A DNA stretch of 64,000 nucleotides from Actinomycetota bacterium (GTDB lineage Bacteria; Actinomycetota; Geothermincolia; Geothermincolales; RBG-13-55-18): the NCBI GenBank assembly GCA_034188985.1, contig JAXHVT010000027.1:11343-75342 (forward strand). The letters are read 5' to 3'. Below are positions 1-64,000 of this stretch, one piece after another. The number at the start of each line of letters is the position of its first letter. Within the stretch, counting starts at the first letter, position 1. The translations under genes were made by a program, and so were the position numbers. The notes under the pieces were generated by a model, which had not been told where the DNA came from, did not search any database, and saw only the letters and a program-made list of their open reading frames with translations.

Positions 1-1312
1 CGAAAGCGTCGACGTTCACGAAATTATGGTCCGTATCGGGGTTGCCATAGCCCAGCGCCTCAACTGTGAGCACGTGCTCCCCGTATTTCAGTCCTGCTGA
101 GTTGAAGTCCACCACCTGGTAGGTGGTATCGGGATTGTACATGTTGACCTCGGTCACGAACTCGCCGTCGATGTAGACGTTTGCCGATCCACAGCTCCAG
201 TACTTGGCCACGATCATCTTCACCTGGCGGCCCCGGAAGCGGAACTGTAGCGTGGAACCGAGGTCCTCAGCCACGCGGATCTTACCGTTGGTGGGGCCCT
301 CGTATGACTCGTCCACCCAAAGGCCTTGCGCGCTGATGGAGGGATCATTTTCCTCGAAGATCTGGGGGGTGCTCTGGCGAGCCTCCACCTGCACCTTCTC
401 GGACTCGACTCCATACACGTTGACGGCGCTCACCGCGAAAACGGTGCCGGCCTCTCCTTTCTTATCGTAGTAGTGATTATCGCCAAGAAGCTGCCCGTTT
501 ATCTTCCTAAAGCGGCCATGCACCTGGACATAGACGTTATAGCCGGCGAGGTTCGCCTCGCTGTTAGGCTCCCAGTCGATGCTCACGCCGGGATCGATAG
601 CCACCACATCCACGCCCTGCGGGGGCGCCGGGGGCAGGTTATTGTAGGTCTGCACCTCCATTGCCTCGGAGGGTTCGCTTTCCTCCCCCCACCTCGCCAC
701 CGCGGTAACCCAGTAGCGGTAGGTGGCCCCGGGCTCGATATCCTTATCCTTGTAGCTGGTCTTCCTTGTCTTGGCTATTGGCTCCAGGTCGCCGTTCTCC
801 TGGCCGCCCTCTTTAACCTCCTGCCTGTATACGAGGTAGGCGTCCACGACTTTCTTGGGATTGTTACCATCCCAGCTCAGGCGGACCTGGGGCGTTTTAC
901 CCGGGACGAACTCGCCCCGCAGGTCCTTGGGCGGGTTGATTATCCTTTTCGCGGGTTCCGGCTCCTCATCCTTGGGCCTGGCAGTATCGACGTCTTCGGG
1001 GTTATCATCCGCGGTCTCGGACTCCTCGCCCGGGACCGCGGGTATGTTATCGTCAACGGCCACGGCCGGCTCCTCGGCGACGGCCGTCTCGGCGACTGCC
1101 GCCGCTTCGAGTGCCTCGGATTGGGGGATCTCCACGGATATCATATCGGCAAGATCGAGGTTCGAAAACGCCTCTAGTGAAGCGGTCTCCGCCGCCCGCT
1201 CCTCCTGAACCGGTGAGGCGCCCGGGGAGGCCATCCCCAGGATAAGGGCGCAGACCACGAAAACGGCGGTGATGGCTATACTTGCCGCTATATGCTTCCT
1301 GAATCCTTTCAT
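1..1312 (-). CDS. Secreted fibronectin type III domain protein, paralog of 2011..3327; runs off the left edge a few codons before its stop
   Basis: Not in ORF track. ATG at 1312 gives MKGFRKHIAASIAITAVFVVCAL; the frame at position 1 reads NFVNVDAF, matching the C-terminus of the paralog (NFVNIDAFEVR). Confidence 0.85.
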   Translation of the reverse strand, partial: MKGFRKHIAASIAITAVFVVCALILGMASPGASPVQEERAAETASLEAFSNLDLADMISVEIPQSEALEAAAVAETAVAEEPAVAVDDNIPAVPGEESETADDNPEDVDTARPKDEEPEPAKRIINPPKDLRGEFVPGKTPQVRLSWDGNNPKKVVDAYLVYRQEVKEGGQENGDLEPIAKTRKTSYKDKDIEPGATYRYWVTAVARWGEESEPSEAMEVQTYNNLPPAPPQGVDVVAIDPGVSIDWEPNSEANLAGYNVYVQVHGRFRKINGQLLGDNHYYDKKGEAGTVFAVSAVNVYGVESEKVQVEARQSTPQIFEENDPSISAQGLWVDESYEGPTNGKIRVAEDLGSTLQFRFRGRQVKMIVAKYWSCGSANVYIDGEFVTEVNMYNPDTTYQVVDFNSAGLKYGEHVLTVEALGYGNPDTDHNFVNVDAF

Positions 1313-1600
1313 CTCTATCACCTTGCCGTTTTGCTCGGTCTTCCTCCGGCCTTGTCAGCGGTTTTTGTGGGCTCATCTTTTAAAACGACACCTAATTAGT
1401 TACGTACCCATAAAACTTGGGTTTCGGTCGAATGGGACGGTGAACGGCTCATTTCGGGGGGGTAAAAGGTACCGGCCGGATCACCGGTTTTCGGGGATGG
1501 GAAAGGCTATAAAAGCCCAGTTCAAACATTATATTGCCTTCTGTATATTAATCGTGGTATCGTAGTGAGCCAGCGGTCTTAAAACCGACCCCTAAAAAAC

Positions 1601-1692
1601 TTCAGAATATGGGGTCAGGCACTGACATCGGACATTTTGCAGGCTATTCAGAATATGGGGTCAGGCACTGACATCGGACATTTTGCAGGCTA
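1601..1692 (+). repeat. Perfect 46-bp tandem duplication of the REP-like element
   Basis: ttcagaatatggggtcaggcactgacatcggacattttgcaggcta at 1601-1646 and 1647-1692. Confidence 0.95.
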
Positions 1693-2010
1693 GAGTGGAA
1701 ATGGTCTCGAAGTCGCCGTGGTCCAGCGATGTATCACATTTATTGATGCGGGCATATTCATCAGGTTTGGTTTTTCCAGTACCGGGAATAATATCGCAGA
1801 GGGTAAACATCGCCGGTACCGCACGGATCCGACCCGGAAGCGACACCTGAGCCCAAACCCCGGGCACGCTTACTGGGCTTATTCCCGTGCCCGGGGAAAG
1901 GCGCGAGGCCGCTCTGAGAGCGGCCCCTTTTGCGGGCTACGGTTTTGCAGGCCTTTGTGTAAATCGTCTGCGTGTCTTTTTCTTGCCTCCTACGTTTTTT
2001 ACGAGAAACC

Positions 2011-3327
2011 TCATCGCACCTCAAAGGCGTCGATGTTAACGAAGTTGTAGTCGCCCTCGGGGTTTCCCGAACCGAGCACCTCCACGGTAAGTACGTGCTT
2101 GCCGCTCTTGAGCCCCGGTACGTTCACGTCAACCACCTGATAGATCGGGTCGGCGCTGTACTGATTGATGGTATCCACAAAGACACCGTCGATGTATACG
2201 TTGGCGGAACCGCAGGTCCAGTAATTTGCCACGATCATCTTCACCTGGTTGCCCTTGAAGGTGAAGTAAAGATTGGAGCCGGTATCCTCCGCCACCCTGA
2301 TCTTACCGTTGGTGGGACCCTCGTAGGTCTCTTCCACCCACAAGCCTTCAACGGTGATGGAGGGATCGTTCTCCTCGTAGACCACCGCGACGCTCTGGGC
2401 GGCCTCCACCTTGACGTACTCGGACTCCACACCGTAGAAGTTCACACAAGCTACGGCGTAGACGCTGCCGGCCAGGCCCTCGACATCGTAGTAGTGGTTA
2501 TCCACAAGGGGCTCGTCGTTGATCTTGCTCCATTTACCGCTGGAGCCCTGAGGCTCATAGACGTTGTAGCCGGCCAGGCCCCTCTCTGAGGATGCGTCCC
2601 AGTCGATGCTCACGCCGGGATCGATGGCCACGGCCGTTACGTTGGCCGGCGCCACCGGGGGAACGGGCGCGTAGGTCTCGACCTCGATAGCCTTCGAGGG
2701 CTCGCTCTCCTCTCCGGTCCTGGAGACGGCGGTAACCCAGTAGCGGTAGGTGCAGCCGGGTTTTATCTCGTAATCCTCGTACTCCGCTTTCTTGGTCTTG
2801 GCGATGGGCTTGGTGGGACCATCCTGTACTACATCGTCATCCGCCAACTTGCGGTAGACCAGGAAATAGCTGTAGACCTTTTTGTTGTTATTCGGGTCCC
2901 AGGTCAGCTGGATATAGGGCTCTTTCTCGGGAATGAAAGTCCCCGCCAGGTCCTTGGGCGGATTGATGATCAATACGGGAGATGGCTCAACGCTGGGAGG
3001 CTTGGCCGTCTCAACGTCGGCATTATCCTTCCCGGGGTTATCCTCCGGTACATCGGGAGCGGGAGCCGTCACCGGTACCGGATCCGCCGCCTGGGGGGCC
3101 TCGACTGCGGCCTCTTCCTCCACCGCGGTTAGCGCTGCGCTCGCCTCGCCCGCCGCCGTGATTATCTCGTCGGGGACCAGTGAGGCCACGGAGTGTACCT
3201 GCGTCCCCCCGCTATTCTCGTCGGGTGAGGATACGGGAACCGCGGCCACGCTCAAGGTGAGCGCGCAAACCACAAAAACGGCGGTGATGGCTATGCTTGC
3301 CGCTATGTGCTTCTTAAACCCTTTCAT
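2011..3327 (-). CDS. Secreted protein with two FN3-like domains and a C-terminal jelly-roll/carbohydrate-binding-like domain
   Basis: Signal peptide, acidic Pro/Ala linker, FN3 signatures (LTWDP..YLVYRK, YRYWVTAVSRTGEESEPS, GYNVY), C-terminal FTFKGNQV..ANVYIDG..GKHVLTVEV. Confidence 0.8.
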   Translation of the reverse strand: MKGFKKHIAASIAITAVFVVCALTLSVAAVPVSSPDENSGGTQVHSVASLVPDEIITAAGEASAALTAVEEEAAVEAPQAADPVPVTAPAPDVPEDNPGKDNADVETAKPPSVEPSPVLIINPPKDLAGTFIPEKEPYIQLTWDPNNNKKVYSYFLVYRKLADDDVVQDGPTKPIAKTKKAEYEDYEIKPGCTYRYWVTAVSRTGEESEPSKAIEVETYAPVPPVAPANVTAVAIDPGVSIDWDASSERGLAGYNVYEPQGSSGKWSKINDEPLVDNHYYDVEGLAGSVYAVACVNFYGVESEYVKVEAAQSVAVVYEENDPSITVEGLWVEETYEGPTNGKIRVAEDTGSNLYFTFKGNQVKMIVANYWTCGSANVYIDGVFVDTINQYSADPIYQVVDVNVPGLKSGKHVLTVEVLGSGNPEGDYNFVNIDAFEVR

Positions 3328-3771
3328 TTTAACCTTCCCACCTTTTACGTTCCTTTCTTAACCGCTTCTGTGAGCCTTTTTGCATCCTCACTTTTAAAAC
3401 GGCCTGTTATTTGACGGCGTTCACAAATTCCTGGGCTGCGGAGCCTTTCGACGGTGAAAGGTGCCTATCTAGAGGCAAGCGGAAGGCTTGCTTCTTGATA
3501 CCCCCATAGGTATTAAAATGGCTGGTTAGACATTGCCCGGGGTTAGCGTACGTTTGCATCTCGATAGATTGAACGGTCCGGCTAGATATGTGCGGTGTAT
3601 ATCATGCCACTGGCGTTGTTTGTGGCTCAGGACGGGTATGGCAGTGCCGAGACCAGTGGTTTTTCCGTCAGGGTGATGGCCGGAAAGGCACGATGGCCGG
3701 GACGGCGTATAGGGGGCACGGAGAGCGTTTTTCCGGTTAGCGGGCTCGAAGCCGGGCTATTATACCCCAGC

Positions 3772-3927
3772 CTAGCGGCAGCGGGGAGCGCCGTGAAGCG
3801 TGAGATACTGGGAATAGCAATCGGGCCAGATGATCTGGCACGCGCCGAAGAAAAAACGGTTTATGCGCATGACCTTTATCTGGGGTTTGCTATATGGTTT
3901 CCTGCCTTTTTGTATCCTGCTAGACAT
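3772..3927 (-). CDS. Putative RiPP precursor, 51 aa: MSSRIQKGRKPYSKPQIKVMRINRFFFGACQIIWPDCYSQYLTLHGAPRCR
   Basis: Translated by hand. ATG overlaps the rSAM stop (ATGTCTAG), GAGGGTG lies upstream, YxxPxI RRE-binding motif, three Cys in the C-terminal half. Confidence 0.8.
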   Translation of the reverse strand: MSSRIQKGRKPYSKPQIKVMRINRFFFGACQIIWPDCYSQYLTLHGAPRCR

Positions 3928-4954
3928 CGTCCAACACCCTCATCAAGGCTTTCGTAAGCCTGCATTTCTCCCGGCTTACGGCTATTATCTCTCCACATTC
4001 CTGATAGGAAAGCGCCCGACAAATGCCACATTTATCCAGGTAAGAGCACTCATCGCACTCTTCCGGGAGATCCATCTCCCTTCTCCGGAGTTCCTCCAGT
4101 TGTGGGGATTTCCTCCATATTTCGACGAATCTTTCCTGCTGTATGTTTCCTACCACAAGAGGGAAGGCTACACAAGGATAGACGTCACCGTAAGGGTTAA
4201 TGGCGAACACGGTGCGCCCCGCTCCGCAGTAGCGCTTGTTCACGGCGTCGGGGTCCTCCGGCCCTATGACACATCGCTGCACGTATTCGACTACGTCCTC
4301 TATCTCCTCCCCCAGGACCTGGCTGAGATAGCCAGGTAGATAATCGACCTCGAAACGCATGAAACGCTCCAGGCCTTCATCATCCAGGCGCAGCCGGGTG
4401 GGGGCCGGGTCCCGGTCGTTGCGGGGAAAGATGAGGGAGCTGAACATAACACGAACCTCGAGTTCCCCGGCCAATCCGGCTATCTCCTCCACTTCTTCGA
4501 GATTGAAATCACCCACGATAGTCTTCAGCATAAACGGTATTTCCTCCTCTTTCAGGAGGTCCAGGGCCCTGCGGGTGGCCAGGAAGGAACCCTTTTCGCC
4601 GGTAAGGAAATCGTGGGTCTCCGGGCTTGCGCCATAGATGCTCACATCGATCATCAGGGTGGGCGTCTGTCCAAGGAGGCGGATCCTCTCCCTATCCAGC
4701 AGGGTGGCGTTGGTCTGCAGGGTTATCGCGAAGTGCCTATCGACCGCGGCGGACAGCAAATGGAAGAGGTCCTGCCGCAGCAGTGGTTCCCCACCGGTGA
4801 AGGCCAGGAAGAGGCACCCGGCATCCGCCAGCTCGTCCAGCACTCCGATCCATCGCTCCAGATTCATCTCTACACCGGCGGGCTTGTACTGGTAACAGTG
4901 GCGGCAGGAGAGATTGCAGCGGTGCGTCAGTTCCAGACTCCCCGAGAAGGGCAT
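3920..4954 (-). CDS. Radical SAM/SPASM domain peptide maturase
   Basis: CNLSCRHC, TGGEPLL, SPASM motifs CGAG..INPYGDVYPC and CDECSYLDKCGICRA..C. Confidence 0.92.
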   Translation of the reverse strand: MPFSGSLELTHRCNLSCRHCYQYKPAGVEMNLERWIGVLDELADAGCLFLAFTGGEPLLRQDLFHLLSAAVDRHFAITLQTNATLLDRERIRLLGQTPTLMIDVSIYGASPETHDFLTGEKGSFLATRRALDLLKEEEIPFMLKTIVGDFNLEEVEEIAGLAGELEVRVMFSSLIFPRNDRDPAPTRLRLDDEGLERFMRFEVDYLPGYLSQVLGEEIEDVVEYVQRCVIGPEDPDAVNKRYCGAGRTVFAINPYGDVYPCVAFPLVVGNIQQERFVEIWRKSPQLEELRRREMDLPEECDECSYLDKCGICRALSYQECGEIIAVSREKCRLTKALMRVLDDV

Positions 4955-4989
4955 GAAACTCTCCTGTATCCTGTCTACGAATCCTCTGT

Positions 4990-5874
4990 CTATGGTCCTT
5001 TTCCTCCTTCAAGCGAGAAATCCTTGAGCCATGCGGCCACGTCGTCCTCCAACCTGAGACTCAGTTTGAATATCGGGACGGCATCGGCTAATCTTGAAAT
5101 ATTCTCCAGAAGCTTGCTTTCCTCGCCCTTGTGGCCGAGTCGCGGCGCGTCTACGGCCAGCTCGGCCACCGCCTCCGCGGCGGACATATACCTCAAGCCC
5201 GGGGGCAATTCGCGATGCAGGATAAAAACCGCCCTCAGGGGAAGGCCGCCGTAAGCCACTTTGCCACCCTCCCTGCCCGGCCAAGGAGTACCGAAGAGGC
5301 GCTGCCTGTCTGCTAACTCCCTCACCGCTACCAGGTCGTCCCCCAGGACCTCCGAGGAGTGAAAACTCCGGACCAGCGTGGTCTTCCCAGCCCTGGTGTG
5401 ACCCACGAACGCATACGCCTCACCCTCTATTACCACGCCGGCGGCGTGAAGAAGCGTGCCCCCTTCATCGAGAAGACGGAGCTGCAGGCAGGCCAGCATG
5501 AAGGCCTGCACGGCCTCGCGAACCGCCTCTTCCTCCTCCACCACCCGCCAAGGTCCCCGCAGGGATGGCACGGCCATCTCCCCCCTGGCCTCCCGGGGGT
5601 TGATGACGGCCAGAAGCCTCTTCTTGCCGTTGATCCCCTCGAAGAGAAGTTCGTCGCCTCTACTGGTGAGCACGAACTTGGAGGGAAAGAAATGCTTGAG
5701 CGGGTCGGCCTGAACGACCTCGTCATGGTTTAAGGCGATAACGATATCTGGATGCGAGGTATGGCTTCGTGGGGCGAAATGCCCCATGCGAGTAGGAAGA
5801 AAACCCGAAGCGTCTCCCGCTTTCGAGGATATCTCAACTTTTATTCCGGCTATAAGGTGTTCGGCTTTCCACAT
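4990..5874 (-). CDS. HPr kinase-like P-loop protein (RiPP-cluster kinase-like)
   Basis: LLHAAGV, Walker A GHTRAGKTT, LGDD, GTPW. Start moved to ATG 5874 (or TTG near 5913) to avoid overlapping the PqqD gene. Confidence 0.8.
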   Translation of the reverse strand: MWKAEHLIAGIKVEISSKAGDASGFLPTRMGHFAPRSHTSHPDIVIALNHDEVVQADPLKHFFPSKFVLTSRGDELLFEGINGKKRLLAVINPREARGEMAVPSLRGPWRVVEEEEAVREAVQAFMLACLQLRLLDEGGTLLHAAGVVIEGEAYAFVGHTRAGKTTLVRSFHSSEVLGDDLVAVRELADRQRLFGTPWPGREGGKVAYGGLPLRAVFILHRELPPGLRYMSAAEAVAELAVDAPRLGHKGEESKLLENISRLADAVPIFKLSLRLEDDVAAWLKDFSLEGGKGP

Positions 5875-5917
5875 ATATTTCCCGTATATTAGCCGTATAT
5901 TTCCTGTATCCAATTTT

Positions 5918-6235
5918 CTAGCTTCGTCCCGCCTCGATGATCTTAGCCACGCCTCGATCCACCAGGCTCGCGGCGAACTCGAGCGTGTCCTCCAGGGCCG
6001 TTTCCATCCCCACCGCGAATTCCCCGACCAACGACTCGGCGATATCCCGAAGGGTCTCGTCACCACTCAGGCGGGACCATATGAAGGAGCCCACGGAGTC
6101 CAGCTGCATAACCTCGTCCTGCTTTACGTTTACCAGGATGGTCTCCTCCCCCACCTTGCGCCAAGCGATATCCGGGAGGCGTCTCAGCCTGTCTCCGGGA
6201 CCCGGCTTCTGAAGCCCCTTTTTGCCCTCACTCAT
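5918..6235 (-). CDS. PqqD family / RiPP recognition element (lasso B1-like)
   Basis: IAWRKVGEETILVN..LDSVGSFIWSRL..TLRDIAESL..EF..D.LEF..L..RG pattern, about 100 aa. Confidence 0.9.
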   Translation of the reverse strand: MSEGKKGLQKPGPGDRLRRLPDIAWRKVGEETILVNVKQDEVMQLDSVGSFIWSRLSGDETLRDIAESLVGEFAVGMETALEDTLEFAASLVDRGVAKIIEAGRS

Positions 6236-6716
6236 TCCCGAGTTCCTCGAAGCTGCTCGGGGGCTCGTTCACCGGGTTTCCATCCACCGCCACCCAGCAG
6301 TGGCCCTCCATCTGCCCGTTGTCACCGCGCACGCCGAAGACCAGGTGGGCGTCATGACCTTCCTCGCGCAGCACCCGGGCCAGGGTCAGCGAGCGGACCA
6401 GGCAGGAGGGGCGCAAGCCTATCCTCTCCAACAGGGAGAACCATTTGCACGCCCGGTTCATAACCAGGTCCTCCCTGGTGGGGTGCCTGTCTATCAAGCG
6501 GCCATCCAGCTTCCTGAGTTCCCTGCCCGGGAAGAGGATAGAGCGCAGAAGTGCGATCCCCGACCTGGCATAGAGGCGGGCGGCCTCCCGACACTCGATT
6601 CCCTTATCTTTCCATAAGGCGATTAACCATTTCTCCTGGCGAAACATAACCCTTACAGTATACCCCCTACTATCGACGAGGTCAGCCCTCGAGCCCCCTG
6701 TCGAAATACCGATCAT
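6228..6716 (-). CDS. Lasso peptide B2-like leader peptidase (transglutaminase-like)
   Basis: SCLVRSL (catalytic Cys), LVFGV, GHCWV (catalytic His). The true start may be the ATG near 6647, just after a TATACT. Confidence 0.88.
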   Translation of the reverse strand: MIGISTGGSRADLVDSRGYTVRVMFRQEKWLIALWKDKGIECREAARLYARSGIALLRSILFPGRELRKLDGRLIDRHPTREDLVMNRACKWFSLLERIGLRPSCLVRSLTLARVLREEGHDAHLVFGVRGDNGQMEGHCWVAVDGNPVNEPPSSFEELGNE

Positions 6717-6784
6717 CTACCTGTATTTCCCTATCCAACGTTTCAACACCCCCCACCACTACTCCTCCAGCCCATCCCCAAATA

Positions 6785-6821
6785 TCAGAAAATGGGGTCA
6801 GGCACTGACATCGGACATTTT
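6785..6821 (+). repeat. REP-like element upstream of the RAYT
   Basis: tcagaaaatggggtcaggcactgacatcggacatttt. Confidence 0.9.
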
Positions 6822-6913
6822 CATCAAAAGATAAGGGGACCTCGAGATAGTATCCACTTTCGGTTGTCTCTATCAAGTAATATTATAAGTTAGGTAATAT
6901 AATAATTATTAGT

Positions 6914-7918
6914 ATGTTAGGTAATATAATGAGGCCTTTAAGAGCCAAGTACAAGGGAGCTATATATCACGTCTTTTCCAGAGGCAATAAGAACGACGAT
7001 ATATTCAAGTGTGCTGACAATAAAGGCTATTTCCTTGAATTGCTCAGTAAAGGAGTGTGTAAATATCATATAAGGCTCTACGCTTACTGTGTTATGGTCA
7101 ACCACTATCACCTTCTTATTCAGACTCTTGAAAACAATCTGTCCGAGTTTATGCATTATCTAGGCTCTTCATACGCCACTCATATAGTAAAGAATGGGTG
7201 GATAGGCCACGTTTTCGCTGGTAGGTACAAATCCATTTGCGTGGATAGAGAAGAATACCTTCTTACGCTAAGTAGATATATCCACCTGAATCCCGTTGAG
7301 GCCGGAATCGTGAAAAGGCCAGAGGAATATTTCTGGTCGAGTTATCCCGTCTACGTATGTGAGGATGAAGAGCCACCATGGATTTTTACCGAATGGCTGA
7401 TAGATCACTTTGGAACTGAATTATTCGAGGCAAGAGCCAGATACAAAGAATTCGTGGAGTCTAGAATCGAAGACATTCCTGCTTATCCCAAGGAAAGAAT
7501 TGTGGCCCAATCTATCATGGGAAAAGCAAATTTCCTGGATGAAGTCTTATTACGCATGAATGTAACCTCGCTATCGGAGAATGTAACTGGAAGAAGATAT
7601 TTCCTGAAGCGGAATAAGCTAAGCGACCTTCATGAAGCGATATGCGATTATTACGGGCTCGAGAACCTCAGGATTGTTTATGACGGTACACGTGAGGATC
7701 ACAATAAACGCAGGGAGCCCAGAAAGCTATTTATCTATCTCGCCAAGGAGCTGACGCCATCATTCTACCGGGATATCATCGAAATGCTAGGCGGGATAGA
7801 CGCTGACGCAATTACGAAGCAGTATATCAGGATGAAAAAGAAACTTGCGGAAAATCCAGCTTATAGGACTAGAATGGACGAGGTAATAAGCACGATCATT
7901 TCGCTTATCGATCAATGA
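6914..7918 (+). CDS. REP-associated tyrosine transposase (RAYT, Y1 HUH family) with C-terminal DnaA-like HTH extension
   Basis: RPLR..YHVFSRGN, HUH motif MVNHYHLL, GHVFAGRYKS, RYIHLNPVEAG, WSSY; C-terminal RKLFIYLAKELT..I.EMLGG. Likely start 6929; visibly AT-rich. Confidence 0.92.
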   Translation: MLGNIMRPLRAKYKGAIYHVFSRGNKNDDIFKCADNKGYFLELLSKGVCKYHIRLYAYCVMVNHYHLLIQTLENNLSEFMHYLGSSYATHIVKNGWIGHVFAGRYKSICVDREEYLLTLSRYIHLNPVEAGIVKRPEEYFWSSYPVYVCEDEEPPWIFTEWLIDHFGTELFEARARYKEFVESRIEDIPAYPKERIVAQSIMGKANFLDEVLLRMNVTSLSENVTGRRYFLKRNKLSDLHEAICDYYGLENLRIVYDGTREDHNKRREPRKLFIYLAKELTPSFYRDIIEMLGGIDADAITKQYIRMKKKLAENPAYRTRMDEVISTIISLIDQ

Positions 7919-7940
7919 TTTCGCAAATCACATACCTGCC

Positions 7941-9104
7941 TTGTATATGTTTAAATATAGGCAAGTCGATTATACAAGGGTGCTTTCTTTGATGAATGAT
8001 GTCAAGAAAAGGGCGAGCCATTTTATCCTTTCTGCAGTTGTATACGCATTCGGCTGCGAAGAAGAGGCTTCCAGGCTATCTAGCATATCGCAAATCCTCA
8101 CCCAATCTGACCTGAAGAGGGTGATCGGAAATGCCGAGTATCATAAGCTTGAACCGCTGTTACATTGTATCTGTGAGGATTGTATGAAGCTCGGCTATCC
8201 CTTACATATACCGGATTCTTTTCTCGACCACTTGTCAGCCGTTTACGACAGAGAGCTGGCCCGCTCAGCGATCATCCTCCACGGTGCCCGTAAAGCCTTC
8301 TCAGCTCTCGAGCATGCCGGGGTCAGGGTTGTACCACTCAAGGGAGTCTACTTATCATCCCGATTCTATGAAATGGAAGGCGCTCGCTCTTTCCGCGACC
8401 TGGATCTCCTTGTGGAAAGAGATGCACTGCCAGCATTGAACGAAGCTTTACTTGGTTCCGGATTCTTGCCCCATCCAGGAAGGCCATCCTTTGTGCCCGC
8501 CCCCGCATATACGGTATATTTTCTGCCCATGGAGAACAGCGATTTGAACATGGAGATCGACATCCACGTAGGGCTGCACTGGCCCCAGGAGTATTTCCGG
8601 CGCACCTCCCTGCGCCCCGAGGATCTGTGGTCGGAGGCTTGCCCGTATAACTACGAAGGAACAGTTACCTGGAGCATGAGCCTGGAACACCTGGTTATCA
8701 CAACATTGCTGGACGTGGCGATAAACCACCGCTACGCGCTTCTGATCAAATTCCGGGATATCGTAGAGATAATGCATAAAATGGATATCGACTGGGCAAG
8801 CGTAATCGAATGGTGCCAAACCTGGAAGGTCGTGAGCTTCGTGAGTCCAGGCTTGAGCCTCCTAAAGGGACTCCTAGCTTACTCAACCGATCTGACTGAT
8901 AATTTAAGTATCCCTGTCCCCACTTACCTGCTCTTGAAGCTCTTCTCGAGAGAACTAGCCGTGGAAGATCTGCCTGATCGCCGTGCCCGTGCTTTCAGTC
9001 CTTCCAACCTATTGTTCTTTCTGCTGGCGGATACATTCCGTGAAAGAGCTCGCGGCCTTATACATATGCCCGGTCATATCCTGAGAGGACGTCGGCGGTT
9101 CTGA
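7941..9104 (+). CDS. Nucleotidyltransferase family protein (NTP_transf_5-like)
   Basis: VPLKGVYL, R.FRDLDLLV, EIDIH motifs. Confidence 0.85.
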   Translation: MYMFKYRQVDYTRVLSLMNDVKKRASHFILSAVVYAFGCEEEASRLSSISQILTQSDLKRVIGNAEYHKLEPLLHCICEDCMKLGYPLHIPDSFLDHLSAVYDRELARSAIILHGARKAFSALEHAGVRVVPLKGVYLSSRFYEMEGARSFRDLDLLVERDALPALNEALLGSGFLPHPGRPSFVPAPAYTVYFLPMENSDLNMEIDIHVGLHWPQEYFRRTSLRPEDLWSEACPYNYEGTVTWSMSLEHLVITTLLDVAINHRYALLIKFRDIVEIMHKMDIDWASVIEWCQTWKVVSFVSPGLSLLKGLLAYSTDLTDNLSIPVPTYLLLKLFSRELAVEDLPDRRARAFSPSNLLFFLLADTFRERARGLIHMPGHILRGRRRF

Positions 9105-9356
9105 CCCATATTGATCCGCCAACCATGTGCATACCATGTATACGCGATTTGCGTCGTGGACATAAATCGAGTAGCCGCTGTTTAAATACTTATGATCCGC
9201 CCGCATGCTCACCGTGAATGCTGGTTCTTCTCTCGAGCGGAAACTCAAATGCTTGCAGTAAGACAGCGATAACAATACCCATACCATATTTGATTTACAG
9301 GCTTTATCGCAGCCGGCTTCTACGCATTCTAATCTCATCCTATTTATAGAGGCCAT

Positions 9357-9431
9357 AATGTCCGATGCCAGTGCCTAACCCTATCTTCTGACCTGCGAAA
9401 TGTCCGATGTCAGTGCCTGACCCCATCTTCT
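9357..9431 (-). repeat. Two tandem REP-like elements, inverted relative to the 6785 copy
   Basis: aatgtccgatgccagtgcctaaccctatcttctga (9357-9391) and aaatgtccgatgtcagtgcctgaccccatcttct (9398-9431). Confidence 0.9.
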
Positions 9432-11967
9432 AGAAGGAGGGGATGCCTATGGAGTCGTGGGCTCCCTGCTTGTTGTCGGTGGTCCACATGTACATGGCCC
9501 GCTCGGCCAGTACGCCTACCGGCGAGGAGCCGATGGACTCCACCACCGTGGATACGTCGAGGTTGTTCACCATGTCGTTAACGTGGACGGTAAAGCGGGA
9601 CTCGGGCTGCATGGTAAATACTATCTGCGCGGCGGGTCCGTCGGGACCCAGCAGGGTAACCTGTATCTCCGCGGTCTGCTCATTGGGATTCTGCACCAGC
9701 ACCCACTCGTCGAAGCCTGGGCGGGTGGTGCCCTCTGGCAGGTACCAGTAGGTCTGCGTCTCCGACGATCCTATCGAATCGTGTGCCCCTTGCTTGCCGT
9801 CAGTGGTGTGTATATACATGGCCCGCTCGGCCAGGATGCCCGCCCCGTCCAGCGACTCCACCACAGTGGAAACGTCGTTGTCTACAATAAAGTCGTTCAC
9901 GTGGATGGAGAAGCGCGAGTTGGCCCCCATATCGAACCTAAACTCGTTTCCGATACCCTCGGGGGTAAGGAACTTGGCGTTCACCTTGGTGCCGAAATCG
10001 TTCGGGTTCATCACCAGCACCCACTCGTCGAAGCCTGGGCGGGTGGTGCCCTCTGGCAGGTACCACTCCTGCCTGGGACAGCACAGGCCGATGGAGTCGT
10101 GCGAACCCCGCTTGCCGTCCAGCGTTGCCATGTACATGGCCCGCTCGCAGAAGACCGGCAGGGTCTCCCCCGCCACCTGGGTCAGGCATTCCACCTTGGT
10201 GGAGACTTCCTTATCCGGCACCTCCGGGTTTACGTGGATACTGAACCTGCTGCGGGCCCCGATACCTATCTCCAGCTCCTTCTCCAACCCTCCCCTGCCC
10301 AGGAACTGCACTCTCACCATCACCTCGATATCGTTGGGGTTCTGTATGAGAACCCACTCGTCGAAGCCGTAGTAGGTGGCTCCCTCGGCCAGGTACCAGA
10401 CGGAGCTGGGGGTGAGAATACCCTTGGAGTCATGGGCTCCCCACTTACCGTCCGGCGTACCATACATGTACATAGCCCGTTCGGCCATTATCTTGGCCCC
10501 TCTCACCGAGGTCACCATGGTGGAGACCTGCTCCTCCGGGGCCCACTCGTTGACGTGGATGGTGGACCGGGAATTGGGTAGAGCGTCGATCAATGGGCCC
10601 TCCCTTGGACCGGTGAGGGTCTGAAAGACCACCCTGAACTGGGCGTTGCTGTTCGTGGGGTTCATCACCAGAACCCACTCGTCGAAGCCCTTTCCGGTAT
10701 ATCCCTCCGGCAGGTACCAGCTGAAGGTCTGAAAACCGTATACCACGCAGTCGCCGGCGCCGTTGTACCAGGCCACGTTATATACCTCGTTTCCCGAAAT
10801 GCTATACCTATCGTTGAGGTTTATACTAAAGGCGCCGCTGCCGTCGGTATTGACCTCGAATACCACCGGATCTACGAAAGCGTCCATGGTTATCCTCAGG
10901 TAGGTATTCGGTGGCGCCGTTCCCGAGACCATGTTGGTGTAGGGATCCGCGATTGAGGATATGTCCTGGACGGTGATGCTACGGTTGCCTCCCATGTTAC
11001 AGCGTACCTGGTCACCTGGGACGATGTCATATCCCACGAACCAGGCGTCGAGGAATCCATCCCCCGCCGTAGTGGTATTGCGGGACTCCGACCCGGCATA
11101 GACGGTGAGGTTGGTGCTGGGCAGGTAGTAGCCCATTACCTCATCGTACTGGGGATAAACCACCAGCGTACCCCCTGTATTGGCCGCCTCCATCACCGAG
11201 TTGCCGCCGCCGTCCGTGGAATAGACGAAGGCCACGTCGCCTCGCCGGATATCGAATCCGGATATCGTAGCGCTATAGGCGCCACCCGAGGCGGTGACCT
11301 GCTTGCTGGCGACCCCAGGGGGTATATCACCGTAGTAAGTCGAGGGCGCCTGTATGTATACGTCCACCTTATTGCCCGTTTTAGCTGCACCGCTGACCCT
11401 GTTGTTCGCCGCACTCACGACGGCGGTCAGGGTGCAGTCGACCTCAACCGCTGCCCCCCCGGCCATATCCGTTACCTTTATCTTGTCCCCGGACTGTATA
11501 TCGCCAGATACGGTGGAGAAGTCGGCGGAAAAGAATTTCTGGGAATCCGTGGTGGTATTCACCGTCTTAATGGTGCCCCCACCCCTGATAAGCTCTACCT
11601 TAACTTGAGCGTTAGCATGGGTGGTGTTTCCGGTTACGATATCGAAGGGCAGGGATACCCTAAGCCCTGACTGCACGCTGGCGGCCTCGAAATCCCCGGT
11701 GTTAGCCCCCAGGTCGTCGGGCCAGGCCTCCTCGCGATCCTCCAGCAGGGCATGGGCCTCCTCGGGGCTCCCGGGCATCCCGTCCAGGGGATACTGCAGG
11801 GTTTCGGTTCCGGATGCGGCGCCATGGGCGGTCCGCATGGAACCCGGCAGGGACGCGAGGGGCGAGAAGAGCAGGAGAACGAGCGGCAGGGCCAGCAGGA
11901 TGACGTATAGCCTGGACGCCGGTCTCCTATCTTCTTTCATATCCACTCCCGGGTGCTTGTTCGACAT
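9430..11967 (-). CDS. Secreted surface protein with Ig-like N-terminal region and four C-terminal DUF5719-like repeats
   Basis: Signal peptide; 4x WYL(P/A)EG..GFDEWVL..NP...(A/C)ERAMY...HDS.G. Confidence 0.85.
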   Translation of the reverse strand: MSNKHPGVDMKEDRRPASRLYVILLALPLVLLLFSPLASLPGSMRTAHGAASGTETLQYPLDGMPGSPEEAHALLEDREEAWPDDLGANTGDFEAASVQSGLRVSLPFDIVTGNTTHANAQVKVELIRGGGTIKTVNTTTDSQKFFSADFSTVSGDIQSGDKIKVTDMAGGAAVEVDCTLTAVVSAANNRVSGAAKTGNKVDVYIQAPSTYYGDIPPGVASKQVTASGGAYSATISGFDIRRGDVAFVYSTDGGGNSVMEAANTGGTLVVYPQYDEVMGYYLPSTNLTVYAGSESRNTTTAGDGFLDAWFVGYDIVPGDQVRCNMGGNRSITVQDISSIADPYTNMVSGTAPPNTYLRITMDAFVDPVVFEVNTDGSGAFSINLNDRYSISGNEVYNVAWYNGAGDCVVYGFQTFSWYLPEGYTGKGFDEWVLVMNPTNSNAQFRVVFQTLTGPREGPLIDALPNSRSTIHVNEWAPEEQVSTMVTSVRGAKIMAERAMYMYGTPDGKWGAHDSKGILTPSSVWYLAEGATYYGFDEWVLIQNPNDIEVMVRVQFLGRGGLEKELEIGIGARSRFSIHVNPEVPDKEVSTKVECLTQVAGETLPVFCERAMYMATLDGKRGSHDSIGLCCPRQEWYLPEGTTRPGFDEWVLVMNPNDFGTKVNAKFLTPEGIGNEFRFDMGANSRFSIHVNDFIVDNDVSTVVESLDGAGILAERAMYIHTTDGKQGAHDSIGSSETQTYWYLPEGTTRPGFDEWVLVQNPNEQTAEIQVTLLGPDGPAAQIVFTMQPESRFTVHVNDMVNNLDVSTVVESIGSSPVGVLAERAMYMWTTDNKQGAHDSIGIPSF

Positions 11968-12013
11968 ATTCGATATTACTCCAGGTGACGGCTCCGGCTG
12001 TTCCTTGTTCTTC

Positions 12014-12784
12014 CTACAGGCATTGGATGTCGGTTATATGCCAGAGGCCATAATCCTTGCGCAAGCGCATCTCGGCCGGCTCGGTGCGGCCGCCCTTACT
12101 GACCACCACACCGCTCAGGACCACCTCGCACTCGCCTACCCGATTCACCGTATTCACGGTCATGTAGGCCAACCTGCCCTCCGCTACTTTGGTCAGGAAC
12201 TCCTGCAACTGCCGTATCTCCCTGGCCAGGTCGTCCTCGAAGCTGTCCGGAACCATGTAGTTGGTGCCCCCGCCCAGGTCTCCCTGCAACTGGTTGACTG
12301 CGGCGATGCGCCACAGCCCCCCCTCGTATTTCATAACGAAGGTCCCGTCGCTGCTACCCGAATCCGTGGCCACAGTGAAATAGACGTAGGATGTATTGGG
12401 GTCTCCCACCGGCTGGTAATCGGTGGAGGTTACGTCAAGCCTGGAGATCTCGCCTTCCGCCAGGGCCTTGAAGAAGTTCTGGTGGCGCTGGATCTCGGAG
12501 ACATAGCGTTGATCGGGGCTGGTATAGGAAAGGTCCTCGCCGCTCTGGCCCTCGGCGGTGCCCTCCAGGGAGGAAACACCGACATCGTCCCCGGATTCCT
12601 CCCCTCCCGAGATGGCACCGTCGGGGGCGGTGGTGCTCTCCAGGTCGGACTGGAAGGTGCCGTCCTCCTCGCCGGTGGCACGCTCCTGGCCGTCGTCCCC
12701 GTTATCCGCTATCCTCCAGGCGGCCAGCGATATACCGCCCGCGCAGAGAAGAATCACCAGGGTGATCACAAAAGCTTTCCTCAA
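12014..12784 (-). CDS. Membrane-anchored hypothetical protein with acidic linker and two duplicated NTF2-like domains
   Basis: N-terminal hydrophobic helix; internal repeat Q.F..(L/V)AEG...GLW.I. Confidence 0.7.
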   Translation of the reverse strand: MRKAFVITLVILLCAGGISLAAWRIADNGDDGQERATGEEDGTFQSDLESTTAPDGAISGGEESGDDVGVSSLEGTAEGQSGEDLSYTSPDQRYVSEIQRHQNFFKALAEGEISRLDVTSTDYQPVGDPNTSYVYFTVATDSGSSDGTFVMKYEGGLWRIAAVNQLQGDLGGGTNYMVPDSFEDDLAREIRQLQEFLTKVAEGRLAYMTVNTVNRVGECEVVLSGVVVSKGGRTEPAEMRLRKDYGLWHITDIQCL

Positions 12785-12895
12785 ACCGCTTTCCTTTCCG
12801 TTCTCTTACCTGCCTTATCTATTAATATAATTTGACATAAATATAGCACAGCCTTGTTCACTACCTATTGATATCGACATGGATTATGGTTGTCG

Positions 12896-13666
12896 TTAGC
12901 AGGCGATATCTCGCCCGTCCCTTCCCGTCATGGGCTCCATGGCCCCGTTGAGCTTTCCCTGCAGAAAGTCGGTGGTCCATTCAACCGCCCGTTTGCTGAG
13001 CAGGAGCCCCAGGTGGCCAGCCGGCAACCACACTTTCTGGTTGTAGGCGCAATCGAGGTGGCAGGTGGTATGGGGAATGGTTATGTAATCGAGCATGCTG
13101 TAGATGGACAGGCAGCGCGGCTTGCGGCAACGCGAGCCTTCCCTCTCCATGCAGGTTATAAAATCGCTGCCGGGGTGTAGCTGCCTCCCCGCCTTGGTCA
13201 GGGGGGTCAGGTAGGCCAGGTATGAACCGTGAAAGGGTGTGGCCAGGTACACAACGCGCTTTAGGTCGCGCCACCCCTCCATCTTCTGCAGATAGTAACG
13301 GATGATGACTCCGCCCAGGCTGTGTCCTATGAGATTTACCCTCTCCACGCCCAGGTCACGCTTCATCTCCTCCACCTGTTCGGCCACCACCTCGGCGGAA
13401 CGGGCGATATCCCCCATGGCCATCCAGGGTAGCCGGGCCGTCCTGACCACTAGCCCCTCCCCCCGCAGGCGCGCGCGTAAGATGCACGAGTGTGCCGGCG
13501 TCGAGGCGTAACCATGCACGAAGAAACAGGGGGGTATATCGGGGGGCTTATCCGTACCCGCATCCGGGGCGATATCTATGTTCCCTTCATCGCCGCCACG
13601 TGTGCCGGGGGTAGAAACCAGCTCCAGCTTCTTCCGGTCCTCGTTGTATCCGCCGGCGGCTTTCAT
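12896..13666 (-). CDS. Alpha/beta hydrolase (lipase/esterase)
   Basis: FVHG oxyanion motif, GHSLGG nucleophile elbow, LATPFHGS, D and GH catalytic residues. Confidence 0.88.
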   Translation of the reverse strand: MKAAGGYNEDRKKLELVSTPGTRGGDEGNIDIAPDAGTDKPPDIPPCFFVHGYASTPAHSCILRARLRGEGLVVRTARLPWMAMGDIARSAEVVAEQVEEMKRDLGVERVNLIGHSLGGVIIRYYLQKMEGWRDLKRVVYLATPFHGSYLAYLTPLTKAGRQLHPGSDFITCMEREGSRCRKPRCLSIYSMLDYITIPHTTCHLDCAYNQKVWLPAGHLGLLLSKRAVEWTTDFLQGKLNGAMEPMTGRDGRDIAC

Positions 13667-13855
13667 TTGTATGCTCCTCTTTTCGCCCCGCCCTCTTCGT
13701 GCAATTATTCGCCTTTAACCTCTTCGCCGCCTTCCTTGCTTCCCTGCAAGGGACACCTAAAACCATATCGACTGCTTCCCGCCGCCACTTTAGACAACCT
13801 TTTCTCGTGCCACTCCTTACATCGATGCGGCGAACCCCCTCCGTGCCAACATGAG

Positions 13856-14207
13856 TGAGACACCTGCCCCCCTATAATTCAAGGTAGAAGAGGGCGAGAA
13901 GGAGAGAGATATCATGGAGACTCGGGGAGGGATTCTTTTGGAGGAAAAGGAGGGAATATATAAAGATCGGGATAGGTCGTCCCAAAGCCCGGGTCAGGAG
14001 GCGAAAGAAGCACGCCCCGACCCCGAGGTCACCGCAAGACCCACCCGTAGAAAGCTGACCGCCGAATATAAGCTCAAGATCTTAGCCGAGGCCGACGCCT
14101 GCGCCACCCCGGGGGAGACAGGAGCCCTGCTGAGAAGGGAGGGCCTATATTCCTCCTACCTCTCCCGCTGGAGAAGGGCGCGGCGGCGTGAGCCGCGCCC
14201 TCTATAA
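13856..14207 (+). mobile_element. Truncated IS3-family element: probable left end plus partial orfA; no integrase orfB
   Basis: [42 protein letters not shown]; candidate end TGAGAC at 13856. Confidence 0.75.
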
Positions 14208-14250
14208 CCAGGTTCGCGGGGTCAATACCAGGCTGCAATTGCTGTTACAG

Positions 14251-14601
14251 CTACTTGGCTTCCTCGCTCTCTTCCCTGGCCTTCTTGGCCATTTTCCTTT
14301 CCAGAGAGGCCAGTTTTTTATCCAGAGCCTCGATATCGCTCTTGGTAATAAGGCCCATTTGGCCAAGGGCTTTCTCCACTGTATTCCCTATGGTCTCGGT
14401 GAGTTCGTCCGACAAATGCATCCCTCTCTCTTTCAGGATCTCCCTGCTCTCCTTACCCTTGGCGGCTCTTTTCCCGGCCTCGGGTGCCACCCCTTTGCCC
14501 TTGTTCACAAGGCCCTTGGCGAGCTTTTCGCTTCTTTCGCGCAGCTCGGCAAAGGTGCCTATAATGAGATAGGGCAAATCCGTCAATTCTATTCCGGCCA
14601 T
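14251..14601 (-). CDS. Phasin-like (PHA granule-associated) protein
   Basis: LV.KG motif and C-terminal MGLITKSDIEALDKKLASLE. Confidence 0.75.
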   Translation of the reverse strand: MAGIELTDLPYLIIGTFAELRERSEKLAKGLVNKGKGVAPEAGKRAAKGKESREILKERGMHLSDELTETIGNTVEKALGQMGLITKSDIEALDKKLASLERKMAKKAREESEEAK

Positions 14602-14621
14602 CTCATCAATCCTCCTGTTTC

Positions 14622-14933
14622 CTACAGCTTCTTATCCAGCTTGGCAATCCTGCCGTTCAGCTTGTCCAGGTCCGCCTTGGTGACCACTCCCATGTTTCCC
14701 AGTACTCTCTGCACCTCCTTGGCCACGGTGTTGGCGAACTCCTCCTGCTGGCTGCGGCCTTTCTCGACCAGCTCCGAGATGTAGGCCTCGCTCTTCTTGG
14801 CCGCCTCTTTGGGCTGTTCCTTGAAGCGCTTCTGGCCTTTTACGACAAGCTCGTCCACCATCTTCTTGGATTCGGACCTTGCGGTAGACATGGCTCCCAG
14901 GACGAGATAAGGAATATCTTTGGGCTCCATCAT
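14622..14933 (-). CDS. Phasin-like protein, tandem paralog
   Basis: VDELVVKGQ and MGVVTKADLDKLNGRIAKL; same PYL..G N-terminus as the neighbour. Confidence 0.78.
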   Translation of the reverse strand: MMEPKDIPYLVLGAMSTARSESKKMVDELVVKGQKRFKEQPKEAAKKSEAYISELVEKGRSQQEEFANTVAKEVQRVLGNMGVVTKADLDKLNGRIAKLDKKL

Positions 14934-15483
14934 TTCACCTCCCTGAAACTTTTTATTTATCCCCGTTCTATGGAGATAATGTCTAGATTCTACAATAATG
15001 TCCCTGCAAAATCAAGAATTGGTTATATGGTTCAACCAATATACCATTAGCGCGTATCCATATACCTTCTATGCATTCGTCGCCTTCTGAAATCCTCGAT
15101 GCTGTATATAACTATCTCCATCCGGTTTTTTCTCAAACCCTTTCGAGCTCCCCCGCCGGTGCCGTTTCCAGGTGCACCGCATGACCGACAATATCGAAAA
15201 AACCCTTCCCGCCTCGCGGATGATGTCCGCAATACTTCGGGGAAGGGGTTCGAGGAATACCCGTTGGAGATGGGCTCCGGGGACAGGACCGGCTCATGAG
15301 AGGGCGGAAAAAGACTATACCGACGGCACGAGGGTTCGCCTAGCGCTCATCTCCCCGTACCACCAACCCGCCTAACCCGCCCCGGCCCGAGCCGGCAGGG
15401 TACGGGAGCGGCCTACCAACGTAGCCGCCGCATCCGCCAAGGCTCGAACCGCCTCCCGTTCCGCCGGTAATGCGGGCCCGATC

Positions 15484-16362
15484 TCAACTCGGGGCCTGCT
15501 GCATCTCGCCCTGCTGGCGGACATGGCACCCCGAGATTATCGTCTTGGTCTGTATAGCCCTGCCGGTGAAGGGTATCTCCACGTAAAGGTCGAGGACCAG
15601 GTCTCGAGCCGCCGGCGATACGAGCAGCCGGTTCATGAGCTTGGCCAGAACCTCCGGACCCATAATCTCGGCCACACGCGTCAAGAATCCCATGTACGCG
15701 TCCACGGTCCTGTTGATCCTGGCCGGATCCATCCTCTTGAGGATATCCTCCGCGACCTCCTCCATGGCCTCCAGCATATAAGCCAGGGTGTCGGGATCCA
15801 TCTCCCTGACCAGGTCCATGAACCATTCCGCATTGGCGTTCACCACCGCCCCCAGCGTCTTCTTGTTGAGGCTGGCCAGGAGCTTGCTCAGCCAAAGGGA
15901 ATTCGTGTTAACGGCGTTGGCCACGGCGGCGGGCTCCAGTCTGCCCACGATATTGGCAAGGAGGGCCGGGTTGAGGTTGACGACCGAGGCCAGAATCTCC
16001 GGATCGATCAGGCCCACTATATCGGATATGAAGTCCTCCTGTCCTCCCAGGATATCTGCCACGGCCAGGGGGTCGAGTGAATCCGCTATCTCGACCACGA
16101 AATCGGGGTTTTCGTTGACGATATCCGCGACTTTCACCGGGTCCAGATAGTCCATGATGCTGTTGACGAAGCCGGGCTTGGCGTTGAACGCCCGGGCCAG
16201 GGCCGCCGGATCCAGCTCATCCATTATCCTCACGATCAAGTTCGGGTTGTTGTTGACGGTAGCGGCTATGATATCGGGGGTTACCGAGGCTATCGAACCG
16301 CTGAGAAGCCGGCTGTTGCTTACGAACCTCCCCGTAAGCTCTATCAATGCTTTCAGTATCAT
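15484..16362 (-). CDS. Helical solenoid protein with a 23-aa tandem repeat
   Basis: About 9-10 units starting (L/I/M)DP. Confidence 0.8.
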   Translation of the reverse strand: MILKALIELTGRFVSNSRLLSGSIASVTPDIIAATVNNNPNLIVRIMDELDPAALARAFNAKPGFVNSIMDYLDPVKVADIVNENPDFVVEIADSLDPLAVADILGGQEDFISDIVGLIDPEILASVVNLNPALLANIVGRLEPAAVANAVNTNSLWLSKLLASLNKKTLGAVVNANAEWFMDLVREMDPDTLAYMLEAMEEVAEDILKRMDPARINRTVDAYMGFLTRVAEIMGPEVLAKLMNRLLVSPAARDLVLDLYVEIPFTGRAIQTKTIISGCHVRQQGEMQQAPS

Positions 16363-16753
16363 GGCGCTCTCCCTTCTCTTGCCACGAGGACATCGCCAAC
16401 CAGCCCGCAGTCCCGGGGACCACCGCTACAAAGCCGCCTGCGCGCTTATATGCGCTTATATATATTCTCGCCGATCGATACCCATCTTAATCCAGGTATT
16501 CAAGAACCGACCGTCTCCACCCCGCCTTTGAGCCCTATAGTGAATATCGTAACAGCCGGCGAGAGTCATTAAGAGATAATGGTATCCCCCGGCCATAGCG
16601 ATTTTCCGAAAGAGGGGTTCATTAAAGCTTGTATTTCCTAGCATCCAGATATTATTCTCTCTCCGACCGGGATACGAAGCGCTACGCCTCGACGTTGCCG
16701 TCTCTTGTAAGGGCGCATCCGCGACATGGTTAAACGCTCCGGCCCGATACCTC

Positions 16754-18433
16754 TCATGGCTGCTCTATCAGGATGAAGACTGAGGAGGTCGAATAGCCAC
16801 CGGGAATGTCCTCCCAGTTGAGGTCCATCCTGAAATCGAATAGTAAATCGCTTCCGCCGGGCTGGGGTGTCCTGGTTTGGGCGTCGGGGAAGACCTCCAT
16901 GTCCATGAGGGTGAAGGGAGTCCATAAGCCGCTGCCGGTAAAGCTCCACTGCATCTGCGAGATGGGAATAATCTCCGGGGGCACCTGGGAGTTATCGGTC
17001 AAGTTGGAGGTAGCCCTGATGGTCAGGTTCCAGTTTGTGGAACTCAGTATCCAGAGCTTGACCGCATAGGGGGGGCTTCCTCCCCCGATTATGAAGGGTG
17101 AACTCTCGGGATTCATGTCACCGAAACTCACCGAGCCGCCGCCCGGGGTCCCATTCCGATTGTAGGTGTCCACGAGGCTCATGCTGAGGATATCCGCGGT
17201 TTTAAAGGTCCAGGAGTAATCCGCGGGCAGTGGATTTCCCGCCAGGTCGGTTATACCCGTGGTTACCGTGGCCGTGTAGTTATAACCGTAGAAGAGATCG
17301 TTCGACGGATCCAGGGTGGCGGTCTTGGAGGCGGGGTCGTAGGATATGGCGCCCGTTATGAGGGTCGCCTCTTCATCGACAAGGGTGAAGGTGGAGGAGT
17401 TAATACTGCTTTCCAGCATATTGTTCGCCTCTAGAAAGGCCACCTGGATGCTGTCGTTCACACCGACGTTTATCTCCCCAGCGGGGGGATCGCTGGACAG
17501 GACCTCGGGTGGGGTCCAGTCTATTACCACCGTCACTCCCGGCCCAGGGGTTTCCACGTTACCCGTCGCGTCCCGAGCCCGGCTGCGGAGGTTGTAGGTT
17601 CCTTCCGCGGAGATAGGATCCCAATCATAGATCCAGGTGGAGAAATCGCCCGGGACCACCGGGTCGGCGGGGGCCCAGGCCGTACCCCCATCCAGCGAGA
17701 CCTCCACCAGCGAAACCCCGCTGGGATCGGGCGCCGGGTCCGAGGAGTTACCCTGGATGGTGTAAGCGCTTACGTTAAGCTGTTCCTGATCGGACGGGGC
17801 GGTGATGCTGGAAACCGGCGGCGTTATATCGTAGACGAACCGAGCCCGCAGGAGGTCTATATACAGGTCCGTACGCCTGAAATCGAAACCCCCGTTTACG
17901 TAGCTATTGTCCGCTATCCTCAACCTGAACTGCCCGGTGGCGTTGACGAAGCTCCTGGCAAGCGCGGCGTCCCCTACCGTAACCTGCAAGGTCCCGATGG
18001 GGGACGTGGGCAGGCTTCCCAGAGAATACCAAGTGGAATCCCATGCCCCCGCGTCGTAATCGTAGAACTGGAGGTACCAACTCTCGCTGGCCTCCGACTG
18101 GTAGCCCACCATATCGACCTGGATATCCAGGAGGTGTTCCCTGGTGGTTTCGGAAAAAGCCTGCCAGCTGTTCCACGACGCATCCAGGTAATTCAGAATG
18201 TAGAAAATCGTCTGCTCGCGCAATATCATGTATGTGCCGTCCTCGGCCTGAACATTGACGTAGCTTCCCGAGACTATCGAGCCCATGTTAAAGCTGGGGT
18301 TGGCCGTGGGAACCTTGTAAACGGAATCCGCCTCGCCGGGCACGATAACAAAGAAGGGCTGCAGGGTAATTACCAGCAACAACGCGGCCAGGGCGAACCG
18401 AAACTGGCAACCCGGGCGGCGGCGGGTCTTCAT
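16754..18433 (-). CDS. Secreted Ig-like domain protein with C-terminal WxL/pilin-like domain
   Basis: Signal peptide, DITPPVSSIT and WTPPEV..ITDLAGNPL..YSWTF Ig repeats; tail IPISQ..LNWEDIPGGYS resembles 21340..21864. Confidence 0.75.
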   Translation of the reverse strand: MKTRRRPGCQFRFALAALLLVITLQPFFVIVPGEADSVYKVPTANPSFNMGSIVSGSYVNVQAEDGTYMILREQTIFYILNYLDASWNSWQAFSETTREHLLDIQVDMVGYQSEASESWYLQFYDYDAGAWDSTWYSLGSLPTSPIGTLQVTVGDAALARSFVNATGQFRLRIADNSYVNGGFDFRRTDLYIDLLRARFVYDITPPVSSITAPSDQEQLNVSAYTIQGNSSDPAPDPSGVSLVEVSLDGGTAWAPADPVVPGDFSTWIYDWDPISAEGTYNLRSRARDATGNVETPGPGVTVVIDWTPPEVLSSDPPAGEINVGVNDSIQVAFLEANNMLESSINSSTFTLVDEEATLITGAISYDPASKTATLDPSNDLFYGYNYTATVTTGITDLAGNPLPADYSWTFKTADILSMSLVDTYNRNGTPGGGSVSFGDMNPESSPFIIGGGSPPYAVKLWILSSTNWNLTIRATSNLTDNSQVPPEIIPISQMQWSFTGSGLWTPFTLMDMEVFPDAQTRTPQPGGSDLLFDFRMDLNWEDIPGGYSTSSVFILIEQP

Positions 18434-19182
18434 CGCCCTTCCTCCTCTTTCGCGCCCTCTTGTTCCGCGCTCTTTCTGCTCCTGTGCACGCAGGTTACCA
18501 CCAGCACCATGAGGCCGACGAGTAAAACGGCCAAGACGGCTAAAAAGCCCTGGAGCACTCCAGACATGCCGGTGTCATCGCCCTTTTCCTCCGTTAACAC
18601 CACCAGGTCGACGAGCACCGCAAGGCCTCCCGTCAACCCAATACCTTCCATGCCCTCCTCGAAGGTCTCGAAGGTAACCGCGAAATGATATGGTCCCGGG
18701 TCGACTCCCGGGGGCACGGTGACCGAAAAGGCGAAGAGCTCGCTCTGCGATGGCGTCAGCTGAAATGCCTCTTCCTCCAGGGAGAACCAGGAACACGTGC
18801 CATCCGGCTCGAGTAACGGCATGCCATCGGAATGTTCCTTGACGGTCATCACGCGGGGGAGGAGGCTCACCTCCTCCGTACCCTTGTTTATCAGCTTCAC
18901 CTCCATGGCCTGGCCCTCACCCGGCAGGAGGCTTGCCGGGATACGGGTGGGAGTTATGGCGATAGCCGTCCCCGCCGAAGCCGGCCCAAGCAGCAGCGTG
19001 AGCATAAACAACGCCGCAATCGCGGCTGAAACGGACGCAGGCACGGTTACGAACCACGCACTGCCGCCCGTTGATCCCCGAAAACGCGAACCTCTTTCTA
19101 CGATCGATCTTCCCTCTCGACGATTCATGTTTCCCCATGATCCATCTTCCCATCTTTCCGGCTCTTTTTTTATACTTTTCAC
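18430..19182 (-). CDS. DUF916/chaperone-like Ig-fold protein with C-terminal membrane anchor
   Basis: IAITPTR, L.N.G, CSWF, VTVP..PG.YH.AV.F, TM helix; start uncertain. Confidence 0.65.
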   Translation of the reverse strand: MKSIKKEPERWEDGSWGNMNRREGRSIVERGSRFRGSTGGSAWFVTVPASVSAAIAALFMLTLLLGPASAGTAIAITPTRIPASLLPGEGQAMEVKLINKGTEEVSLLPRVMTVKEHSDGMPLLEPDGTCSWFSLEEEAFQLTPSQSELFAFSVTVPPGVDPGPYHFAVTFETFEEGMEGIGLTGGLAVLVDLVVLTEEKGDDTGMSGVLQGFLAVLAVLLVGLMVLVVTCVHRSRKSAEQEGAKEEEGR

Positions 19183-19476
19183 ACGCTTCCTTCCCCCACT
19201 ACGCGGCTTCTCTACCGTATCCCCCGGCTACCCGACATCCGTTCTATTACAATTTCATGCCTTTTCCGTTAACGGCATTTCCTTGTAATCGGTTTCTCGC
19301 CTGAAAGTGTCTATCCCCGCCTATTACTATAATCGGAAGGACAATCATTTTGCGTTATCCACGTGCCGACGGGCTTTAATGCCCCGTTCACACATCGGTC
19401 GCGGCGGAATCACCCATTTTACCTATGATGTGACGGCTCACTTTGGTCGTTGATAAAGGTGGAGGTCAGACGGGAC

Positions 19477-19713
19477 ATGAACACCAAATATACGGCACGG
19501 GGAATTATCTCGAAACTCTTCATCATCCTTTTCCTTTGCGCCATCTTGGCTTGCATCCTGGCCCCCGCATCCATCGCGGGGGAAGTACGAACCGTAACGC
19601 TTGGTGTAACTATAGGTACCTGCATACACGTCTCCCAGGACGGAACGGTCAGGAGCAACGTATCCACGGCTTCACTGGAGTCGACGGGAACGCTAACCGT
19701 CATCGCCTTGTAG
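19477..19713 (+). CDS. Small secreted beta-rich protein
   Basis: GGAGGT RBS, signal peptide ending ASIA. Confidence 0.6.
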   Translation: MNTKYTARGIISKLFIILFLCAILACILAPASIAGEVRTVTLGVTIGTCIHVSQDGTVRSNVSTASLESTGTLTVIAL

Positions 19714-20011
19714 GTACTTGCGGCAACCCCTAACAGTCTGCCAGCCCCGCGCGGCTCTTATGTTGCACCCTCGCCGAATCCCTTATACCGACATAGTCCC
19801 TTGACCTGCCCGTGAGGCCCTGGATCGCTCCAAACCCCTACACCCGCGAGACAGCTCGATAGCATCGTAGCCGGTCAAGTCCCATAAAATCGCGTGCCAT
19901 CCGGCTGTTAACCGCTTTTTTTCAGGATGGACTAACCCTTTTACCGGTGATGGTCTTCCGCGACTCGACGTAAACAAGCGCCGGTGTTTGCCCTTAGAAT
20001 CCGTGGTTGCG

Positions 20012-21178
20012 TCACTCCCCTGGGGGCTCCCCTTCCCCTTCGAGCCTGGCTGCATACCCCGCTTCTCCCCCGTCCTCTCCCCCCGCCGGCCTTTCGTGCA
20101 TCCTTCCTTCCTGGATAAGACCCTTGGTCTCATCCTCGACCCCGGCTGGACTACCCGCACCGGTCTCCCCCTCGATCAGCTCCCTTATCTCGGCCCTGCC
20201 GCTGCTCTTCTTGCCCTCCTCGCCCCGTGGCCCCATTCCCATCTTCCGCTTTTTCCTGCGTCGCGCAATCACCCATATGAGAGCCGCCAATAGCAGAATA
20301 ACGAGCACGATCCAGATGACCGGGATAACAACAAAGCCTGTTTCGGCCCTCTTCTCGACGTCAAAGGTCACCAGGTCGGGCCCGTATTGTATGATCGCCT
20401 CGGCCTTATATATGCCCATACAGGGGGGGGAAGGGAGGAACCCGTCGAAATAGCGCACTGTTCCCGGCAGTATGGTCATGGTTCCCAACCCTACGGTCCC
20501 CGAACCAAAACCGAAACGCGACCGGTAATGTATCTCGGCGCAAACGGTGATATGCACGTTTCCGCTGTTCTCCACCTCCAGGTGATAGGAGATGCTCCGC
20601 GCCGGCCATCCGCCTTCCCCTCCCCGCGGGGGACCCCATAGGGAGAAGAAATCGTTCTGCACCTCGAATCCCGCAATTGAGCCCTCCCGTACTATCTCAC
20701 CGGGGATGGTGAGGAGGATCAGCGCGCCGATGCGGGGGGAGGGAGCGGCGCCCTGGCCGGGCTCCGGTTCCCTCGCATCCTGGAAGAAGATGACCCCGTA
20801 ATGGCCCCCCGGCTCCGCGTCTTCGGACACGTTGAGCTTGAAGGGCACGTCCAGGCTGGAGTTGGCTGGCACGGAAACCTCCCCATCAGCGATATCCACC
20901 CAGCTGGAGCAGGAATAGGAATAGTAACCAGGTTCCTCGAAAATAAAGGTGTTATCGGATTCCACGTAATAATCCATGGCATATACGGAAAGCGGCAGGG
21001 GTTCATCGACCTGATTCAAGAGCTCGATGGAGAAATCCACCGTCTGCCCGGGATCGACCGTCAACTCCACTTTCGCCGGCGTTACCGCCAGATCGAAATC
21101 CTGGGCATGAGCTGGTGGAACACCCATCAAGAGAGCTATGGCCGCGAGGGCCAGTACCAACGCGATTGTTCTTTTCAT
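20012..21178 (-). CDS. DUF916-like (WxL-interacting) two-domain protein with C-terminal TM helix and charged tail
   Basis: AVTPAKVEL, AEPGGHYGVIFF, VENSGNVH, TILPG..R, TM followed by RRRKKRK. Confidence 0.75.
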   Translation of the reverse strand: MKRTIALVLALAAIALLMGVPPAHAQDFDLAVTPAKVELTVDPGQTVDFSIELLNQVDEPLPLSVYAMDYYVESDNTFIFEEPGYYSYSCSSWVDIADGEVSVPANSSLDVPFKLNVSEDAEPGGHYGVIFFQDAREPEPGQGAAPSPRIGALILLTIPGEIVREGSIAGFEVQNDFFSLWGPPRGGEGGWPARSISYHLEVENSGNVHITVCAEIHYRSRFGFGSGTVGLGTMTILPGTVRYFDGFLPSPPCMGIYKAEAIIQYGPDLVTFDVEKRAETGFVVIPVIWIVLVILLLAALIWVIARRRKKRKMGMGPRGEEGKKSSGRAEIRELIEGETGAGSPAGVEDETKGLIQEGRMHERPAGGEDGGEAGYAARLEGEGEPPGE

Positions 21179-21296
21179 TACTTGGATTATACTGGATTCA
21201 TGCGTTTAATGGTAAGGTCTGCCCGTCCCTTGATGCACGGCCAAGCCGGTATGGGCGGGATTGTGGACCGCTCCCGTCAACCCGTGTCGCCTATAG

Positions 21297-21330
21297 CATG
21301 AAGCCCGGGGCGGAAACCCCGGGCTTCATG
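21297..21330. terminator. Strong hairpin downstream of the WxL/pilin-like gene
   Basis: catgaagcccgggg-cggaaa-ccccgggcttcatg, 14-bp perfect stem, no U-tract. Confidence 0.75.
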
Positions 21331-21339
21331 TAACCGCTT

Positions 21340-21864
21340 CTACTGAGAAACTACCGTATAAGTGTGGGTAGACTCATAGGTATCCGGCGGGTCTTCCCAG
21401 TTGATCGTTAGCGCGTAGTCGATGTCAACGTCCATTCCACTGCCGCGGTTTCCCTCGGCCACCATAGTAGGTGAACCGGTGGCACCGAACTCGGTATCGC
21501 TGCTCTGGACTGCCGTGACCCTGGCGTCACTCGAAGAGGAAGTGAAGGTAAGCTGGCTGGAAGGTATGACGTTACCCGGGTCGATTGTCCCCGTCAAGTC
21601 CTGATCCTTCTCCACCTGCAAACGCCAGAGAACGTTGGCGCGAACCGTCGCCGTCAGCGAATCGCTGTAGTTCCCGGTCTCCGGGTTGAGGCTCCCGCCC
21701 CCGAAGTCAACGAGGTTCTTGGTTACGGAGAGCCTGATCGTCTGGCCCACGTTGGCCTGGACATCCACGTTTTCCGGGTTCGCCGCCATCGCCAACCCGC
21801 AGACCAATAGAAGCAGAGCGGCCAACCCTCCCACCAGGATAATCAGTTTTGTTTTTCCTTTCAT
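21340..21864 (-). CDS. Secreted WxL/pilin-like single-domain protein
   Basis: AGGAGG RBS, signal peptide, WRLQV, C-terminal YALTINWEDPPDTYESTHTYTV. Confidence 0.75.
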   Translation of the reverse strand: MKGKTKLIILVGGLAALLLLVCGLAMAANPENVDVQANVGQTIRLSVTKNLVDFGGGSLNPETGNYSDSLTATVRANVLWRLQVEKDQDLTGTIDPGNVIPSSQLTFTSSSSDARVTAVQSSDTEFGATGSPTMVAEGNRGSGMDVDIDYALTINWEDPPDTYESTHTYTVVSQ

Positions 21865-22076
21865 TTTCGCTCCTCCTATCATGATGTACTTGCAAAGGCC
21901 GATTCACAAAACCTTCTACGCTTTCAATCGTTAATATCTACGATCGGCTTCTAAGAATTTCAGTAGCGGTATCAAAAGGGCGGTGAAAGGCGGAAATCGC
22001 TCGGGAACGGTAACGTACAAATAGTATATACGTGTATCGTCTCAGGCTCGATAAGGGCAACGGGACGTGCTTAACG

Positions 22077-22328
22077 TCATTCGTCGGTTATGGGTTTGTC
22101 CTTGAGCGTGGCCAGAAATTCCTTAGCCTTTTCCCCTTCCTCCCGAGGCACCACCACGCGGGCCATGCCCGCCGGGCCGGTATAAGGGCCCGGGAGATCG
22201 GTCCATTCGTTGGGATGAAAGCCCTGGTCGGTCAGGAGGCGTAACACCAGCTCCGCCTCCATGCGCTCGCCGGTGAAAACCACTTCCCGGTCGCCGGGCT
22301 TCTTGCGGAACAGGTTCAGAATCCCCAT
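22077..22328 (-). CDS. DUF2007-like small protein
   Basis: MEAELVLRLL..G...RVVVP..E.EKAKEFL. Confidence 0.7.
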   Translation of the reverse strand: MGILNLFRKKPGDREVVFTGERMEAELVLRLLTDQGFHPNEWTDLPGPYTGPAGMARVVVPREEGEKAKEFLATLKDKPITDE

Positions 22329-22727
22329 AACGAAATACCTCTGTTCACCCGTTTCGTCGAACCGTCGCGGTCCACTACGCCTTCTATGTCGAACCTCTTC
22401 ATATACAAGTTTAACGGATTCGGGTTCCAGCCGGCGCCGATAAGGTCGTCGCGAGTGGATGGAAATAAGTGGACATACACGGAAATCTCAAGGGAGGCCC
22501 TTCTCTTTTCCGGTTCGCGCTGCCTCTAACATCAAGCTCTCGTTCCCTCTCGACTAAGGTGGTCTCCACAACCATGACCTGGAGAGCAGAGAGGAGGTAC
22601 TGCCCCGGAGGCGCTTCGTCGCCGAGCTCCTCTCGATAACACGTTATGGTGGCGTACATCGTATGACGTAACGGGTGACGAGGAAACCCGGTGTTACCGT
22701 CAAGCATATTCTCAGACCCCTGTGCCT

Positions 22728-23951
22728 CTAGAAGGCGCTCTCCTCCGAGATCTCCATCATCTTTTGCATCTCCCTCTCCAGTAGAGGGGGAAGTCCCTCA
22801 ATCTTCACGTTGAGGAAGCCACGCACGATAGTCGAGGTGGCCTCCTCCTCGCTCAAGCCGCGGGCCATGAGGTACTCTATCTCCTCCTGGGCTATCTTGC
22901 CCACCGCAGCCTCGTGGGACATATCAATGTCAGGCACCATTCCCTCAAGTTCGGGGATGGCATAGATGGAACCTCCTTCGTCCATGATGAGGCCACGGCA
23001 CTCCAGGTGAGCCTTTATGTCCTTCACCTCGCCCCTGAGGTGTCCCCTGGCCACGATATCGCCGCCCTGGGTGATAGCGCGGGATATTATCTCGGCGTTG
23101 CACTCCGGCGCGCTCAATATGACCCGCGAACCCACGTCCATCTCGCTCCCGGGCTGGGCCACCAGGACGGAGTTGAAGCGGGCCGTAGCTCCCCGCCCCG
23201 ACAGTCTGGCGGTGGGATAGGACTGCAGCGAACGCACCGGCTCCATGACGATATAGTTGGAGAGGAAGAGCCCCCCCTCCTCCACCTCCACCGTGCTGCG
23301 GGGCCTCACGTCCATCCCCGGCACCCAGTTGTGCACCATGGTGAAGGTTATCTTGGCGTTCTTCTTGACGTAGAACTCCGAGACACCCAGGTGGAGGGCC
23401 ATGTCGATCTCGTGCTCGCTGGCACAGCCGGTGATGATATGTAACTCCGAGTTCTCCTCGGCGATGATGATGTTATGCACCCTCTGCACGAAGCGGGGCT
23501 CCTTTATATAGAGACAGGCCTGGAGGGGGTAGATAGTGCGGGAGCCGGGAAGGGCGTGCAGGAAGTATCCCTCGTAGGGGTTGAGTTCCACGTCGGCGGT
23601 GTACTTGTCGGTATCCACGGGGACCGCCTTCCAGAAGTAATCCCATAGCCAGTCGTACCTTTCCAGTGCCTCTCTGGTCCCGAGTATCTCCACTCCCTTC
23701 TCCAGCGCCTTGCGATGCACGATGGTGTTGTCCACTTGGACGAAGGAACCGGAGCGCTCCTCGCCGCTCACGTCCACGCCCGACCTGGCCAGCTCGTCGG
23801 CGTCCAGGTCCTCTATATCCTCCAAACGCTCCACGTAGGCGCATTCCTGTGCCTCACATCCAAACTGGCCGAGGTCGATGTCGCTGCCGTAGGCCGCCGG
23901 CTTGTCCACCGCCGCCCGCGCTCTCTCATTGATTTCACCTAGCGCGTGCAT
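22728..23951 (-). CDS. sufB: SufB/SufD-family Fe-S scaffold (SmsB-type)
   Basis: QRVHNIII, ITGC, GVSEFY, HLECRGL, PEL, SHEAAVGKI..YLMARGL..IVRGF. Start reset to ATG 23951, overlapping the end of sufC. Confidence 0.9.
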   Translation of the reverse strand: MHALGEINERARAAVDKPAAYGSDIDLGQFGCEAQECAYVERLEDIEDLDADELARSGVDVSGEERSGSFVQVDNTIVHRKALEKGVEILGTREALERYDWLWDYFWKAVPVDTDKYTADVELNPYEGYFLHALPGSRTIYPLQACLYIKEPRFVQRVHNIIIAEENSELHIITGCASEHEIDMALHLGVSEFYVKKNAKITFTMVHNWVPGMDVRPRSTVEVEEGGLFLSNYIVMEPVRSLQSYPTARLSGRGATARFNSVLVAQPGSEMDVGSRVILSAPECNAEIISRAITQGGDIVARGHLRGEVKDIKAHLECRGLIMDEGGSIYAIPELEGMVPDIDMSHEAAVGKIAQEEIEYLMARGLSEEEATSTIVRGFLNVKIEGLPPLLEREMQKMMEISEESAF

Positions 23952-24679
23952 GTCATGCACTCCTCGAATCCGTACTTGCGTATACCTTCGATCTGTTCCC
24001 GGGGATTGCCCGAGCAAACCAGGGAACCCTCGCAGAGGACGTGGCCGACGTCCGCCTCCACGTAATCCAGGATATATCCGGTATGGGTGATGATAAGACC
24101 GCAGCGCATGCGCTTGCGGTGCAGGTCCTTTTGCAGCAGCCTGCGTATGGCCTTTCCCACAACCTGCAGGTTCTCCATGTCCACGCCGGACTCCGGCTCG
24201 TCCAGAAGGACCATGTCCGGGCCTTGGGCAATCAACTGCAGCAGCTCGGAACGCTTTATCTCTCCCCCGGAGAAGCCGCTGTTGACGTCCCTGTCCAGGA
24301 AGCGGTCCATGTTCAGCTCCTCGGCCAGTCCCTCCACATCCAGGGTATCGTGGGAGCATATACTCACCATCTGTTGCAGGGATACACCCTGCACGGTGGG
24401 CGGCCTCTGGAACATGATACCTATACCCTTCCCGGCCCTCTGATCGGGATGCAGGTCCGTGATATCCTCGCCCGCGAACCTTATGCGTCCCGAGGTTACC
24501 TTGTAGCGTGGAAAGCCCATGATCGCCATGAGCAGCGTCGTCTTACCGGAGCCATTGGGGCCGAAGAGGACGTGGGTCTCCCCGCAGCTTATTGTAAAGC
24601 TGATGTCGCGCAGGATCTCCTTGCCCTCGACCTCGACACTGATGCCTTCCAGATCCAACATATCCTGCTTGGTTGCCAA
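23939..24679 (-). CDS. sufC: SufC-family ABC ATPase (SmsC-type)
   Basis: GPNGSGKT, FSGGEIKR, LLDEPESGVD, IITH, C-terminal CxxC; TTG start after GGAGGTG. Confidence 0.9.
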   Translation of the reverse strand: MATKQDMLDLEGISVEVEGKEILRDISFTISCGETHVLFGPNGSGKTTLLMAIMGFPRYKVTSGRIRFAGEDITDLHPDQRAGKGIGIMFQRPPTVQGVSLQQMVSICSHDTLDVEGLAEELNMDRFLDRDVNSGFSGGEIKRSELLQLIAQGPDMVLLDEPESGVDMENLQVVGKAIRRLLQKDLHRKRMRCGLIITHTGYILDYVEADVGHVLCEGSLVCSGNPREQIEGIRKYGFEECMTCTR

Positions 24680-24962
24680 GCGATCACCTCCATTACAATG
24701 TTCGAAGAAGCCCTCGCGACTTCTAGTCCATTGTACCCCCAAAGGAGGGCTTTAAACGATAGCCCCGAAAGCCGAAACGGGGGGTACGCGGGTATGAATC
24801 CGCGCCTCAGGGCGCTTTTTATCGAATCGGAGGAACGCGGTCTCGGTGGATGAAGGCCTGACGCGGCGGCCTGGATGATATCCCGGCCGGACGTCCACGA
24901 CACCGGCCCGGCGACATCGGCGAGCGTGCCGGGGAAACGCGTTCACGGCGGTGACGAGCATA

Positions 24963-25106
24963 CTACTTGGAACTCTCCCTGGCCTCCGGCTGCTTCTTAT
25001 CCCGCTGTATGGCGCATTGCATCGCCAGATAAAACTGGGGATGGCAATTACAGGTGGTGAAAGGGCATTCGGAGCATTTACAGTTGGAGAACACTTGGCA
25101 TAACAT
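24963..25106 (-). CDS. Small Cys-rich protein, 47 aa
   Basis: MLCQVFSNCKCSECPFTTCNCHPQFYLAMQC...; G-rich RBS-like sequence upstream. Confidence 0.5.
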   Translation of the reverse strand: MLCQVFSNCKCSECPFTTCNCHPQFYLAMQCAIQRDKKQPEARESSK

Positions 25107-25357
25107 CTCCCGCCCCCGTTTGTAAGTTATTACATATACTCGTACTTTCCACGCAGTCTCGCGGATCACCTTCCGCGAACCTCTTTATCTGCATATATAT
25201 TGGACTTGCCGGAACCGACGTAAGGTCCCGGCGGGGCGGTATGTTTAAAATCGCTCCATTGAGTAACAATATCAGTAAGAGTCATGAGGCTTTTCCATTC
25301 CGCAACACGCCGGTTGCAAAATCCAAGCTCTAGCGAGCCCATGGAAAGGATGATGGC

Positions 25358-25756
25358 ATGAAGAAACTTCTGATCATGTTGTGCATGGCCGCGCTGATAA
25401 CGCTTCCGCTCATCGGGTGCGGAGGTGGGTCGGAGGAGGTCCAGACCTCCCAGCCCATGGAAGAGGATGCCTCTGGGGACGAAACCATCCAGGGGAACGA
25501 GGACACGGAACTCGCAACCTTCACCCAGGAGGAGTTGGCCCGCTACGACGGCAGTGGCGGCAACCCGGCCTACGTGGCCGTGGAAGGCATAGTGTATGAC
25601 GTGAGCGACAGCCAGTACTGGCCGTCGGGAGAGCATACTCCATGCGGGCTGGATGCCGTGGCCGGCAAGGACCTGAGCGGAGTACTGGATGAATCGCCCC
25701 CGAGGATGCGCGAATTGATCGAGAAAATGCCCGTGGTAGGCGTTCTGGAGCAATAG
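25358..25756 (+). CDS. Cytochrome b5-like heme/steroid-binding lipoprotein
   Basis: Lipobox LIGC; FTQEELARYDG..AYVAVEG.VYDVS..W..G.H..AGKDL. Confidence 0.85.
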   Translation: MKKLLIMLCMAALITLPLIGCGGGSEEVQTSQPMEEDASGDETIQGNEDTELATFTQEELARYDGSGGNPAYVAVEGIVYDVSDSQYWPSGEHTPCGLDAVAGKDLSGVLDESPPRMRELIEKMPVVGVLEQ

Positions 25757-25767
25757 AGAACTCACGC

Positions 25768-26397
25768 ATGAGGGATAAGAATTCGCGGACGGCCAGGGAT
25801 GCCCGAGCCCCCCTGAGGGCCCTCCTATCGGCCCTATCCATAGGAACCCTGGCCGTCCCCCCTTTTATCATCATATCGTCAGGCACCTCCACCGCCAATC
25901 CCACCTGGACCGCGCTGCGCCTCGCCGCCCTGCTGGCGTTCACCCTCATCTTCCTGAACATCGTCACCGGGGCATTCCGCCCCTCACTCAACCGCGTCTT
26001 CCGGGCGCGGGCTTTACAGCGAGTACATGTGGCCATCGGCCTTACCGGTTTCTCCCTGGCCCTCGCCCACGGGATACTGGCGGCGATCTACGGCCTCGCG
26101 GGCTTCAATCCCGTGGTGGTGGCCGTCGGCCCGGCCGTCCTGGTGCTGCTGGCGGCCACCATACTAACCGCGCTGACCAGGCATCGTCTCAGGCGGACAT
26201 GGAGATGGGTACACCGCTTGAATTACGTGATCTTCGCGGCTGTATTCATACATGCCCTCATACTGGGATACGACCTGCGGGACAGCCTCTTACTAAGGGT
26301 GTTTTTTGTCATCTACGTGATCCTGGCCACCGCCGGTCTGCTTTACAGGATCTATCTATCGCTGGAAAAGCGCCGCCCCAGGCCATCCGAAGCATAG
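25768..26397 (+). CDS. Ferric reductase-like transmembrane (MsrQ-like) heme protein
   Basis: Multiple TM helices with paired His (RVH..LAH; WRWVHRLNY..IH). Confidence 0.8.
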   Translation: MRDKNSRTARDARAPLRALLSALSIGTLAVPPFIIISSGTSTANPTWTALRLAALLAFTLIFLNIVTGAFRPSLNRVFRARALQRVHVAIGLTGFSLALAHGILAAIYGLAGFNPVVVAVGPAVLVLLAATILTALTRHRLRRTWRWVHRLNYVIFAAVFIHALILGYDLRDSLLLRVFFVIYVILATAGLLYRIYLSLEKRRPRPSEA

Positions 26398-26689
26398 GGA
26401 TTACTCGGGTTGGATGCACCAATCCATCCATGGGTCACCGGGATAAAAACCTGGGAAGGTGTATCCAAGAAAACCAGCCCACATAAGAGATATCGATATC
26501 CCGTTTATTTTATGGCAGAATGTGCCGATTAGTTATGATTGCCAACCTTATAAGGCTAGAGCTGTACAAGCATCCATAATGGTAGGGTTATCCATACGGG
26601 AGCATTCTGATGTCAGAAATCGGTCAGTTGAGAATCCGGCTCTTTCGTTCGCCGGATCGCCGCTATATGAAGTGGCTATCAAGGGATGG

Positions 26690-28040
26690 ATATACGCTTT
26701 TCTGATCATAACGTTAACGGTAATATTTGGCCTTGCAATCGCTGCTACCGTATATTCGACTCAAGCGCTGCAATGGGAAATAATGGTACATCCATATGTA
26801 CGGCGTCCTAGGATCAGACCTGACCGCAGATTGTCGACGATTAGAATGGGGGGGTTCATCATCGTTTGGATGGATAAACGTCCCGGAAGCCTGGATATAT
26901 ATGACCAAAAACTTGATGCCGCCGGTGCTCTCCAATGGGAATCCAACGGTGTAGCGGTCCGTACGGCATCCAGTGATCAGGAATGTCCAAGGATTATCTC
27001 CGATAGCTGAAGCGGCGCGATAATCACCTGGAGGGATAAAAGATCGGGAAATTACGACGTCTATGCTCAGCGATTGAACGCCTCGGGTACACCTCTCCGG
27101 GTAGTGAATTGTATGCCTGTCTGCGCCAAGACCGATAAGGAGGATGATCCACGTATAGCCCCAGACGGGCACGGTGGAGCGATAATTTCCTGGCTTGAAG
27201 GTGATTGGTCTTTCGGCGGTTACATTCACGCCCAACGTTTGGATTCATGCGGCATATCCCTTTGGGCCGCAGGCGGAGTTGTCGTCAACGCCGACACGAC
27301 CAACAATAAGCGGGACCTTCGCATAGCACCGGACGGCCCAGGCGGCGCGGTCTTAACCTGGATGTATGATAGCCTGCTCGGCGACCATACCATCTATACT
27401 CAACGGTTAGATGATTCGGGCACAGTGCTGTGGGATGCATCAGGAATACCGCTTTGCACGGATAATGGCTCGTATTATAGTCCAGAAATCGCCGTCATGG
27501 ATTCCGTTTGTTCCATCATCACTGGGTTGGCACCCGATCCAGCTCCACTCGAGCGGATATATACGCCCAGAAGCAGGATCCCAGTGGTAATCCACCATGG
27601 ACTGAAAACGGCATTACTGTCTGCAACGCTGATAATATCTCCACACAAGTAAGCGCTACAGGAGCTGGAGTGGTCTGCGAGTGGGCCATGTACGGCAATA
27701 ATCGTACCTGGGCTAACGATTCAGTCGGCGTCATTCAACCGGATTCCTCCTGGAGCATGGCCGAGGGTTGTACGGCGGCTGGTTTCGAAACCCGGATACT
27801 GGTTCAGAATCCCGGCGGTAACAGCGTGGAGATAGATATGTACTTCATGACCGATACCGAGATAGTTACCGGGCCACTGGAGACTATTCCTCCTCATTCC
27901 AGGCGCTACCACAACGCCCGTGAGTACGTCGATTCCTATAACGTTTCCACATTGATCTTCTCCGACGGAGGGGACGTCATATGCGAGAGGGCCATGTACG
28001 GGGATGACCGCACCTAGGGACACGATTCAATAGACTATTC
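26690..28040 (+). pseudogene. Decayed secreted beta-propeller repeat protein with a DUF5719-like remnant
   Basis: Fragments in several frames: GG.II.W.D.R..DIYAQ repeats, then AEG..GFET..VQNP..ERAMY; in-frame TGA at 27008 and TAG at 28015. Confidence 0.8.
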
Positions 28041-28145
28041 CCCGGCAGCCTCGACGTTATCCGCAAAATCGGCAAATATGGCCGAAATGAGGAATGGTGA
28101 ACAAAGGAGCTGTGTGGATAAGGATAGTGGGTAAGGGCGATAGGC

Positions 28146-28799
28146 TTATTCGGGTTGGGGAAGGGTTATGTCGATATGGTAGGCCTTGGGCTCCTCCGGC
28201 CTGCTTATTCCTCTGGTGAGTATCCCCATAAGGGGGTCCACGAAATCGTCAAGCTCGTCTTTCCTCCCCCGTAGATGCCAGCGGAAGAAGATGTGCTCTA
28301 TGGTCCCGAGAATCATGGAGCGGATGAGGTAGGGATCGATGTCCTCCCGGAACTCCCCCTCCTCTATCCCCTCATCTATGGCCTTGAGGATGAAACCCGC
28401 CGCCCTTTTCACCGAGGTATAGCTCTCGGTCTCCATGAAGTTGCGGTTGTGTTTCAGGTCCAGCAGCACCAGGGAGGAGTAGTCCGGGTTGTCCCTGTAT
28501 AGAGCGTAGTAACCGTAGATGATAGCCCTTATCCTATTCTCCGCGCCCTTGATGTACGGGGTTATGATTTCCAGGAATTCCACCGACTGGTTGGTCATTT
28601 CGCCGGGTATGGCGAAAAGCAGATCCTCCTTGCTTCCGAAGTACTCGTATATGGTGGCCTCGGATACTCCCGCCTCGCGGGCGATCTCCGAGATGGTGGC
28701 GTTGTAGTAGCTTTTCTCCCCGAAGACCTTGAGGGCAGCGTCTATAATGACTGAGAATTTATCCCTTGCTTTGTAGTTATCCTCCATATTAACCAACAT
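28146..28799 (-). CDS. TetR family transcriptional regulator
   Basis: ATISEIAREAGVSEATIYEYFGSKEDL. Confidence 0.93.
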   Translation of the reverse strand: MLVNMEDNYKARDKFSVIIDAALKVFGEKSYYNATISEIAREAGVSEATIYEYFGSKEDLLFAIPGEMTNQSVEFLEIITPYIKGAENRIRAIIYGYYALYRDNPDYSSLVLLDLKHNRNFMETESYTSVKRAAGFILKAIDEGIEEGEFREDIDPYLIRSMILGTIEHIFFRWHLRGRKDELDDFVDPLMGILTRGISRPEEPKAYHIDITLPQPE

Positions 28800-28802
28800 T
28801 TA

Positions 28803-28868
28803 CATAGTTTTTCTATGAAATTGACATTAATATTATAATTAAACTATAATCATATAGCAACATCTATA
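28803..28868 (+). promoter_or_regulatory. Consensus sigma70 promoter with flanking dyads (candidate TetR operators)
   Basis: TTGACA 28821, 18-nt spacer, TATAAT 28845; dyads catag-N5-ctatg and tatag-N6-ctata. Confidence 0.75.
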
Positions 28869-28890
28869 CCCATTTTTGGAGGGGATCACC

Positions 28891-30315
28891 ATGATGCGCA
28901 GATCCGATGAATACCGTGAATGCCTGAAGGCTATGAAGCCCAACATCTACATGGGCGGCGAGATTATGGGCAGGGACAACCTTCCCGGCACGGAGATCCT
29001 TGACCTTACGTGCGAGATAGCCTTCAACGAGGAGATCAAGCATCTGACCACGGCCACGTCCCATCTCACCGGCGAAACCATCAACCGCTTCTGCCACGTC
29101 CATCAGAGCGTTGATGACCTGCTGAAGAAACAGGACATGACAAGGGTGGCCTCCCGCATGGTGGGGGCCTGTATTGCTCGCTGCATGGGCACCGACGCCA
29201 TGAACGCCCTCTCCGTTATCACCTACATGTGCGATCAGGCCCATGGCACAGAATACAACGATCACTTCCTGAAATACCTCAGGTACTGGCAGGACAACGA
29301 TATCGTGGGTTGCTGCGCTCAATCCGACGTCAAGGGACACCGCAGGAAGCGGCCGCACCAGCAGACGGATCCCGATCTCTATATGCGGGTTGTAGAGAAG
29401 AAGAAGGATGGTATCGTGGTGAGGGGCGCCAAGGCCCATAACTCCTTCGCACCGCTGGCCGACGAGATCATCGCCATCCCCACCCGCTTCCTGACCCCCG
29501 AGGAGGGGGACTGGGCGGTAGCCGTGGCCGTTCCCGGCGATCATCCCGGAGTCAAGCTGGTATGCCGCGGCGCCCGCTACCGCGACCGCGTCTCCAAATT
29601 GGCCGGCCCGCTCTCCGGCAAGGGAGAAATCGAATCGCTTACCATTTTCGATGACGTCTTCGTGCCCTGGGAGAGGGTCTTCCTGTGCGGCGAGACCGAG
29701 TTTGGCGGGCAGCTCGCCCTGCTCTTCGCCCTCTATCACCGCCACTCCTATACCGGGTGCAAACCGGCCATGACCGACGTGATCATGGGAAGCTCCGCCC
29801 TGGTGGCCGAGTACAGCGGCATCGAGAGGGAGGGCCACGTGCGCCATAAGCTGGCCGAGCTGATAAGCGTGGCCGAGCTGGTTTACGGCTGTGGTATAGC
29901 TGCGTCGGTGAAGTCGACCAAGTCTCCATCCGGCACCCAGGTACCGGACGTGGTCTTCTGCAACGTGGCCCGCAAGCACGCCGGAGTCAACCTCTACCAC
30001 GAATACGACGTGCTTGCCGACCTCGCCGGCGGTCTTCCCGCGACCCTTCCCTACAGCGAGGAGTTCGTGAGCGACGAGGTGGGAGATCTGGTTAAAAAGT
30101 ACCTGGCCAGGGCAGATGGGGTCAGCCCCGAGGACCTCTACAAGTGCTTCGCCTGGATAAGCGATTACTCCTGCTCCTCCATGGCCGGAGTTCTGCAGTA
30201 CGCAGGCGTGCACGGCGGCGGCTCGCCGGTGATGGAGGACATCGCCATTCTGGGCACCTACGATATCGATGAGCGCAAGGATATCGTCAAGCGCCTCGCC
30301 GGCATCGGCGATTAA
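28891..30315 (+). CDS. 4-hydroxybutyryl-CoA dehydratase-like (AbfD/HpaB family) FAD/Fe-S enzyme
   Basis: CIARC and HRHSYTGCK (Cys/His cluster ligands typical of AbfD), SDVKG.R, GIVVRGAK, HGGGSP. Confidence 0.85.
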   Translation: MMRRSDEYRECLKAMKPNIYMGGEIMGRDNLPGTEILDLTCEIAFNEEIKHLTTATSHLTGETINRFCHVHQSVDDLLKKQDMTRVASRMVGACIARCMGTDAMNALSVITYMCDQAHGTEYNDHFLKYLRYWQDNDIVGCCAQSDVKGHRRKRPHQQTDPDLYMRVVEKKKDGIVVRGAKAHNSFAPLADEIIAIPTRFLTPEEGDWAVAVAVPGDHPGVKLVCRGARYRDRVSKLAGPLSGKGEIESLTIFDDVFVPWERVFLCGETEFGGQLALLFALYHRHSYTGCKPAMTDVIMGSSALVAEYSGIEREGHVRHKLAELISVAELVYGCGIAASVKSTKSPSGTQVPDVVFCNVARKHAGVNLYHEYDVLADLAGGLPATLPYSEEFVSDEVGDLVKKYLARADGVSPEDLYKCFAWISDYSCSSMAGVLQYAGVHGGGSPVMEDIAILGTYDIDERKDIVKRLAGIGD

Positions 30316-30368
30316 TGAGATCGTTTCTCCTGAAAAAATGCGAAGACGCGAGATCGTTTCGATAGTCA

Positions 30369-30395
30369 AGGGCGCGGGAAGCCGCGCTCTTTCTT
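30369..30395 (+). terminator. Probable intrinsic terminator
   Basis: agggcgcgg-gaag-ccgcgctct followed by T-rich tail. Confidence 0.6.
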
Positions 30396-30420
30396 ATACC
30401 TTCGTTATATATAGAAACGA

Positions 30421-30453
30421 CAGCAGATGGGGTCTACCGACATCGGACATTTT
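30421..30453 (+). repeat. REP-like element, short-stem variant
   Basis: cagcagatggggtctaccgacatcggacatttt. Confidence 0.85.
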
Positions 30454-30571
30454 GGGGATCAATAGGTTGGAGCTATATCGAAAGGCCGACACGCACGAGA
30501 ATTGGATCAAAGCGCCCACTAGTTACTAGATAATGGTATATTATTCAAGATCAATGATGTGACCCCCAGAA

Positions 30572-30606
30572 TGCGAGGTGGCGTGCTCGCCGCCGCAGCA
30601 ATCTCG
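30572..30606 (+). repeat. Second repeat family, diverged copy
   Basis: atgcgaggtggcgtgctcgccgccgcagcaatctc resembles 46545 and 50322. Confidence 0.55.
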
Positions 30607-30696
30607 AGGTACCAACTCCGCTAAAGGGAGCCTGTATTGGTATATCCCCTAACCACTCCCGGCCCCAGGCACATCTTTAGGCCTGACACCAAAGGG

Positions 30697-33600
30697 TCAG
30701 GTGGTGTCGAGGGGGAGGGTGAAGTGGAAGGTGGATCCGCCGCCGTCCCGGGGTTCGTACCATATCATGCCGCCGTGGGCCTCGACTATCCTCTTGCCGA
30801 TATACAGGCCCAGTCCTAGTCCGGGGCCGCCATGATGAAGCACGTCCTCCACCTGGAAGAAGCGCTCGAAGATGCGATCGCGGTCCTCATCCGGGATGCC
30901 GATGCCACGGTCCATAACCGAGAGGAGCAGTTCCCCGTCTTTTTTCCTCACCTGCAAGCTCACCTCGCTGCCCGCTGGAGAGTACTTCATCGCGTTGTCA
31001 AGTAGGATGATGAGCAGGCGCAGCAATCTCTCCGGATCGGCCCATACCCAGCCGACTCCCTCCGCGACATCGAGTCCGATATGGTTGTCTATCTCCTTGG
31101 CCGAGATCTCCTCCACGGCCCTGTTCAGCAAGGGCAGCAGTTCGATTTCCTCCCTGTTTACGGGGAAATGCTTTCTCTCGATGCGGGACACGTCCAGGAG
31201 TTCCTCCACGACGGTGACCAATCGGTCGGCCCCGACGTCGATGGCGTGCAGAGACTCCGCCCAGGTCTCGGGCGATATGGTCTCGCCCCTCTTCTCCAGG
31301 GTAGACGCGTAGCCCTTGAGCAGAGTGGCGGGATGGCGCAACTCGTGGGCGGCGATGTCCAGGAAGTCCCTGAGTTGCTCCGCCCTGTCCTCCAGCTCGT
31401 CTTCGTAGGCCTTCTTGTCGGAGATATCGATAATGGAGATCACGCTCATGTCCATCCCGGGTAGCATGTTCACGCTGATCAGGGTGTGTATTACCCTGCC
31501 GGTCTTATGCTTCGCCCTCACCTCGTAACGTACGGGTCCTTCCATCTCACCGTTCAGCAGCTTGAGGGAACTCTCCTTCACTTTCATGACATCCTCGGGA
31601 ATGAGAAACTCCATGTAACGCTTCTTTCCCAAAACCTCGTCACGGTCGTAGCCGAAGATCTCCTCCATCTCCTGGTTGGCGTCCAGCAATACCGCATCCC
31701 TTCCCACTAGGAACATGGCCGTGCCGGTGGATGCGAAGATGGTCCTATACTGCTCCTCGCTTCTCCTCAAGGCCTCGGCGGCCTCCTTGCCGCCGGTGAT
31801 ATCGATAATGGAGACCACGCTGCTCTCCATGCCCGGGAGCATGCTCACGTTGGTCAGCACCGACAGTATCCGCCCGTCCTTGCGCACCAAGCGGCATTCG
31901 TAGCTGACCGTGCTGTCCGTCTCCCCACGCAACAGCTCGATGGCATAACGCTTGACCATATCCACGTCGTTCTCATGGACGAAATTGTAGTATTTCTTGC
32001 CCTTAACCTCCTGGCGCGTGTAACCCACCAGCCTCTCGAACTCGCGGTTGGCCAAGGTAATCGTCCCGTCCCTGTCTATAAGACCCATGGAGGTGCCGGT
32101 GGACTCGAAGGTAGTGCGATACCTCTCCTCGCTCTTCAAGAGAGCTTCCTCGGCCCGCTTGCGATCCGTTATATCCCTCCAGCCGCTGATAATCCCGTGC
32201 ACCGCCGGATTATCGAGTAGGTTGCTTCCCACCGCTTCCACGAACCGCCAGGAGCCGTCCTTATGCTTAATACGGAATTCCATGTAAGGGCCGGCATAGG
32301 TCCCTTCCATATACTGGTTGAAAACCTCCTTGACCCTGGCGACATCATCGGGGTGTATCAGGGAGAAGAACAGGGTTATGTCGTTGCCAATATATACCTC
32401 CGGACTGTATCCGGTGATCCTCTCTATGGAGGGGCTCTGATACCTTATGGTACCGTCGGCGTTGATCACGGTAATGACGTCGGAGGAATTCTCTATGAGG
32501 GCCCGGAAGTATACCTCGCTCTCCCGCAGGGCCCTCTCCGCCCTCTTGCGCTCGGTGATATCAAGGATGGAGAGCACGGCACGGGGCGTGCCGGGCAGGA
32601 AATCCACGCTGGCCAGGGTATCCACTATCCCCCCGCCCTTCACGACCACCCTGACCTCGTAGGTCACCGGTCCCTTCCTGTCTCCACCCCAAAGCTCCCG
32701 GGCGTGTTGCTTGACCGTATCCAGATCCTCCGGGTAGACAATGTCCTCGTACCTGATATTCCCCTCTATCTCATCCTTGGTATAGCCAGTCATATACTCG
32801 AACTCGCGGTTTACACGCGTTATGGTGGAATCTCCCTCTATCACGCACATGGCGGTACCCGTGGACTCGAAGGTCACCCGTAGCTCCTCCTCGCTGGCCT
32901 TGAGGGCCTCTTCGCCCATCTTGCGGTCGGTTACATCTCGCACCACCGCCAGCACACGTTCATTTCCCGCGATAATGGCACGCTTGAGACTAACCTCTCC
33001 CCAGAAACGGCGGCCTCCCTTGTCCTTGAAACGCCATTCGACCAACTGAGGCTCTCCGGCCGAGGTCTTTCTTATCAACTCCAGTGCTTTCTCATTCGTG
33101 TATGGAGGCTCACCCGAGCTGAAATCGCCTACCTCGATATCGCGCAGTTCCTCGGCACAATATCCCAACATCTCGGTCGCCTTGATATTGACATCGACGA
33201 TATCACCCGTCTCGCCGTCGTGCACAAACATTGCGTCATTCGCAGCATTGAAGATCTCGCGGTATGTGGCCGCAGACTCCTTGAGGGCCTCCTCGGCCCG
33301 CTTGCGGTCCGTTATATCGCTGACCACGTCCATGATGGCCACTATCTCCCCTTCTTCGTTGCGCAGGGGCGTGCCTGTTATCTCGGCCTCCATAACCCGG
33401 CCGTCCTTGTGGGTGAGCCTCAACTCCTCGGTGTAAACGTCCTGGCCGCCGAACACTGCCGAAACTCCCTTCATAGCCTTTTCGTAATCGTCGTAGTGTA
33501 GTATGCCCAGCTCCAGCAGATTTCCTCCCACCAACTCGCCCTCCGTATAGCCGATCTTCTCGCAGACCATGGGATTCACACTGACTATGTTGAGTTCCCG

Positions 33601-36507
33601 ATCGTAGGAGAAGATGGCCAGCCCGGCGTGGTCGTGCAGAAGGCGGTACCTCTCCTCCGACTTGCGTAGGGCCGAGACCAGGCGGATGCGGGCCAGGGCC
33701 TGTCCAACCTGTCCAGCCATTATATCTAAGGCGTCCCTGGATACCTCGGGTATCTCCTCTAGGAAGTGGGAGCTCACCACCATGCTCCCGATTATCTCTT
33801 CATCGTGTTTCAAGGGCACTATGGCTATGGCCTTGATTCCCTCCCCGGTGCGATCCTCGATCTCGTCAAGCTCTAGGTCCCGGTAGTTGATATAAACGGC
33901 CTGGCCGTCCCGGATGAGCAAGACAGACCTGCTCTCGGAATCGAAGCTGCTTACCGCCTGCGCGAAGTCCTCGGATACGCCCCTGTGATAGACAAGCTCG
34001 AAGATACCGCTTTCCTCATCCACTAGGAAAACACCACCGTTATCGAAGCCTAGAGCCTCGAGAGTGGTATCCAGGCAAATCCTCGCGGCCTCCTCGGCGT
34101 TATAGACGGCGCTGATGCTCAAGGCAAGGTCTCGCTGGGCTCGCATCAGCCTCTCCGCCTGCTTGCGTTCAGTGACGTCGCTGGCAATGTTGGTGATGCC
34201 GATGACCTCGCCCTGCTCGTCGAACAGCGACGCAGCTATGACGTCGGCGATCATAACCGAACCGTCCCTGCGTATTAGCCTCAGCTCCTCCCTTGCGTAC
34301 CTGTCTCCGGCGAAGAGCCGCCTCATGTTCTCTAACACGGCTTCCATATCTCCGGAGTCTAGGATCCCCAGTTCGAGCACGCTCTTTCCCAGCAGTTCCT
34401 CCTCGCGGTAACCTATCTGCTCGCAGGCCCTTTGGTTGATGCTTATCATCCTGAGGTCACGGTCGTAGGTGAATATGGATTCACCGGCGTAGTCGTGCAG
34501 CAGGCGGTACCTCTCCTCCGACTCGCGCAGGGCCGCTACCAGGCGGATGCGGGCCAAGGCCTGGCCGATGGGACCGGCCATGACCTCGATCATCTCCCTG
34601 GAGGCCTCGGGCACCTCCGGCAGCGAAAGGGAGCCGAGCTGTATGGAGCCGATCACCTCTCCCTCGCTTACTATGGGCACCAGGGCTATGGCTCTGATGC
34701 CCTCTTTCTCCCGGACCCCCTCCTTGGGGACGGGATACCGTTCGTAGGTGGTAAAGAGGGTTTTCTTCTCTCTAAACAGGGCGGAACGGGGGGAATCGCC
34801 GGGGATATGCCGTACTAGATCGACGAATGACTGGGAAAGCCCACGATGGTGGATGAGATCGAAACCCCCGCTTCGCTCGTGCAATACGTAGATGCCGCCG
34901 CAGTCCATGCCGGAGGCCTCAAGTATGGTATCGAGGGCCACCTCCAGGGCTTGGCTCATATCGTCCGTAACGCTCAGCTCAATGGCCAGGTCCCGCTGGA
35001 CCCGAGCCAATCTCTCCGCCCGCTTGCGGTCGGTTATATCCGTGATCACGGCGAGGATGTATTTCTCTCCCGAGAACTCCAGCAGTACTCCGCTGACCTC
35101 GATGTCGAAGGGAGTACCGTCCTTTCTCATGTCCACGGATTCGGAGTGGAATGCCCCCGTCTCCTCCATATCCCGCAAGGCATACTCAAAGAGGTGGAGG
35201 TGCTCGGGGTGGACGATATCCGAGCCGGTGAGGCCCACGAATTCAGAGTGGGTATACCCATATGTCTCACAGGCCGATTGATTGGCCTCGACGACGAATC
35301 CCTCCCGGTTGAAGACGATGAAGGCATCGGTGGCGGCGTCGAAGATGCCCCGGTAGCGGGACTCGCTCTCCCGCAGTGCCAACTCCACCTGCTTACGTTC
35401 TGTTATATCGCTTATAGCGGCCAGCAGGCAGCTCTCGCCCTTGTAATCTAACATCGCCCCTCTTACCTCGACGTCGAAGGGGGTGCCGTCCTTTCTCATG
35501 TCCACGGATTCGGAGTGGAATATCTCCTCATCCCCCACGGTTTCCAGGAATTCCTGGAACAGGTGGTAATATTCCGGATGGACGATATCCCGACCGCTGA
35601 GGCCGATAAACTCCCCGTATGTGTACCCATAGGTGTCGCAGGCCTTGGGATTGGCCTCCAGTATAAACCCCTCCCTATCGAAGACGAGCAGCGCATCGGA
35701 GGCGTTGTCGAAGATACTGCGGTAGCGGGACTCGCTCTTCCGTAAGGCATCCTCCACCCGTTTGCGTTCGGTGATATCGCGAGAGTTCAAGACCATGCCT
35801 CGCACTGCCGGGTGATCCAGGAGGTTGTACGCGCTGGCCTCGTTTAAGCGCCAGTCGCCGTCCTTGCGCCGGATACGAAGCTCATGATACTTGGTTACCC
35901 CCGGCCTGCCCGCGGCGTAGGCGAGAGCGTCCCTGGAGGCCTGCATATCTTCGGGGTTGATATACTCGAAGATATTCCTGCCCGCTAACTCCCCCGGATC
36001 GTAGCCCAGAATCCGGCTCACGGAGGGGCCCACGTATCTTATGGTCCCGTCCTCCTCCAGGACGGTGATGAGGTCCAGGGCGTTCTCGACCAGCAGCCTG
36101 AAGTGCTCCTCGCTGCGGGCCAGTTCGCCCCTCGCCATCTCCCGCTCGCTTATGTCCACCCCGAAACCCACGGCCAGCTCCGGCCTTCCTTCGTCGTCTT
36201 CGATGATGACCGTGTTCCAGGATACGTCTATCTCTCCCCCGTCTCTCGTTCTCTGCGGGCATTCGAAGGAGGCGCCTTCTTTGCCAGCCCGGAATGCCTC
36301 GAAGCGCCGATGCATTACCTCCTTGAACCTGCTCGGCACGAAGAAATCCCATTTTTTCTTTCCTATTACATCCTCCTTGGGGTAACCCGTGAGCCTCTCC
36401 ATAACGGGGTTGAAAATGCTTACCAGGCCATCGACGCCTAAACCGATGATCATCAGCTCGGAGTTATTCAGAATAGCATCGAATACCTTTTTATCCCGAT
36501 CGTCCAT
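30697..36507 (-). CDS. Giant cytoplasmic sensor histidine kinase with about 11 PAS/PAC and 2 GAF domains
   Basis: Repeated DI(T/S)(E/D)RK junctions, two GAF segments, AAHELRHP H-box, NAMKYS, DRGIGI, GLGLGL. Confidence 0.93.
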   Translation of the reverse strand: MDDRDKKVFDAILNNSELMIIGLGVDGLVSIFNPVMERLTGYPKEDVIGKKKWDFFVPSRFKEVMHRRFEAFRAGKEGASFECPQRTRDGGEIDVSWNTVIIEDDEGRPELAVGFGVDISEREMARGELARSEEHFRLLVENALDLITVLEEDGTIRYVGPSVSRILGYDPGELAGRNIFEYINPEDMQASRDALAYAAGRPGVTKYHELRIRRKDGDWRLNEASAYNLLDHPAVRGMVLNSRDITERKRVEDALRKSESRYRSIFDNASDALLVFDREGFILEANPKACDTYGYTYGEFIGLSGRDIVHPEYYHLFQEFLETVGDEEIFHSESVDMRKDGTPFDVEVRGAMLDYKGESCLLAAISDITERKQVELALRESESRYRGIFDAATDAFIVFNREGFVVEANQSACETYGYTHSEFVGLTGSDIVHPEHLHLFEYALRDMEETGAFHSESVDMRKDGTPFDIEVSGVLLEFSGEKYILAVITDITDRKRAERLARVQRDLAIELSVTDDMSQALEVALDTILEASGMDCGGIYVLHERSGGFDLIHHRGLSQSFVDLVRHIPGDSPRSALFREKKTLFTTYERYPVPKEGVREKEGIRAIALVPIVSEGEVIGSIQLGSLSLPEVPEASREMIEVMAGPIGQALARIRLVAALRESEERYRLLHDYAGESIFTYDRDLRMISINQRACEQIGYREEELLGKSVLELGILDSGDMEAVLENMRRLFAGDRYAREELRLIRRDGSVMIADVIAASLFDEQGEVIGITNIASDVTERKQAERLMRAQRDLALSISAVYNAEEAARICLDTTLEALGFDNGGVFLVDEESGIFELVYHRGVSEDFAQAVSSFDSESRSVLLIRDGQAVYINYRDLELDEIEDRTGEGIKAIAIVPLKHDEEIIGSMVVSSHFLEEIPEVSRDALDIMAGQVGQALARIRLVSALRKSEERYRLLHDHAGLAIFSYDRELNIVSVNPMVCEKIGYTEGELVGGNLLELGILHYDDYEKAMKGVSAVFGGQDVYTEELRLTHKDGRVMEAEITGTPLRNEEGEIVAIMDVVSDITDRKRAEEALKESAATYREIFNAANDAMFVHDGETGDIVDVNIKATEMLGYCAEELRDIEVGDFSSGEPPYTNEKALELIRKTSAGEPQLVEWRFKDKGGRRFWGEVSLKRAIIAGNERVLAVVRDVTDRKMGEEALKASEEELRVTFESTGTAMCVIEGDSTITRVNREFEYMTGYTKDEIEGNIRYEDIVYPEDLDTVKQHARELWGGDRKGPVTYEVRVVVKGGGIVDTLASVDFLPGTPRAVLSILDITERKRAERALRESEVYFRALIENSSDVITVINADGTIRYQSPSIERITGYSPEVYIGNDITLFFSLIHPDDVARVKEVFNQYMEGTYAGPYMEFRIKHKDGSWRFVEAVGSNLLDNPAVHGIISGWRDITDRKRAEEALLKSEERYRTTFESTGTSMGLIDRDGTITLANREFERLVGYTRQEVKGKKYYNFVHENDVDMVKRYAIELLRGETDSTVSYECRLVRKDGRILSVLTNVSMLPGMESSVVSIIDITGGKEAAEALRRSEEQYRTIFASTGTAMFLVGRDAVLLDANQEMEEIFGYDRDEVLGKKRYMEFLIPEDVMKVKESSLKLLNGEMEGPVRYEVRAKHKTGRVIHTLISVNMLPGMDMSVISIIDISDKKAYEDELEDRAEQLRDFLDIAAHELRHPATLLKGYASTLEKRGETISPETWAESLHAIDVGADRLVTVVEELLDVSRIERKHFPVNREEIELLPLLNRAVEEISAKEIDNHIGLDVAEGVGWVWADPERLLRLLIILLDNAMKYSPAGSEVSLQVRKKDGELLLSVMDRGIGIPDEDRDRIFERFFQVEDVLHHGGPGLGLGLYIGKRIVEAHGGMIWYEPRDGGGSTFHFTLPLDTT

Positions 36508-37001
36508 GCTGGCATCCCCTGCGCCCTTCGAGCGGTTCGTTCCGCTCGACTACGGCTTTTCTTACATTTTAGATAATCGGCCTCACCGGTTAAAGGATAA
36601 AATATAAAAAGGGATCTACAAGCGGTCTATTACGGATTCGCTATCGTTCATCCTTATCGGACTCACAACCCGAACGAGGCCGTGATAAATCCTGATGCTT
36701 CTCTCAGTGATACGATCGCGGGAGGGCATGCACTATCCGGTTTTGCCGGAAATCGGAGGGTGACTCATGAACGGGTATGCCATCGTGTTCAGGCGCCAAC
36801 CGGATCATCAACCTCACGCGGCGAAGTCTCCGGATTGCTCCGACTTCCGGATCAGGTTAAAGCCGACTTTCCACTGACGTTTCGAGCTTCTATCGACTGC
36901 TGAGAGATTTTCCCGGTTTTCCCTATCCAAAAGGGGGAATATAATTTGGTAGCAGCGGTAGATGGTTAAGCGTAGGCCGAGTCTATTCAAGGAGGGGGAC
37001 C

Positions 37002-38825
37002 ATGAAAACGAGGACGCTCAGGCTGCTCTTGATCCTGACTTTGCTGGCCGCGATGGTACTTATCCTGCCGCTGGCGGCGGGATGCGGGGAATCCAAAACC
37101 GAGGAAACCGAGAAGGTAAGCGCGCCGGGTGAATACTCCGGCTATTCCGAGCCCTTATACACCGGGTACGAGACGGAATCTCATTACGTGGATTCCTTCG
37201 ACGGCACCAAGATAGCCGTGGACGCCTTCGTGCCCACCGGCGGTCCGGACAACCAGTTCCCCGCCATACTCATTATGACTCCCTATCACCGCGCCAGCGT
37301 CGACGGCGACGAGGTCATGGACTATATGTCCGATCCCGACTCCCCCTACCGCACCCTCTCGTCATACGGCTACGCCATCGTGGTGGCCGACGTGAGGGGA
37401 ACGGGCGCCTCCTACGGCACGCGCTACGCCCTTTTCTTCCCGGAGGAGGTAAAGGACGGCGACTCGGTGGTGAACTGGATCGCGGATCAGAGCTGGTCGG
37501 ACGGCAACGTGGGTATGATGGGCCAGTCCTACCTGGCCACCATGCAGTTCATGAACGCCGCCAACCAGAATCCACACCTCAAGTGCATCATCCCGCGCTA
37601 CTCTTTCCTGGACATATACGACTTCGTGTACCCCGGAGGGATCTTCAACTTCAAGTTCGTGGATCGCTACGACCTGGCCATGGAGCTGCTGAACACCAAC
37701 GTATCCATGCCCAGCTTCGACGTCTACCCCAGCAAGCCGGTGGACGAGGACACCAACGGCAGCATGCTGGCCGAGGCCACCCTGGAGCACGAGGGCAATC
37801 TGGTGATGAAGGACGAGGCCCTCAAGACCCCCTACCGCGACAGCACTATGGAACTGGAGGGACAGACCCTGACTTACGACATCATCAGCCCCTCCGGCCA
37901 CCTGCAGGAGATCGAGGACTCTGGCGTGGCCATCTACAACATGGGCGGTTGGATGGACTGCTACGTCACCGCCACCCTGTCCTTCCAAGACACCCTGAGC
38001 AATACCAGCAAGTGCCTGGTGGGCGATTACGATCATACCCAGGGTTTCGACGGTTACACCATGGAGTGCCTGCGCTTCTTCGACCACTACCTCAAGGGCA
38101 TCGATAACGGCATCGATGAGGAGGAACCCTTCTATATATATACGTCGGGGGCCGACGAGTGGAATTTCTACGACCAGTGGCCCCTGGACGACCAGGTAAT
38201 GACCCCTTACTACTTCGCGGCCGGCGGGGAGCTGAGCACCACCAAGCCGGCGGAGGGAACGGACGAATACACCGTGGACTACACCACCTCCAGCGGGGAA
38301 AACACGCGCTGGCTTGCTATGACGGGAGAGCCCAGCGAGTACATCGACCGCACGGAGATGGATGAGAAGTGCCTCAACTACACCACCGTGGCCCTGGACT
38401 CCGACGTCGAGGTGACCGGCCATCCCGAGGTGCATCTGTTCGTTTCCTCCACCGCGACCGATGGCGATTTCTTCGTCTACCTGGAGGATATCGACGATAG
38501 TGGTTTCGCCGCCTACAAGACGGAGGGCGAGCTCAGGGCGTCTCTGCGCAAGGTGGGAACGCGCCCCTGGCTGCCGGATATAGTCTACCAGCCCAGCGGG
38601 CAGGCCGATGTACAGGAACTGGTGCCGGGAGAGATGGTGGAGCTGGTCTTCGATATGTACGCCATCTCGCACCTGTTCAAGGAGGGGCATAAAATCCGCG
38701 TGTCCATAGCTTGCGCGGACGATACCAACTTCATCACGCCCGTGTTGGACCCGCCGCCCACCATCACCATGTACACCGGCGGCGACAGCGCCTCCTATAT
38801 TAACCTGCCGGTGATCGAGAAATAA
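37002..38825 (+). CDS. CocE/NonD (peptidase S15) family hydrolase, lipoprotein
   Basis: Lipobox AAGC, TPY, DVRGTGASYG, GQSY, GGWMD, PepX_C-like tail. Confidence 0.9.
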   Translation: MKTRTLRLLLILTLLAAMVLILPLAAGCGESKTEETEKVSAPGEYSGYSEPLYTGYETESHYVDSFDGTKIAVDAFVPTGGPDNQFPAILIMTPYHRASVDGDEVMDYMSDPDSPYRTLSSYGYAIVVADVRGTGASYGTRYALFFPEEVKDGDSVVNWIADQSWSDGNVGMMGQSYLATMQFMNAANQNPHLKCIIPRYSFLDIYDFVYPGGIFNFKFVDRYDLAMELLNTNVSMPSFDVYPSKPVDEDTNGSMLAEATLEHEGNLVMKDEALKTPYRDSTMELEGQTLTYDIISPSGHLQEIEDSGVAIYNMGGWMDCYVTATLSFQDTLSNTSKCLVGDYDHTQGFDGYTMECLRFFDHYLKGIDNGIDEEEPFYIYTSGADEWNFYDQWPLDDQVMTPYYFAAGGELSTTKPAEGTDEYTVDYTTSSGENTRWLAMTGEPSEYIDRTEMDEKCLNYTTVALDSDVEVTGHPEVHLFVSSTATDGDFFVYLEDIDDSGFAAYKTEGELRASLRKVGTRPWLPDIVYQPSGQADVQELVPGEMVELVFDMYAISHLFKEGHKIRVSIACADDTNFITPVLDPPPTITMYTGGDSASYINLPVIEK

Positions 38826-39082
38826 ATTGGGGTCGTATCTTTGATTTTCGGCCACAGCCGAACAGGCGCCGGGATCGGACCCGGAGAAGCGCCGGGGACA
38901 TAAAGATCCGTCCGGATTACCGGATCGTAGGGGCTCAACACCGCCGGTCCCGCCCGGGAACCGTCCCGATAGCCGGATCGTGTGATTTCGGTCGCCGGGA
39001 TCGTACCGGCTTTATGCGATAATGGTTGGCGTATCGAAACGGCTGGCCGCGGACGGTGGTGAAACCGGAAGGAGTTACTGAC

Positions 39083-39307
39083 ATGGATTCCCAGTTCCCC
39101 AATTTCGCCAAGAAAGCCCGGGAGATCCTGAACGGCACCTCCGGTCTGGAAGACATCGACGATTTCCGGGCCCTGCTGTGCTTCGACTGCCCCTTCTATC
39201 ACTTCGGCGAGGAGGAGAACGAGGAGTGCGGCAGCTTCCTCATCCTCAAGGCCCTGCTGGAGAAGAACGCCTTTGACCTGGAGAAAGCCCTTCGTGAACT
39301 GGAATGA
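39083..39307 (+). CDS. Small CxxC...C protein coupled to the rSAM gene
   Basis: AAGGAG RBS; CFDCPFY..ECG; overlaps the rSAM start. Confidence 0.75.
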   Translation: MDSQFPNFAKKAREILNGTSGLEDIDDFRALLCFDCPFYHFGEEENEECGSFLILKALLEKNAFDLEKALRELE

Positions 39308-40466
39308 AGGCTACCCGCGCCTGGCGGAAGGCATATATCTCAAGGTCCTGGAGAAACCCTGCGCCTACAACAAGCTAACCGACGACCTCTACGAACTTTC
39401 CATGGAGGCCCTGGATTTCCTGAGACGCTGCGACGGGACCAGGAGGGCCGTGGAACTGGCCCCGGAGGACGATTTCCTGTCCTTCTGCCTGGAGGAGGGA
39501 GTGCTGGAAATACCGCCCGAACCCCGGGGATGGGAGGTCTCCGTGCAGCGCAACGAGGAGCCCTCGCTGCGCTACCTGATGATGGAGGTAACCGAGAGGT
39601 GCAACCTGCGCTGCCGCCACTGCTACCTGGGTGACTGGGGCTCAGGGGACATGGCGTGGGAAAAAGCCTTGCGAGCTGTGGAAGACTTCGACGATATGGG
39701 AGGCCTGCGCCTGCTGGTCACCGGGGGGGAGCCGCTTCTCTACCCCCACTTCCGGGAGCTGAACAGAGGGCTGGAGGACCGTTCCTACCGCGCCGTCCTT
39801 ATCACCAACGGCACCCTGATGGATGACCTGGACCTCGAATCCCTAAATTTCCAGGAGATACAGCTCTCCATCGACGGCATGGAGGAGGGCCACGATTACC
39901 TGCGGGGACGGGGGACCTTCCGGCGGGTCATGATGGCGGCGGAGGCCGTCATGGAAGCCGGCATGGATTTATCCGTGGCCACGGTGATGTACTCGAAAAA
40001 CCTCGACCAGATGGAGGAAATGGCGGAGATGCTGCGGGGCATGGGGGTGTCGTCCTGGGCGCTGGAGTATCCCGTCCCCGCTGGGCGCATGGAGGAGAAC
40101 AGCGAACTCATGCCCCGTCTCGAGGACGTCCTCCCCTTTTTTGAGCTGGAATGGGGCCTGGGTCCCCACGAGGGAGCCGAGGGCTACGCCTGCGGGGCCC
40201 ACCTGGCCAACCTGGAACCCGGGGGCAGCCTGGTGAAATGTGGCTATTACCGGGAGATAAGCGGAGGGGATATCGACAAAGGTCTGCGGCAGGCCTGGAC
40301 GGACCTCCCCAGGATGAGGCCGGAGGGGACCTGTGCCGCCTGCGATATGTTGGAGGAATGTGGCGGGGGGTGCCGCTACCGCGCCGAGCTCATGACCGGT
40401 AAAGGCGGCCCCGACCCGCTGATGTGCGCCCGTTTCGACGTACCCTTGAACCCACCCCCGGATTGA
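39294..40466 (+). CDS. Radical SAM/SPASM protein with N-terminal RRE-like domain
   Basis: N-terminal AYN..TDDLYELS..ALDFLRRCDG; CNLRCRHC; CGAH..C, CAAC..CGGGCR..C. Confidence 0.9.
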   Translation: MNWNEGYPRLAEGIYLKVLEKPCAYNKLTDDLYELSMEALDFLRRCDGTRRAVELAPEDDFLSFCLEEGVLEIPPEPRGWEVSVQRNEEPSLRYLMMEVTERCNLRCRHCYLGDWGSGDMAWEKALRAVEDFDDMGGLRLLVTGGEPLLYPHFRELNRGLEDRSYRAVLITNGTLMDDLDLESLNFQEIQLSIDGMEEGHDYLRGRGTFRRVMMAAEAVMEAGMDLSVATVMYSKNLDQMEEMAEMLRGMGVSSWALEYPVPAGRMEENSELMPRLEDVLPFFELEWGLGPHEGAEGYACGAHLANLEPGGSLVKCGYYREISGGDIDKGLRQAWTDLPRMRPEGTCAACDMLEECGGGCRYRAELMTGKGGPDPLMCARFDVPLNPPPD

Positions 40467-40601
40467 CCGACTGCCGCGAGCCGCCCGGGCTCACACCACC
40501 TTCAGGCATAGCTCCCGGCCGGGATCCGGGCCGCAACCCACCGACAACGTGATGCAATTTCAGCCATTGATATCCGTCGTTTAAGAAGGGTGGAGGCTGT
40601 G

Positions 40602-40637
40602 TATAATAATGATAAGTAACCCACTACCAAGGAGGTG
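40602..40637 (+). promoter_or_regulatory. -10 box and strong RBS for the 21-aa ORF
   Basis: TATAAT at 40602; AAGGAGGTG at 40629. Confidence 0.7.
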
Positions 40638-40642
40638 GTGAG

Positions 40643-40708
40643 ATGAGGATCACGAAGATCCCGAGGAGGAAGGGCGGAACCTGCAAGTGCAATAAGAGCT
40701 GCGGCTAA
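40643..40708 (+). CDS. 21-aa Cys-rich peptide MRITKIPRRKGGTCKCNKSCG, candidate rSAM substrate
   Basis: Translated by hand; perfect RBS, upstream TATAAT, downstream terminators. Confidence 0.8.
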   Translation: MRITKIPRRKGGTCKCNKSCG

Positions 40709-40725
40709 GCACGCCCGAGAGTCGC

Positions 40726-40778
40726 AGGGGGCCACCCGGCCCCCTCTTTTTATGACCGGGCCCGGCCCGGTTTTTTTT
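40726..40778 (+). terminator. Tandem intrinsic terminators
   Basis: agggggcc-accc-ggccccct-cttttt, then accggg-cccgg-cccggt-ttttttt. Confidence 0.8.
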
Positions 40779-40916
40779 CATGGGTCAAGGCTGCTTGGAG
40801 AGCTCGGCCCGATACCCTGCCCGATGCCTTAAGCCCCGGGGTTAAAGCCGGGTTTGCCCCGCCCGGTACCAGGCCAAAGGCACGTTTCCGGGACTGATCC
40901 CGGATTCTTACTGGAC

Positions 40917-40953
40917 AAAATGTCCGATGTCGGTGCCTGACCCCATCTTCTGA
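40917..40953 (-). repeat. REP-like element
   Basis: aaaatgtccgatgtcggtgcctgaccccatcttctga. Confidence 0.9.
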
Positions 40954-40966
40954 CATTTTTAAAAAC

Positions 40967-40994
40967 AACATGGCAGCCTTATGGCTGCCATGTT
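40967..40994 (-). terminator. Terminator of the I42 inhibitor gene
   Basis: aacatggcagcc-ttat-ggctgccatgtt, with T-run on the minus strand. Confidence 0.75.
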
Positions 40995-41015
40995 GACTCC
41001 GCTTGTTCCCGACTT

Positions 41016-42083
41016 CTATTTAACGGTCACATTGAAATCGGCTTCCTGCACCGGCTTCTCGTCCCCGGCTTCGTACAGCCCCAGCTTGATGGTCTCCTGT
41101 CCCGGGCCAAGGGCCATGAAGGTGAACTGGGTGACTCCCGCGCTGCCCGGATCCGTGCCGGACTGGAAGAACTGCGAGCCCATGAACTTGAACGTGCTGG
41201 TGTTTATCTCCTCGGCCAGCTGCCACTGGTAGTTGGTCCCCGAATTGTTGGTAACCTCGAGGATGAAGACCTCGCCAGTGCTCACGTTCACCGGCTTATT
41301 GGGATCGTTGTAGACCTTGGGAGGGGTGGGAGCCGGCGTGGGAGCCGGCGTCACGGTCACACTGACCGTGTCCTTCTTCTCCACCGGTGCGCCGGTCCCC
41401 GGTCCCTTGTACTCGAGGACGAAGGAGGTGTTGCCCGCCCCGACGCCCTCGAACTTCCAGACCTGCTTCTCCGCGGCTCCCGCGGCGCCGCTGCCCGAGA
41501 CGTCGCTGCTGACCAGCTTGAGTATCTTGGCATCGGGCTGCTTGGTCATGCTCCAGGCGTAACCGGCCGAGGTATTGGTGTCCACGGTGATGCTGAGCGT
41601 CTGGCCCGCCTGGATGCTGAAGGACTCGTTTATCTCGTTGTCGGCCTGGGAGACGTTAAAGGTCAGGGTGTAGCGCGTGGCCGGGGGGGTGTCCTCATCC
41701 CAGGCCTGGCTGTACTCCAGAACCATGGTGGTGGTACCCGCGCCGACGGCCTGGAACTGCCAGACCTCCTCCCCCGGTGCGCCCACCATGTTCTGATCCG
41801 TGGGCTCGACGTAATAGGAGTTCACCAGCCTCACGATATTCTCGTCCGGGGCCTGCGTGGTCTGCCAGGTGTAGCCGGTGGAGGAATTGGACTCCGCGGT
41901 GAAGTCTACGTGTTGTGCCGTCTCCATGTTGAAGGTTTCCTTTTTCTCCTCCGTCACAACCTTCTGGCCGTCGTCCTCCCCATCCTCGGCCTGGCACCCG
42001 CAGCCCCCCATCACCAGGGACAGGCATACGGCCGCTACGGCCAGGGCCACCAGCAGGATTAGATATAGCTTGTGTCTCTTCAT
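41016..42083 (-). CDS. Lipoprotein with three chagasin (I42) cysteine-protease inhibitor domains
   Basis: 3x N.(S/T).GY.W-like motif with GA.G..W.F..G.G..L.Y. Confidence 0.85.
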   Translation of the reverse strand: MKRHKLYLILLVALAVAAVCLSLVMGGCGCQAEDGEDDGQKVVTEEKKETFNMETAQHVDFTAESNSSTGYTWQTTQAPDENIVRLVNSYYVEPTDQNMVGAPGEEVWQFQAVGAGTTTMVLEYSQAWDEDTPPATRYTLTFNVSQADNEINESFSIQAGQTLSITVDTNTSAGYAWSMTKQPDAKILKLVSSDVSGSGAAGAAEKQVWKFEGVGAGNTSFVLEYKGPGTGAPVEKKDTVSVTVTPAPTPAPTPPKVYNDPNKPVNVSTGEVFILEVTNNSGTNYQWQLAEEINTSTFKFMGSQFFQSGTDPGSAGVTQFTFMALGPGQETIKLGLYEAGDEKPVQEADFNVTVK

Positions 42084-42517
42084 GATGATCTCCTCTCCTC
42101 CACGGGGACCGCTCTTCGTATCGCCGTTTTCGCAGTCACCGCTCCCCTGGCAATATCGCCTCTTGCACCGACGTTATTATCGTTTTTTAGCAGAATAGAC
42201 AATATAGCCCATTTGGGTGATTTTTAAGGGAGCTGGGATAGCATTTTCCCGTTGCACAGGGCGCGTTCACAGGTATTTTACAGGGCATTGCAGTTCTAGC
42301 CAATCGGGATCAATGGGTGATTTACAGGGATGATACTCGACGGGTATTTGAGGGATTTACAGGTCGATCACGTGGGTTTGTGGGGACTTGCGATATTTTA
42401 TCACCCCGTGAAGGATGGATGCCTCTTTCTTGCCGGAGCGGACCCGGCCGACCCGATGATAGATCGGCAGCATCACCCGCCCGCCCCTTGAGCTTGCGCC
42501 TCGGTCGGGTCCGTATC

Positions 42518-43157
42518 TCATGTCCTCGATGGCCTGCAGGAACGTTTTAGGCTCATGGATATGTGAATCTGGCTGACGGTCATGGCGATAGCCTGGTTGA
42601 TCAGCGCCATCACCCAATCGCCCCACACCAGCCAGATGAGGAGGTCGATGACGGTGATCACCGTCAGACCGGGTGCGCGATTCGGCCATGCGAGGTGCTC
42701 CTTCTCCGCCGTCACCTGATGCTCCAACAGCTGCTCGGCCAGGTGCAGCCGCTCGTCCTCACTATCCCACCTTCCCGCATCCTCCAGCTCCCCGAGCCGT
42801 ATCGCCAGGGGTAAGCGAAAGAGATTTAAGAACCTGCCAAAGGTGAGCTCGGTGCCCTTCAACCCACTCAACACCGATATCCACATCCCCAGGAACCCCA
42901 ACGAAACGAGGATGAGGATCCCCAGATATGCCCCCCCTGTCCTTCGAGTCCTTCGCCGTCAGCACCAGGATGAGGAATGCGGTTATAAGCACGCCGTAGA
43001 AGATCGCGGTCCTGAGGAAGTATTTCCTGATCCTATCGAAGTACTTCCGCAAAGCTGCCAGTATGGCAGTGAGCCTGCCGTCTTCTCCCGGAAATTCACC
43101 CTTCGCATTCATCTCATTCTCCCAACCGGCGATCCTCGAACCCCGCCGCGACTTCAA
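42518..43157 (-). pseudogene. Probable frameshifted membrane protein
   Basis: Two overlapping ORFs with hydrophobic segments that join near 42900-42940. Confidence 0.5.
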
Positions 43158-43293
43158 TCAGGGTCGCTCCTTTTGGTATAGCCTGCCCATGGAATGATTT
43201 GCTTGTCGGCCACAGTTCTATCTACCCCGGATGTGAAGGGATCAAACAAGGGTACGTCCCATTTTTCCCGCCCATTTCGAAGTCGGCCCGGGC

Positions 43294-44214
43294 TCAAGCG
43301 TCCCTGGCATTCAGGTTTTCCAGGGCTTTTTCGGCATCCGCGCGGAGTTCGTCGTCACTGGATACCGAGGCCAACGGCTCCGCCGCCCTGACATCGCCGA
43401 TCCTCCCCAGGGCGTTTATCGCGGCCCTGCAGACGCCCTTGCTGCGGGCGCAGCTCTCGAGGACGGAGGTCAGAGGCTCCACTCCCTCGGCGGTGCCGAT
43501 GCTTCCCAGGGCCTCCGCCGCCTTCATGCGCAGCCAGTTATCCTCCTCCTCCAGCGCCGAAACGATCGGCTCCACCGCCCGGGAGTCGCCGATCGTCCCC
43601 AGGGATTCCGCCGCGACGCAGCGCAGCAGCTTGTCATCCCCGCGCAGCAGCTCGATCAACGGCTCCACGGCGCATTCGCCCATCCCCACCAAGGCATCGA
43701 CCGCCTTGTCGTTGACATAGTAGCAATCGTTGTCGTGATCGAAGAGCACCAGCCATGATATCCAGTAGAAAGCGCCCGCCTCGGTGTAGTCCGGGTCCCA
43801 TCCTATCTTGCCCAGGGCTTCCGCAGCCGCTCTTCGCACATCCCAGTCATCATCCCTCAGGGTATGTAGCAGCGGCTTCAACGCCCGGGGATCGCCGATC
43901 ATACCCAGGGCCAGCGATGCATTGAGGCGCATGCTTTTTCTGTCGTCCTCCATCAGGATAATCAAGGGCTCCACCGCCCGGGGATCGCCGATCATACCCA
44001 GGGCCAGGGACACTCTCTCACACAGGCCCTTGTCCCTGCCACAGTTATCGAGGGCGGCTATTAGGGGCTCCACCGCGCCGATGTCGCCGACCTCCCCCAA
44101 CGCCTCGGCGGCGGCGCTGCGTACGGACCAGCTCCTGCTTCCAAGCGCCCTTATCAAGCGGTGAGTCTTTTTCTTCTTCCTGAGCCTCGCCACGTCCGGC
44201 CTGATAACACCCAT
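43294..44214 (-). CDS. HEAT/PBS-lyase repeat protein
   Basis: Repeated R..AAEALG.IGD.RAVEPL. Confidence 0.9.
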   Translation of the reverse strand: MGVIRPDVARLRKKKKTHRLIRALGSRSWSVRSAAAEALGEVGDIGAVEPLIAALDNCGRDKGLCERVSLALGMIGDPRAVEPLIILMEDDRKSMRLNASLALGMIGDPRALKPLLHTLRDDDWDVRRAAAEALGKIGWDPDYTEAGAFYWISWLVLFDHDNDCYYVNDKAVDALVGMGECAVEPLIELLRGDDKLLRCVAAESLGTIGDSRAVEPIVSALEEEDNWLRMKAAEALGSIGTAEGVEPLTSVLESCARSKGVCRAAINALGRIGDVRAAEPLASVSSDDELRADAEKALENLNARDA

Positions 44215-44584
44215 CTCCAGCTCACCACCAATCCCATAACCGGTTCGGCTTTTTCAATGAGCTTCCAAGTCCCTGAATGCCGTAAGCTCGCATTACAGCT
44301 GTTTAATTGAATTCCCTTACATTTGTATGTTAACTCCAGCTGAGTTTTGGGCATATGATATATATCATCAGCACCCCCACCCCCAGGCATTCTAAAAGAC
44401 CTTTCCCCGATTCCAGGGGCATACAGGCGGATTTGCCTCGTTTATGCTTTGTTTATATAAATATGCGTGAGGAGGGGTTAGCAGGGGATAATCCGGCCCA
44501 AACGCACTTATCCTCGCGGCAAGGCTCCATGCATATCTCCTAAAGCGAATGGCCGGCAAGCTCAAGCGTAAGGGTGAAAGAGAG

Positions 44585-46492
44585 ATGCTGCGTTCACCTC
44601 TATCCAAATTCCTGGTCTGCCTGCTGGTCGCCTTGCTCATCGTGCTAGTCGCGGGTATAGCCCTGGCGCCCGCCGCCGAAGTGCCTGGAGACCAGACTGA
44701 AGCAGGCTTCAACGAGGTCGACATAGTCGAACAGGATGGGTCCGAAGCAGCCGCGACCGGGAACGTGGAAGCCTACGAGATGCTCTAGGTAGAGAAGGAT
44801 TGAACGATGTGGGACGGCATCTCGTTACCAGTCTCCGTCTTCTACCCGGTCACCAAGGACCCGGCCGAGGAGTTCCCGATCATCATATGCGTTCACGGCT
44901 GGACCTTGGGCAAGTCCATAATGGAGTGGGCGGCCGAGTACTACGCCAGCCGCGGTTACATAGGGCCGGCCTTCACCGCCCGGGTCTGGTTCGACGCGGG
45001 GGGCGCGGTGGGGTGCATGGGTCCCGTTTACGAGATGAAGGACGTCAGCCACATCATCACTCTCCTGGCCCAGGACGAACGTCCCGGTACTGGAGGACGC
45101 CGAGGATCCGGTCGTGGGCATGACCGGGGCGTCCATGGGAGGCTGTTTCTCCTACCTCATGGCCTCCAGGGAAGGCGATCCCGGAGATCCCCACTAAGAG
45201 CCGTGGTTCCCATGCACGGATCCTTCGACCTTCTCTAGTCCCTTTACCGGAACGACGTTATCAAATTCCTATGAGCCACCCTGCTTCTGGCAACTACCCA
45301 AACGGGCAACTTCACGGGATTCATGATAAAACTGCTGTCGGTGCTCATAGACGAGAGGTCGACCGGTTTGGACAAGTTGTACGAGATCATCGACGTCATG
45401 TGGGAACTGCCCCCCATCACCGACGTCACCCCGGAGCTGCCCTTTATCTATGGAGCCGTCGTCCAGAGAAGAATCGAGTGCGAGGACGAGGCGAAATACA
45501 TGCTGAAGCAGCGGTGGGCAAGATACTGGTGCGACGAGGATTATGAAGAGATGGTGGAGCATCCCATAGAGGCTCCCATCCTCATTCTTGCCGGCTTGAA
45601 CGACGATATCTTCTATGCCAACGAGGGCCTCATGGCATTCAACAGCACCGACGCGCCGAAACGCACCATCATAACCAATCGCGGGCACGTCGGCTGCTAC
45701 CCCGGGCCCTATCCCATGGAGATGCCTGAGAACCCGGAAAGCGAATGGATAATGGGCGAGATAGACAGGTGGTTCGACCGCTGGCTCAAGGGGATCCAGA
45801 ACGGAGTGGAGGACGAGCCGAGCGTGGCCTTCTACCGCGACTCGGATCCGGACGTCTACGGCATGGCCGACGAATACCCTCTTCCCGGGACCTACCGGGT
45901 ATATCTGTACCTCGGCGACGGCGCGGCCAACCTGAACACGGAGGCGCCACAGGGGTGGTTCTCCTGGCCTGACGTGATCTTCAATACGGGTATCACCGGT
46001 TCTGTATCCGTACCTTATTTCAACGATGCCACCACCCTTATGGATGGCAAGCCCCTGGACCTGCCTTCCAGTATAAAACTGCTGGAGATACCCTTCACGG
46101 AATGCGAGTTCGCTACCGCGCCGCTGGAGGAGGACCTGACTATCATGGGGCCTCCGATGCTGGAGCTCTACTACCAGTCGCAGCAGCGCTTCGTCCAGCT
46201 CGTACCCTTCATCTACGAGGTGACCCCGGAGGGCGATGAGATACTGGTGAGCCGGGGCTGGTACGAGGGGCAGAAGCTTGAGCCCTGGTCCCTGGTCGAC
46301 ACCGCCGACGCGCCGGTGGAGATGCAGGCGGTCTACCACCATTTCCAGGAGGGCAGTCGCATCAAGCTGGAGATAACCACCGCCGACCTGCCCATGACCT
46401 GGCCTTACAGGGGGTTCGATCTCATACTGCTGCATCACAGCAAGGACGCCCCCTCCCGGCTCATGCTGCCGGTGGTGCCGGACGAGAATTAA
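44585..46492 (+). pseudogene. Disrupted secreted CocE/NonD (S15) hydrolase
   Basis: In-frame TAG 44786, TAG 45236, TGA 45272 and frameshifts near 45085-45190; GASMGG elbow is out of frame; C-terminal part is intact. Confidence 0.85.
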
Positions 46493-46544
46493 GGTACCCC
46501 AACGATAGCCGCCATGGGCTGACCTTGTTGCCTGCTCCAACGTC

Positions 46545-46617
46545 ATCGCGAGGAGGCGCACCCGCCGACGAAGTGATCCCTTAGCGCCCGCCCCGCCATG
46601 AACGCAGGCGGGGATGA
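46545..46617 (+). repeat. Second repeat family copy
   Basis: atcgcgaggaggcgcacccgccgacgaagtgatccc...catg..cgc.ggcggg.atga. Confidence 0.8.
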
Positions 46618-46755
46618 TACACAAACCCCCAGCAACATTGGATAGGGGGATGATCCCATCCGACGTTTTTCGGTATGATGGTGACGGCTTCGCTTGTTAT
46701 CCTAAGCTTGCCCGTTGGAGCGCGATACTTACGCATACTGAATGGAGGGTTGAGA

Positions 46756-49700
46756 ATGACCGGGAAGGCGAAGGTAATCCTTATCTCACTCATAACCGCG
46801 GTGATGGCGCTGGCTATGTCCGGCCTGGTTGGCGCCAATGGGGGCGACGACCCCCCATGCCCCGACTTCTTCTACCAGGACCCGCTGCCCATAAGCGACT
46901 GGCCGGTAATGGCGGCGACCGGCCCCGACACGGCCTGGGCTGTTGCCCTGGACGGCCTGATCGTCAAGACCAACGACGGAGGTGTGAACTGGGAGTATCA
47001 GTGGTCCGAGCTGCAGCGCCAGCCGGATACGCCACCACTCCGCGGCATATCGGTCGTGGATGCCAACGTGGTCTGGATATGCGGCGACGGCGGCGCCGTC
47101 CTGGTCACCTCGGACGGGGGTGAGAGCTGGACGCTTAAGAACATATCCGTGGGCTCGCAGGATTTCCGCCTGCTCGGAATATCCGCCTTGAACGACAAGG
47201 TGGCCTGGGTGGTGGGCCAGGGCGGCAGCGTTTACAGTACCGCCGACGGTGGCGATTCCTGGAACCCCTGTCCCGTTCCCGGAGCCCAGGACCTCATGGG
47301 CGTCTCGGCCCTGAGCGATACCAGCGCCTGGGTATCGGGGAGCCTGAACGTGATCGCGATGACCACGGACGGAGGCAGCAACTGGAACCGGGTGGATCCC
47401 GCAGTGTGCCGCACCTCCGATATAGAGCGCGTCAAGGCCTTCGACAACAACAAGGTGTACGCCATAGGGAACTCGGGCTGTTTCTTCAGCACCGCCGACG
47501 GCGGGGGTTCGTGGAATTTTACAGACCTGGGCTCCAGCACCTATCTCTTCGGTATGTCCTTCACCGACGGCCAGAACGGGTGGCTCTCGGGCACCGACGA
47601 CTACGGAGCGGGCTACATGGCGATCACCGGCGACGGCGGGGGCAACTGGACGCGGGTCGACACCCCGCAGCTCGACGGGGAGAGGAATGTCACCTCCATC
47701 GCCGCCCCGGGCGCGAGCACCGTATGGGCATGCAGCGTGGATGGTGCCCTGCTCAGAAGCACGGACGGCGGCGGCGGCTGGACCCGCTCCGACACGGTGT
47801 GGACCAGGGCGTCCTTGGATGGAGTATGCGCCGTCGACGCCAGGTCGGCATGGGTCGTCGGGGAGGGCGGCACCATCCTCAGGACCTTTAACGGCGGCAG
47901 GACCTGGGTTACCCAGCCGACGCCGATATCCATCGGGTTGGAAAAAGTGAACGCCGTGGATTCCTCCACCGCCTGGGCGGTCGGCGAACAAGGCGCCATA
48001 GTTAAGACAAAGGATTATGGTAAGAACTGGGTAGCACAGGAATCGGGCACCGACGCCGATCTCAACCGCGTGGCCTCGGTCAGTGCTGGCGAGGCCTGGG
48101 CCTCCGGCTACAACCAGGCCGGAGGGATAGTCCTTCATACCACCGACGGGGGTGAGAGCTGGACGCCGGCCCAGGAACTGGCGGGGGCACCCGTTTCCGC
48201 CGTGGCCGTGCTGGGAAACGAGCGTGTCTGGTTCGGCGCCATAGAAAGCGAGACCGGCTTCGTATACCGCTCCACTGACGGCGGCGCCTCCTGGAGCAAG
48301 AGCACCCTCCCCCCTCCCGTCTCCGGCCAGAAGGTGGTGGGGATAGCCGACATCCACCCCGTCGACGAAGGGGAGTGCCTGTTGCTGGCCGAGATGCTGT
48401 TCGCCTTTGACACCTTCATGTACATGTACCGGAGCACAGACGGCGGGGAGAACTGGAACGTCGTGGGTGATTATATAGTGGCCGAGGACGACCTGTTCCG
48501 CCTGGCCACCGTCGACGGCCGGGATATCTGGACCTGCGGCGCGGAGCTCGACCCGTACACCGAACCGACCACCGTCTTCCACACCGTCAACGGCGGGGCG
48601 GACTGGGAGCGCGGCAAGGACTTCCACCGCTGTGTCCTCTTCGACATCGACACGGTCGACGGCAAGGCGACGTGGACGGTGGGGTACATAAGCACCATCC
48701 TGCGCAGCACCTGCCCCTCCCTGTTCTCCATATCCCCCGACGCGGCGCCCGATACGGGTGCCGTTAAGATAACCGACATCGCCGGGAGCATGTTCTGGGA
48801 GGGAATGGAGGTCCGGCTGGAGAAGGACGTAACCACGATTAACGCGACGGGCGTGGAGGTGGTATCCACGTACGAGGCGACCTGTTCGTTCGATCTGACC
48901 GGCGCTGAACTGGGAACCTACGACGTGGTGGCCCGCAACCCCAACGGGGTGGAGAGCACACTTCCGGACGGCTTCACGGTGACCTCGCCGACCACCTGGT
49001 ACCTCCCGGAGGGCTCGACCGGCGGCGACGAAGCGGGCACCTTCGAGACCTGGGTGCTGGTGGAGAACCCCAACCAGGGCGCGGCCACGGTGGATATCAC
49101 CTACATGACGCCGGGCGGCGAGGTGCCCGGACCGCGGCTGACCATGGGCGGGGAGAGCAGGTTGACGGTCAACGTCGCCGAGGACGTACCCGACGAATGG
49201 AACGTCTCCACCAGGGTCGAGGCGGACACACCGGTGGTGGCCGAGAGGGCCATGTACTGGAACGCCAGCGATAATTACCGCCAGTGCGCGCACGGCTCTA
49301 TCGGGCTGGGGCACCTCTCCCGCGACTGGTACCTGGCCGAGGGCTCGACGGGCGATGGCGAAGATGGCTCCTTCGAGACCTGGGTGCTGGTACAGAACCC
49401 GGGCGGCGACCAGGCCGAGGTGGACATAACCTACATGACCCCGGATGGCGCGGTCGAGGGACCGCATCTGTCGCTGTTACCGGGCTCCAGGCAGACGGTG
49501 AACGTCGCGGACAGCGTTCCCGACCAGTGGAGCGTTTCCACCATGATAGACAGCAGCGTGCCGGTGGCCGCCGAGAGGTCCACCTACTGGAACGGAAACT
49601 CGTACCGCCAGGCCGCCAACGCTTCCATCGGAGCGTCGAGCCCCTCCCGGGAGTGGTATTTCGCCGAGGGCTCCACGGGGTCCAACAACGCGGGGACCCT

Positions 49701-50298
49701 GGAGACCTGGGTGCTCCTCGCCAATCCGAGTGAGCACACCGTCAAGGCAAAGGTAAACTACCATGTACCGGATGGCCAGGTGAAGGGGCCGGAGGTCACC
49801 ATCGAGCCCTTCTCCAGGCAGACGGTTAACGTGGCGGAAACCGTGCCGGACGATTTTCACGTCTCCACGGAAGTGGTGGCGGACGGGCCGGTGGTGGCCG
49901 AGAGGGCCATGTACTGGAATACCTCCACCTACCACCAGGCCGCCCACGGCTCCATAGGGTCCATGTCCCCGCGTACCGAGTGGATGCTGGCCGAGGGCTC
50001 GACCGGATCCGACGCACTGGGCGGGTTCGACACCTGGATACTCATCCAGAACCCGAGCGAGAAGATCGCCAGCCTGCAGCTTACCTACATGACGCCGCAA
50101 GGTCCGGTCGACGGACCCGACTTCAAGCTGTCGCCTGACAGCCGCCTCAGCGTTCCTGTGGCGGAGACCGTCCCCGGGAACTGGAGCGTATCCACAAGGG
50201 TGATCTCCGACCAGCCGGTGGTGGCGGAGAGAGCGGTCTACTGGAGCGCGGTAACGCAGCCCTGGCGCTCGGCCCAGTCGTCCCGAGGTTGCCCTTAG
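46756..50298 (+). CDS. Secreted YCF48/BNR beta-propeller protein with IPT/TIG-like domain and four DUF5719-like repeats
   Basis: Many T.DGG..W Asp-boxes; SISP..G..V..V.NP; 4x W...EGSTG..(E/D)TW.L..NP. Confidence 0.88.
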   Translation: MTGKAKVILISLITAVMALAMSGLVGANGGDDPPCPDFFYQDPLPISDWPVMAATGPDTAWAVALDGLIVKTNDGGVNWEYQWSELQRQPDTPPLRGISVVDANVVWICGDGGAVLVTSDGGESWTLKNISVGSQDFRLLGISALNDKVAWVVGQGGSVYSTADGGDSWNPCPVPGAQDLMGVSALSDTSAWVSGSLNVIAMTTDGGSNWNRVDPAVCRTSDIERVKAFDNNKVYAIGNSGCFFSTADGGGSWNFTDLGSSTYLFGMSFTDGQNGWLSGTDDYGAGYMAITGDGGGNWTRVDTPQLDGERNVTSIAAPGASTVWACSVDGALLRSTDGGGGWTRSDTVWTRASLDGVCAVDARSAWVVGEGGTILRTFNGGRTWVTQPTPISIGLEKVNAVDSSTAWAVGEQGAIVKTKDYGKNWVAQESGTDADLNRVASVSAGEAWASGYNQAGGIVLHTTDGGESWTPAQELAGAPVSAVAVLGNERVWFGAIESETGFVYRSTDGGASWSKSTLPPPVSGQKVVGIADIHPVDEGECLLLAEMLFAFDTFMYMYRSTDGGENWNVVGDYIVAEDDLFRLATVDGRDIWTCGAELDPYTEPTTVFHTVNGGADWERGKDFHRCVLFDIDTVDGKATWTVGYISTILRSTCPSLFSISPDAAPDTGAVKITDIAGSMFWEGMEVRLEKDVTTINATGVEVVSTYEATCSFDLTGAELGTYDVVARNPNGVESTLPDGFTVTSPTTWYLPEGSTGGDEAGTFETWVLVENPNQGAATVDITYMTPGGEVPGPRLTMGGESRLTVNVAEDVPDEWNVSTRVEADTPVVAERAMYWNASDNYRQCAHGSIGLGHLSRDWYLAEGSTGDGEDGSFETWVLVQNPGGDQAEVDITYMTPDGAVEGPHLSLLPGSRQTVNVADSVPDQWSVSTMIDSSVPVAAERSTYWNGNSYRQAANASIGASSPSREWYFAEGSTGSNNAGTLETWVLLANPSEHTVKAKVNYHVPDGQVKGPEVTIEPFSRQTVNVAETVPDDFHVSTEVVADGPVVAERAMYWNTSTYHQAAHGSIGSMSPRTEWMLAEGSTGSDALGGFDTWILIQNPSEKIASLQLTYMTPQGPVDGPDFKLSPDSRLSVPVAETVPGNWSVSTRVISDQPVVAERAVYWSAVTQPWRSAQSSRGCP

Positions 50299-50321
50299 GG
50301 GATCCTTTCACTGGCAACGCA

Positions 50322-50394
50322 ATCGCGAGGAGGCGTACCCGCCGACGAAGCAATCCCGACCCGCCCGGTTCGGCATGGGCGCGGGCGGGTATGA
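50322..50394 (+). repeat. Second repeat family copy
   Basis: atcgcgaggaggcgtacccgccgacgaagcaatccc...catg..cgc.ggcggg.atga. Confidence 0.8.
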
Positions 50395-50432
50395 AACGCC
50401 CCGGGCACTTTTTGAGGCCTGACCCAGGTGCC

Positions 50433-51179
50433 TCAACGGTGCCCGGGTTCTTCCACCAGCATGTTCCAGAACTTCGCGGGCATGAGGCTCTTCTGCAGCC
50501 GGGGGTTCGTCCTGCCCTCCACGGCGATGGTCTTGAAGTAATCCTTCCACATCCCCTGGTAGGCATGTTCGGAAGGCGAGAGGTTGGGCGCGAAAGCGGG
50601 AAGCCCGCACAGGGAAAGCCTGCGCTCGATGAACAGGGCTGCCTGTTCCCTGCCCAGGTCGTGGATTATCCAATCCTGGCCCCCCATCCTCCTGGTGAAA
50701 TAGGGCGCCACCAGGCACAGGACGTCGCATGCTGTTTCCATGGGCGCGTAGTACACTCCCCCCTCCAGCTCCCGGAACCTGAGAAAGCCGCACATGCGGT
50801 GGGCCTCCCTGCCCGTGGCCCGGCTCAAGCGCATGACCGTGCTAACATGCTCGTCGCCCGCCAGGGCCTCGACGCCTTTGCCCATCTCCCACCCCAGGCT
50901 TACGCAGCGATAGATGCCGTACTCCCTGCCCTCCTCGTCCGAGAGGAAAGCGTGGAAGAGGCGGCGCAAGGCCCGGTCCCCCATCCTCCGGCATATCCCG
51001 GAGGACATGTCCTCCACCCGCTCCGCATCCGCATCCACGTAGACGTCGCTGCCGAAGAGGCTCTCTTGCCGCTCCTTCCCGTCCACGACGATATTCTCCG
51101 GCTCCGTTTCCTCCTCTATCAGGATATGCAGAACGGTGAGCAGTCCCGGGAAGCTCCCGTCATACAGGTAACGTCGCAA
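50433..51179 (-). CDS. DUF4130 / TIGR03915-type putative DNA metabolism protein
   Basis: YDGSF.GLLT, REAHRM.GFLRF, W.IHD..R, W..YF..I....R.N..LQ..MP.K.W. Confidence 0.88.
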   Translation of the reverse strand: MRRYLYDGSFPGLLTVLHILIEEETEPENIVVDGKERQESLFGSDVYVDADAERVEDMSSGICRRMGDRALRRLFHAFLSDEEGREYGIYRCVSLGWEMGKGVEALAGDEHVSTVMRLSRATGREAHRMCGFLRFRELEGGVYYAPMETACDVLCLVAPYFTRRMGGQDWIIHDLGREQAALFIERRLSLCGLPAFAPNLSPSEHAYQGMWKDYFKTIAVEGRTNPRLQKSLMPAKFWNMLVEEPGHR

Positions 51180-51387
51180 TATACCAATCCCTCCTCCTCG
51201 GCGAGGCGGGCTCTAGCACCTCGAGCCGGCCAACATATGATGGTTGGCTATTCCAGATTTCACAGGCTGACCGAGAAGAGATTCTTACGCTGGAATGTGG
51301 AATAACCCGCCATCGTTTGTCAGCAAAACATATACCCACCATCATCCGATTCCGCATTCTCGGTCATCCTGCCGGGATCCGGCCGCC

Positions 51388-52707
51388 TTAGATCTGGCCG
51401 CTGATGCCGCTGGAGGCATCCTCCATTAAGCGGGAAGGACCGGCCGTACTATCACCCGCGAATAGCGAGAGCTGGCGCACCATGGCGTTTTGCCGTTGCA
51501 CCGGCTCGTATACGGTGGAGATACCCCGCCTTATCCGCTCCTTGCTGGCATTGGAGTCGGCATAATACCTTCCGCTGCAGGTTATAAAGAACCTGGCCCG
51601 TTTGAGCACGACCCCTATCTTCTTCAAGTCGCCGAAGTCCAGGGAATGGGAGCGCCGCGCGGCGAGGATCCTCCTGGCCGATTTAACCCCCAGTCCCGGC
51701 ACACGGAGCAGGGTTTCGTAATCGGCCCGGTTGATCTCCACGGGGAAGAAATCGAGGTGGCGTAGAGCCCAGCCGGACTTGGGGTCGAGTTCCCGGTCCA
51801 GGTGGGGATGTTCGTCATCCAGAATCTCCTCCGACCTGAAATTGTAGCAGCGCATGAGCCAATCCGCCTGGTAGAGACGATGTTCACGCAGCAGTGGGGG
51901 TTCCTCCAGGTGGGGCAGTCGTGGATCCTCGGACACTGGCACGAAGGCGGAGTAGTAAATCCTTTTCAGGCCGTAGCCGCGGTACAGGCCCTCGGCCAGC
52001 GAGACGATGCGCAGATCGCTTTCGGGGGAGGCTCCCACTATGAGCTGGGTGCTCTGACCTGCCGGAATAAACGCGGGCGCTTTCTTGAAGCGCTTGCGTT
52101 CATCCTTGTTCTCGACAATACCGGAGGACATATGTCCCATTGGTCCAAGGATGTCTTGTTTCGTCTTCTGCGGCGCCAGCAGTCTCAGGCTCCTCTCCGA
52201 GGGCAGCTCGATATTCACGCTCATGCGGTCTGCGAAAGCTCCTGCCCGGCTTATGAGCTGGGAATCGGCCCCGGGAATGGCTTTGAGATGGATATAACCG
52301 TTGAAACCGTGCTCTAGGCGCAGTTTCTTCACCGTGCTCAGGAGCATCTCCATGGTATAGTCCGGGCTCACCCACACCGCCGAGCTGAGGAAAAGCCCCT
52401 CTATATAATTACGCCGGTAGAAGTTGAGGGTCAGGTCCACCACCTCATCCGGTGTAAAAGAAGCCCTCGGCCGCTGGGCGGAGGCACGATTGGCGCAGTA
52501 GGCGCAATCGTATATACAGCGGTTGGAGAAGAGTATCTTCAACAGCGATATGCAGCGCCCGTCGTCGGACCAGCTATGGCAGACGCCGTAGACGGAACAA
52601 TTACCCGTCTCGCCCTTCCGGCCGTCGCGGCGAACACCGCCGGAAGCGCAGGATACATCGTAGCGGGCGGCCGCCCCCAGTATCCTCAGCTTCGACTTCA
52701 GGTCCAT
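51388..52707 (-). CDS. Putative DNA modification/repair radical SAM protein (TIGR03916-type) with HhH motif
   Basis: ARYDVSC, GVCHSW..DGRCISLLK, CIYDCAYC, REHRLYQADW, LLRVPGLG. Confidence 0.92.
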   Translation of the reverse strand: MDLKSKLRILGAAARYDVSCASGGVRRDGRKGETGNCSVYGVCHSWSDDGRCISLLKILFSNRCIYDCAYCANRASAQRPRASFTPDEVVDLTLNFYRRNYIEGLFLSSAVWVSPDYTMEMLLSTVKKLRLEHGFNGYIHLKAIPGADSQLISRAGAFADRMSVNIELPSERSLRLLAPQKTKQDILGPMGHMSSGIVENKDERKRFKKAPAFIPAGQSTQLIVGASPESDLRIVSLAEGLYRGYGLKRIYYSAFVPVSEDPRLPHLEEPPLLREHRLYQADWLMRCYNFRSEEILDDEHPHLDRELDPKSGWALRHLDFFPVEINRADYETLLRVPGLGVKSARRILAARRSHSLDFGDLKKIGVVLKRARFFITCSGRYYADSNASKERIRRGISTVYEPVQRQNAMVRQLSLFAGDSTAGPSRLMEDASSGISGQI

Positions 52708-53155
52708 GGCGCCTCCATCGCCTCATGCTTCACGCGTTACACCCCGTGCCCTCTCCTCTCCCCCCGCTGCTTTATGCCGCGAATCTAATACCCCTCATAC
52801 AGTATGAACAAAGGTGGTGACATCAAGGCATGCCTGTCGCGGGATTCCCGCGGGGCCATGGAGGCGCCAGACATGTGAAGACGCTCGTGCCGAAGCGTGA
52901 AACCATGTAAGGCGCCGCCGCCGGCTTGCTGTCGCTTACGTATGGTTAAATGTATGTCGGCGTCATCCATCCGGAATGATGGAAAGATCCACCGGGTCGA
53001 TAACCTGGGGGTTGCTTTATACATACCCATACAGGGGGCAGGCTGTTAGGATTATTCCCGCAACTGCCATATATCGGGGACCGAACCGGTCCGGGCGGCG
53101 AGATCGGCGGCCCCGTCTGAGGGAAACATGCGGGACCATGAACCGGGAGACGTAT

Positions 53156-53977
53156 ATGAGAAGAGACATGTTCAGCATCGGTGAGTTCTCAAGGGTGAGC
53201 AGGATGAGCGTCAAGACCCTGCGCTTCTACGACGAACACGGCCTGTTAAGACCCGGCCATATCGACCCCGGCAGTGGCTACCGTTATTACAGCTCAGTGC
53301 AGTTGGGCGAGGCCAACCTTATCCGCCTGCTGCGCTCCCTTGAGCTACCCCTGGAGGATATCCAGTCGTTCCTGAGGCTCAGGGAGGGTGAGGAACGGAG
53401 GTCCCTATTGGAGAGGCACCGCACCAGGATCGAGGAGCGCCTGGAGGGTTACCGTTCCGTCATCTCCTCGATCGAACGCATGATAGGGAGCGAGGACCGA
53501 GGAATGAAGCGCCATGTCGAGGTCAAGGAAGTGGTGGAACAGGATGCGTTGTCGACACGCTTTCTTACCTCCCTCGACACGCTGACCGAATGCTTCACGA
53601 AGGCCTTCGAAAAGATCCCCCCCTTGCTGCGCGAAAGATCGCAAAATCCCGTTGGACCTCCCTGCACCCCCTACTACGGGGAGGAATTCGACGAGAGCGA
53701 CATCGATATGGAGGTATGTATTCCGGTCGGCCGCGTCATGGGGGAGGGGGGATGTAACGGCGAGGCGGCTTCCCGGTGGGAGAATGGCCTCCACCCTGCA
53801 CATGGGCCCCTATCACGAGTTGGCCGAGGCCTACCAGGCCCTGAACCTGCGGGCAAAGGAACGGGGTTACCGCTACACCGGGCCCGTCCGGGAGATCTAT
53901 CTGGTATACCCCGACATGGTGGAAATGATGCCGACCTGCGCATGGAGATCCTTTTTCCCATAGGTGAGCCGGAGTAA
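53156..53977 (+). pseudogene. MerR family regulator with GyrI-like effector domain, carrying two compensating frameshifts
   Basis: FSIGEFS..KTLRFYD..GLL..SGYRYY; effector homology moves to the 53652..53963 frame near 53750 and returns near 53925. Confidence 0.8.
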
Positions 53978-54118
53978 AAAGGCTTTTCGCCGGGGTGGCC
54001 TGGAGCCTTTCTCGGGCCGTACCTCTTTACTCATACCCCCCACGAGAGCCCGGCGAAGGCTCTTACGTTTTCCGCCGTTCCCATGTTTCCGAGACGTCGA
54101 AAATGGTGAGAATAGTTA

Positions 54119-54151
54119 TTGACCCTCCCCTATGAGGGGAAGCTTGAGGAT
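54119..54151 (+). promoter_or_regulatory. MerR-type promoter/operator
   Basis: TTGACC followed by dyad tcccct-atg-agggga in a long spacer, upstream of the GyrI-like gene. Confidence 0.75.
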
Positions 54152-54219
54152 GGGGGGCGAGGAGGCAGGCTAGAGGCGCCCGCGAGGCCGGCGTCTCGCT
54201 GAGAGAAAAGGAGGATACC

Positions 54220-54690
54220 GTGGATTACCAGGTGGAGCTGAATGAGATCGCACCCCAGCCGGTAGCGGAGATGCGCTTTGTAACCTCTATGCAGAAGATC
54301 GGCGAGGATATAGGCATCGCCTTCCAGAAGATCTTCGCCTACCTGTGCGAGACGGGTGAGAATCCGGTCGGCCCCCCATTTACCCTATATTTCTACGAAG
54401 GGGAGTTCGACCCAGACAACATCGATATGGAGGTTTGTATCCCTGTATCCCGCGTGCTGGAGGGCAAGGGTGAGGTCATAGGCAGGGAGGTACCGGGTGG
54501 TATCATGGCCTCCACCATGCATTTCGGCCCTTACATAGGGCTAGAGCCCGCCTACAAGGCCATCGACGCCTGGGTGAAGGATAACGGCTACCGCTACTCG
54601 GGCCCTGCCAGGGAGGTCTATTTAAACGATCCCAACCAGGTGGACGAGAAGGACCTGCAGACGAAGATCCTCATGCAAGTAAGCAAATAG
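54220..54690 (+). CDS. GyrI-like small-molecule binding protein
   Basis: AGGAGG RBS; P.GPPF, E.CIPV, H.GPY, REVYL.DP. Confidence 0.88.
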   Translation: MDYQVELNEIAPQPVAEMRFVTSMQKIGEDIGIAFQKIFAYLCETGENPVGPPFTLYFYEGEFDPDNIDMEVCIPVSRVLEGKGEVIGREVPGGIMASTMHFGPYIGLEPAYKAIDAWVKDNGYRYSGPAREVYLNDPNQVDEKDLQTKILMQVSK

Positions 54691-54958
54691 CGCGCGAGCT
54701 ACGAGGGGGAGTTCGACGAGGCATTTATCCATGCGGGAGACCGGCATCGGCTCCCGCATTCGATTACGCTTGTCCGCGGGTCGGACAATGCCGTGTGCTT
54801 TAATTCATATGACCGGGTATAACCGTTTATAAGTGGGCTTTCCCGGCGTGAGTGGCCGGCGATGTGGGCTCCGTGTGGCCGTGAGCCCGGCACGCTGGCT
54901 TGGCCTATGGGGAAAAGCCGCAGGTCTTCAGAGCTCCACGGACAGGGAAAGGGGTTTA

Positions 54959-55828
54959 ATGATGGCTTGGCGGGAGCAGGCGAAGTGGATGACCGATTTT
55001 CTTCGGTTCATGGTACAAACGCTTGGCGTCAGGATGCTCCGCGAGGAGGAAATGGATAAGGTGAAGGCGATTCGACTCGGTAGTGACCTCGGCCGCAAGT
55101 TCGCCTTCTGCCAGGCCCTGTCCGCTGCCGACCGCATGGGTATCCCGGTGCTTTTAACCGGGCAGGACGAGGGGTGCATCATGGTGCTTCCCGCCTTCGG
55201 CATGGTCAGGTTCGACCCGCCCAACAAAATCCCCGAGTCACAGAGCGACATGGGATGGGTAAAGGACGTGGAGACCGCCTGCAAGCTGGTCAACAAGCAG
55301 GGACCCGCCCGTCCTACCCCAGGGAGAGTACGCCGGCTTCTATGCCTGCCCCCTGGAGACCATGGAGCTGCGTCCCGAGGTGATCATGGTCTACGGAAAC
55401 CCCTTTCAGATAACACGCATGGTGCAAGTGTATAATTACGCAACAGGCGAGGGGCTTGAATCCATATGCCAGGGATTCGCTGGGACCTGCGTAGGTGGAT
55501 TCCTATTCACCCGCCACAAGAACAAGCCCCAGATAGTGCTGCCCGGTTACGGCGACCGGGCCCTGGCCCGGGTGGAGGATCACGAGATGGCCTTCCCTTT
55601 ACCCTGGACCATATGGAGGCCTTGCGCGAGGGGATCGAGGACGCGGGGAAGCGCTCCGGCCAGCCCTGGCCACCCTACAAATATTCCATATGCGACGTGG
55701 ATTTTCCCAAGCTCAATCCCACATACGTGGAACACGAGAGGTACCTGGAACGGCTCCAAAGACCCACGACAGCGATATTACCACGACAGGGCCACCAAGA
55801 ATCGTCAGAAGATAGGGTCAGGCAATGA
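54959..55828 (+). pseudogene. Frameshifted DUF169-like protein
   Basis: FCQAL, GC, P.VI.VYGNP.Q, C.G..C, PG.GDR..E.AF split over three frames. Confidence 0.7.
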
Positions 55829-55841
55829 CATCTTACATTTT
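55805..55841 (+). repeat. REP-like element, diverged
   Basis: tcagaagatagggtcaggcaatgacatcttacatttt. Confidence 0.8.
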
Positions 55842-56104
55842 CCAGGTCGGAGAATGTCAGAAGAGAGGGTCACCCCCAGGAATCTGACATCCAGACTGTT
55901 AATCTACCGATCCCTCCGGCTTACGCTCCTTAAGCGGCCATCGCGGCCGGATGCTCTGACAAGCGAGCATTGCCGTCGATATCACGGATGCGGACCCTCC
56001 CCCGATGTGACGGTGCCCGAGTTGGGCGGAGTCTGAACCGCGTGGCAACCACGATGGCCCGATAGAATAGCCCGATAACCTCGAACGGGACCTTGTCGCC
56101 ACGT

Positions 56105-56863
56105 CTATTGGACTACAGGCGATGCTTCAGGATTGAAGGGATTCATCCTCACGTTCAGGGAATAAAGGTAGGGATACTCCTGCTTGAGATGTTTCATATA
56201 GCCGAGCCATTCCCTCAGCAACAGGCTGTACGCCCTGCCGATGTCGCCACAGATATGCTCCATGTCCTCCTCGGGAAGCCCGGTCATTTTATCCCTCAGA
56301 TCCAGTTCCTCCGTTAGATGGAAGACCGACCAGAGGAGATCGGTAAAGGTCTCGTGTTCCAGAAGATTGGGATTCTCCAGCAGGGTCAGCAGAAAATCCC
56401 GCTTCTTATTGAGAAAGTCACGCAGGTCCTCGAGATCTTCTTCCCTGCTGCCTATCCTGCACTCGTGCCTCTGCAGGGTTCTGCTAGCCTCGAGAAAATC
56501 CTTGTCCGTCCAGCCCAACTCCAGGAGCATCGAGTTCTCAATTTCCGCGCACTCCGTGTCGAAATCGGAAAGGCCCTGGAGAAGCTTGGATCCCATCTCG
56601 CTGAAGAAGGCACCGATGACCATGTTGAGCTTCTCCATCCTGGTGCGCCTCTCCCTTACGTCCAGCAGGCGATGGACGATCAGGGTCACCAGCAGGACCT
56701 CGACGGGAAGGAAGGCAAGGTCCCCTAGCATATAGATGAAGATGTGGTGGGAGTCCCTGAAAAAGGCGAAATGTATTACGTAAAGCACCACGGAAAGCAA
56801 CACCAGGGCAATACCCAGCAGGACATACCAGTCGTAGTACCATTTCCATCTCCGGTTCTCCAT
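56105..56863 (-). CDS. Conserved hypothetical membrane protein (2 N-terminal TM helices)
   Basis: Clean ORF; AFLPVEVLLVT, LENPNLLEHE.F..LL..VFHL.EEL, YPYLYSL..R.NPF. Confidence 0.8.
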   Translation of the reverse strand: MENRRWKWYYDWYVLLGIALVLLSVVLYVIHFAFFRDSHHIFIYMLGDLAFLPVEVLLVTLIVHRLLDVRERRTRMEKLNMVIGAFFSEMGSKLLQGLSDFDTECAEIENSMLLELGWTDKDFLEASRTLQRHECRIGSREEDLEDLRDFLNKKRDFLLTLLENPNLLEHETFTDLLWSVFHLTEELDLRDKMTGLPEEDMEHICGDIGRAYSLLLREWLGYMKHLKQEYPYLYSLNVRMNPFNPEASPVVQ

Positions 56864-57074
56864 AGATCATCAACCCCTTATATGAACCTCCAGGAAATCC
56901 CGTTTATAATGGGATTCTACCTCAATATAGATATGGGTGTTTGATGTGAATCAGGGCGATCGCTTGCGATAGCGAATAGGGAACAACCCACGGGAAGTGT
57001 GCTTATTCATCTCAGGGTCAATCTCCTGATACGGCTCCTTGATCCTGGATACCTGATACGAGCGTGGTAAACAG

Positions 57075-57107
57075 AATGTCCGAGTCGGTGACTGACCCCG
57101 GTTTCTG
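57075..57107 (-). repeat. REP-like element, diverged
   Basis: aatgtccgagtcggtgactgaccccggtttctg. Confidence 0.75.
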
Positions 57108-57218
57108 CCGTTTCTGTAATGGTTCTTTCTGGATGAAAGGGCAAGGTGAAGAATCATTTATCATATATGATGATTAACGATGTCTACTGCGTCAAAGACA
57201 GCAAAGGGGGTCCTTTCT

Positions 57219-58630
57219 ATGCATCACAACATCGACCCCGGCGACTAATACGAAGTCGTCGTGGTTGGGGCGGGCTTCGGAGGACCGTTGACGGCCAGGA
57301 AATGCGCCCGTGCCGGTTTCAGGACCCTGATGATTGAGAGGTCGGCTGAGGTGGGTAAAAGGCCATATCCGGTCTCACCATACCTTTCTACGGTTTCCTG
57401 TTCGGTCCCGATTTCATCAGGGACGACAACCCGCCCATCGAGAGACCGGTGGATAGGATAATCAACTACATCATCAAGGACGTGGAAACCGGAGACATCG
57501 AGATAGATAACTCCCTCGGGCTGCCCAAACCACTCTCACCGGTTATCGCCTTCGGCTACAACGCCTACTGCAAGCCTCTCTGCAAATGAGAAGCGGAGAA
57601 AGTGGCGGAGTCCGGGGTGGGGCTGGTAACCTCCACGACCGTGGTCGACATCATCAGGGAGAACGGTTACATCAGGGGGGTGACGATGGAAAAGGGGTGG
57701 AAGATAAAGGCGAGGCTGGTCATCGACGCCTGGGGCACTCAGGACAATCTCTCCATAAAGGCCGGCATCAGAGAGAGATACGCGGCGGAATCCATCGAGC
57801 TTTATATGATCTGAGACATGGAGATGGCCAAGCGGGACGTGGACGAGGTGTTCGGCAGCAGCATGGAGTTCTTCCACGCCTTCCCCGAGGAAAAGATCGG
57901 GGCTCCCCTTGGATACGGCTCCACTCTCTATATCTTCACCTACCGTGACAGCATCCATCCCGGCCTGGGTCAGTTCCCGGTCACCGAGGGGAAAACGCCC
58001 ACCCTTGCCAAGCTCATCCCCGAGTACTTTAAGAACTTCACCACCAGAGTAACCCGCTGGAAGAGGGATATCGCCCCCAAGGCAAGGCTGCGCGGGGTGA
58101 TGTTCGACGTATGCCCCATCTACGCCGGCTTGCTGCCACGTACCAGGCAGATGGGAGTTTACGGCGGAGGCATGATAATCATGGGCGACGCCGCGGGCTA
58201 CAAGGCCTCGGCTTTCGGCGACGGCGTCCCCAACGCCTGGTTCTCCGGTGACATCGCTGCTGACGTGGCTATCGAGGCGGTAACCTCGGGAAACGCATCC
58301 GCCTCCTTCCTCAAGACGCTACGAGGAACGGGTACACGCGCACCCCTTTATCATCCATACCATCTCCGATACGCGCAGGTGAAACATGCGCCTGTTGCTG
58401 AAGAGCCGCGACGAGGGGGAGTTCAAGGCCAAGGTCCGCGACCACTGGGGCATCGGAGCCTTCAAGTACGGCGACATGGGAGGACCTTTCCTGAATGCAA
58501 CACGCGATATGGTAAGAAAAAACCCGCGGTGGTCATGCAGTGGTGAGACATGTTCGGACGCTACTTCAACAACTGGGAGCGCAACAGCTTCGACCCCCCA
58601 CGGACTGGTCGCGCGCCGCCGACGCCTGAC
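57219..58630 (+). pseudogene. Decayed FAD-dependent oxidoreductase (FixC/geranylgeranyl reductase-like)
   Basis: VVGAGFGG, VIDA.G, GDAAG; one TAA, three TGA and frameshifts; end approximate. Confidence 0.85.
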
Positions 58631-58802
58631 CGCCCCCCCAGCGCCCGCACCCGAAAAGTCGCCCGGGTACGGCATCCCGGACAACTCTCCAAGCCCTCCT
58701 TGCACGGGGCGTGAATCGGAGGCGCTTGACCCACATGTACCTGACACGGGTTCCACGCCAAAGACTTCTTACCCGGTTATCTACCGAGGAACTTCCCTGT
58801 CT

Positions 58803-59477
58803 CTAAACCCGGGCCGGGATGAGGTCGCAGAAGTAAAAGCGGCCGTCTCTCAGTACCACCTCGCCCCTTCGGAAGTTCACCGCCTCTTTGAAAGGGGGAC
58901 CGTCGAACACGAAGGTGTGGAACTCGCCGTTCTCGCCTCCGGGGTCCACTCCGGGGGGAAGCTCGGACAGCAGCCGTTCATCGAAGTGCCTTCCCGCGAA
59001 ATCCCCATCCAGTAGATCCGAATCGACACAGGTTATCACAGCCTTGAAGCCCAAGCGGATGAAATCATGGGCCAGGGAAGAGGAGGGCCTCCCCCACAGA
59101 GGGAAAAGGCAGCGCATTCCCACCTCCTGCATGTTCTCCTCCCTGTATCTCCTTACGTCCCGTAGGTATATATCCCCGAAGACCACGGCCGAGACGCCCT
59201 CGTCCCTGAAGCCCTCGAGTGCCTCCCGCATCAGTGACTCGTATTCCCGGTTGGATGGATTGGGTGACAGTACTATCTCCCTGGAGGGCATCCCCAGGGA
59301 CGAAGCCTGGCGGCGTAGAAGCTCCCGCCTTACCCCATGCATGCTGACCCTTTCGTATTCACCGCTGACCGTGGTCAGTAAGGCCTGGATGCTATACAGA
59401 TCGTTTTTCTGTATCTCGTGCAGGGCGAGAGCGCTGTCCTTTCCACAGCTCCACGACATAATAACCCTCTCGGCCAT
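58803..59477 (-). CDS. Diphthine--ammonia ligase-like PP-loop ATP-binding protein
   Basis: SWSCGKDS, MHG, FGDI, PLW, DP.GENGEFHTFV.DGP.F. Confidence 0.88.
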   Translation of the reverse strand: MAERVIMSWSCGKDSALALHEIQKNDLYSIQALLTTVSGEYERVSMHGVRRELLRRQASSLGMPSREIVLSPNPSNREYESLMREALEGFRDEGVSAVVFGDIYLRDVRRYREENMQEVGMRCLFPLWGRPSSSLAHDFIRLGFKAVITCVDSDLLDGDFAGRHFDERLLSELPPGVDPGGENGEFHTFVFDGPPFKEAVNFRRGEVVLRDGRFYFCDLIPARV

Positions 59478-59572
59478 CTCGAGCCTTACCTCCTTCTTTA
59501 CCAGGTAATGCCGCATGCAGAAGCCGGAATTTAATTCTACAATCTTGGGCTGGCCTTTTGTGGGGATAAGGC

Positions 59573-59646
59573 AAAATGCCAGATGTCAGTACCTGGCCCC
59601 TCTTCTGACCAGCAAAATGTCCGATGTCGGTAGACCCCATCTTCTG
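59573..59646 (-). repeat. Two tandem REP-like elements
   Basis: aaaatgccagatgtcagtacctggcccctcttctga and aaaatgtccgatgtcggtagaccccatcttctg. Confidence 0.85.
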
Positions 59647-59729
59647 GCAGAGTACTACTTCTGGCGGCCGCTTTTCACCCTCTCTCGGTATAGTCCTCCG
59701 GTGCGGAAATCACGATTATTTTCCTGAGT

Positions 59730-60530
59730 ATGGCTACTTTTAAACCTTTAACTGCGGATATGGATATCGGAAAGACTTGGAGGGAATTCAAGGAAACGGG
59801 CTCTCCCAAGCTCAAGGAAGCCCTTATACTCCAATACGCCTCACTGGTTAACTCCCTGGCCCGGGGCATACACCTCAAGATGCCGCCCGATATAGAGTAC
59901 GCCGACCTGGTCAGCTACGGGTTCCTCGGGCTGATGGATGCTATAGACAGGTTCGATACCAGCCGTGGCAAGGATTTCTGCGCCTACGCCAAGGCCAGGA
60001 TAAACGGATCCATAATCGACGGCATCCGCTCCGAGAAACGGCTGCCCCGCTCCATCCAGGTCAAGGCGCGGCGGCTCAACCGGGCTTACGAGGCGCTGTC
60101 CTCTCAGCTGCGCCGCTTCCCGGACGAGGAAGAAATGGCCAAATACCTGGATCTGGATATCCAGAAATACCGGCAGACGCTCATAGACATCGGCCATTCC
60201 TACGTGCTGTCGCTGGATGACATCATGTCCTCCTCGGACAACGGCAATGGAGCCATGAACCTCCTGGACTCGTTACGGGATGACAGCGCGCTCGATCCCT
60301 CTGTTGTATCCGAGAGGGAAAGCATACGGGAGATGGTACGTGAGGCCATGGAGCACCTGCCCGAGAGGGAGAAGATAATCCTTTCCCTCTATTACTTCGA
60401 GGATCTCAACATGAAAGAAGTGGGTGAGGTCCTGGATATAACGGAATCGAGGGTCAGCCAGATCCACTCCCTCGCCATGGCTAAGCTCAAGACCTACCTC
60501 TCCAGCCGGCTGAAGAAGCAGCCCGCCTGA
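59730..60530 (+). CDS. FliA/WhiG family RNA polymerase sigma factor
   Basis: DLVSYG..GL.DAI.RFD, RI.G.I.D..R, LPEREK..L.LYY.E.L..KE.G..L.ITESRVSQIH. Confidence 0.92.
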   Translation: MATFKPLTADMDIGKTWREFKETGSPKLKEALILQYASLVNSLARGIHLKMPPDIEYADLVSYGFLGLMDAIDRFDTSRGKDFCAYAKARINGSIIDGIRSEKRLPRSIQVKARRLNRAYEALSSQLRRFPDEEEMAKYLDLDIQKYRQTLIDIGHSYVLSLDDIMSSSDNGNGAMNLLDSLRDDSALDPSVVSERESIREMVREAMEHLPEREKIILSLYYFEDLNMKEVGEVLDITESRVSQIHSLAMAKLKTYLSSRLKKQPA

Positions 60531-60690
60531 AAGGACCCGCACACCATAAAAGCTAACCGGAACCGGCCTAATGGCTCGGATGTCTAATACACCGGGATTA
60601 TGCGACTATCCCCCGAGGATAAAATATCCTTCGGAGCGAAGCTAAATATAGGTCCCGGAAGTACCAACCGGAAGCGCAAGGAGGTCCAGG

Positions 60691-61110
60691 ATGAAGAAAG
60701 CGGTCATAGCGATCACTCCACTCTTGCTGGCGGCCATGATCTTCGCCGGCTGCGGTGGAGGCGATTCAGACGGCACGTCCAGCGGCGGCGCGAAAACCTA
60801 TACCGACTCCGCCGAGACCATCGAGGTGAAGGTGGGAGACGAGTTCGTGATCGCGCTGGATTCCAACGCCACCACGGGTTACGCCTGGCAACTGACCGAG
60901 AATCTGGACGAGGATGTCGTTGAGCTGGTGAGCTCGGAATACGTCATGGACGAAGAGGCCGAGGAAATGGTCGGCGCCGGGGGAGTAGAGGAATGGACCT
61001 TCAAGGCCACAGGCGAGGGCTCCACGACCATATCCCTGGAATACGTGCGCCCCTGGGAGGAGGAAGAGCCCCCGGTACGAGAGGAAGATTTCAAGGTCGA
61101 GGTAAGCTGA
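60691..61110 (+). CDS. Chagasin (I42) protease inhibitor lipoprotein
   Basis: Lipobox FAGC; NATTGYAW, VGAGG, Y.RPWE. Confidence 0.92.
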   Translation: MKKAVIAITPLLLAAMIFAGCGGGDSDGTSSGGAKTYTDSAETIEVKVGDEFVIALDSNATTGYAWQLTENLDEDVVELVSSEYVMDEEAEEMVGAGGVEEWTFKATGEGSTTISLEYVRPWEEEEPPVREEDFKVEVS

Positions 61111-61196
61111 GCGCCCGGAATCAAGCCCGACTCAAAGGTTGCCACTCAAAGAGAGTGGTATTCCTCGTTCTCGGTGCTCAGGCAAAGGATATGGGA

Positions 61197-61565
61197 CTAC
61201 CTGGTACCCAGGGCTTTCTCGATTACCTCCACAACCTTGCCGGGCTGAAAAGGCTTGGTGATGAAATCGAGGACGCCGGCCTCCAGGGCTTCCTTCATTA
61301 ATTGATGCTGCCCCAGGGCGCTGCATATTATTATCCTGGCCTCGGGGTCCATATTCATGATGTTCTTGACCGCGGTAAGGCCGTCCATCTCCGGCATGTT
61401 GATGTCCATTATCACCAGATCGGGTTTCCATCTATCGTAATTCCATATGGCCTCGGTGCCGTTTTCCGCCTCGACTATGGCAGTATAACCGTTCTCGGTA
61501 AGGATGTTGCGAAGCATCATACGCGTGAACAAGGCATCGTCCGCTATCAGTATGGTCGCAGTCAT
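61197..61565 (-). CDS. CheY-like single-domain response regulator
   Basis: IADD, MDINMPEMDG, CSA, KPF. Confidence 0.92.
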   Translation of the reverse strand: MTATILIADDALFTRMMLRNILTENGYTAIVEAENGTEAIWNYDRWKPDLVIMDINMPEMDGLTAVKNIMNMDPEARIIICSALGQHQLMKEALEAGVLDFITKPFQPGKVVEVIEKALGTR

Positions 61566-61859
61566 ATATTCCCCCCGGTTCTTCCGGTTCCTTTCCCCGG
61601 TTTAGCTTGCAACCCTTTTATCTCTTTCAAGCATTCTCCGCCGGGCTTCTATCTTGCCATTATGGCATATACTACCTCGAGGTTAAACGGCTGTTTTGCC
61701 TCCTATTAATTATTCGGACATGACCCACCGGTATTTAAGCATGGTTGCGGTACTATATAAATGTCCACGGCATCGATCCAGGCCATGGGCTCGGGGTGAA
61801 CTCGAAGCGGGCCCCGTTACCCTTACAAGTCCTGGTGTCCTATCATTGAAAGCGCAGCC

Positions 61860-64000
61860 GTAGCGAGCTCTCGTATCGAAAGCGCGCCGGCTTCAATCAA
61901 CGGTGTAGTCATACAGGTTGAACTCGAAACAGGCACCCTCGTCGCTACAAGCCCTGATGTCTCCCCCGTAAACGTCGACGATCTTTCCGGCTATGGCCAA
62001 GCCAAGGCCGGTATCGCCTTCCTCGCCCCGGGTGAAAGATTCGAACATGGAGTTGGCCTACTCCTTGAAACCGGAGCCATTATCCCCTAACAGGTAGGAG
62101 TAGCCGCCATCGGCCTACCTTCCCCGGTAAACCACGTCGATCCTCGGGGCCTTGCTGTCGTTATGCCTTATATAGTTGGATATGAGATTGCCGAAGAGCT
62201 GGTATACATGGGTGGGATTGGCATGCACCACGCCCAGGTCATCATCTATGAAGAACTCGACTTCCACAAACCTCGCCCGCTCCTCTTTCTCCATGATTAT
62301 CTCCTTGACGACCCTGGATACCTCCACCCGCGAGGCCCTTTCGGGCTTCTGGCCGACCCCTGGCCAGAGCCAGAAGATCATCGATCAATCTCTGCGCTCT
62401 CCGGGTGCTCCTGTTGACGATTTCCACCACTTCCGCCACCCTCTCGAGGGAAATGCCGTCGAAGCCGCCATCCACCATTCTCTCCAGCGTGGCGCCTGCC
62501 GACGCGATAATCGTGAGGGGCACCCTGGGATCGTGGGAGGCCACGCCGGCATAGGCCCCCAGTTCACGATTCAACCTCTTGAGCTCCTCCTCCGCCCGCT
62601 TTCGTTCGGTGACGTCCCGGGAGTTTAATATGATGCCTCTCACGGATGGATCGTGGAGCAGGTTGCGGCCGACGCCCCCGAAAACGCGCCAGGAACCGTT
62701 TTTATAGCGGAAACGGACCTCTATATACTCCGAGTGACCGGGGATTCCAACACCTATGGCGAAAACGTTGACAGCATGCTGTACGTCATCGGGATGCATA
62801 AAATCGAAAACGCTTTTCCCCTCCAGTTCCTCCGCCCCGTAACCGAGGAAGCGTTTCACCGAGGGGCTCTCGTACCTTATAATCCCTTCACCGTCAAGGA
62901 TGCTGATGATGTCGTAGATGTTCTCGATCAGACTGCGGAATCTCTCCTTGTTGGCTTTTGTGTCCCTGATGGCTCATTCACGTTCCACTATCCTGCCCAA
63001 CCTCTCGGCGACGGCGTCGATGATGTCTCTCTCCTCCTTCAGGAAAGGTCCTTCGTAACTCTCAGGCCTCTCCTCTAGGTAACACACCTCGACTAAGCCC
63101 GCACCCTCACCGTCGACCACTATATCGCTGCCCTGCCTCCAACACGATCCTCGCAGCGGGGGGTACCAAACTCCAGGTCCTCGAGCCGGATGCATGCGCG
63201 GGCTACCTACGGATACTGCCATGAATCGGGCAGGAGAGCCGCCGTCTCCCGTAATATCTCCTCGAGAGTGACACCCGGCCTCTCCACTATGCGGGAGATA
63301 CCAATCAGGCGGTTGAGTTCCTCTACCCTCTCCCTGAGATCGTGGGCATATCCTTGAAACTCTTGATCGGCCAGCTTGCGCTCGGTGACGTCTATACCGA
63401 TGCCCAGGGTGGTCCGGCTTTCCCTCGCATATAACCCCTGTGGAGGTTATATCCAGCCAATGCCCCTCTCCGCTCCTAGTGATCATCTTCATCCCGTACC
63501 TTGACTGCTCCTCTTCGCCGAAGACTCGTGCGGCTTCACGCCCCAGTACCATATCTCGGGAATCGAGGTGTACCAGCTGGAACCTGCCCGGTTTTCTCTG
63601 GTCCTCGAGGCTGCAGCCGGTTATCCTCTCGCTGGTGGGATTGACGTAGCGCAACTCGTCGCCCTGGTATATGGCTATGGCGGCCGGTGCCGCGTCGGCC
63701 AGGCTGCGGAACTTCTGTTCGCTTTCCACGAGCTCGGCCGTCCTCTCCTACACCAGTTCTTCTAGGCGGTGGCGATACCGCTCCAGTTCCCGCTCCGCCC
63801 GCTTGCGTCTGTTTATATCCCAGAAGATGCCCAGGACGCCGATGATCTCGCCGTTCTCGTCCTCTACGAGGGTCTTCACGGTCTGAACCACGAACTCCTC
63901 GCCATCATGGATATAGCTCTCCTCCAAGGTTATAGTCTCGCCCGACTCCAGGACCCTTATATCGTCTTCCCGGTACTTGTCGGCTAAATCTTCGGGGAAG
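61860..64000 (-). pseudogene. Fragmented PAS/GAF histidine kinase, 5' end beyond the window
   Basis: PAS fragments, SHDPRVP H-box, NLISN, DNG.G, G.GLG remnants in different frames. Confidence 0.75.

What the first reader, a model, noticed from the sequence alone, without database searches (positions are those of the whole stretch)
3772..9104. Cyclase-less lasso-like RiPP system: B2 peptidase + RRE + kinase-like + rSAM/SPASM + hidden precursor (+ NTase)
Seen: five tightly coupled minus-strand genes ending in an unannotated 51-aa ORF, plus a divergent nucleotidyltransferase. No asparagine-synthetase-like cyclase is present in the window. Known: B1/B2, HPr-like kinases and nucleotidyltransferases accompany some lasso peptide clusters, and SPASM enzymes crosslink peptides. 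Inference: lasso-type leader removal is paired with rSAM crosslinking instead of macrolactam formation, possibly with Ser/Tyr phosphorylation or nucleotidylation. This may be an uncharacterised RiPP class.
Basis: partly seen in the sequence, partly recalled or inferred. Interest (0 to 1): 0.9.

Follow-up and report, generated by a model that had tools for sequence, protein, structure and literature searches.

The report
Cyclase-less lasso-like radical SAM peptide operon
A conserved five-gene operon in an uncultured actinobacterial lineage appears to build a modified, cysteine-containing peptide using lasso-type leader recognition and cleavage together with a radical SAM enzyme and a kinase-like protein, a combination not yet studied experimentally.

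Summary
Window 3772-6716 (minus strand) encodes B2 peptidase, a PqqD recognition protein, a P-loop kinase-like protein, a radical SAM/SPASM enzyme and a 51-aa ORF, with junctions of -8, 43, 35 and -8 nt. An NTP_transf_5 gene lies on the plus strand.

The small ORF is a real gene. It follows the rSAM gene in 16 of 16 related loci that reach that far. Median dN/dS is 0.26. It has three invariant Cys and a lasso-type YxxPx(M/I) leader.

The kinase-like protein is ScmC family (Pfam PF27840). It has a PEPCK/HPr-kinase fold and invariant His, Lys, Asp and Asp.

No lasso cyclase was found in the 97.5%-complete genome, and none lies on the cluster contig of any relative.

The system is best read as a branch of the in-silico-defined, uncharacterised SynChlorMet-type cassettes that has gained a lasso B2 peptidase. 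Similar cassettes with YxKP-leader small ORFs occur in another actinobacterial class and in a Chloroflexota genome.

The chemistry (thioether crosslinks, phosphorylation, nucleotidylation) is inferred, not shown.

Verdict: real, and a new variant of a known kind.

The parts
3772..3927 (-). Precursor peptide gene, 51 aa: MSSRIQKGRKPYSKPQIKVMRINRFFFGACQIIWPDCYSQYLTLHGAPRCR. Leader motif at Y12, P15 and I17. Invariant C30, C37 and Y38; S39 nearly invariant. C-terminal Cys (C50) in every copy, one column earlier in the two copies of one locus, so not scored invariant. Predicted (inferred) cut after G28.
   Evidence: - The ATG overlaps the rSAM stop by 8 nt.
- Found in 16 of 16 loci reaching past the rSAM gene, 17 copies in all.
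- Invariant columns listed.
- Median dN/dS 0.26 in 124 of 153 pairs. Every invariant column uses at least 2 codons.
3920..4954 (-). Radical SAM/SPASM maturase, 344 aa. It has no N-terminal recognition domain: the CxxxCxxC motif starts at residue 13.
   Evidence: - PF04055 82.8 bits, PF13186 49.2 bits.
- Best NCBIfam hits are all far below cut-off: NirJ2, AhbD, MftC, ScmE (128 vs 400), StsB and PqqE.
- Best solved relative is SkfB, E 3.2e-19.
- Cluster cysteines are conserved in 17 sequences.
4990..5874 (-). ScmC-family P-loop kinase-like protein, 294 aa, with a PEPCK/HPr-kinase fold.
   Evidence: - Precomputed PF27840, named ScmC by the Atlas.
- AlphaFold pLDDT 92.8.
- Foldseek top hit PEPCK at E 5.9e-8; HPrK/P at 1.1e-4.
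- Profile against PDB: PEPCK 2e-4, HPrK 2.5e-3.
- 33 of 38 family members hit HprK_rel_B and 20 of 38 hit ScmC.
- Invariant H143 and K164, with D179 and D180.
5918..6235 (-). Discrete PqqD-type peptide-recognition protein (RRE), 105 aa.
   Evidence: - PF05402 53.4 bits.
- Best NCBIfam hits are ScmD and then the lasso PqqD chaperones, all below cut-off.
- Solved relatives include the lasso B1 proteins TbiB1 (7.2e-5) and TfuB1.
6228..6716 (-). Lasso-type B2 transglutaminase-fold cysteine peptidase. The ORF is 162 aa; the true start may be later, because homologues align from about residue 17-27.
   Evidence: - PF13471 and NF033537 both above cut-off.
- Invariant Cys105 and His139 in 19 sequences.
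- A third catalytic residue could not be assigned.
7941..9104 (+). NTP_transf_5 nucleotidyltransferase-family protein, 387-aa ORF. A likely accessory enzyme of the system.
   Evidence: - PF14907 109.9 bits.
- Present in 14 of 15 loci of the same family, and co-directional upstream of B2 in 3 of them.
- Present in 18 of 19 cluster-bearing genomes of the class against 2 of 32 others.
- Carboxylate motifs conserved in 14 sequences.
6914..7918 (+). RAYT/IS200-like tyrosine transposase with a DnaA_C-like tail. It is an insertion between B2 and the NTase and is not part of the system.
   Evidence: - PF01797 37.4 bits; NF047646 61.2 bits, below its cut-off of 80.
- GC 0.42-0.44 here against about 0.58 nearby.
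- Single copy in the genome.
- Absent from this position in 18 of 18 related loci.
6789..6822 (.). 34-bp REP-like repeat upstream of the B2 gene.
   Evidence: - 24 copies with up to 3 mismatches in the own genome, 0 in the reversed control.
- Depth spike and many contig ends at this place.

Best explanation
This is a working biosynthetic operon for a ribosomal peptide natural product (RiPP). It is related to the SynChlorMet-type cassettes and has gained a lasso-type leader peptidase.

**Proposed sequence of events**
1. The 51-aa peptide is the substrate.
2. Its leader carries the lasso-type YxxPx(M/I) motif, which the discrete PqqD protein binds.
3. The PqqD protein presents the peptide to three enzymes that have no recognition domain of their own.
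4. The radical SAM/SPASM enzyme crosslinks the core. The most likely chemistry is thioether bridges from the three conserved cysteines.
5. The ScmC-family kinase-like protein uses a nucleotide triphosphate to phosphorylate a hydroxyl group. The best candidate is the conserved Ser/Thr after the second Cys. The NTP_transf_5 protein may then elaborate that phosphate.
6. The B2 cysteine peptidase removes the leader about 17 residues after the Tyr. In this window that is after G28, with Phe at position -2, which would release a core of about 23 residues.
7. No macrolactam is made.

**What is shown and what is inferred**
- Shown: gene content, the conserved order, the precursor gene under purifying selection, the leader motif, the kinase fold and motif, and the absence of a cyclase.
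- Inferred: every chemical step, the order of steps and the cut site.
For: **Families and gene coupling**
- Family assignments and tight gene junctions.

**Conservation**
- 19 of 51 genomes of the class carry the kinase-like gene, all within two families of one order.
- The five-gene order is kept in 18 of 18 loci, and the precursor is found in 16 of 16 loci that reach it.

**The precursor**
- Invariant Y, P, I, R-F-F, two Cys and Tyr, plus a C-terminal Cys present in every copy.
- Median dN/dS 0.26.
- Two distant peptides share the leader through the F-F-F but have different three-Cys cores. This places the leader/core boundary just after F-F-F.

**Lasso register**
- In lasso leaders YxxPxL spans positions -17 to -12, and B1 helps both the kinase and B2 (passages of PMC10368454).

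**The kinase-like protein**
- PEPCK/HPrK fold.
- Invariant His, Lys, Asp and Asp. This matches the His-Lys-Asp-Asp motif reported for lasso-tailoring kinases (passages of PMC9266682).
- A fused PqqD-ScmC protein lies beside three YxKP-leader ORFs in a Chloroflexota genome.

**The rSAM enzyme**
- Its closest solved relative is the thioether-forming SkfB.

**The NTase**
- Adjacent in 14 of 15 same-family loci and co-occurring in 18 of 19 cluster-bearing genomes.

**Relatives elsewhere**
- A second-class relative has B2, ScmC-like, PqqD, rSAM, a YEKP-leader ORF and then an ABC exporter.

**PqqD plus precursor complex prediction: weak support**
- ipSAE 0.56 against a best control of 0.01.
- The three runs agree in at least 88% of contacts. 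Partner pLDDT is at least 53.
- The mark was reached by 58 of 80 solved complexes and 2 of 110 mismatched pairs. At 0.60 or under it was reached by only 7 of those 80, and by both of those mismatches.
- Lasso B1-leader complexes have been solved, so the pass may come from memory.
Against: **No chemistry is shown.**

**The rSAM assignment is open**
- It scores about equally against non-thioether enzymes (MftC, PqqE, NirJ/AhbD) and is below every curated cut-off.

**The kinase-like protein is a weak family match**
- The window's protein misses the ScmC and HprK_rel_B cut-offs (13.7 and 15 bits).
- It has no hit in the local Pfam copy.
- The precursor does not end in Ser, unlike paeninodin-type kinase substrates.

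**B2 is incompletely supported**
- Its third catalytic residue could not be placed.
- Its model has no significant Foldseek match in the PDB (best E 0.04).

**Nothing in the cluster points to export**
- No exporter or immunity gene was seen in the window's cluster. The flanks are surface-protein genes.

**The system is accessory and may be compromised here**
- It was not found in some 98%-complete genomes of the same genera (G040, G046).
- In a relative about 95% identical, one assembled contig shows about 2.5 kb of extra sequence inside the rSAM gene and a 1-nt insertion near the precursor's 3' end.
- In this genome a transposase-like gene sits in the B2-NTase intergenic region and might disturb expression.
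Confidence: 0.6

Rival explanations
1. Same operon and same precursor, but different chemistry. The rSAM/SPASM enzyme makes carbon-carbon or carbon-oxygen crosslinks on the conserved aromatic residues (F-F-F, W-P, Y), or epimerises or otherwise oxidises residues. The three cysteines instead form a disulfide, a metal site or a later adduct.
For: - The conserved aromatic residues W34, Y38 and F25-F27 sit next to the Cys residues.
- SPASM enzymes of comparable score include MftC and PqqE, which make C-C bonds.
Against: - The three Cys are the only core residues kept in the distant peptides, whose cores otherwise differ and lack the W-P and Y.
- Cores in the other cassettes also carry 2-3 Cys.
- The F-F-F lies before the predicted cut site.
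Confidence: 0.25
2. The peptide is the precursor of an intracellular cofactor or redox or signalling molecule, in the manner of PQQ or mycofactocin, rather than of a secreted natural product.
For: - A discrete PqqD plus an rSAM/SPASM plus a peptidase is the PQQ/mycofactocin layout, and MftC and PqqE are among the best rSAM hits.
- No exporter was seen in the window's cluster.
- The locus is syntenic between the same flanking genes across 9 genera, which suggests vertical inheritance.
- The core is very conserved.
Against: - No partner oxidoreductase is present in the cluster.
- The cluster was not found in near-complete close relatives.
- Related cassettes have varied cores, and one has an ABC exporter directly after the precursor gene.
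Confidence: 0.12
3. A decaying remnant of a lasso peptide cluster that lost its cyclase and is no longer functional.
For: - B1-like and B2 genes and a YxxP leader are present without a cyclase.
- One near-identical relative shows disruptions.
Against: - All five genes are intact in 18 loci from 9 genera. Catalytic Cys/His, the P-loop, the Fe-S cysteines and the precursor are all conserved, and the precursor is under purifying selection.
- The predicted core has no conserved acidic residue at positions 7-9.
- The same layout recurs in another class.
Confidence: 0.03
4. The small ORF is not the substrate. The enzymes modify another protein, for example the neighbouring secreted fn3 or DUF5719-like proteins.
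For: - Those neighbours are syntenic with the cluster in most loci.
- Both have N-terminal hydrophobic segments.
Against: - The small ORF is translationally coupled to the rSAM gene, is always present, and carries the motif that lasso-type recognition proteins bind.
- In other lineages the cassette keeps a YxKP small ORF but not these neighbours.
Confidence: 0.04

Closest known systems
SynChlorMet (SCM) cassette: ScmA precursor, ScmC, ScmD (PqqD-like), ScmE/ScmF (rSAM/SPASM). Defined in silico and, as far as I recall, uncharacterised. The founding paper was not held.
   Same: - The kinase-like protein carries the Pfam ScmC domain.
- ScmD is the best NCBIfam hit for the PqqD protein, and ScmE is a full-length hit for the rSAM.
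- Small-ORF leaders share Y-x-K-P with peptides that sit beside bona fide ScmC genes.
   Different: - Every component is below its equivalog cut-off: ScmC 13.7 vs 125, ScmD 38.7 vs 100, ScmE 128 vs 400.
- There is one rSAM gene, not two.
- The precursor does not match ScmA.
- A lasso B2 peptidase and an NTP_transf_5 are added.
Lasso peptide pathways with split B1/B2 and kinase or nucleotidyltransferase tailoring (paeninodin, pseudomycoidin, the Bsf cluster).
   Same: - The B2 family is matched above cut-off, and the PqqD protein resembles B1.
- The YxxPx(L/M/I) leader is present.
- There is an HPr-kinase-like enzyme with His, Lys, Asp and Asp, and an annotated nucleotidyltransferase.
- The residue at -2 is hydrophobic, as in the Ile/Val(-2) group.
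   Different: - No cyclase was found.
- There is no conserved acidic acceptor residue in the core.
- An rSAM/SPASM enzyme takes the place of the cyclase.
- The peptide has no C-terminal Ser.
Sactipeptides and ranthipeptides (rSAM/SPASM thioether peptides such as SKF and the SCIFF group).
   Same: - An rSAM with a full SPASM domain and a Cys-bearing core.
- SkfB is the closest solved relative.
   Different: - The recognition domain is a separate protein rather than fused to the enzyme.
- The leader peptidase is of the lasso B2 type.
- A ScmC-family kinase-like protein is a constant partner.
- Thioether formation has not been shown here.
PQQ and mycofactocin pathways (PqqD/PqqE, MftB/MftC).
   Same: A discrete PqqD-family partner, an rSAM/SPASM enzyme, a small precursor and a peptidase. 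Scores against MftC and PqqE are similar to the other best hits.
   Different: - The precursor motifs are different.
- There are no downstream oxidoreductase or glycosyltransferase genes.
- The kinase-like and B2 proteins are absent from those pathways (recalled).

Membership tests
Lasso peptide biosynthetic cluster | B2 transglutaminase-fold leader peptidase | tested here: met
   PF13471 60 bits (cut-off 26) and NF033537 57.5 bits (cut-off 33). Cys105 and His139 are invariant in 19 sequences.
Lasso peptide biosynthetic cluster | B1/PqqD recognition protein | tested here: inconclusive
   The PqqD Pfam domain is met. The lasso-specific NCBIfam models are below cut-off: 30.7 vs 80 and 22.3 vs 70. 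Solved relatives include TbiB1 and TfuB1.
Lasso peptide biosynthetic cluster | Asparagine-synthetase-like macrolactam cyclase | tested here: not met
   - In the own genome (97.5% complete) there is only a 21.7-bit partial PF00733 hit in a 372-aa frame on another contig.
- NF033561 gives no hit.
- Among the 19 cluster-bearing genomes, 8 have a frame of at least 580 aa with a PF00733 hit, never on the cluster contig; 11 have none.
Lasso peptide biosynthetic cluster | Leader with YxxPxL and a core with an Asp/Glu acceptor at positions 7-9 | tested here: not met
   The leader motif is present: Y and P are invariant and M/I is nearly so. Counting the core from the inferred cut, position 8 is D in the window but N, Q, A, L, F or Y in relatives.
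SynChlorMet cassette | ScmC, ScmD and ScmE/F equivalogs above the curated cut-offs, and an ScmA precursor | tested here: not met
   - ScmC 13.7 vs 125.
- ScmD 38.7 vs 100 and ScmE 128.3 vs 400.
- ScmA gives no hit at E up to 10.
- At superfamily level the link holds: PF27840 ScmC is recorded on the protein and on most homologues, and 20 of 38 members hit ScmC at E of 0.01 or better.
Lasso-tailoring HPr-kinase-like peptide kinases | [quoted passage not shown] | tested here: met
   - Fold.
- H143 and K164 are invariant. D179 and D180 are invariant in 32 close sequences and at least 90% conserved in 38.
- The motif is as described in passages of PMC9266682.
- Equivalence of positions is inferred. 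No characterised kinase was aligned here.
Lasso-tailoring HPr-kinase-like peptide kinases | Substrate precursor with a conserved C-terminal Ser | tested here: not met
   The precursors end in Cys-Arg or a similar pair. A conserved internal Ser/Thr follows the second Cys. BsfK is reported to phosphorylate an internal Ser3 (abstract and passages of PMC10368454).
rSAM/SPASM thioether peptides (sacti/ranthipeptides) | rSAM with a SPASM domain acting on a Cys-containing core | tested here: met
   PF04055 and PF13186. Cluster cysteines are conserved in 17 sequences. Every precursor copy has three Cys; two columns are invariant and the C-terminal Cys shifts by one column in one locus.
rSAM/SPASM thioether peptides (sacti/ranthipeptides) | Sulfur-to-carbon thioether bridges in the product | not testable with these tools
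   This needs mass spectrometry or NMR of the product.

The most novel reading that the evidence does not exclude
The window shows one branch of a broad, unstudied RiPP class. The class would be defined by three things: a Y-x-K-P leader, a PqqD-type recognition protein, and a ScmC-family PEPCK/HPr-kinase-fold enzyme that acts as a core enzyme rather than a tailoring one. That enzyme is sometimes fused to the recognition protein and sometimes to the rSAM.

In this branch the lasso B1/B2 leader-processing module has been joined to radical SAM crosslinking. The product would be a phosphorylated or nucleotidylated, thioether-bridged peptide with no macrolactam. It would also show that lasso-type leader peptidases serve pathways other than lasso peptides.
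Probability: 0.3. Interest if true: 0.75.

Novelty: new variant of a known kind. Interest (0 to 1): 0.62.

Why it matters
**Significance if the reading is right**
- Lasso-type leader recognition and cleavage would not be confined to lasso peptides. They can be combined with radical SAM chemistry.
- The ScmC family is widespread and unstudied. The Atlas lists clusters of it from several phyla, which is a lead only. This finding gives it a concrete, testable substrate: a short peptide with a defined leader, three conserved Cys and one conserved Ser/Thr.

**A direct experiment becomes possible**
- Five or six small genes can be co-expressed and the product read by mass spectrometry.

**A mining handle**
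- A Y-x-K-P leader beside a PqqD and ScmC pair can be used to find related peptides.

**Limits**
- The organisms are uncultured.
- Nothing is known of the product's activity.

Tried and rejected
**Expression**
- No RNA holder was listed for the stretch, so nothing can be said about expression.
- The four runs laid were DNA contigs only.

**Promoter and terminator scan**
- The scan of 3300-8000 gave counts no higher than shuffles and was not used.

**ORF 6682-6876 (64 aa) upstream of B2**
- It has no family hit and no tblastn match in any of the 18 loci. It was rejected as a gene.

**B2 structure**
- The model has pLDDT 78.7.
- It has no Foldseek match in the PDB at E of 0.001 or better. The top rows are arylamine N-acetyltransferases, vasohibins and transglutaminases at E of 0.04 and above. 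This is consistent with the fold but is not evidence.
- phmmer of B2 against PDB sequences found nothing relevant.

**Metagenome scans for the distant precursors**
- Both scans found nothing.
- The context of P0078 and P0080 therefore stays unknown.

**The Dehalococcoidales locus L052**
- It has NTase-like, ScmC-like, PqqD and rSAM genes.
- No B2 and no related small ORF were found there with my queries.

**Literature**
- Searches for SynChlorMet, GeoRSP, HprK-related kinase and ScmC, and for combinations of lasso, radical SAM, HPr kinase, PqqD and leader peptidase, found no paper on this system.
- The library lacks most subscription journals.
[quoted passage not shown] Its supplements could not be opened and may list such clusters.
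- I had recalled that the SCM precursor was unidentified. NCBIfam holds a ScmA model, so that recollection was wrong or out of date.

Full report
**What is there**

The minus strand of window 3772-6716 carries five ORFs:
- B2 peptidase, 6228-6716.
- A PqqD protein, 5918-6235.
- A P-loop protein, 4990-5874.
- A radical SAM/SPASM protein, 3920-4954.
- A 51-aa ORF, 3772-3927.

The junctions are an 8-nt overlap, a 43-nt gap, a 35-nt gap and an 8-nt overlap. At the last junction the small ORF's ATG lies inside the end of the rSAM gene.

Family scans give these results:
- B2: PF13471 and the NCBIfam lasso B2 model, both above cut-off.
- PqqD: PF05402.
- rSAM: PF04055 plus PF13186.
- The plus-strand gene at 7941-9104: PF14907 (NTP_transf_5).

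- A RAYT/IS200-like gene at 6914-7918. GC here is 0.42-0.44 against about 0.58 nearby.
- A 34-bp repeat at 6789-6822, which has 24 copies in the genome and 0 in a reversed control.

**The kinase-like protein**

The local Pfam and NCBIfam copies give it nothing significant. The best values are HprK_rel_B at E 0.01 and ScmC at E 0.029. Other evidence is clearer:
- A protein search found 70 homologues at E of 0.001 or better. Most carry the precomputed family PF27840, which the Atlas names ScmC.
- Scanning 38 of them gave HprK_rel_B in 33, ScmC in 20 and HprK_rel_A in 6.
- A profile of the family hits ATP-dependent PEPCK (E 2e-4) and HPr kinase (E 2.5e-3) among solved structures. The match lies over the H...G-x-x-G-K-T...G-D-D region.
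- The AlphaFold model has pLDDT 92.8 and pTM 0.90.
- The model matches PEPCK structures at E from 5.9e-8 with TM 0.45-0.56 by query length, and HPrK/P at 1.1e-4.
- H143 and K164 are invariant. D179 and D180 are invariant in the 32 close sequences and at least 90% conserved in all 38.

I did not align a characterised kinase here, so the positional match is inferred.

**Is the small ORF real?**

- The kinase-like gene occurs in 19 of 51 genomes of the class. All 19 are in two families of one order: 15 of 23 in one family, 3 of 5 in the other, plus the window's own genome. It was found in none of the other 22 genomes.
- I fetched 18 loci and mapped the window's proteins on them.
- B2, PqqD, the kinase-like gene and the rSAM gene are present in that order in 18 of 18. 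Two rSAM genes are cut by contig ends.
- The small ORF is present directly after the rSAM gene in 16 of the 16 loci that reach that far. One locus has two tandem copies.
- In the alignment of 18 copies, Y12, P15, I22, R24, F25, F26, C30, C37 and Y38 are invariant.
- K14, M17, V19, F27, W34, P35 and S39 are nearly invariant.
- A C-terminal Cys is also present in every copy, although it shifts by one column in one locus.
- Median pairwise dN/dS is 0.26. This is from the 124 of 153 pairs that could be computed; the rest were saturated or failed.
- Every invariant residue column uses at least two codons.
- A profile search of 1.84 billion representative proteins gave 8 hits at E of 0.001 or better, 4 of them at 1e-10 or better.
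- A second database gave 28 clusters, some named 'hypothetical protein' in MAG records of Actinomycetota.

The family is therefore real but narrow.

**Leader and core**

- The conserved Y-x-x-P-x-(M/I) matches the lasso YxxPxL motif. A paper places that motif at positions -17 to -12 and describes it as the B1 recognition element. In the same paper B1 speeds up both the kinase and B2, and Ile or Val can replace Thr at -2 (abstract and passages of PMC10368454).
- Applying that spacing to the window's peptide puts the cut after G28, with F27 at -2. The core would be A29-R51.
- Two distant peptides from the profile search share the leader through F-F-F-A. They then have quite different, shorter three-Cys cores. 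This independently places the boundary just after F-F-F.
- The predicted core has no conserved acidic residue at positions 7-9.
- A complex prediction of PqqD with the precursor gave weak support:
  - ipSAE was 0.56 against a best control of 0.01.
  - The runs agree in at least 88% of contacts, and partner pLDDT is at least 53.
  - The mark was reached by 58 of 80 solved complexes and 2 of 110 mismatched pairs.
  - At 0.60 or under it was reached by only 7 of those 80, and by both of those mismatches.
  - Lasso B1-leader complexes have been solved (TbiB1), so this pass may reflect likeness to those structures.

**No cyclase**

- In the own genome (97.5% complete), PF00733 gives one 21.7-bit hit over profile positions 20-82, in a 372-aa frame on another contig.
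- NF033561 gives nothing.
- Across 30 genomes of the order, frames of 580 aa or more with a PF00733 hit occur in 8 of the 19 cluster-bearing genomes. They are always on a different contig from the cluster. One also occurs in a genome where the kinase-like gene was not found.
- B2 is single-copy in the own genome.

**The NTase**

- It lies in 14 of the 15 loci of the same family. The fifteenth locus is a 3.7-kb contig.
- It is divergent from B2 in most loci, but co-directional and directly upstream of B2 in the three loci of one genus.
- The three loci of the second family lack it. Each of those genomes has one copy on another contig.
- Across the class it is found in 20 of 51 genomes. Of the 19 cluster-bearing genomes, 18 have it. 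The nineteenth has a copy truncated at a contig end.
- It is found in 2 of the 32 other genomes.
- These genomes are kin, so the counts overstate independence.
- The review describes an annotated nucleotidyltransferase (PsmN) that adds hexose to the phosphorylated Ser of a lasso peptide. I did not test whether PsmN belongs to PF14907.

**Wider relatives**

*Within Actinomycetota*
- A search of 401 sampled Actinomycetota genomes with the precursor profile gave strong hits (E of 1e-20 or better) in 15 genomes, all of the same order.
- It also gave one intermediate hit, which I followed up. It lies on a 2.8-kb contig carrying PqqD, ScmC-like, rSAM/SPASM and a 48-aa ORF with a Y-Q-K-P leader, F-F-L-A-C and further Cys.
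- The other seven weak hits were not followed up.
- In the class of that genome, 5 of 48 genomes have the ScmC-like gene.
- One of them has B2, ScmC-like, PqqD, rSAM/SPASM, a 61-aa ORF with a Y-E-K-P-V-L leader, an ABC ATPase and an ABC-2 permease.
- The pattern [KR]..Y.[KQRS]P.[MILV] occurs 9 times in the six-frame translations of seven loci, against 2.3 +/- 1.5 in shuffles. Six of the nine lie beside cassette genes, one in each of the six actinobacterial loci. None was found in the Dehalococcoidales locus.

*In Chloroflexota*
- In a sample of 301 Chloroflexota genomes, ScmC above its curated cut-off was found in one genome, in five copies.
- Four of its five loci carry ORFs of 94-106 aa that begin M-R-Y-(Q/E)-K-P or M-E-K-T-K-Y-E-K-P, followed by Cys- and Gly-rich sequence. 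That is six ORFs. The pattern occurs 7 times against 1.2 +/- 1.0 in shuffles.
- Beside three of these ORFs lies a 441-aa fused PqqD-ScmC protein.
- One of the eight small ORFs tested gave a weak hit to the NCBIfam ScmA precursor model (E 0.069). The others gave none.

Taken together, a Y-x-K-P leader read by a PqqD domain that works with a ScmC-family enzyme is a recurring unit. The rSAM, B2, NTase and exporter are joined to it in different combinations.

**Mechanism**

My best reading is leader-dependent processing by three enzymes that all share one recognition protein.
- The rSAM has no N-terminal extension: its CxxxCxxC motif starts at residue 13. It therefore needs the discrete PqqD protein.
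- I favour thioethers for two reasons. The cysteines are what the divergent cores have in common. The closest solved relative is SkfB.
- This preference is weak, because MftC, PqqE and heme-pathway enzymes score alike.
- The phosphorylation target is a guess. I chose the Ser/Thr after the second Cys because it is the one hydroxyl kept across the distant cores.

**Points against, or unresolved**
- No chemistry or expression is shown.
- B2's third catalytic residue is unassigned.
- No exporter was seen in this branch.
- The cluster was not found in some near-complete close relatives.
- In one relative about 95% identical, an assembled contig has about 2.5 kb of extra sequence inside the rSAM gene and a 1-nt insertion near the 3' end of the precursor gene. 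This matches an 80-aa variant seen in the protein search.
- In this window a transposase-like gene sits in the B2-NTase intergenic region.

**Novelty**

- My literature searches found no description of this system. The library is incomplete and supplements were closed.
- The parts are known kinds: lasso B1/B2, rSAM/SPASM maturases, HPr-kinase-like peptide kinases, and the in-silico SCM cassette.
- I therefore rate it a new variant of a known kind. It is of real interest to the RiPP field and directly testable.

Noticed in passing
window 6789-6822; also about 1606-1639, 1652-1685, 9396-9429 and 40916-40949: A 34-bp repeat has 24 copies (up to 3 mismatches) in the genome and 0 in the reversed control. 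One copy lies next to the genome's single RAYT/IS200-like gene (6914-7918). This looks like a REP/RAYT pair in an actinobacterial MAG.
   Followed up: partly
window about 3782 and about 4782-4787, as seen in run X4: In a relative about 95% identical, one assembled contig has about 2.5 kb of extra sequence inside the rSAM gene. It also has a 1-nt insertion near the 3' end of the precursor gene, which matches an 80-aa variant protein. This may be decay of the cluster in that strain, or an assembly artefact.
   Followed up: no
L032 5146-5298 and 5634-5786; G039 contigs C6 and C8: Two genomes carry two copies of the precursor gene. In one they are tandem. In the other they lie on two short contigs, while the cluster contig ends inside the rSAM gene.
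   Followed up: no
L085 6770-8092 (-), with ORFs at 8353-8670, 9140-9436 and 9744-10037 (-): In a Chloroflexota genome with five ScmC genes, a fused PqqD-ScmC protein (441 aa) follows three tandem ORFs of about 100 aa. Each starts M-R-Y-(Q/E)-K-P and is rich in Cys and Gly. No rSAM was found in that locus with my query.
   Followed up: partly
L052 4623-8117: A Dehalococcoidales locus has NTase-like, ScmC-like, PqqD and rSAM/SPASM genes. These are followed by an ORF that looks to me like an S24/S26-type peptidase, which I did not test. There is no B2, and no related small ORF was found.
   Followed up: partly
window 2-1321, 2011-3327 and 9430-11967 (all -): Two paralogous fn3 plus CE2_N-like proteins and an 845-aa repeat protein with a DUF5719 match flank the cluster. 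They stay next to it across genera. All have N-terminal hydrophobic segments. Their relation to the peptide system, if any, is unknown.
   Followed up: partly
Atlas hits for the protein of window 4990-5874: The Atlas lists a cluster of about 650-aa proteins that carry both Radical_SAM and ScmC domains. It also lists ScmC-family clusters from Bacteroidota, Acidobacteriota, Myxococcota and others. These are leads only.
   Followed up: no

What the first reader, a model, noticed from the sequence alone, without database searches (positions are those of the whole stretch)
3772..3927. Unannotated precursor with KPYSKPQI leader and Cys/aromatic core
The peptide is MSSRIQKGRKPYSKPQIKVMRINRFFFG-ACQIIWPDCYSQYLTLHGAPRCR. 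YxxP(x)hydrophobe is the known RRE docking motif. It lacks the penultimate Thr typical of lasso leaders. The core has C30, C37, C50, a WxxC and a CxxxW spacing and two Tyr, which are plausible thioether or cyclophane sites. The cleavage point after FFFG is a guess.
Basis: partly seen in the sequence, partly recalled or inferred. Interest (0 to 1): 0.85.

Follow-up and report, generated by a model that had tools for sequence, protein, structure and literature searches.

The report
New radical-SAM peptide precursor family
The 51-residue open reading frame is a real, conserved gene that most likely encodes the precursor of a modified peptide, made by a gene set that joins the leader-handling proteins of lasso peptides to a radical-SAM enzyme in place of the lasso cyclase.

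Summary
The ORF at 3772-3927 (minus strand) exists exactly as described. It is a real gene. Strong six-frame matches occur in 18 of 60 related genomes, the same 18 that hold the neighbouring kinase-like gene. The frame is open in 21 of 21 distinct copies, and median pN/pS is 0.35. Its ATG overlaps the stop of the upstream radical-SAM/SPASM gene in 19 of 21 distinct loci.

The operon reads B2 cysteine protease, PqqD-type RRE, HprK/ScmC-like kinase, rSAM/SPASM, peptide. An NTP_transf_5 gene lies beside it. No lasso cyclase is present.

Across 34 family members F25, F26, C30 and C37 are invariant. Y12, P15, I22, R24, Y38 and C50 are at least 90% conserved.

A model of RRE with peptide gives weak support only (0.57 against a best control of 0.12). 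The cross-link chemistry, the phosphorylation site and the cleavage site are inferred. The family is small, named only "hypothetical protein", and almost confined to Candidatus Geothermincolia MAGs. I found no paper on this arrangement. Interest is moderate to high.

The parts
3772..3927 (-). Precursor peptide gene (51 aa plus stop). Inferred leader: residues 1-28 (nt 3844-3927). Inferred core: residues 29-51 (nt 3775-3843).
   Evidence: The ORF is present and conserved with an open frame. Family invariants are F25, F26, C30 and C37. Y12, P15, I22, R24, Y38 and C50 are at least 90% conserved. The leader/core boundary is inferred from the lasso register in PMC10368454.
3920..4954 (-). Radical SAM / SPASM maturase, 344 aa, with no fused N-terminal RRE.
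   Evidence: Pfam Radical_SAM E 4e-23 and SPASM E 6e-13. The best full-length NCBIfam hits are ScmE (128 bits, cut-off 400) and the sactipeptide maturase StsB (125.5 bits, cut-off 625). The best PDB sequence hit is SkfB, E 3e-19. Its stop overlaps the peptide ATG.
4990..5874 (-). HprK/PEPCK-fold, ScmC-like P-loop protein (putative peptide kinase), about 294 aa. The mechanical ORF runs to 6066, but homology to relatives starts near residue 65.
   Evidence: The AF2 model has pLDDT 92. Foldseek top hits are ATP-PEPCK at E 1e-7 and HPr kinase at E 6.5e-5. The atlas puts it with ScmC (PF27840) clusters: score 0.97, 29 of 30 hits. The P-loop residues G158, G163, K164, T166 and the pair D179-D180 are invariant in 11 sequences. 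It falls below the curated cut-offs: ScmC 13.7 of 125 bits, HprK_rel_B 15 of 200 bits.
5918..6235 (-). Discrete PqqD-family RRE (B1-like), 105 aa.
   Evidence: Pfam PqqD E 3e-14, 53.4 bits, cut-off 23.4. NCBIfam ScmD 38.7 bits and lasso_PqqD_Bac 30.7 bits are both below their cut-offs. Complex model with the peptide: weak support, 0.57 against 0.12.
6228..6716 (-). Lasso-type B2 transglutaminase-like cysteine protease, 162 aa.
   Evidence: NCBIfam lasso_biosyn_B2 57.5 bits, above the cut-off of 33. Pfam Transglut_core3 E 3e-16. C105 and H139 are invariant in 11 sequences.
7941..9104 (+). NTP_transf_5 nucleotidyltransferase-fold protein (PsmN/BsfN-like tailoring candidate), divergent from the operon.
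   Evidence: Pfam NTP_transf_5 E 2e-31. It lies beside B2 in 8 of the 10 complete genome loci and in 13 of 17 close metagenome loci.

Best explanation
The ORF encodes the precursor (A) of a ribosomally made, post-translationally modified peptide. It is produced by the operon B2 protease, PqqD RRE, HprK/ScmC-like kinase, rSAM/SPASM, A, with a neighbouring NTP_transf_5 gene.

Shown:
- The gene is real and under purifying selection.
- It is translationally coupled to the rSAM gene.
- It is found only where the cassette is found.
- It carries a lasso-type Y-x-x-P-x-hydrophobic leader motif and a core with invariant C30 and C37 and a near-invariant C50.

Inferred steps:
1. The stand-alone PqqD protein binds the leader around Y12-P15-I17.
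2. PqqD presents the peptide to the rSAM/SPASM enzyme. That enzyme cross-links the core, most likely through thioether bonds from C30 and/or C37 (the C-x6-C unit), with C50 as a third donor or a disulfide partner.
3. The kinase-like protein phosphorylates a core hydroxyl. S39 of the conserved C-Y-S motif is the best candidate. The NTP_transf_5 protein may decorate it further, as PsmK and PsmN do for pseudomycoidin.
4. The B2 protease, helped by the RRE, removes the leader near G28/G29 and leaves a product of about 23 residues.

It is not a lasso peptide. There is no cyclase, and no conserved acidic residue at core positions 7-9.
For: Conservation:
- Strong matches occur in 18 of 60 relatives, the same 18 genomes that hold the kinase-like gene at E <= 1e-27.
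- The frame is open in 21 of 21 distinct copies, and median pN/pS is 0.35.
- There are no gaps between Y12 and residue 46 in 18 aligned sequences.

Gene order:
- B2-PqqD-K-rSAM-A is complete in 10 of the 11 genome loci examined. The eleventh is cut by a contig end (11 of 14 loci examined, three short contigs left out).
- The peptide is present in 12 of the 12 close metagenome loci that extend past the rSAM gene.

Coupling: the peptide ATG overlaps the rSAM 3' end in 19 of 21 distinct loci, lies 1 nt after it in one, and 173 nt after it in one.

Domains: Radical_SAM plus SPASM, PqqD, lasso B2 above its curated cut-off, and NTP_transf_5. The kinase fold is supported. The P-loop and the DD pair are invariant. 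DD is the pair whose mutation inactivated PsmK (passages of PMC6993621).

Leader: YxxPxL spans -17 to -12 in lasso leaders. B1 also assists the kinase, and Ile/Val can replace Thr(-2) (abstract and passages of PMC10368454).

Complex model of PqqD with the peptide:
- Verdict: weak support. Score 0.57 (runs 0.57, 0.56, 0.57) against a best control of 0.12.
- The mark was reached by 58 of 80 solved complexes and 2 of 110 mismatched pairs. At 0.60 or under it was reached by only 7 of those 80 and by both mismatches.
- The runs share at least 77% of contacts, and the partner's pLDDT is at least 51.

Wider family:
- 34 sequences keep F25, F26, C30 and C37.
- A distant cassette in another Actinomycetota family (L090) has PqqD, K-like, rSAM/SPASM and a 48-aa peptide overlapping the rSAM end, with the same Y-x-K-P ... 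FF ... C-x6-C layout.
Against: - No expression or product data exist.
- No Pfam or NCBIfam model matches the peptide.
- The complex score is only 'weak support'. It may reflect likeness to solved lasso RRE-leader complexes rather than binding by this copy.
- The residue at -2 in the lasso register is Phe, not Thr, Ile or Val, so B2 specificity and the cleavage site are unproven.
- The third residue of the B2 catalytic triad is not clearly conserved.
- The kinase-like protein misses every curated family cut-off.
- W34 and P35 vary in some members.
- One 94%-identical relative (P0001, a single contig) has a frameshifted C-terminus that lacks C50.
- No transporter gene was seen among the ORFs I tested in window 1-14000. 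This is unusual for a secreted peptide.
Confidence: 0.75

Rival explanations
1. The peptide is the precursor of an intracellular peptide-derived cofactor or metal-binding factor, as with PQQ or mycofactocin, and not of a secreted natural product. The enzymes and the precursor role are the same. The fate of the product differs.
For: - The PqqD plus rSAM/SPASM pair resembles PqqD/PqqE and MftB/MftC. NCBIfam hits are MftC 130 bits and PqqE 119 bits.
- The cassette sits in conserved synteny between the same surface-protein genes across genera.
- The peptide (58-72% identity) is at least as conserved as its enzymes: rSAM 55-62%, K-like 45-54%, PqqD 46-55% in the Solincola-type loci.
- No transporter was found among the ORFs tested in window 1-14000.
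Against: - MftC and PqqE scores are far below their cut-offs (265 and 381).
- A B2 leader protease, a kinase and an NTP_transf_5 gene are hallmarks of tailored lasso-type peptides, not of cofactor pathways (PMC6993621, PMC10368454).
- The C-terminal third of the core (residues 40-49) varies.
- 8 of 23 genomes of the same family lack a strong match to both peptide and kinase, so the system is dispensable.
Confidence: 0.15
2. It is a conserved small Cys-rich protein that is not itself modified, for example an accessory subunit, a regulator or a metal chaperone of the rSAM enzyme.
For: Three conserved Cys could bind a metal or an Fe-S cluster. No product has been observed. The peptide has no family annotation.
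Against: - The lasso-type Y-x-x-P-x-hydrophobic motif is at the N-terminus and a Cys-rich part at the C-terminus, beside an RRE and a leader protease.
- One genome has tandem duplicated copies (G018), which is typical of RiPP precursors.
- Distant cassettes keep a small ORF with the same layout next to the K-like and rSAM genes.
Confidence: 0.06
3. It is a true lasso peptide precursor whose cyclase is encoded elsewhere.
For: B1 (PqqD), B2, an HprK-like kinase, NTP_transf_5 and a YxxPx-hydrophobic leader are all parts of phosphorylated lasso peptide clusters (PMC10368454, PMC6993621). The window's own peptide has Asp at core position 8.
Against: - No Asn-synthase-like gene lies in any of the loci examined with the window's proteins.
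- The own genome (97.5% complete) has one marginal PF00733 hit only: 21.7 bits, on another contig.
- The acidic residue at core position 8 occurs in only 3 of 34 family members (the window, its near-identical relative P0001, and P0034). It is mostly N elsewhere, or Q, A, F, L, T and others.
- There is no Thr at -2.
Confidence: 0.03
4. It is a chance ORF or the by-product of conservation of the rSAM 3' end or of an antisense gene.
For: The codon-aligned antisense frame is open in 16 of 21 copies. In the window, plus-strand ORFs 3595-3957 and 3830-4339 overlap it.
Against: - The sense frame is open in 21 of 21 copies. The antisense frame has stops in 5 of 21.
- The third codon position of the sense frame varies most.
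- Conservation extends about 130 nt past the rSAM stop.
- In one lineage the peptide gene is separated from the rSAM gene by 173 nt and is still conserved.
Confidence: 0.01

Closest known systems
Phosphorylated/glycosylated lasso peptide clusters (paeninodin Pade, pseudomycoidin Psm, Bradymonas Bsf)
   Same: They share a discrete PqqD-type RRE (B1), a transglutaminase-like B2 protease, an HprK-type kinase and an NTP_transf_5-type gene. The precursor leader has Y-x-x-P-x-hydrophobic, and a non-Thr residue at -2 has a precedent (Ile/Val) (PMC10368454 abstract and passages; PMC6993621 passages).
   Different: There is no lasso cyclase and no conserved Asp/Glu at core positions 7-9. An rSAM/SPASM enzyme sits where the class-defining enzyme would be. 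The core has an invariant C-x6-C. The kinase-like protein is nearer ScmC than canonical HprK and is below all curated cut-offs.
SynChlorMet cassette (NCBIfam ScmC, ScmD, ScmE, ScmF)
   Same: It combines an HprK/PEPCK-fold ScmC-type protein, a PqqD homologue and a PqqE-like rSAM/SPASM enzyme. The best NCBIfam hit of the PqqD protein is ScmD, and the best full-length hit of the rSAM enzyme is ScmE. The atlas places the K-like protein with ScmC clusters.
   Different: All three score far below the curated cut-offs: 13.7 of 125, 38.7 of 100 and 128 of 400 bits. There is one rSAM gene, not two, and a B2 protease and NTP_transf_5 are added. I recall that the family description says the SCM precursor is unidentified. 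No call confirmed this, and a search for 'SynChlorMet' found 0 papers.
Sactipeptide / ranthipeptide systems (SkfB, StsB, AlbA, PapB, CteB)
   Same: An rSAM/SPASM maturase acts on a short Cys-containing precursor with an N-terminal leader. The closest solved relative by sequence is SkfB (E 3e-19). StsB (125.5 bits) and AlbA (87 bits) are among the NCBIfam hits.
   Different: Those maturases usually carry a fused N-terminal RRE. Here the RRE is a separate PqqD protein. All scores are below the family cut-offs. The leader and the leader protease are lasso-type. The thioether chemistry is not shown here.
PqqA/PqqD/PqqE and MftA/MftB/MftC cofactor pathways
   Same: A stand-alone PqqD-type chaperone plus an rSAM/SPASM enzyme acts on a small, highly conserved peptide.
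   Different: PqqE scores 119 bits (cut-off 381) and MftC 130 bits (cut-off 265). The precursor shows no likeness to them (recalled, not tested). The kinase, NTP_transf_5 and B2 protease are extra.

Membership tests
Lasso peptide biosynthetic cluster / precursor | B2 leader peptidase (transglutaminase-like) with an RRE (B1) | tested here: met
   lasso_biosyn_B2 NF033537 scores 57.5 bits, above the cut-off of 33. Pfam PqqD scores 53.4 bits, above 23.4. The lasso-specific PqqD models are below their cut-offs (30.7 of 80 and 22.3 of 70 bits).
Lasso peptide biosynthetic cluster / precursor | Lasso cyclase (asparagine-synthetase-like C protein) | tested here: not met
   None lies between or beside the cassette genes in the loci examined. 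In the own genome PF00733 gives one 21.7-bit hit on another contig.
Lasso peptide biosynthetic cluster / precursor | Leader motif YxxPxL at -17 to -12 and Thr at -2 | tested here: inconclusive
   Y12-x-x-P15-x-I/M17 is present and conserved. The register cannot be tested without the cleavage site. In that register the -2 residue is F27, not Thr.
Lasso peptide biosynthetic cluster / precursor | Asp/Glu at core position 7-9 for the macrolactam | tested here: not met
   Asp occurs at residue 36 in only 3 of 34 family members (the window, P0001 and P0034). Elsewhere it is mostly N, or Q, A, F, L, T and others.
SynChlorMet cassette (ScmC/D/E/F) | Proteins reach the curated NCBIfam cut-offs for ScmC, ScmD and ScmE | tested here: not met
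   ScmC 13.7 of 125 bits. ScmD 38.7 of 100 and ScmE 128 of 400 bits.
SynChlorMet cassette (ScmC/D/E/F) | Two rSAM/SPASM genes (ScmE and ScmF) | tested here: not met
   Only one rSAM gene lies in the operon.
rSAM/SPASM-modified RiPP (sacti-/ranthipeptide-like) | Radical SAM core plus SPASM domain in the maturase | tested here: met
   Radical_SAM E 4e-23 and SPASM E 6e-13.
rSAM/SPASM-modified RiPP (sacti-/ranthipeptide-like) | Short precursor with a leader bound by an RRE and conserved Cys donors in the core | tested here: inconclusive
   C30 and C37 are invariant and C50 is at least 90% conserved in 34 sequences. RRE-peptide model: weak support, 0.57 against 0.12.
rSAM/SPASM-modified RiPP (sacti-/ranthipeptide-like) | Cys S to carbon thioether cross-links in the product | not testable with these tools
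   This needs mass spectrometry or NMR of the product.
HPr kinase-type lasso kinases (PadeK/PsmK/BsfK) | HprK/PEPCK P-loop fold with a Walker A motif and a DD metal site | tested here: met
   Foldseek gives PEPCK at E 1e-7 and HprK/P at E 6.5e-5. G-x4-G-K-T and DD are invariant. The DD pair is essential in PsmK (PMC6993621). Pfam Hpr_kinase_C gave no hit at E <= 1.

The most novel reading that the evidence does not exclude
This is the founding precursor of an undescribed RiPP class. In it the lasso leader-handling module (B1 RRE and B2 protease) and the kinase/nucleotidyltransferase tailoring pair have been recombined with an rSAM/SPASM cross-linking enzyme in place of the cyclase. The product would be a Cys-cross-linked, probably phosphorylated peptide of about 23 residues. 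The same signature (K-x-Y-x-K-P-x-hydrophobic, then FF, then C-x6-C) would identify the so far unassigned substrates of ScmC-type (SynChlorMet-like) cassettes in other lineages, as in loci L090, L080 and L081.
Probability: 0.4. Interest if true: 0.8.

Novelty: new variant of a known kind. Interest (0 to 1): 0.62.

Why it matters
If confirmed, the finding would matter in four ways.

- It gives a substrate to a conserved but uncharacterised rSAM / PqqD / HprK-like cassette.
- It shows that the lasso B1/B2 leader-recognition and cleavage module can serve a non-lasso pathway.
- It provides a simple sequence signature for finding precursors of related ScmC-type cassettes.
- It is one of very few natural-product leads from the uncultured class Candidatus Geothermincolia.

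The system is small, with five or six genes and a 51-aa substrate, so it is directly testable by heterologous expression.

Tried and rejected
Other precursor candidates:
- The 64-aa ORF 6682-6876 (minus strand), upstream of B2, has no match in 11 related loci. Rejected.
- The 445-nt spacer downstream of the peptide has no Rfam match at E <= 0.1 over 3200-7000. No terminator-like site was found downstream of the peptide stop on the minus strand.

Weak matches dropped:
- The weak peptide match in G027 (E 0.02, two stops) is not a decayed copy. The translated stretch shares none of the family motifs, and no cassette gene lies nearby.
- P0006 and P0008, from the representative search, are repeat proteins. 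I treated them as spurious.
- A TIGR04249 (ScmC) search of 400 Actinomycetota genomes found no match above the cut-off (0 of 401). It gave only weak HprK-like hits in 25 genomes. Among these, L090 proved to be a related cassette and L095 an ordinary lasso-like precursor.

Profile comparisons:
- A1 against the L080 peptide: hhalign E 4.7e-4, probability 32%.
- A1 against the L081 peptide: E 0.014, probability 3%.
- These two are leads, not shown homologues.

Sequence-only search of the K-like profile against PDB gave only P-loop-level hits (best E 0.018; HprK at 0.28). The fold search was needed.

Expression: no RNA holder was listed. The four runs listed hold DNA only and come from two studies.

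Literature: searches found no paper on a B2 + PqqD + ScmC/HprK-like + rSAM arrangement or on RiPP clusters of Geothermincolia. RRE-Finder (PMC7470986, passages) mentions about 300 lasso-type discrete RREs next to rSAM enzymes and treats them as false positives of the lasso model. Supplements were not seen. Those of PMC7470986 and PMC10368454 could list similar clusters.

Two genomes flagged as unpublished (G051, G368) appear only as weak, discarded hits inside the tallies.

Full report
Observation. Its ATG (3925-3927) overlaps the stop codon (3920-3922) of the upstream gene, so the two genes share 8 nt. A purine-rich GAGGG lies about 10 nt upstream.

Surroundings. All of these genes lie on the minus strand and read towards the peptide:
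- 6228-6716: a 162-aa transglutaminase-like protein that passes the curated NCBIfam cut-off for lasso B2 proteases (57.5 bits against 33).
- 5918-6235: a 105-aa PqqD-family protein.
- 4990-5874: a roughly 294-aa protein with no Pfam or NCBIfam assignment. The mechanical ORF runs to 6066.
- 3920-4954: a 344-aa Radical_SAM plus SPASM protein without a fused N-terminal RRE.
- 3772-3927: the peptide gene.

An NTP_transf_5 gene (7941-9104, plus strand) lies divergently. In this genome it is separated from B2 by an IS200/Y1-transposase-like ORF (6914-7918) that has no counterpart in related loci.

The ORF is a real gene.
- A six-frame search of 60 related genomes gave matches with E from 3e-22 to 5e-8 in 18 of them: 15 of 23 in the window's family, 3 of 5 in a sister family, and 0 of 32 elsewhere. 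All other hits had E >= 0.02.
- The kinase-like protein was found at E <= 1e-27 in exactly the same 18 genomes, plus one weak hit (7e-4) elsewhere.
- In 20 distinct coding sequences the frame is open, the length is 50-54 aa and the start lies at the same position.
- Median pairwise pN/pS is 0.35. Variable columns by codon position are 31/27/41 of 43.
- The sense frame is open in 21 of 21 copies. The codon-aligned antisense frame is open in 16 of 21, so the plus-strand ORFs that overlap it in the window are not conserved.

Coupling and gene order.
- In 19 of 21 distinct loci the peptide ATG overlaps the 3' end of the rSAM gene. In one it follows by 1 nt, and in one by 173 nt.
- The order B2-PqqD-K-rSAM-A is complete in 10 of 11 genome loci examined. 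The eleventh is cut by a contig end. I examined 11 of 14 loci and left out three short contigs.
- The peptide is present in 12 of 12 close metagenome loci that reach beyond the rSAM gene. Five others end earlier.
- One genome has two tandem copies, and another has two copies on separate contigs.

Taxonomy and size of the family.
- A scan of 185,579 species genomes returned 14 loci, all Actinomycetota MAGs. Five are named Candidatus Solincola or Candidatus Geothermincola.
- In an even sample of 400 Actinomycetota genomes, strong matches occur only in the window's family (12 of 15) and the sister family (2 of 3).
- A profile search of 1.84 billion representative proteins found 4 clusters at E <= 1e-10, one plausible distant member (P0007), and two repeat proteins that I discard.
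- A word-indexed search of 5.8 billion proteins with a broader alignment found 33 clusters. None has a Pfam domain, and the only name given is 'hypothetical protein'.
- The gene has therefore been called in some public records but never given a function.

Anatomy of the peptide.
- Across 34 sequences F25, F26, C30 and C37 are invariant. Y12, P15, I22, R24, Y38 and C50 are conserved in at least 90%.
- Within the Geothermincolia set there are no gaps between Y12 and residue 46.
- The N-terminal part reads K-x-Y-x-K-P-x-[MI]-x-V-x-[RK]-I-x-R-F-F-F. Passages of PMC10368454 state that YxxPxL spans -17 to -12 of lasso leaders.
- Applied here, Y12 at -17 puts the scissile bond after G28.
- The same paper shows that Ile or Val can replace Thr(-2) in kinase-containing lasso clusters, and that B1 assists both the kinase and B2 (abstract).
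- The core would be G/A-C-x3-[W]-[P]-x-C-Y-S-...-C-R. W34 and P35 vary in some members. S39 is Ser, or Thr in a few.

The enzymes.
- The unassigned protein folds with high confidence (pLDDT 92).
- Its model matches ATP-dependent PEP carboxykinases (Foldseek E 1e-7) and HPr kinase/phosphorylase (E 6.5e-5).
- The protein atlas places it with ScmC (PF27840) clusters at score 0.97, in 29 of 30 hits.
- Its Walker A residues and a DD pair are invariant. The corresponding DD pair is required in the lasso kinase PsmK (PMC6993621 passages).
- It fails the curated cut-offs of ScmC (13.7 of 125 bits) and HprK_rel_B (15 of 200 bits).
- B2 keeps an invariant Cys and His. The third triad residue is unclear.
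- The closest characterised relatives of the rSAM enzyme by sequence are thioether-forming maturases (SkfB in PDB at E 3e-19; StsB at 125.5 bits) and ScmE, MftC and PqqE. All are below family cut-offs.
- No lasso cyclase is present in the loci. The 97.5%-complete genome has only one marginal Asn_synthase hit, on another contig.

RRE binding. A complex prediction of the PqqD alignment with the peptide alignment gave 'weak support'.
- The score was 0.57 in three runs (0.57, 0.56, 0.57), against a best control of 0.12.
- The tool's calibration: the mark was reached by 58 of 80 solved complexes and 2 of 110 mismatches. At 0.60 or under it was reached by only 7 of the 80 and by both mismatches.
- The runs share at least 77% of contacts, and the partner's pLDDT is at least 51.
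- Lasso RRE-leader complexes have been solved, so the pass may reflect likeness to them.

Wider context. Three distant loci show the same logic.
- L090, from another Actinomycetota family, has PqqD (281-556), K-like (537-1397), rSAM/SPASM (1394-2464) and a 48-aa ORF (2427-2573) that overlaps the rSAM end. The ORF has the Y-x-K-P ... FF ... C-x6-C layout.
- L080 has a small ORF with a K-K-P-Y-x-K-P-x-I leader and a C-Y-S core directly upstream of a K-like gene, which is followed by an S24 peptidase. hhalign against the family gives E 4.7e-4, probability 32%.
- L081 has a comparable ORF upstream of K-like, rSAM and NTP_transf_5 genes. hhalign gives E 0.014, probability 3%.
- The pattern [KR][KRPAT]Y..P.[ILM] occurs 3 times in the six-frame translation of the 64-kb window; one of these is the peptide. 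It occurs twice in 67 kb of other HprK-like loci, and both are precursor-like ORFs.
- These are leads towards a broader ScmC-associated precursor type. They are not proof.

Mechanism. The sections above establish the real gene, its coupling and co-occurrence with the cassette, the domain identities and the conserved residues. The steps below are inferred, with my estimate for each:
- The leader docks on PqqD.
- The rSAM/SPASM enzyme cross-links through C30 and/or C37, and perhaps C50. I put thioether chemistry at about 0.45, another cross-link at about 0.3, and leave the rest open.
- The kinase-like protein phosphorylates the core, with S39 the best candidate (about 0.4). NTP_transf_5 may decorate it further, by analogy with PsmK and PsmN.
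- B2 cleaves near G28/G29 (about 0.5 for exactly after G28).

Comparison with known systems. The cluster works like a phosphorylated-lasso cluster whose cyclase has been replaced by an rSAM/SPASM enzyme, and like a distant SynChlorMet-type cassette. It fails the membership tests of both: no cyclase, no acidic ring residue, and sub-threshold Scm scores with one rSAM gene only. I therefore file it as a new variant of rSAM-dependent RiPP systems, possibly a new class.

Literature and limits.
- I found no paper on this arrangement.
- RRE-Finder (PMC7470986, passages) notes about 300 lasso-type discrete RREs beside rSAM enzymes and treats them as false positives of its lasso model.
- Supplements were closed and may hold relevant lists.

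Verdict. The chemistry and the product remain open.

Noticed in passing
window 6914-7918 (+): An IS200/Y1-transposase-like ORF (Pfam Y1_Tnp E 3e-9; NCBIfam REP-associated tyrosine transposase 61 bits, below the cut-off of 80) sits between B2 and the divergent NTP_transf_5 gene. It has no match in 11 related loci, where the two genes are much closer together. It looks like an insertion into the shared promoter region and might affect operon expression in this genome.
   Followed up: partly
L090 (G213:C107) 281-2573: A distant cassette in another Actinomycetota family: PqqD, K-like, rSAM/SPASM and a 48-aa peptide overlapping the rSAM end, with the same Y-x-K-P ... FF ... C-x6-C layout. The contig is too short to show whether B2 or NTP_transf_5 are present.
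   Followed up: partly
L080 107-1933 and L081 4355-8537: Metagenome loci with K-like genes about 31-39% identical to the window's. Each is preceded by a small ORF with a K-K-P-Y-x-x-P-x-[IL] leader and a three-Cys C-terminal part. Each is accompanied by an S24-type peptidase in place of B2. In L081 the peptidase is fused to a GNAT domain, and rSAM and NTP_transf_5 genes are present.
   Followed up: partly
P0001 (single public contig, 94% identical to the window peptide): The C-terminus is frameshifted: 80 aa, reading on after G-A-P and lacking C50. This is either an assembly error or a broken copy in a very close relative.
   Followed up: no
window 2-1321 (-), 2011-3327 (-) and 9430-11967 (-): Two tandem paralogous membrane-anchored proteins of about 440 aa with fn3 and CE2_N-like domains, and an 845-aa repeat protein with a DUF5719 match, flank the cassette. 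The same flanking genes recur around it in most related loci.
   Followed up: partly
L095 (G146:C6) around 1040: An ordinary lasso-type precursor-like ORF (Y-E-A-P-R-L ... L-T before the putative core) lies near an HprK-like gene in another Actinomycetota genome.
   Followed up: no
window 13914-14207 (+): A 97-aa ORF with no Pfam hit at E <= 0.01. Its sequence looked to me like an IS3-type transposase orfA. That is recall, not a tested result.
   Followed up: no

Follow-up and report, generated by a model that had tools for sequence, protein, structure and literature searches.

Three linked genes, one encoding a 19–21-residue cysteine peptide, mark a new putative peptide-modification system in deep-branching Actinomycetota

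Downstream of a radical-SAM (rSAM) gene in a 64,000-nucleotide stretch of DNA from an Actinomycetota bacterium of the class Geothermincolia (hereafter the window), an ORF of only 21 codons ends in a cysteine-rich motif, which raises the question of whether so short a frame is a gene at all and, if so, whether its product is the client of the neighboring enzyme. All of the elements on which the original prediction was built, namely a small cysteine protein (small74), the rSAM enzyme, a TATAAT box, a Shine-Dalgarno sequence (SD), the micro-ORF and two terminators, were recovered in the window, and they are listed in Table 1 together with the flanking genes. The rSAM frame was taken to begin at GTG 39294; an alternative TTG at 39273 is likewise open. 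A promoter-like site computed in the window overlaps the TATAAT box of the peptide gene. Scanning of positions 38800–41050 with Rfam returned no model at its gathering score; a weak SorX row (21 bits vs. a gathering score of 46.6) overlies the two terminators.

Table 1. Features of the cassette and its flanks in the window
Feature	Position	Strand	Remark
Peptidase_S15 gene	37002–38825	+	upstream of the cassette
small74 (74-aa ORF)	39083–39307	+	directly upstream of the rSAM gene; C33-x2-C36 and C49
rSAM ORF, 390 aa	39294–40466	+	GTG start taken; 14-nt overlap with the small74 stop
Weak −35-like TTTAAG	16 nt upstream of the TATAAT box		
−10 box (TATAAT) in the separate promoter of the peptide gene	40602–40607	+	read directly in the sequence
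5′-UTR hairpin CACUACC-AAGGA-GGUGGUG	40622–40640	+	encloses the SD of the peptide gene
SD of the peptide gene, AAGGAGGTG as DNA, AAGGAGGUG within the hairpin	40629–40637	+	
21-codon peptide gene, MRITKIPRRKGGTCKCNKSCG	40643–40708	+	pI 10.5, charge +6.5
Two intrinsic-terminator-like hairpins	40726–40745 and 40754–40772	+	T-run after each
Three-repeat chagasin-type peptidase inhibitor	41016–42083	−	downstream of the cassette

Because one short ORF with an SD could occur by chance in a single sequence, we put the weight on conservation. The 21-codon frame was found intact in all 49 unique related loci, opening with ATG in 45 and with GTG in 4, and closing with TAG (29 loci), TGA (12) or TAA (8). 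Across the 28 unique 66-nt versions of the gene the variable sites numbered 5, 8 and 14 at codon positions 1, 2 and 3, respectively, and across the same loci the adjoining rSAM is merely 51–66% identical. The signals around the frame recur as well: −10 box, SD and terminator hairpin reappear at the peptide gene of the relatives, and in most of the 49 upstream sequences a −10-like box precedes the start codon by 30–35 nt. Folding predicts the 5′-UTR hairpin, with energies of about −9 to −13 kcal/mol, for 48 of the 49 unique 5′-UTRs, the remaining one being cut short, and its arms vary by clade yet keep their complementarity; on the other side of the frame, the aligned relatives have a G+C-rich hairpin of varying sequence 3′ of the stop codon. 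Taken together, the intact frame, the third-position variation and the frame's own promoter, SD and terminators bear out the expectation that this is no chance ORF, and on the strength of these sequence comparisons we regard it as a real gene, so far unannotated. A reading of the ORF as an attenuator or leader peptide was rejected: the sequence beyond the terminator varies by locus, and in the window it is on the opposite strand.

The encoded peptides are 19–21 residues long, nearly invariant and single-copy, and carry three cysteines (four in one variant). Residues I3, K5, C14, K15, C16, S19 and C20 are invariant family-wide, giving a core of C-K-C-x-x-S-C, and conservation spans both halves of the peptide, as expected for a recognition part joined to a core. 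The more specific proposal of a leader ending in GG did not survive the comparison: positions 11–12 read GG, GS, SS, AS or SR among the relatives, so that GG is not a conserved processing motif and was ruled out as a cleavage site. The final Gly is absent outside the order. The peptide has escaped annotation: in an NCBIfam scan of 7 variants no model scored above its cutoff, the sole row being a thiazolylpeptide-type bacteriocin model (15.2 bits vs. a cutoff of 25, for one variant), and the exact sequences were not found in a collection of 15 billion proteins. A text search of the literature gave no relevant match for strings of the core motif (one six-letter string occurred only in unrelated texts on scorpion venom and building heating), and it turned up no literature joining Geothermincolia with radical SAM and nothing relevant on Solincola.

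A survey of micro-ORFs beside homologs of the rSAM had been set beforehand as the check on the proposed pairing, and its outcome favors that pairing. Among the 51 genomes of the class examined, the peptide (E ≤ 1e-3) was present in 35 of the 36 with the rSAM and in none of the 15 without it, where the best score was E 0.28. In the exception (G047) the contig ends about 190 nt upstream of the small74 gene, which is where the clade of this genome keeps the peptide. G025, a genome of the same order that is 100% complete, is without both the rSAM and the peptide. A sample of 401 genomes from the phylum agrees: the 30 genomes that carry the peptide are precisely those that carry small74, both in single copy, and 371 genomes have neither. 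The 30 positives are not independent, because the phylum-wide peptide HMM was partly built from genomes later scored with it. The 371 negatives and an earlier ORF scan are independent of HMM training, and related genomes are in any case not independent observations.

The same loci revealed a partner that the original prediction had overlooked as such. The small74 gene lies directly upstream of the rSAM gene in 30 of 30 loci, often overlapping it, and in all 7 carrier genomes outside the class (from the 401-genome sample) small74, rSAM and peptide follow one another in a row; small74 is an obligatory third partner of the cassette. The place of the peptide gene is more varied. In families f1 and f3, as in the 7 genomes outside the class, it sits downstream of the rSAM gene in the same orientation; 6 genomes of f4/f5, in which mraZ comes after the rSAM gene, have it upstream and pointing away. 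G017 has it inverted, G006 at a distance of 3.3 kb, and G020 and G024 at another place altogether, and one further locus (L111) has no peptide gene within 1.16 kb. The three genes are linked, and they are kept through rearrangement of gene order. The enzyme tree agrees with taxonomy, which points to vertical inheritance. Conserved intergenic blocks downstream of the rSAM gene in f4/f5, considered as an alternative peptide, were identified as the promoter region of mraZ.

The genes flanking the trio in the window are not part of the conserved unit: of 21 wider loci, the window included, only 3 have Peptidase_S15 next to the cassette, and the chagasin-type inhibitor is beside it in the window alone. 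The downstream flanking genes are not conserved, and neither a protease, a transporter nor a fourth gene was found conserved with the cassette in the wider loci of the class or in the 7 loci outside it. The claim that no protease or transporter is adjacent thus holds in the sense that none is conserved, and it needs correction for the window, in which Peptidase_S15 lies 258 nt upstream.

The enzyme has the predicted build of peptide maturases, with an RRE, an rSAM and a SPASM part. It matches PF04055 with E 3.6e-21 (76.5 bits vs. a cutoff of 29.5), and the CxxxCxxC motif C103-x3-C107-x2-C110 is invariant in 31 aligned sequences. SPASM domains follow the pattern C-x9-15-G-x4-C ... C-x2-C-x5-C-x3-C ... 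C, which serves two auxiliary clusters, and the rSAM carries the full seven-cysteine set as C300-x15-C316 (with G311), C347-x2-C350-x5-C356-x3-C360 and C378, six of the seven being invariant among the 31 sequences; the Pfam SPASM model is absent from the matches at E ≤ 0.01. In NCBIfam the closest rows are SPASM maturase families, all 25 matches listed being far below their cutoffs: 65.1 bits vs. 381 for PqqE (TIGR02109), 74.6 vs. 265 for MftC (TIGR03962) and, as the best ranthipeptide row, 66 vs. 340 for PapB. In the AF2 model (pLDDT 93) an RRE-like domain is predicted at about residues 10–70, with strands at 14–18, 22–26 and 31–34 and helices at 37–45, 52–55 and 59–67, a PqqD-like β3-α3 topology. 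Foldseek placed SuiB best (E 1.4e-14 over 430 columns), followed by SkfB, PqqE and CteB, at identities of 15–21%; the SuiB and CteB alignments cover 424–440 columns, including the RRE of these proteins. By sequence, the best PDB match is SkfB, and PqqE is also a top match. The RRE-fused rSAM/SPASM architecture read from the gene at the outset is therefore upheld by the predicted topology, by both complete motifs and by RiPP maturases as the closest structures.

In small74 the invariant columns are C33, D35, C36, F38 and C49; position 51 varies among relatives between Cys, Ser and Ala, leaving no conserved fourth ligand. The protein is acidic (pI 4.4, charge −9.4) and its AF2 model (pLDDT 89.9) predicts five helices in a compact helical bundle. 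Neither small74 nor 16–18 remote relatives matched a Pfam family at E ≤ 0.01 or an NCBIfam model at E ≤ 1, and the best scores in fold searches were E 5.3 with Foldseek against the PDB and Z 3.5 with VIA-align, a lack of relatives that does not make the fold new. Two homologues are labelled metal-binding or Fe-S protein by their source, and in one database protein (P0180) a small74-like C-terminus is fused to an RRE-like N-terminus. Remote relatives of small74 number 94; two long CAP-domain proteins (P0171 and P0204) picked up in the same search look like spurious repeat matches and were discarded.

This trio of linked genes marks a new putative peptide-modification system in deep-branching Actinomycetota, and we consider it reasonably probable (roughly 0.6) that it is a minimal, probably intracellular, RiPP- or cofactor-like system in which the rSAM modifies the cysteine core of the peptide. 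Self-contained, it would consist of the separately transcribed basic peptide of 19–21 residues, whose gene has a strong SD, the acidic small74 and the RRE-rSAM-SPASM enzyme. With its conserved N-terminal half, M-[KR]-I-x-K-hydrophobic, serving as a very short leader, the peptide would dock on the RRE as an added β-strand, as in SuiB and CteB, and its invariant C-terminal core T-C-K-C-x-x-S-C would enter the active site. There a core residue would lose a hydrogen to the 5′-deoxyadenosyl radical, and a cysteine thiol, perhaps bound at an auxiliary SPASM cluster, would form at least one intramolecular thioether ring of the sacti- or ranthipeptide type. We infer this chemistry, in which Cys sulfur is joined to an α, β or γ carbon, from two things, the class of the enzyme and the invariant cysteines of the peptide. 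Thioether RiPPs of this enzyme class employ Cys donors, and SCIFF is widely conserved, according to PMC8326336. Since the peptide is nearly invariant and single-copy and has no conserved protease or exporter, its product probably stays intracellular and unprocessed, kept in the cell like SCIFF or a peptide-derived cofactor, and it would probably act with small74 as a binder, carrier or metal/electron partner. A bolder version, which we hold to be rather unlikely, would make the product of the trio a new intracellular cofactor derived from the peptide, or a prosthetic peptide: the rSAM-crosslinked peptide would be held by small74, the three invariant cysteines of each building a joint metal/Fe-S centre, and the whole would serve as a housekeeping redox or metal device of anaerobic deep-branching lineages, like PQQ or mycofactocin in kind.

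Several points count against the peptide as the substrate of the rSAM. A leader of 12 residues is very short for RRE binding, and small74, which co-occurs universally, could be the true substrate or co-substrate. As the substrate, small74 would carry thioether crosslinks from its invariant cysteines to nearby Asp/Glu, as in CrpA/CrpC or QhpC/QhpD, and the peptide would be an unmodified binder, regulator or metal carrier. The constant place of small74 directly upstream of the rSAM (30/30 and 7/7 loci, often overlapping) speaks for this, as do the invariant C33, D35, C36, E43, E45 and C49, which bring cysteines beside acidic residues, and the union of RRE-like and small74-like parts in P0180; RRE-bearing SPASM enzymes do modify whole Cys-rich proteins, as described in PMC13692751. 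Against it, the predicted compact bundle offers no extended core region, RREs normally bind short leaders, a role that suits the conserved N-terminal half of the peptide, and the strict tracking of the enzyme by the peptide would be left unexplained, so that we consider a small74 substrate unlikely. We are just as doubtful of a regulatory or metal-binding micropeptide that stays unmodified and works with small74, for instance at a shared metal/Fe-S site, while the rSAM acts elsewhere in the pathway. Such a partnership would fit the three invariant cysteines in each of the small partners, with small74 short of a conserved fourth ligand, their opposite charges (+6.5 for the peptide vs. −9.4 for small74) and the labels of the two homologues; these labels, however, are untested source annotation, the loci hold no fourth conserved gene, and since no other candidate peptide lies near this RRE-bearing SPASM enzyme, the micropeptide suggests itself as the client.

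The peptide gene might, finally, be a mere syntenic neighbor of the rSAM pair, held there by shared descent and functionally unconnected, a view that its own promoter and terminator, the vertical inheritance seen in the enzyme tree and the non-adjacent genes all allow. That the peptide gene stands apart from the enzyme in G020 and G024, and is not within 1.16 kb in L111, counts against modification of the peptide as well. Presence and absence, however, agree across the 401-genome sample (both in 30, neither in 371), both were lost together in G025, and the peptide was kept after inversion, relocation and insertion at loci whose downstream flanking genes are not conserved. Mere neighborhood, already disfavored, is in our judgment very improbable.

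Returning to modification of the peptide by the rSAM, comparison with known systems shows where the trio departs from them. The SCIFF/ranthipeptide systems of Clostridia, with a maturase of the CteB or Tte1186 type, likewise place a lineage-wide conserved short Cys-rich peptide beside an RRE-rSAM-SPASM enzyme, and CteB is among the best structural matches of the rSAM. They differ in that the peptide described here has 19–21 residues with three cysteines vs. about 45 with six, none of its 7 variants matches the SCIFF precursor model (which we take to be TIGR03973, the maturase presumably being TIGR03974), the enzyme is far below the NCBIfam family cutoffs, and an Actinomycetota host adds the obligatory small74 to the cassette. 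If the rSAM does act on it, this peptide would, to our knowledge, rank with the shortest RiPP precursors described. That it hardly varies, occurs in single copy, is strictly coupled to the enzyme and lacks export genes argues for a cellular rather than an antibiotic role. The same question surrounds SCIFF, whose wide spread argues against a classical exported antimicrobial role, as put forward in PMC8326336.

The precursors of PQQ (PqqA/PqqD/PqqE) and mycofactocin (MftA/MftB/MftC) resemble the peptide in being very short, single-copy and strongly conserved. Both systems, like the trio, employ an rSAM-SPASM enzyme together with an RRE, and their product is intracellular, as would be the case here; PqqE is a top match in both sequence and structure. 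The rSAM nevertheless scores only 65 bits vs. 381 as a PqqE and 75 vs. 265 as an MftC, and its RRE is part of the enzyme, not a protein of its own. The peptide is without the Glu, Tyr or Val-Tyr that we take to be the target residues of those precursors, and near the cassette there is none of what are presumably the further pathway genes, PqqB/C and MftD/E/F. SuiB (streptide) and SkfB (sporulation killing factor) have the same RRE, rSAM and SPASM build and are the best Foldseek matches (E ~1e-14), yet their identity with the rSAM is only 15–21%; their substrates are longer and unrelated to the peptide, and export and processing genes accompany them. Three genes make a cassette small enough for direct heterologous expression.

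The third partner also has parallels in CrpC/CrpA and QhpD/QhpC, in which a SPASM rSAM adjoins a small Cys-bearing protein that is the substrate there, as described in PMC13692751 and, for QhpD, cited in PMC8326336. Unlike those proteins, small74 is predicted to be a helical bundle with three cysteines only and no repeats, and it goes together with an obligatory separate 21-residue Cys peptide; the relevance of these systems is by analogy only. Known rSAM-RiPP schemes do not include an obligatory cysteine protein such as small74, which has no fold match. The small74 family may extend beyond Actinomycetota: one relative is named from Thermaerobacter MAGs, which would take the family to Bacillota, and a search of the ESM atlas with small74 returned unnamed clusters only, among them archaeal leads that may extend it to archaea.

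Inspection of the window stretch 38700-41100, with a listing of its ORFs, recovered each element that the original prediction had named: the small Cys protein (small74), the RRE-rSAM-SPASM enzyme (rSAM) and the 21-aa Cys peptide with its own signals, three genes which we refer to together as the cassette. The spacer after rSAM, with the TATAAT and the peptide-gene signals, measures 176 nt. Labels on close homologues assign the source organism to uncultured Actinomycetota in the vicinity of Ca. Solincola and Ca. Geothermincola.

Layout of the cassette in the window
Feature	Position	Strand	Remarks
small74, 74-codon ORF	39083-39307	+	C33-x2-C36 and C49
rSAM, 390-codon ORF	39294-40466	+	GTG start; start overlaps small74 stop
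-10 box TATAAT of peptide gene	40602-40607	+	
Shine-Dalgarno (SD) sequence AAGGAGGTG	40629-40637	+	
21-codon peptide ORF MRITKIPRRKGGTCKCNKSCG	40643-40708	+	
Two hairpins with T-runs, after peptide ORF	40726-40745 and 40754-40772	+	

The 21-codon micro-ORF is a gene. In 20 of 30 loci fetched around rSAM homologues in related genomes, a near-identical ORF of 20-21 codons lies within 700 nt downstream of rSAM, an enzyme whose identity across the 30 loci is only 43-66%. When the peptide loci were aligned as DNA, the amino acids proved conserved while the codons change; the -10 box and SD are also conserved, and the terminator hairpin sequence is locus-specific. Pattern scans of two public collections added 22 and 20 further peptide loci, with the ORF intact in all of them. 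The pooled set of 49 unique loci uses ATG (45) or GTG (4) as start and TAG (29), TGA (12) or TAA (8) as stop, and among the 28 unique 66-nt versions the variable sites at codon positions 1, 2 and 3 number 5, 8 and 14. The intact ORF, the third-position variation and the -10/SD/terminator signals recurring in relatives bear out the original view that this ORF is real and not a chance one. The exact peptide was not found in a collection of 15 billion proteins, so gene callers never reported it.

With a pI of 10.5 and a charge of +6.5 the peptide is strongly basic; its computed consensus is MxIxKVxxKxSSTCKCSKSC. In a profile of 20 variants (A4), I3, K5, C14, K15, C16, S19 and C20 are invariant and T13 nearly so. 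A profile of nine variants (A1) additionally retrieved diverged forms of 19-20 residues from three other families of the class, which have no final Gly and in which AS, SS or GG precedes the core. For 48 of the 49 loci, a hairpin of 6-9 bp and about -9 to -13 kcal/mol is predicted in the peptide gene's 5'UTR, at the same place as in the window (40622-40640), with the SD within its loop and 3' arm. Its arms have clade-specific sequences in which complementarity is kept (CACUACC/GGUGGUG, CAACAC/GUGUUG, CCC.UCC/GGA.GGG), and the hairpin might serve to stabilise this short transcript or to gate its translation. Many loci of the family to which the window belongs also share a conserved block, TTGACGGTTGnGGTTTAT, some 17-29 nt 5' of the -10 box; the window's copy is degenerate (TTGATATCCGTCGTTTAAG, 40567-40585). 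Because the TTGAC of this block is too distant from the -10 box for a -35 element, the block may act as an operator or as a further promoter element.

Co-occurrence of peptide and rSAM, which the original prediction had proposed as a check, holds within the class Geothermincolia in 35 of 36 rSAM-bearing genomes versus none of 15 rSAM-less ones. These figures come from a search of all 51 class genomes with A1, in which the peptide was accepted at E ≤ 1e-3; the one exception is genome G047, whose contig stops about 190 nt upstream of small74, the peptide's position in its clade. Across the rSAM-less genomes A1 gave no match better than E 0.28, and both rSAM and peptide are absent from G025, a 100% complete genome of the same order, and from G016 (79% complete).

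We also searched a 401-genome sample drawn evenly from the phylum, in whose counts related genomes are non-independent samples. The small74 profile (A2) matched 30 genomes, seven of them outside the class, and in all seven an rSAM homologue (33-44% identity) directly follows small74, with a 20-codon member of the peptide family immediately 3' of rSAM on the same strand, preceded at five by an SD according to a simple scripted motif test. A4 matched the identical 30 genomes, with a single hit in each, and gave no hit in the remaining 371; since it contains sequences from positive genomes, independence is limited to the negatives and to the earlier ORF scan. The enzyme tree agrees with taxonomy (support 96/100 for the Geothermincolales clade and 90/91 for the out-of-class group) and fits vertical descent with a few local rearrangements.

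According to coordinates read by hand, the peptide gene and the small74-rSAM pair share a contig and are at most 400 nt apart in 29 of 36 genomes. In six genomes (G033, G035, G036, G041, G042, G045) it lies upstream of small74 on the opposite strand, and there rSAM directly precedes mraZ with the division cluster; in G017 it is inverted, in G006 an inserted gene puts it 3.3 kb away, and in G020 and G024 it is on another contig with no rSAM nearby. The metagenome locus L111 has no rSAM within 1.16 kb of the peptide. Of the 42 pattern-scan loci, 33 have rSAM as the immediate upstream neighbour in the same orientation, one has it convergent and eight do not show it; in five of these eight a locus or contig end lies close to the peptide gene. 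The downstream flanking genes showed no conservation among the loci compared. Those on the upstream side, namely a PAS histidine kinase, a 501-aa ORF and a TetR gene, are partly syntenic, but solely inside the family; small74, rSAM and the peptide are therefore the conserved unit.

The original prediction had further stated that no protease or transporter is adjacent. As to proteases, this does not hold for the window, where Pfam identifies an S15-family X-Pro dipeptidyl-peptidase-like gene (37002-38825, +) flanking the cassette; across the loci at large, neither a protease nor an exporter is conserved. Among 21 wider loci, the S15 peptidase neighbours the cassette in no more than 3. On the other flank (41016-42083, -), Pfam recognises a protein made of three repeats of the chagasin (I42) peptidase-inhibitor type; of these loci, the window alone has it.

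The rSAM ORF matched Radical_SAM alone in Pfam (E 3.6e-21), and its 79 weak NCBIfam matches, nearly all to rSAM/SPASM maturase families, lie far under cutoff (best, AhbD, 103 bits vs 500). It carries C103-x3-C107-x2-C110 and seven C-terminal Cys with SPASM spacing. In its AF2 model (pLDDT 93) three strands and three helices form an N-terminus of RRE topology; the top Foldseek matches, SuiB, SkfB, PqqE and CteB, align over the whole chain, and a PDB sequence search returned SkfB, PqqE, BlsE and CteB. As modelled, the enzyme is built like peptide maturases that grip a leader by the RRE and modify a core.

Small74 is acidic (pI 4.4, charge -9.4) and confidently predicted as five helices (pLDDT 89.9). 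Its invariant residues include C33, D35, C36, F38, G42, E43, E45 and C49; position 51, a possible fourth ligand, varies among relatives, some having Cys there and others Ser or Ala. Neither the small74 nor the peptide ORF matched a Pfam or NCBIfam model, and no fold relative of small74 was found by Foldseek against PDB or by VIA-align. Searching 1.84 billion representatives with the full profile gave 94 relatives at E ≤ 1e-3, mostly of 50-130 aa, some with two repeats and none assigned to any Pfam or NCBIfam family; Thermaerobacter MAGs give one of the clusters its name. In the 120-aa database protein P0180, the first ~56 residues resemble the RRE half of rSAM (43% identity, E 5e-6) and the last ~49 resemble small74 (43%, E 9e-12). 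This single record of uncertain quality, which may have arisen by natural fusion or as an artefact of a deletion, hints that RRE/enzyme and small74 work side by side. Five remote relatives of ~110-145 aa (P0194, P0199, P0212, P0223, P0240), likewise in no Pfam or NCBIfam family, have two C-x2-C...C helical units.

The 21-aa product is the only conserved peptide-sized client candidate for rSAM, and both its halves are conserved, the pattern to be expected if one half serves recognition and the other is the core. We hypothesize that the RRE would grip the leader and rSAM would modify the core, forming at least one Cys-to-carbon thioether ring in T-C-K-C-x-x-S-C; the ring is proposed because SkfB, CteB and further SPASM enzymes form thioethers (PMC8326336). 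Since the trio comes with neither a conserved protease nor a conserved exporter, the product probably remains intracellular at full length. Small74 may hold the basic peptide, supply a metal or electrons, or itself be modified as a second substrate; CrpC/CrpA illustrates that enzymes of this kind are able to act on entire proteins (PMC13692751). By analogy, the cassette would work like SCIFF/ranthipeptide or PQQ/mycofactocin-type systems, but it is a member of none of them: its NCBIfam equivalog scores are far under the cutoffs. Its peptide is not half as long as SCIFF and contains half as many Cys, and the cassette includes an extra obligatory protein, small74. No description of the cassette was found in the searched literature, which excluded subscription journals and supplementary files. 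The cassette is minimal, testable and hitherto invisible to annotation, and its conservation pattern suggests a cellular role.

Divergently upstream of the cassette, window 30697-36507 (-) encodes a 1936-aa histidine kinase that, judged from its sequence, seems rich in PAS/GAF-like repeats; kinase-like matches are likewise seen on the cassette's upstream side in many loci of the family, which may be plain synteny. In loci L073-L076 (G042, G033, G036 and G035, of two other families) the cassette lies directly upstream of mraZ-rsmH-ftsL-ftsI, and the rSAM-mraZ intergenic region contains repeated GTGG/CCAC-type boxes, kept between genomes and presumably the MraZ operator. In the 77% complete genome G029 (C15:73343-74309), the rSAM match is split in two by a frame break, owing either to decay of the enzyme gene or to misassembly, and the downstream peptide gene is intact. 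The window's other rSAM system (3923-4954, -; 6231-6716, -; 7941-9104, +) is unrelated to the peptide cassette; it comprises a 344-aa rSAM protein with a Pfam SPASM match, has transglutaminase-like and NTP_transf_5 proteins nearby, and is accompanied by an IS200-like transposase at 6914-7918.
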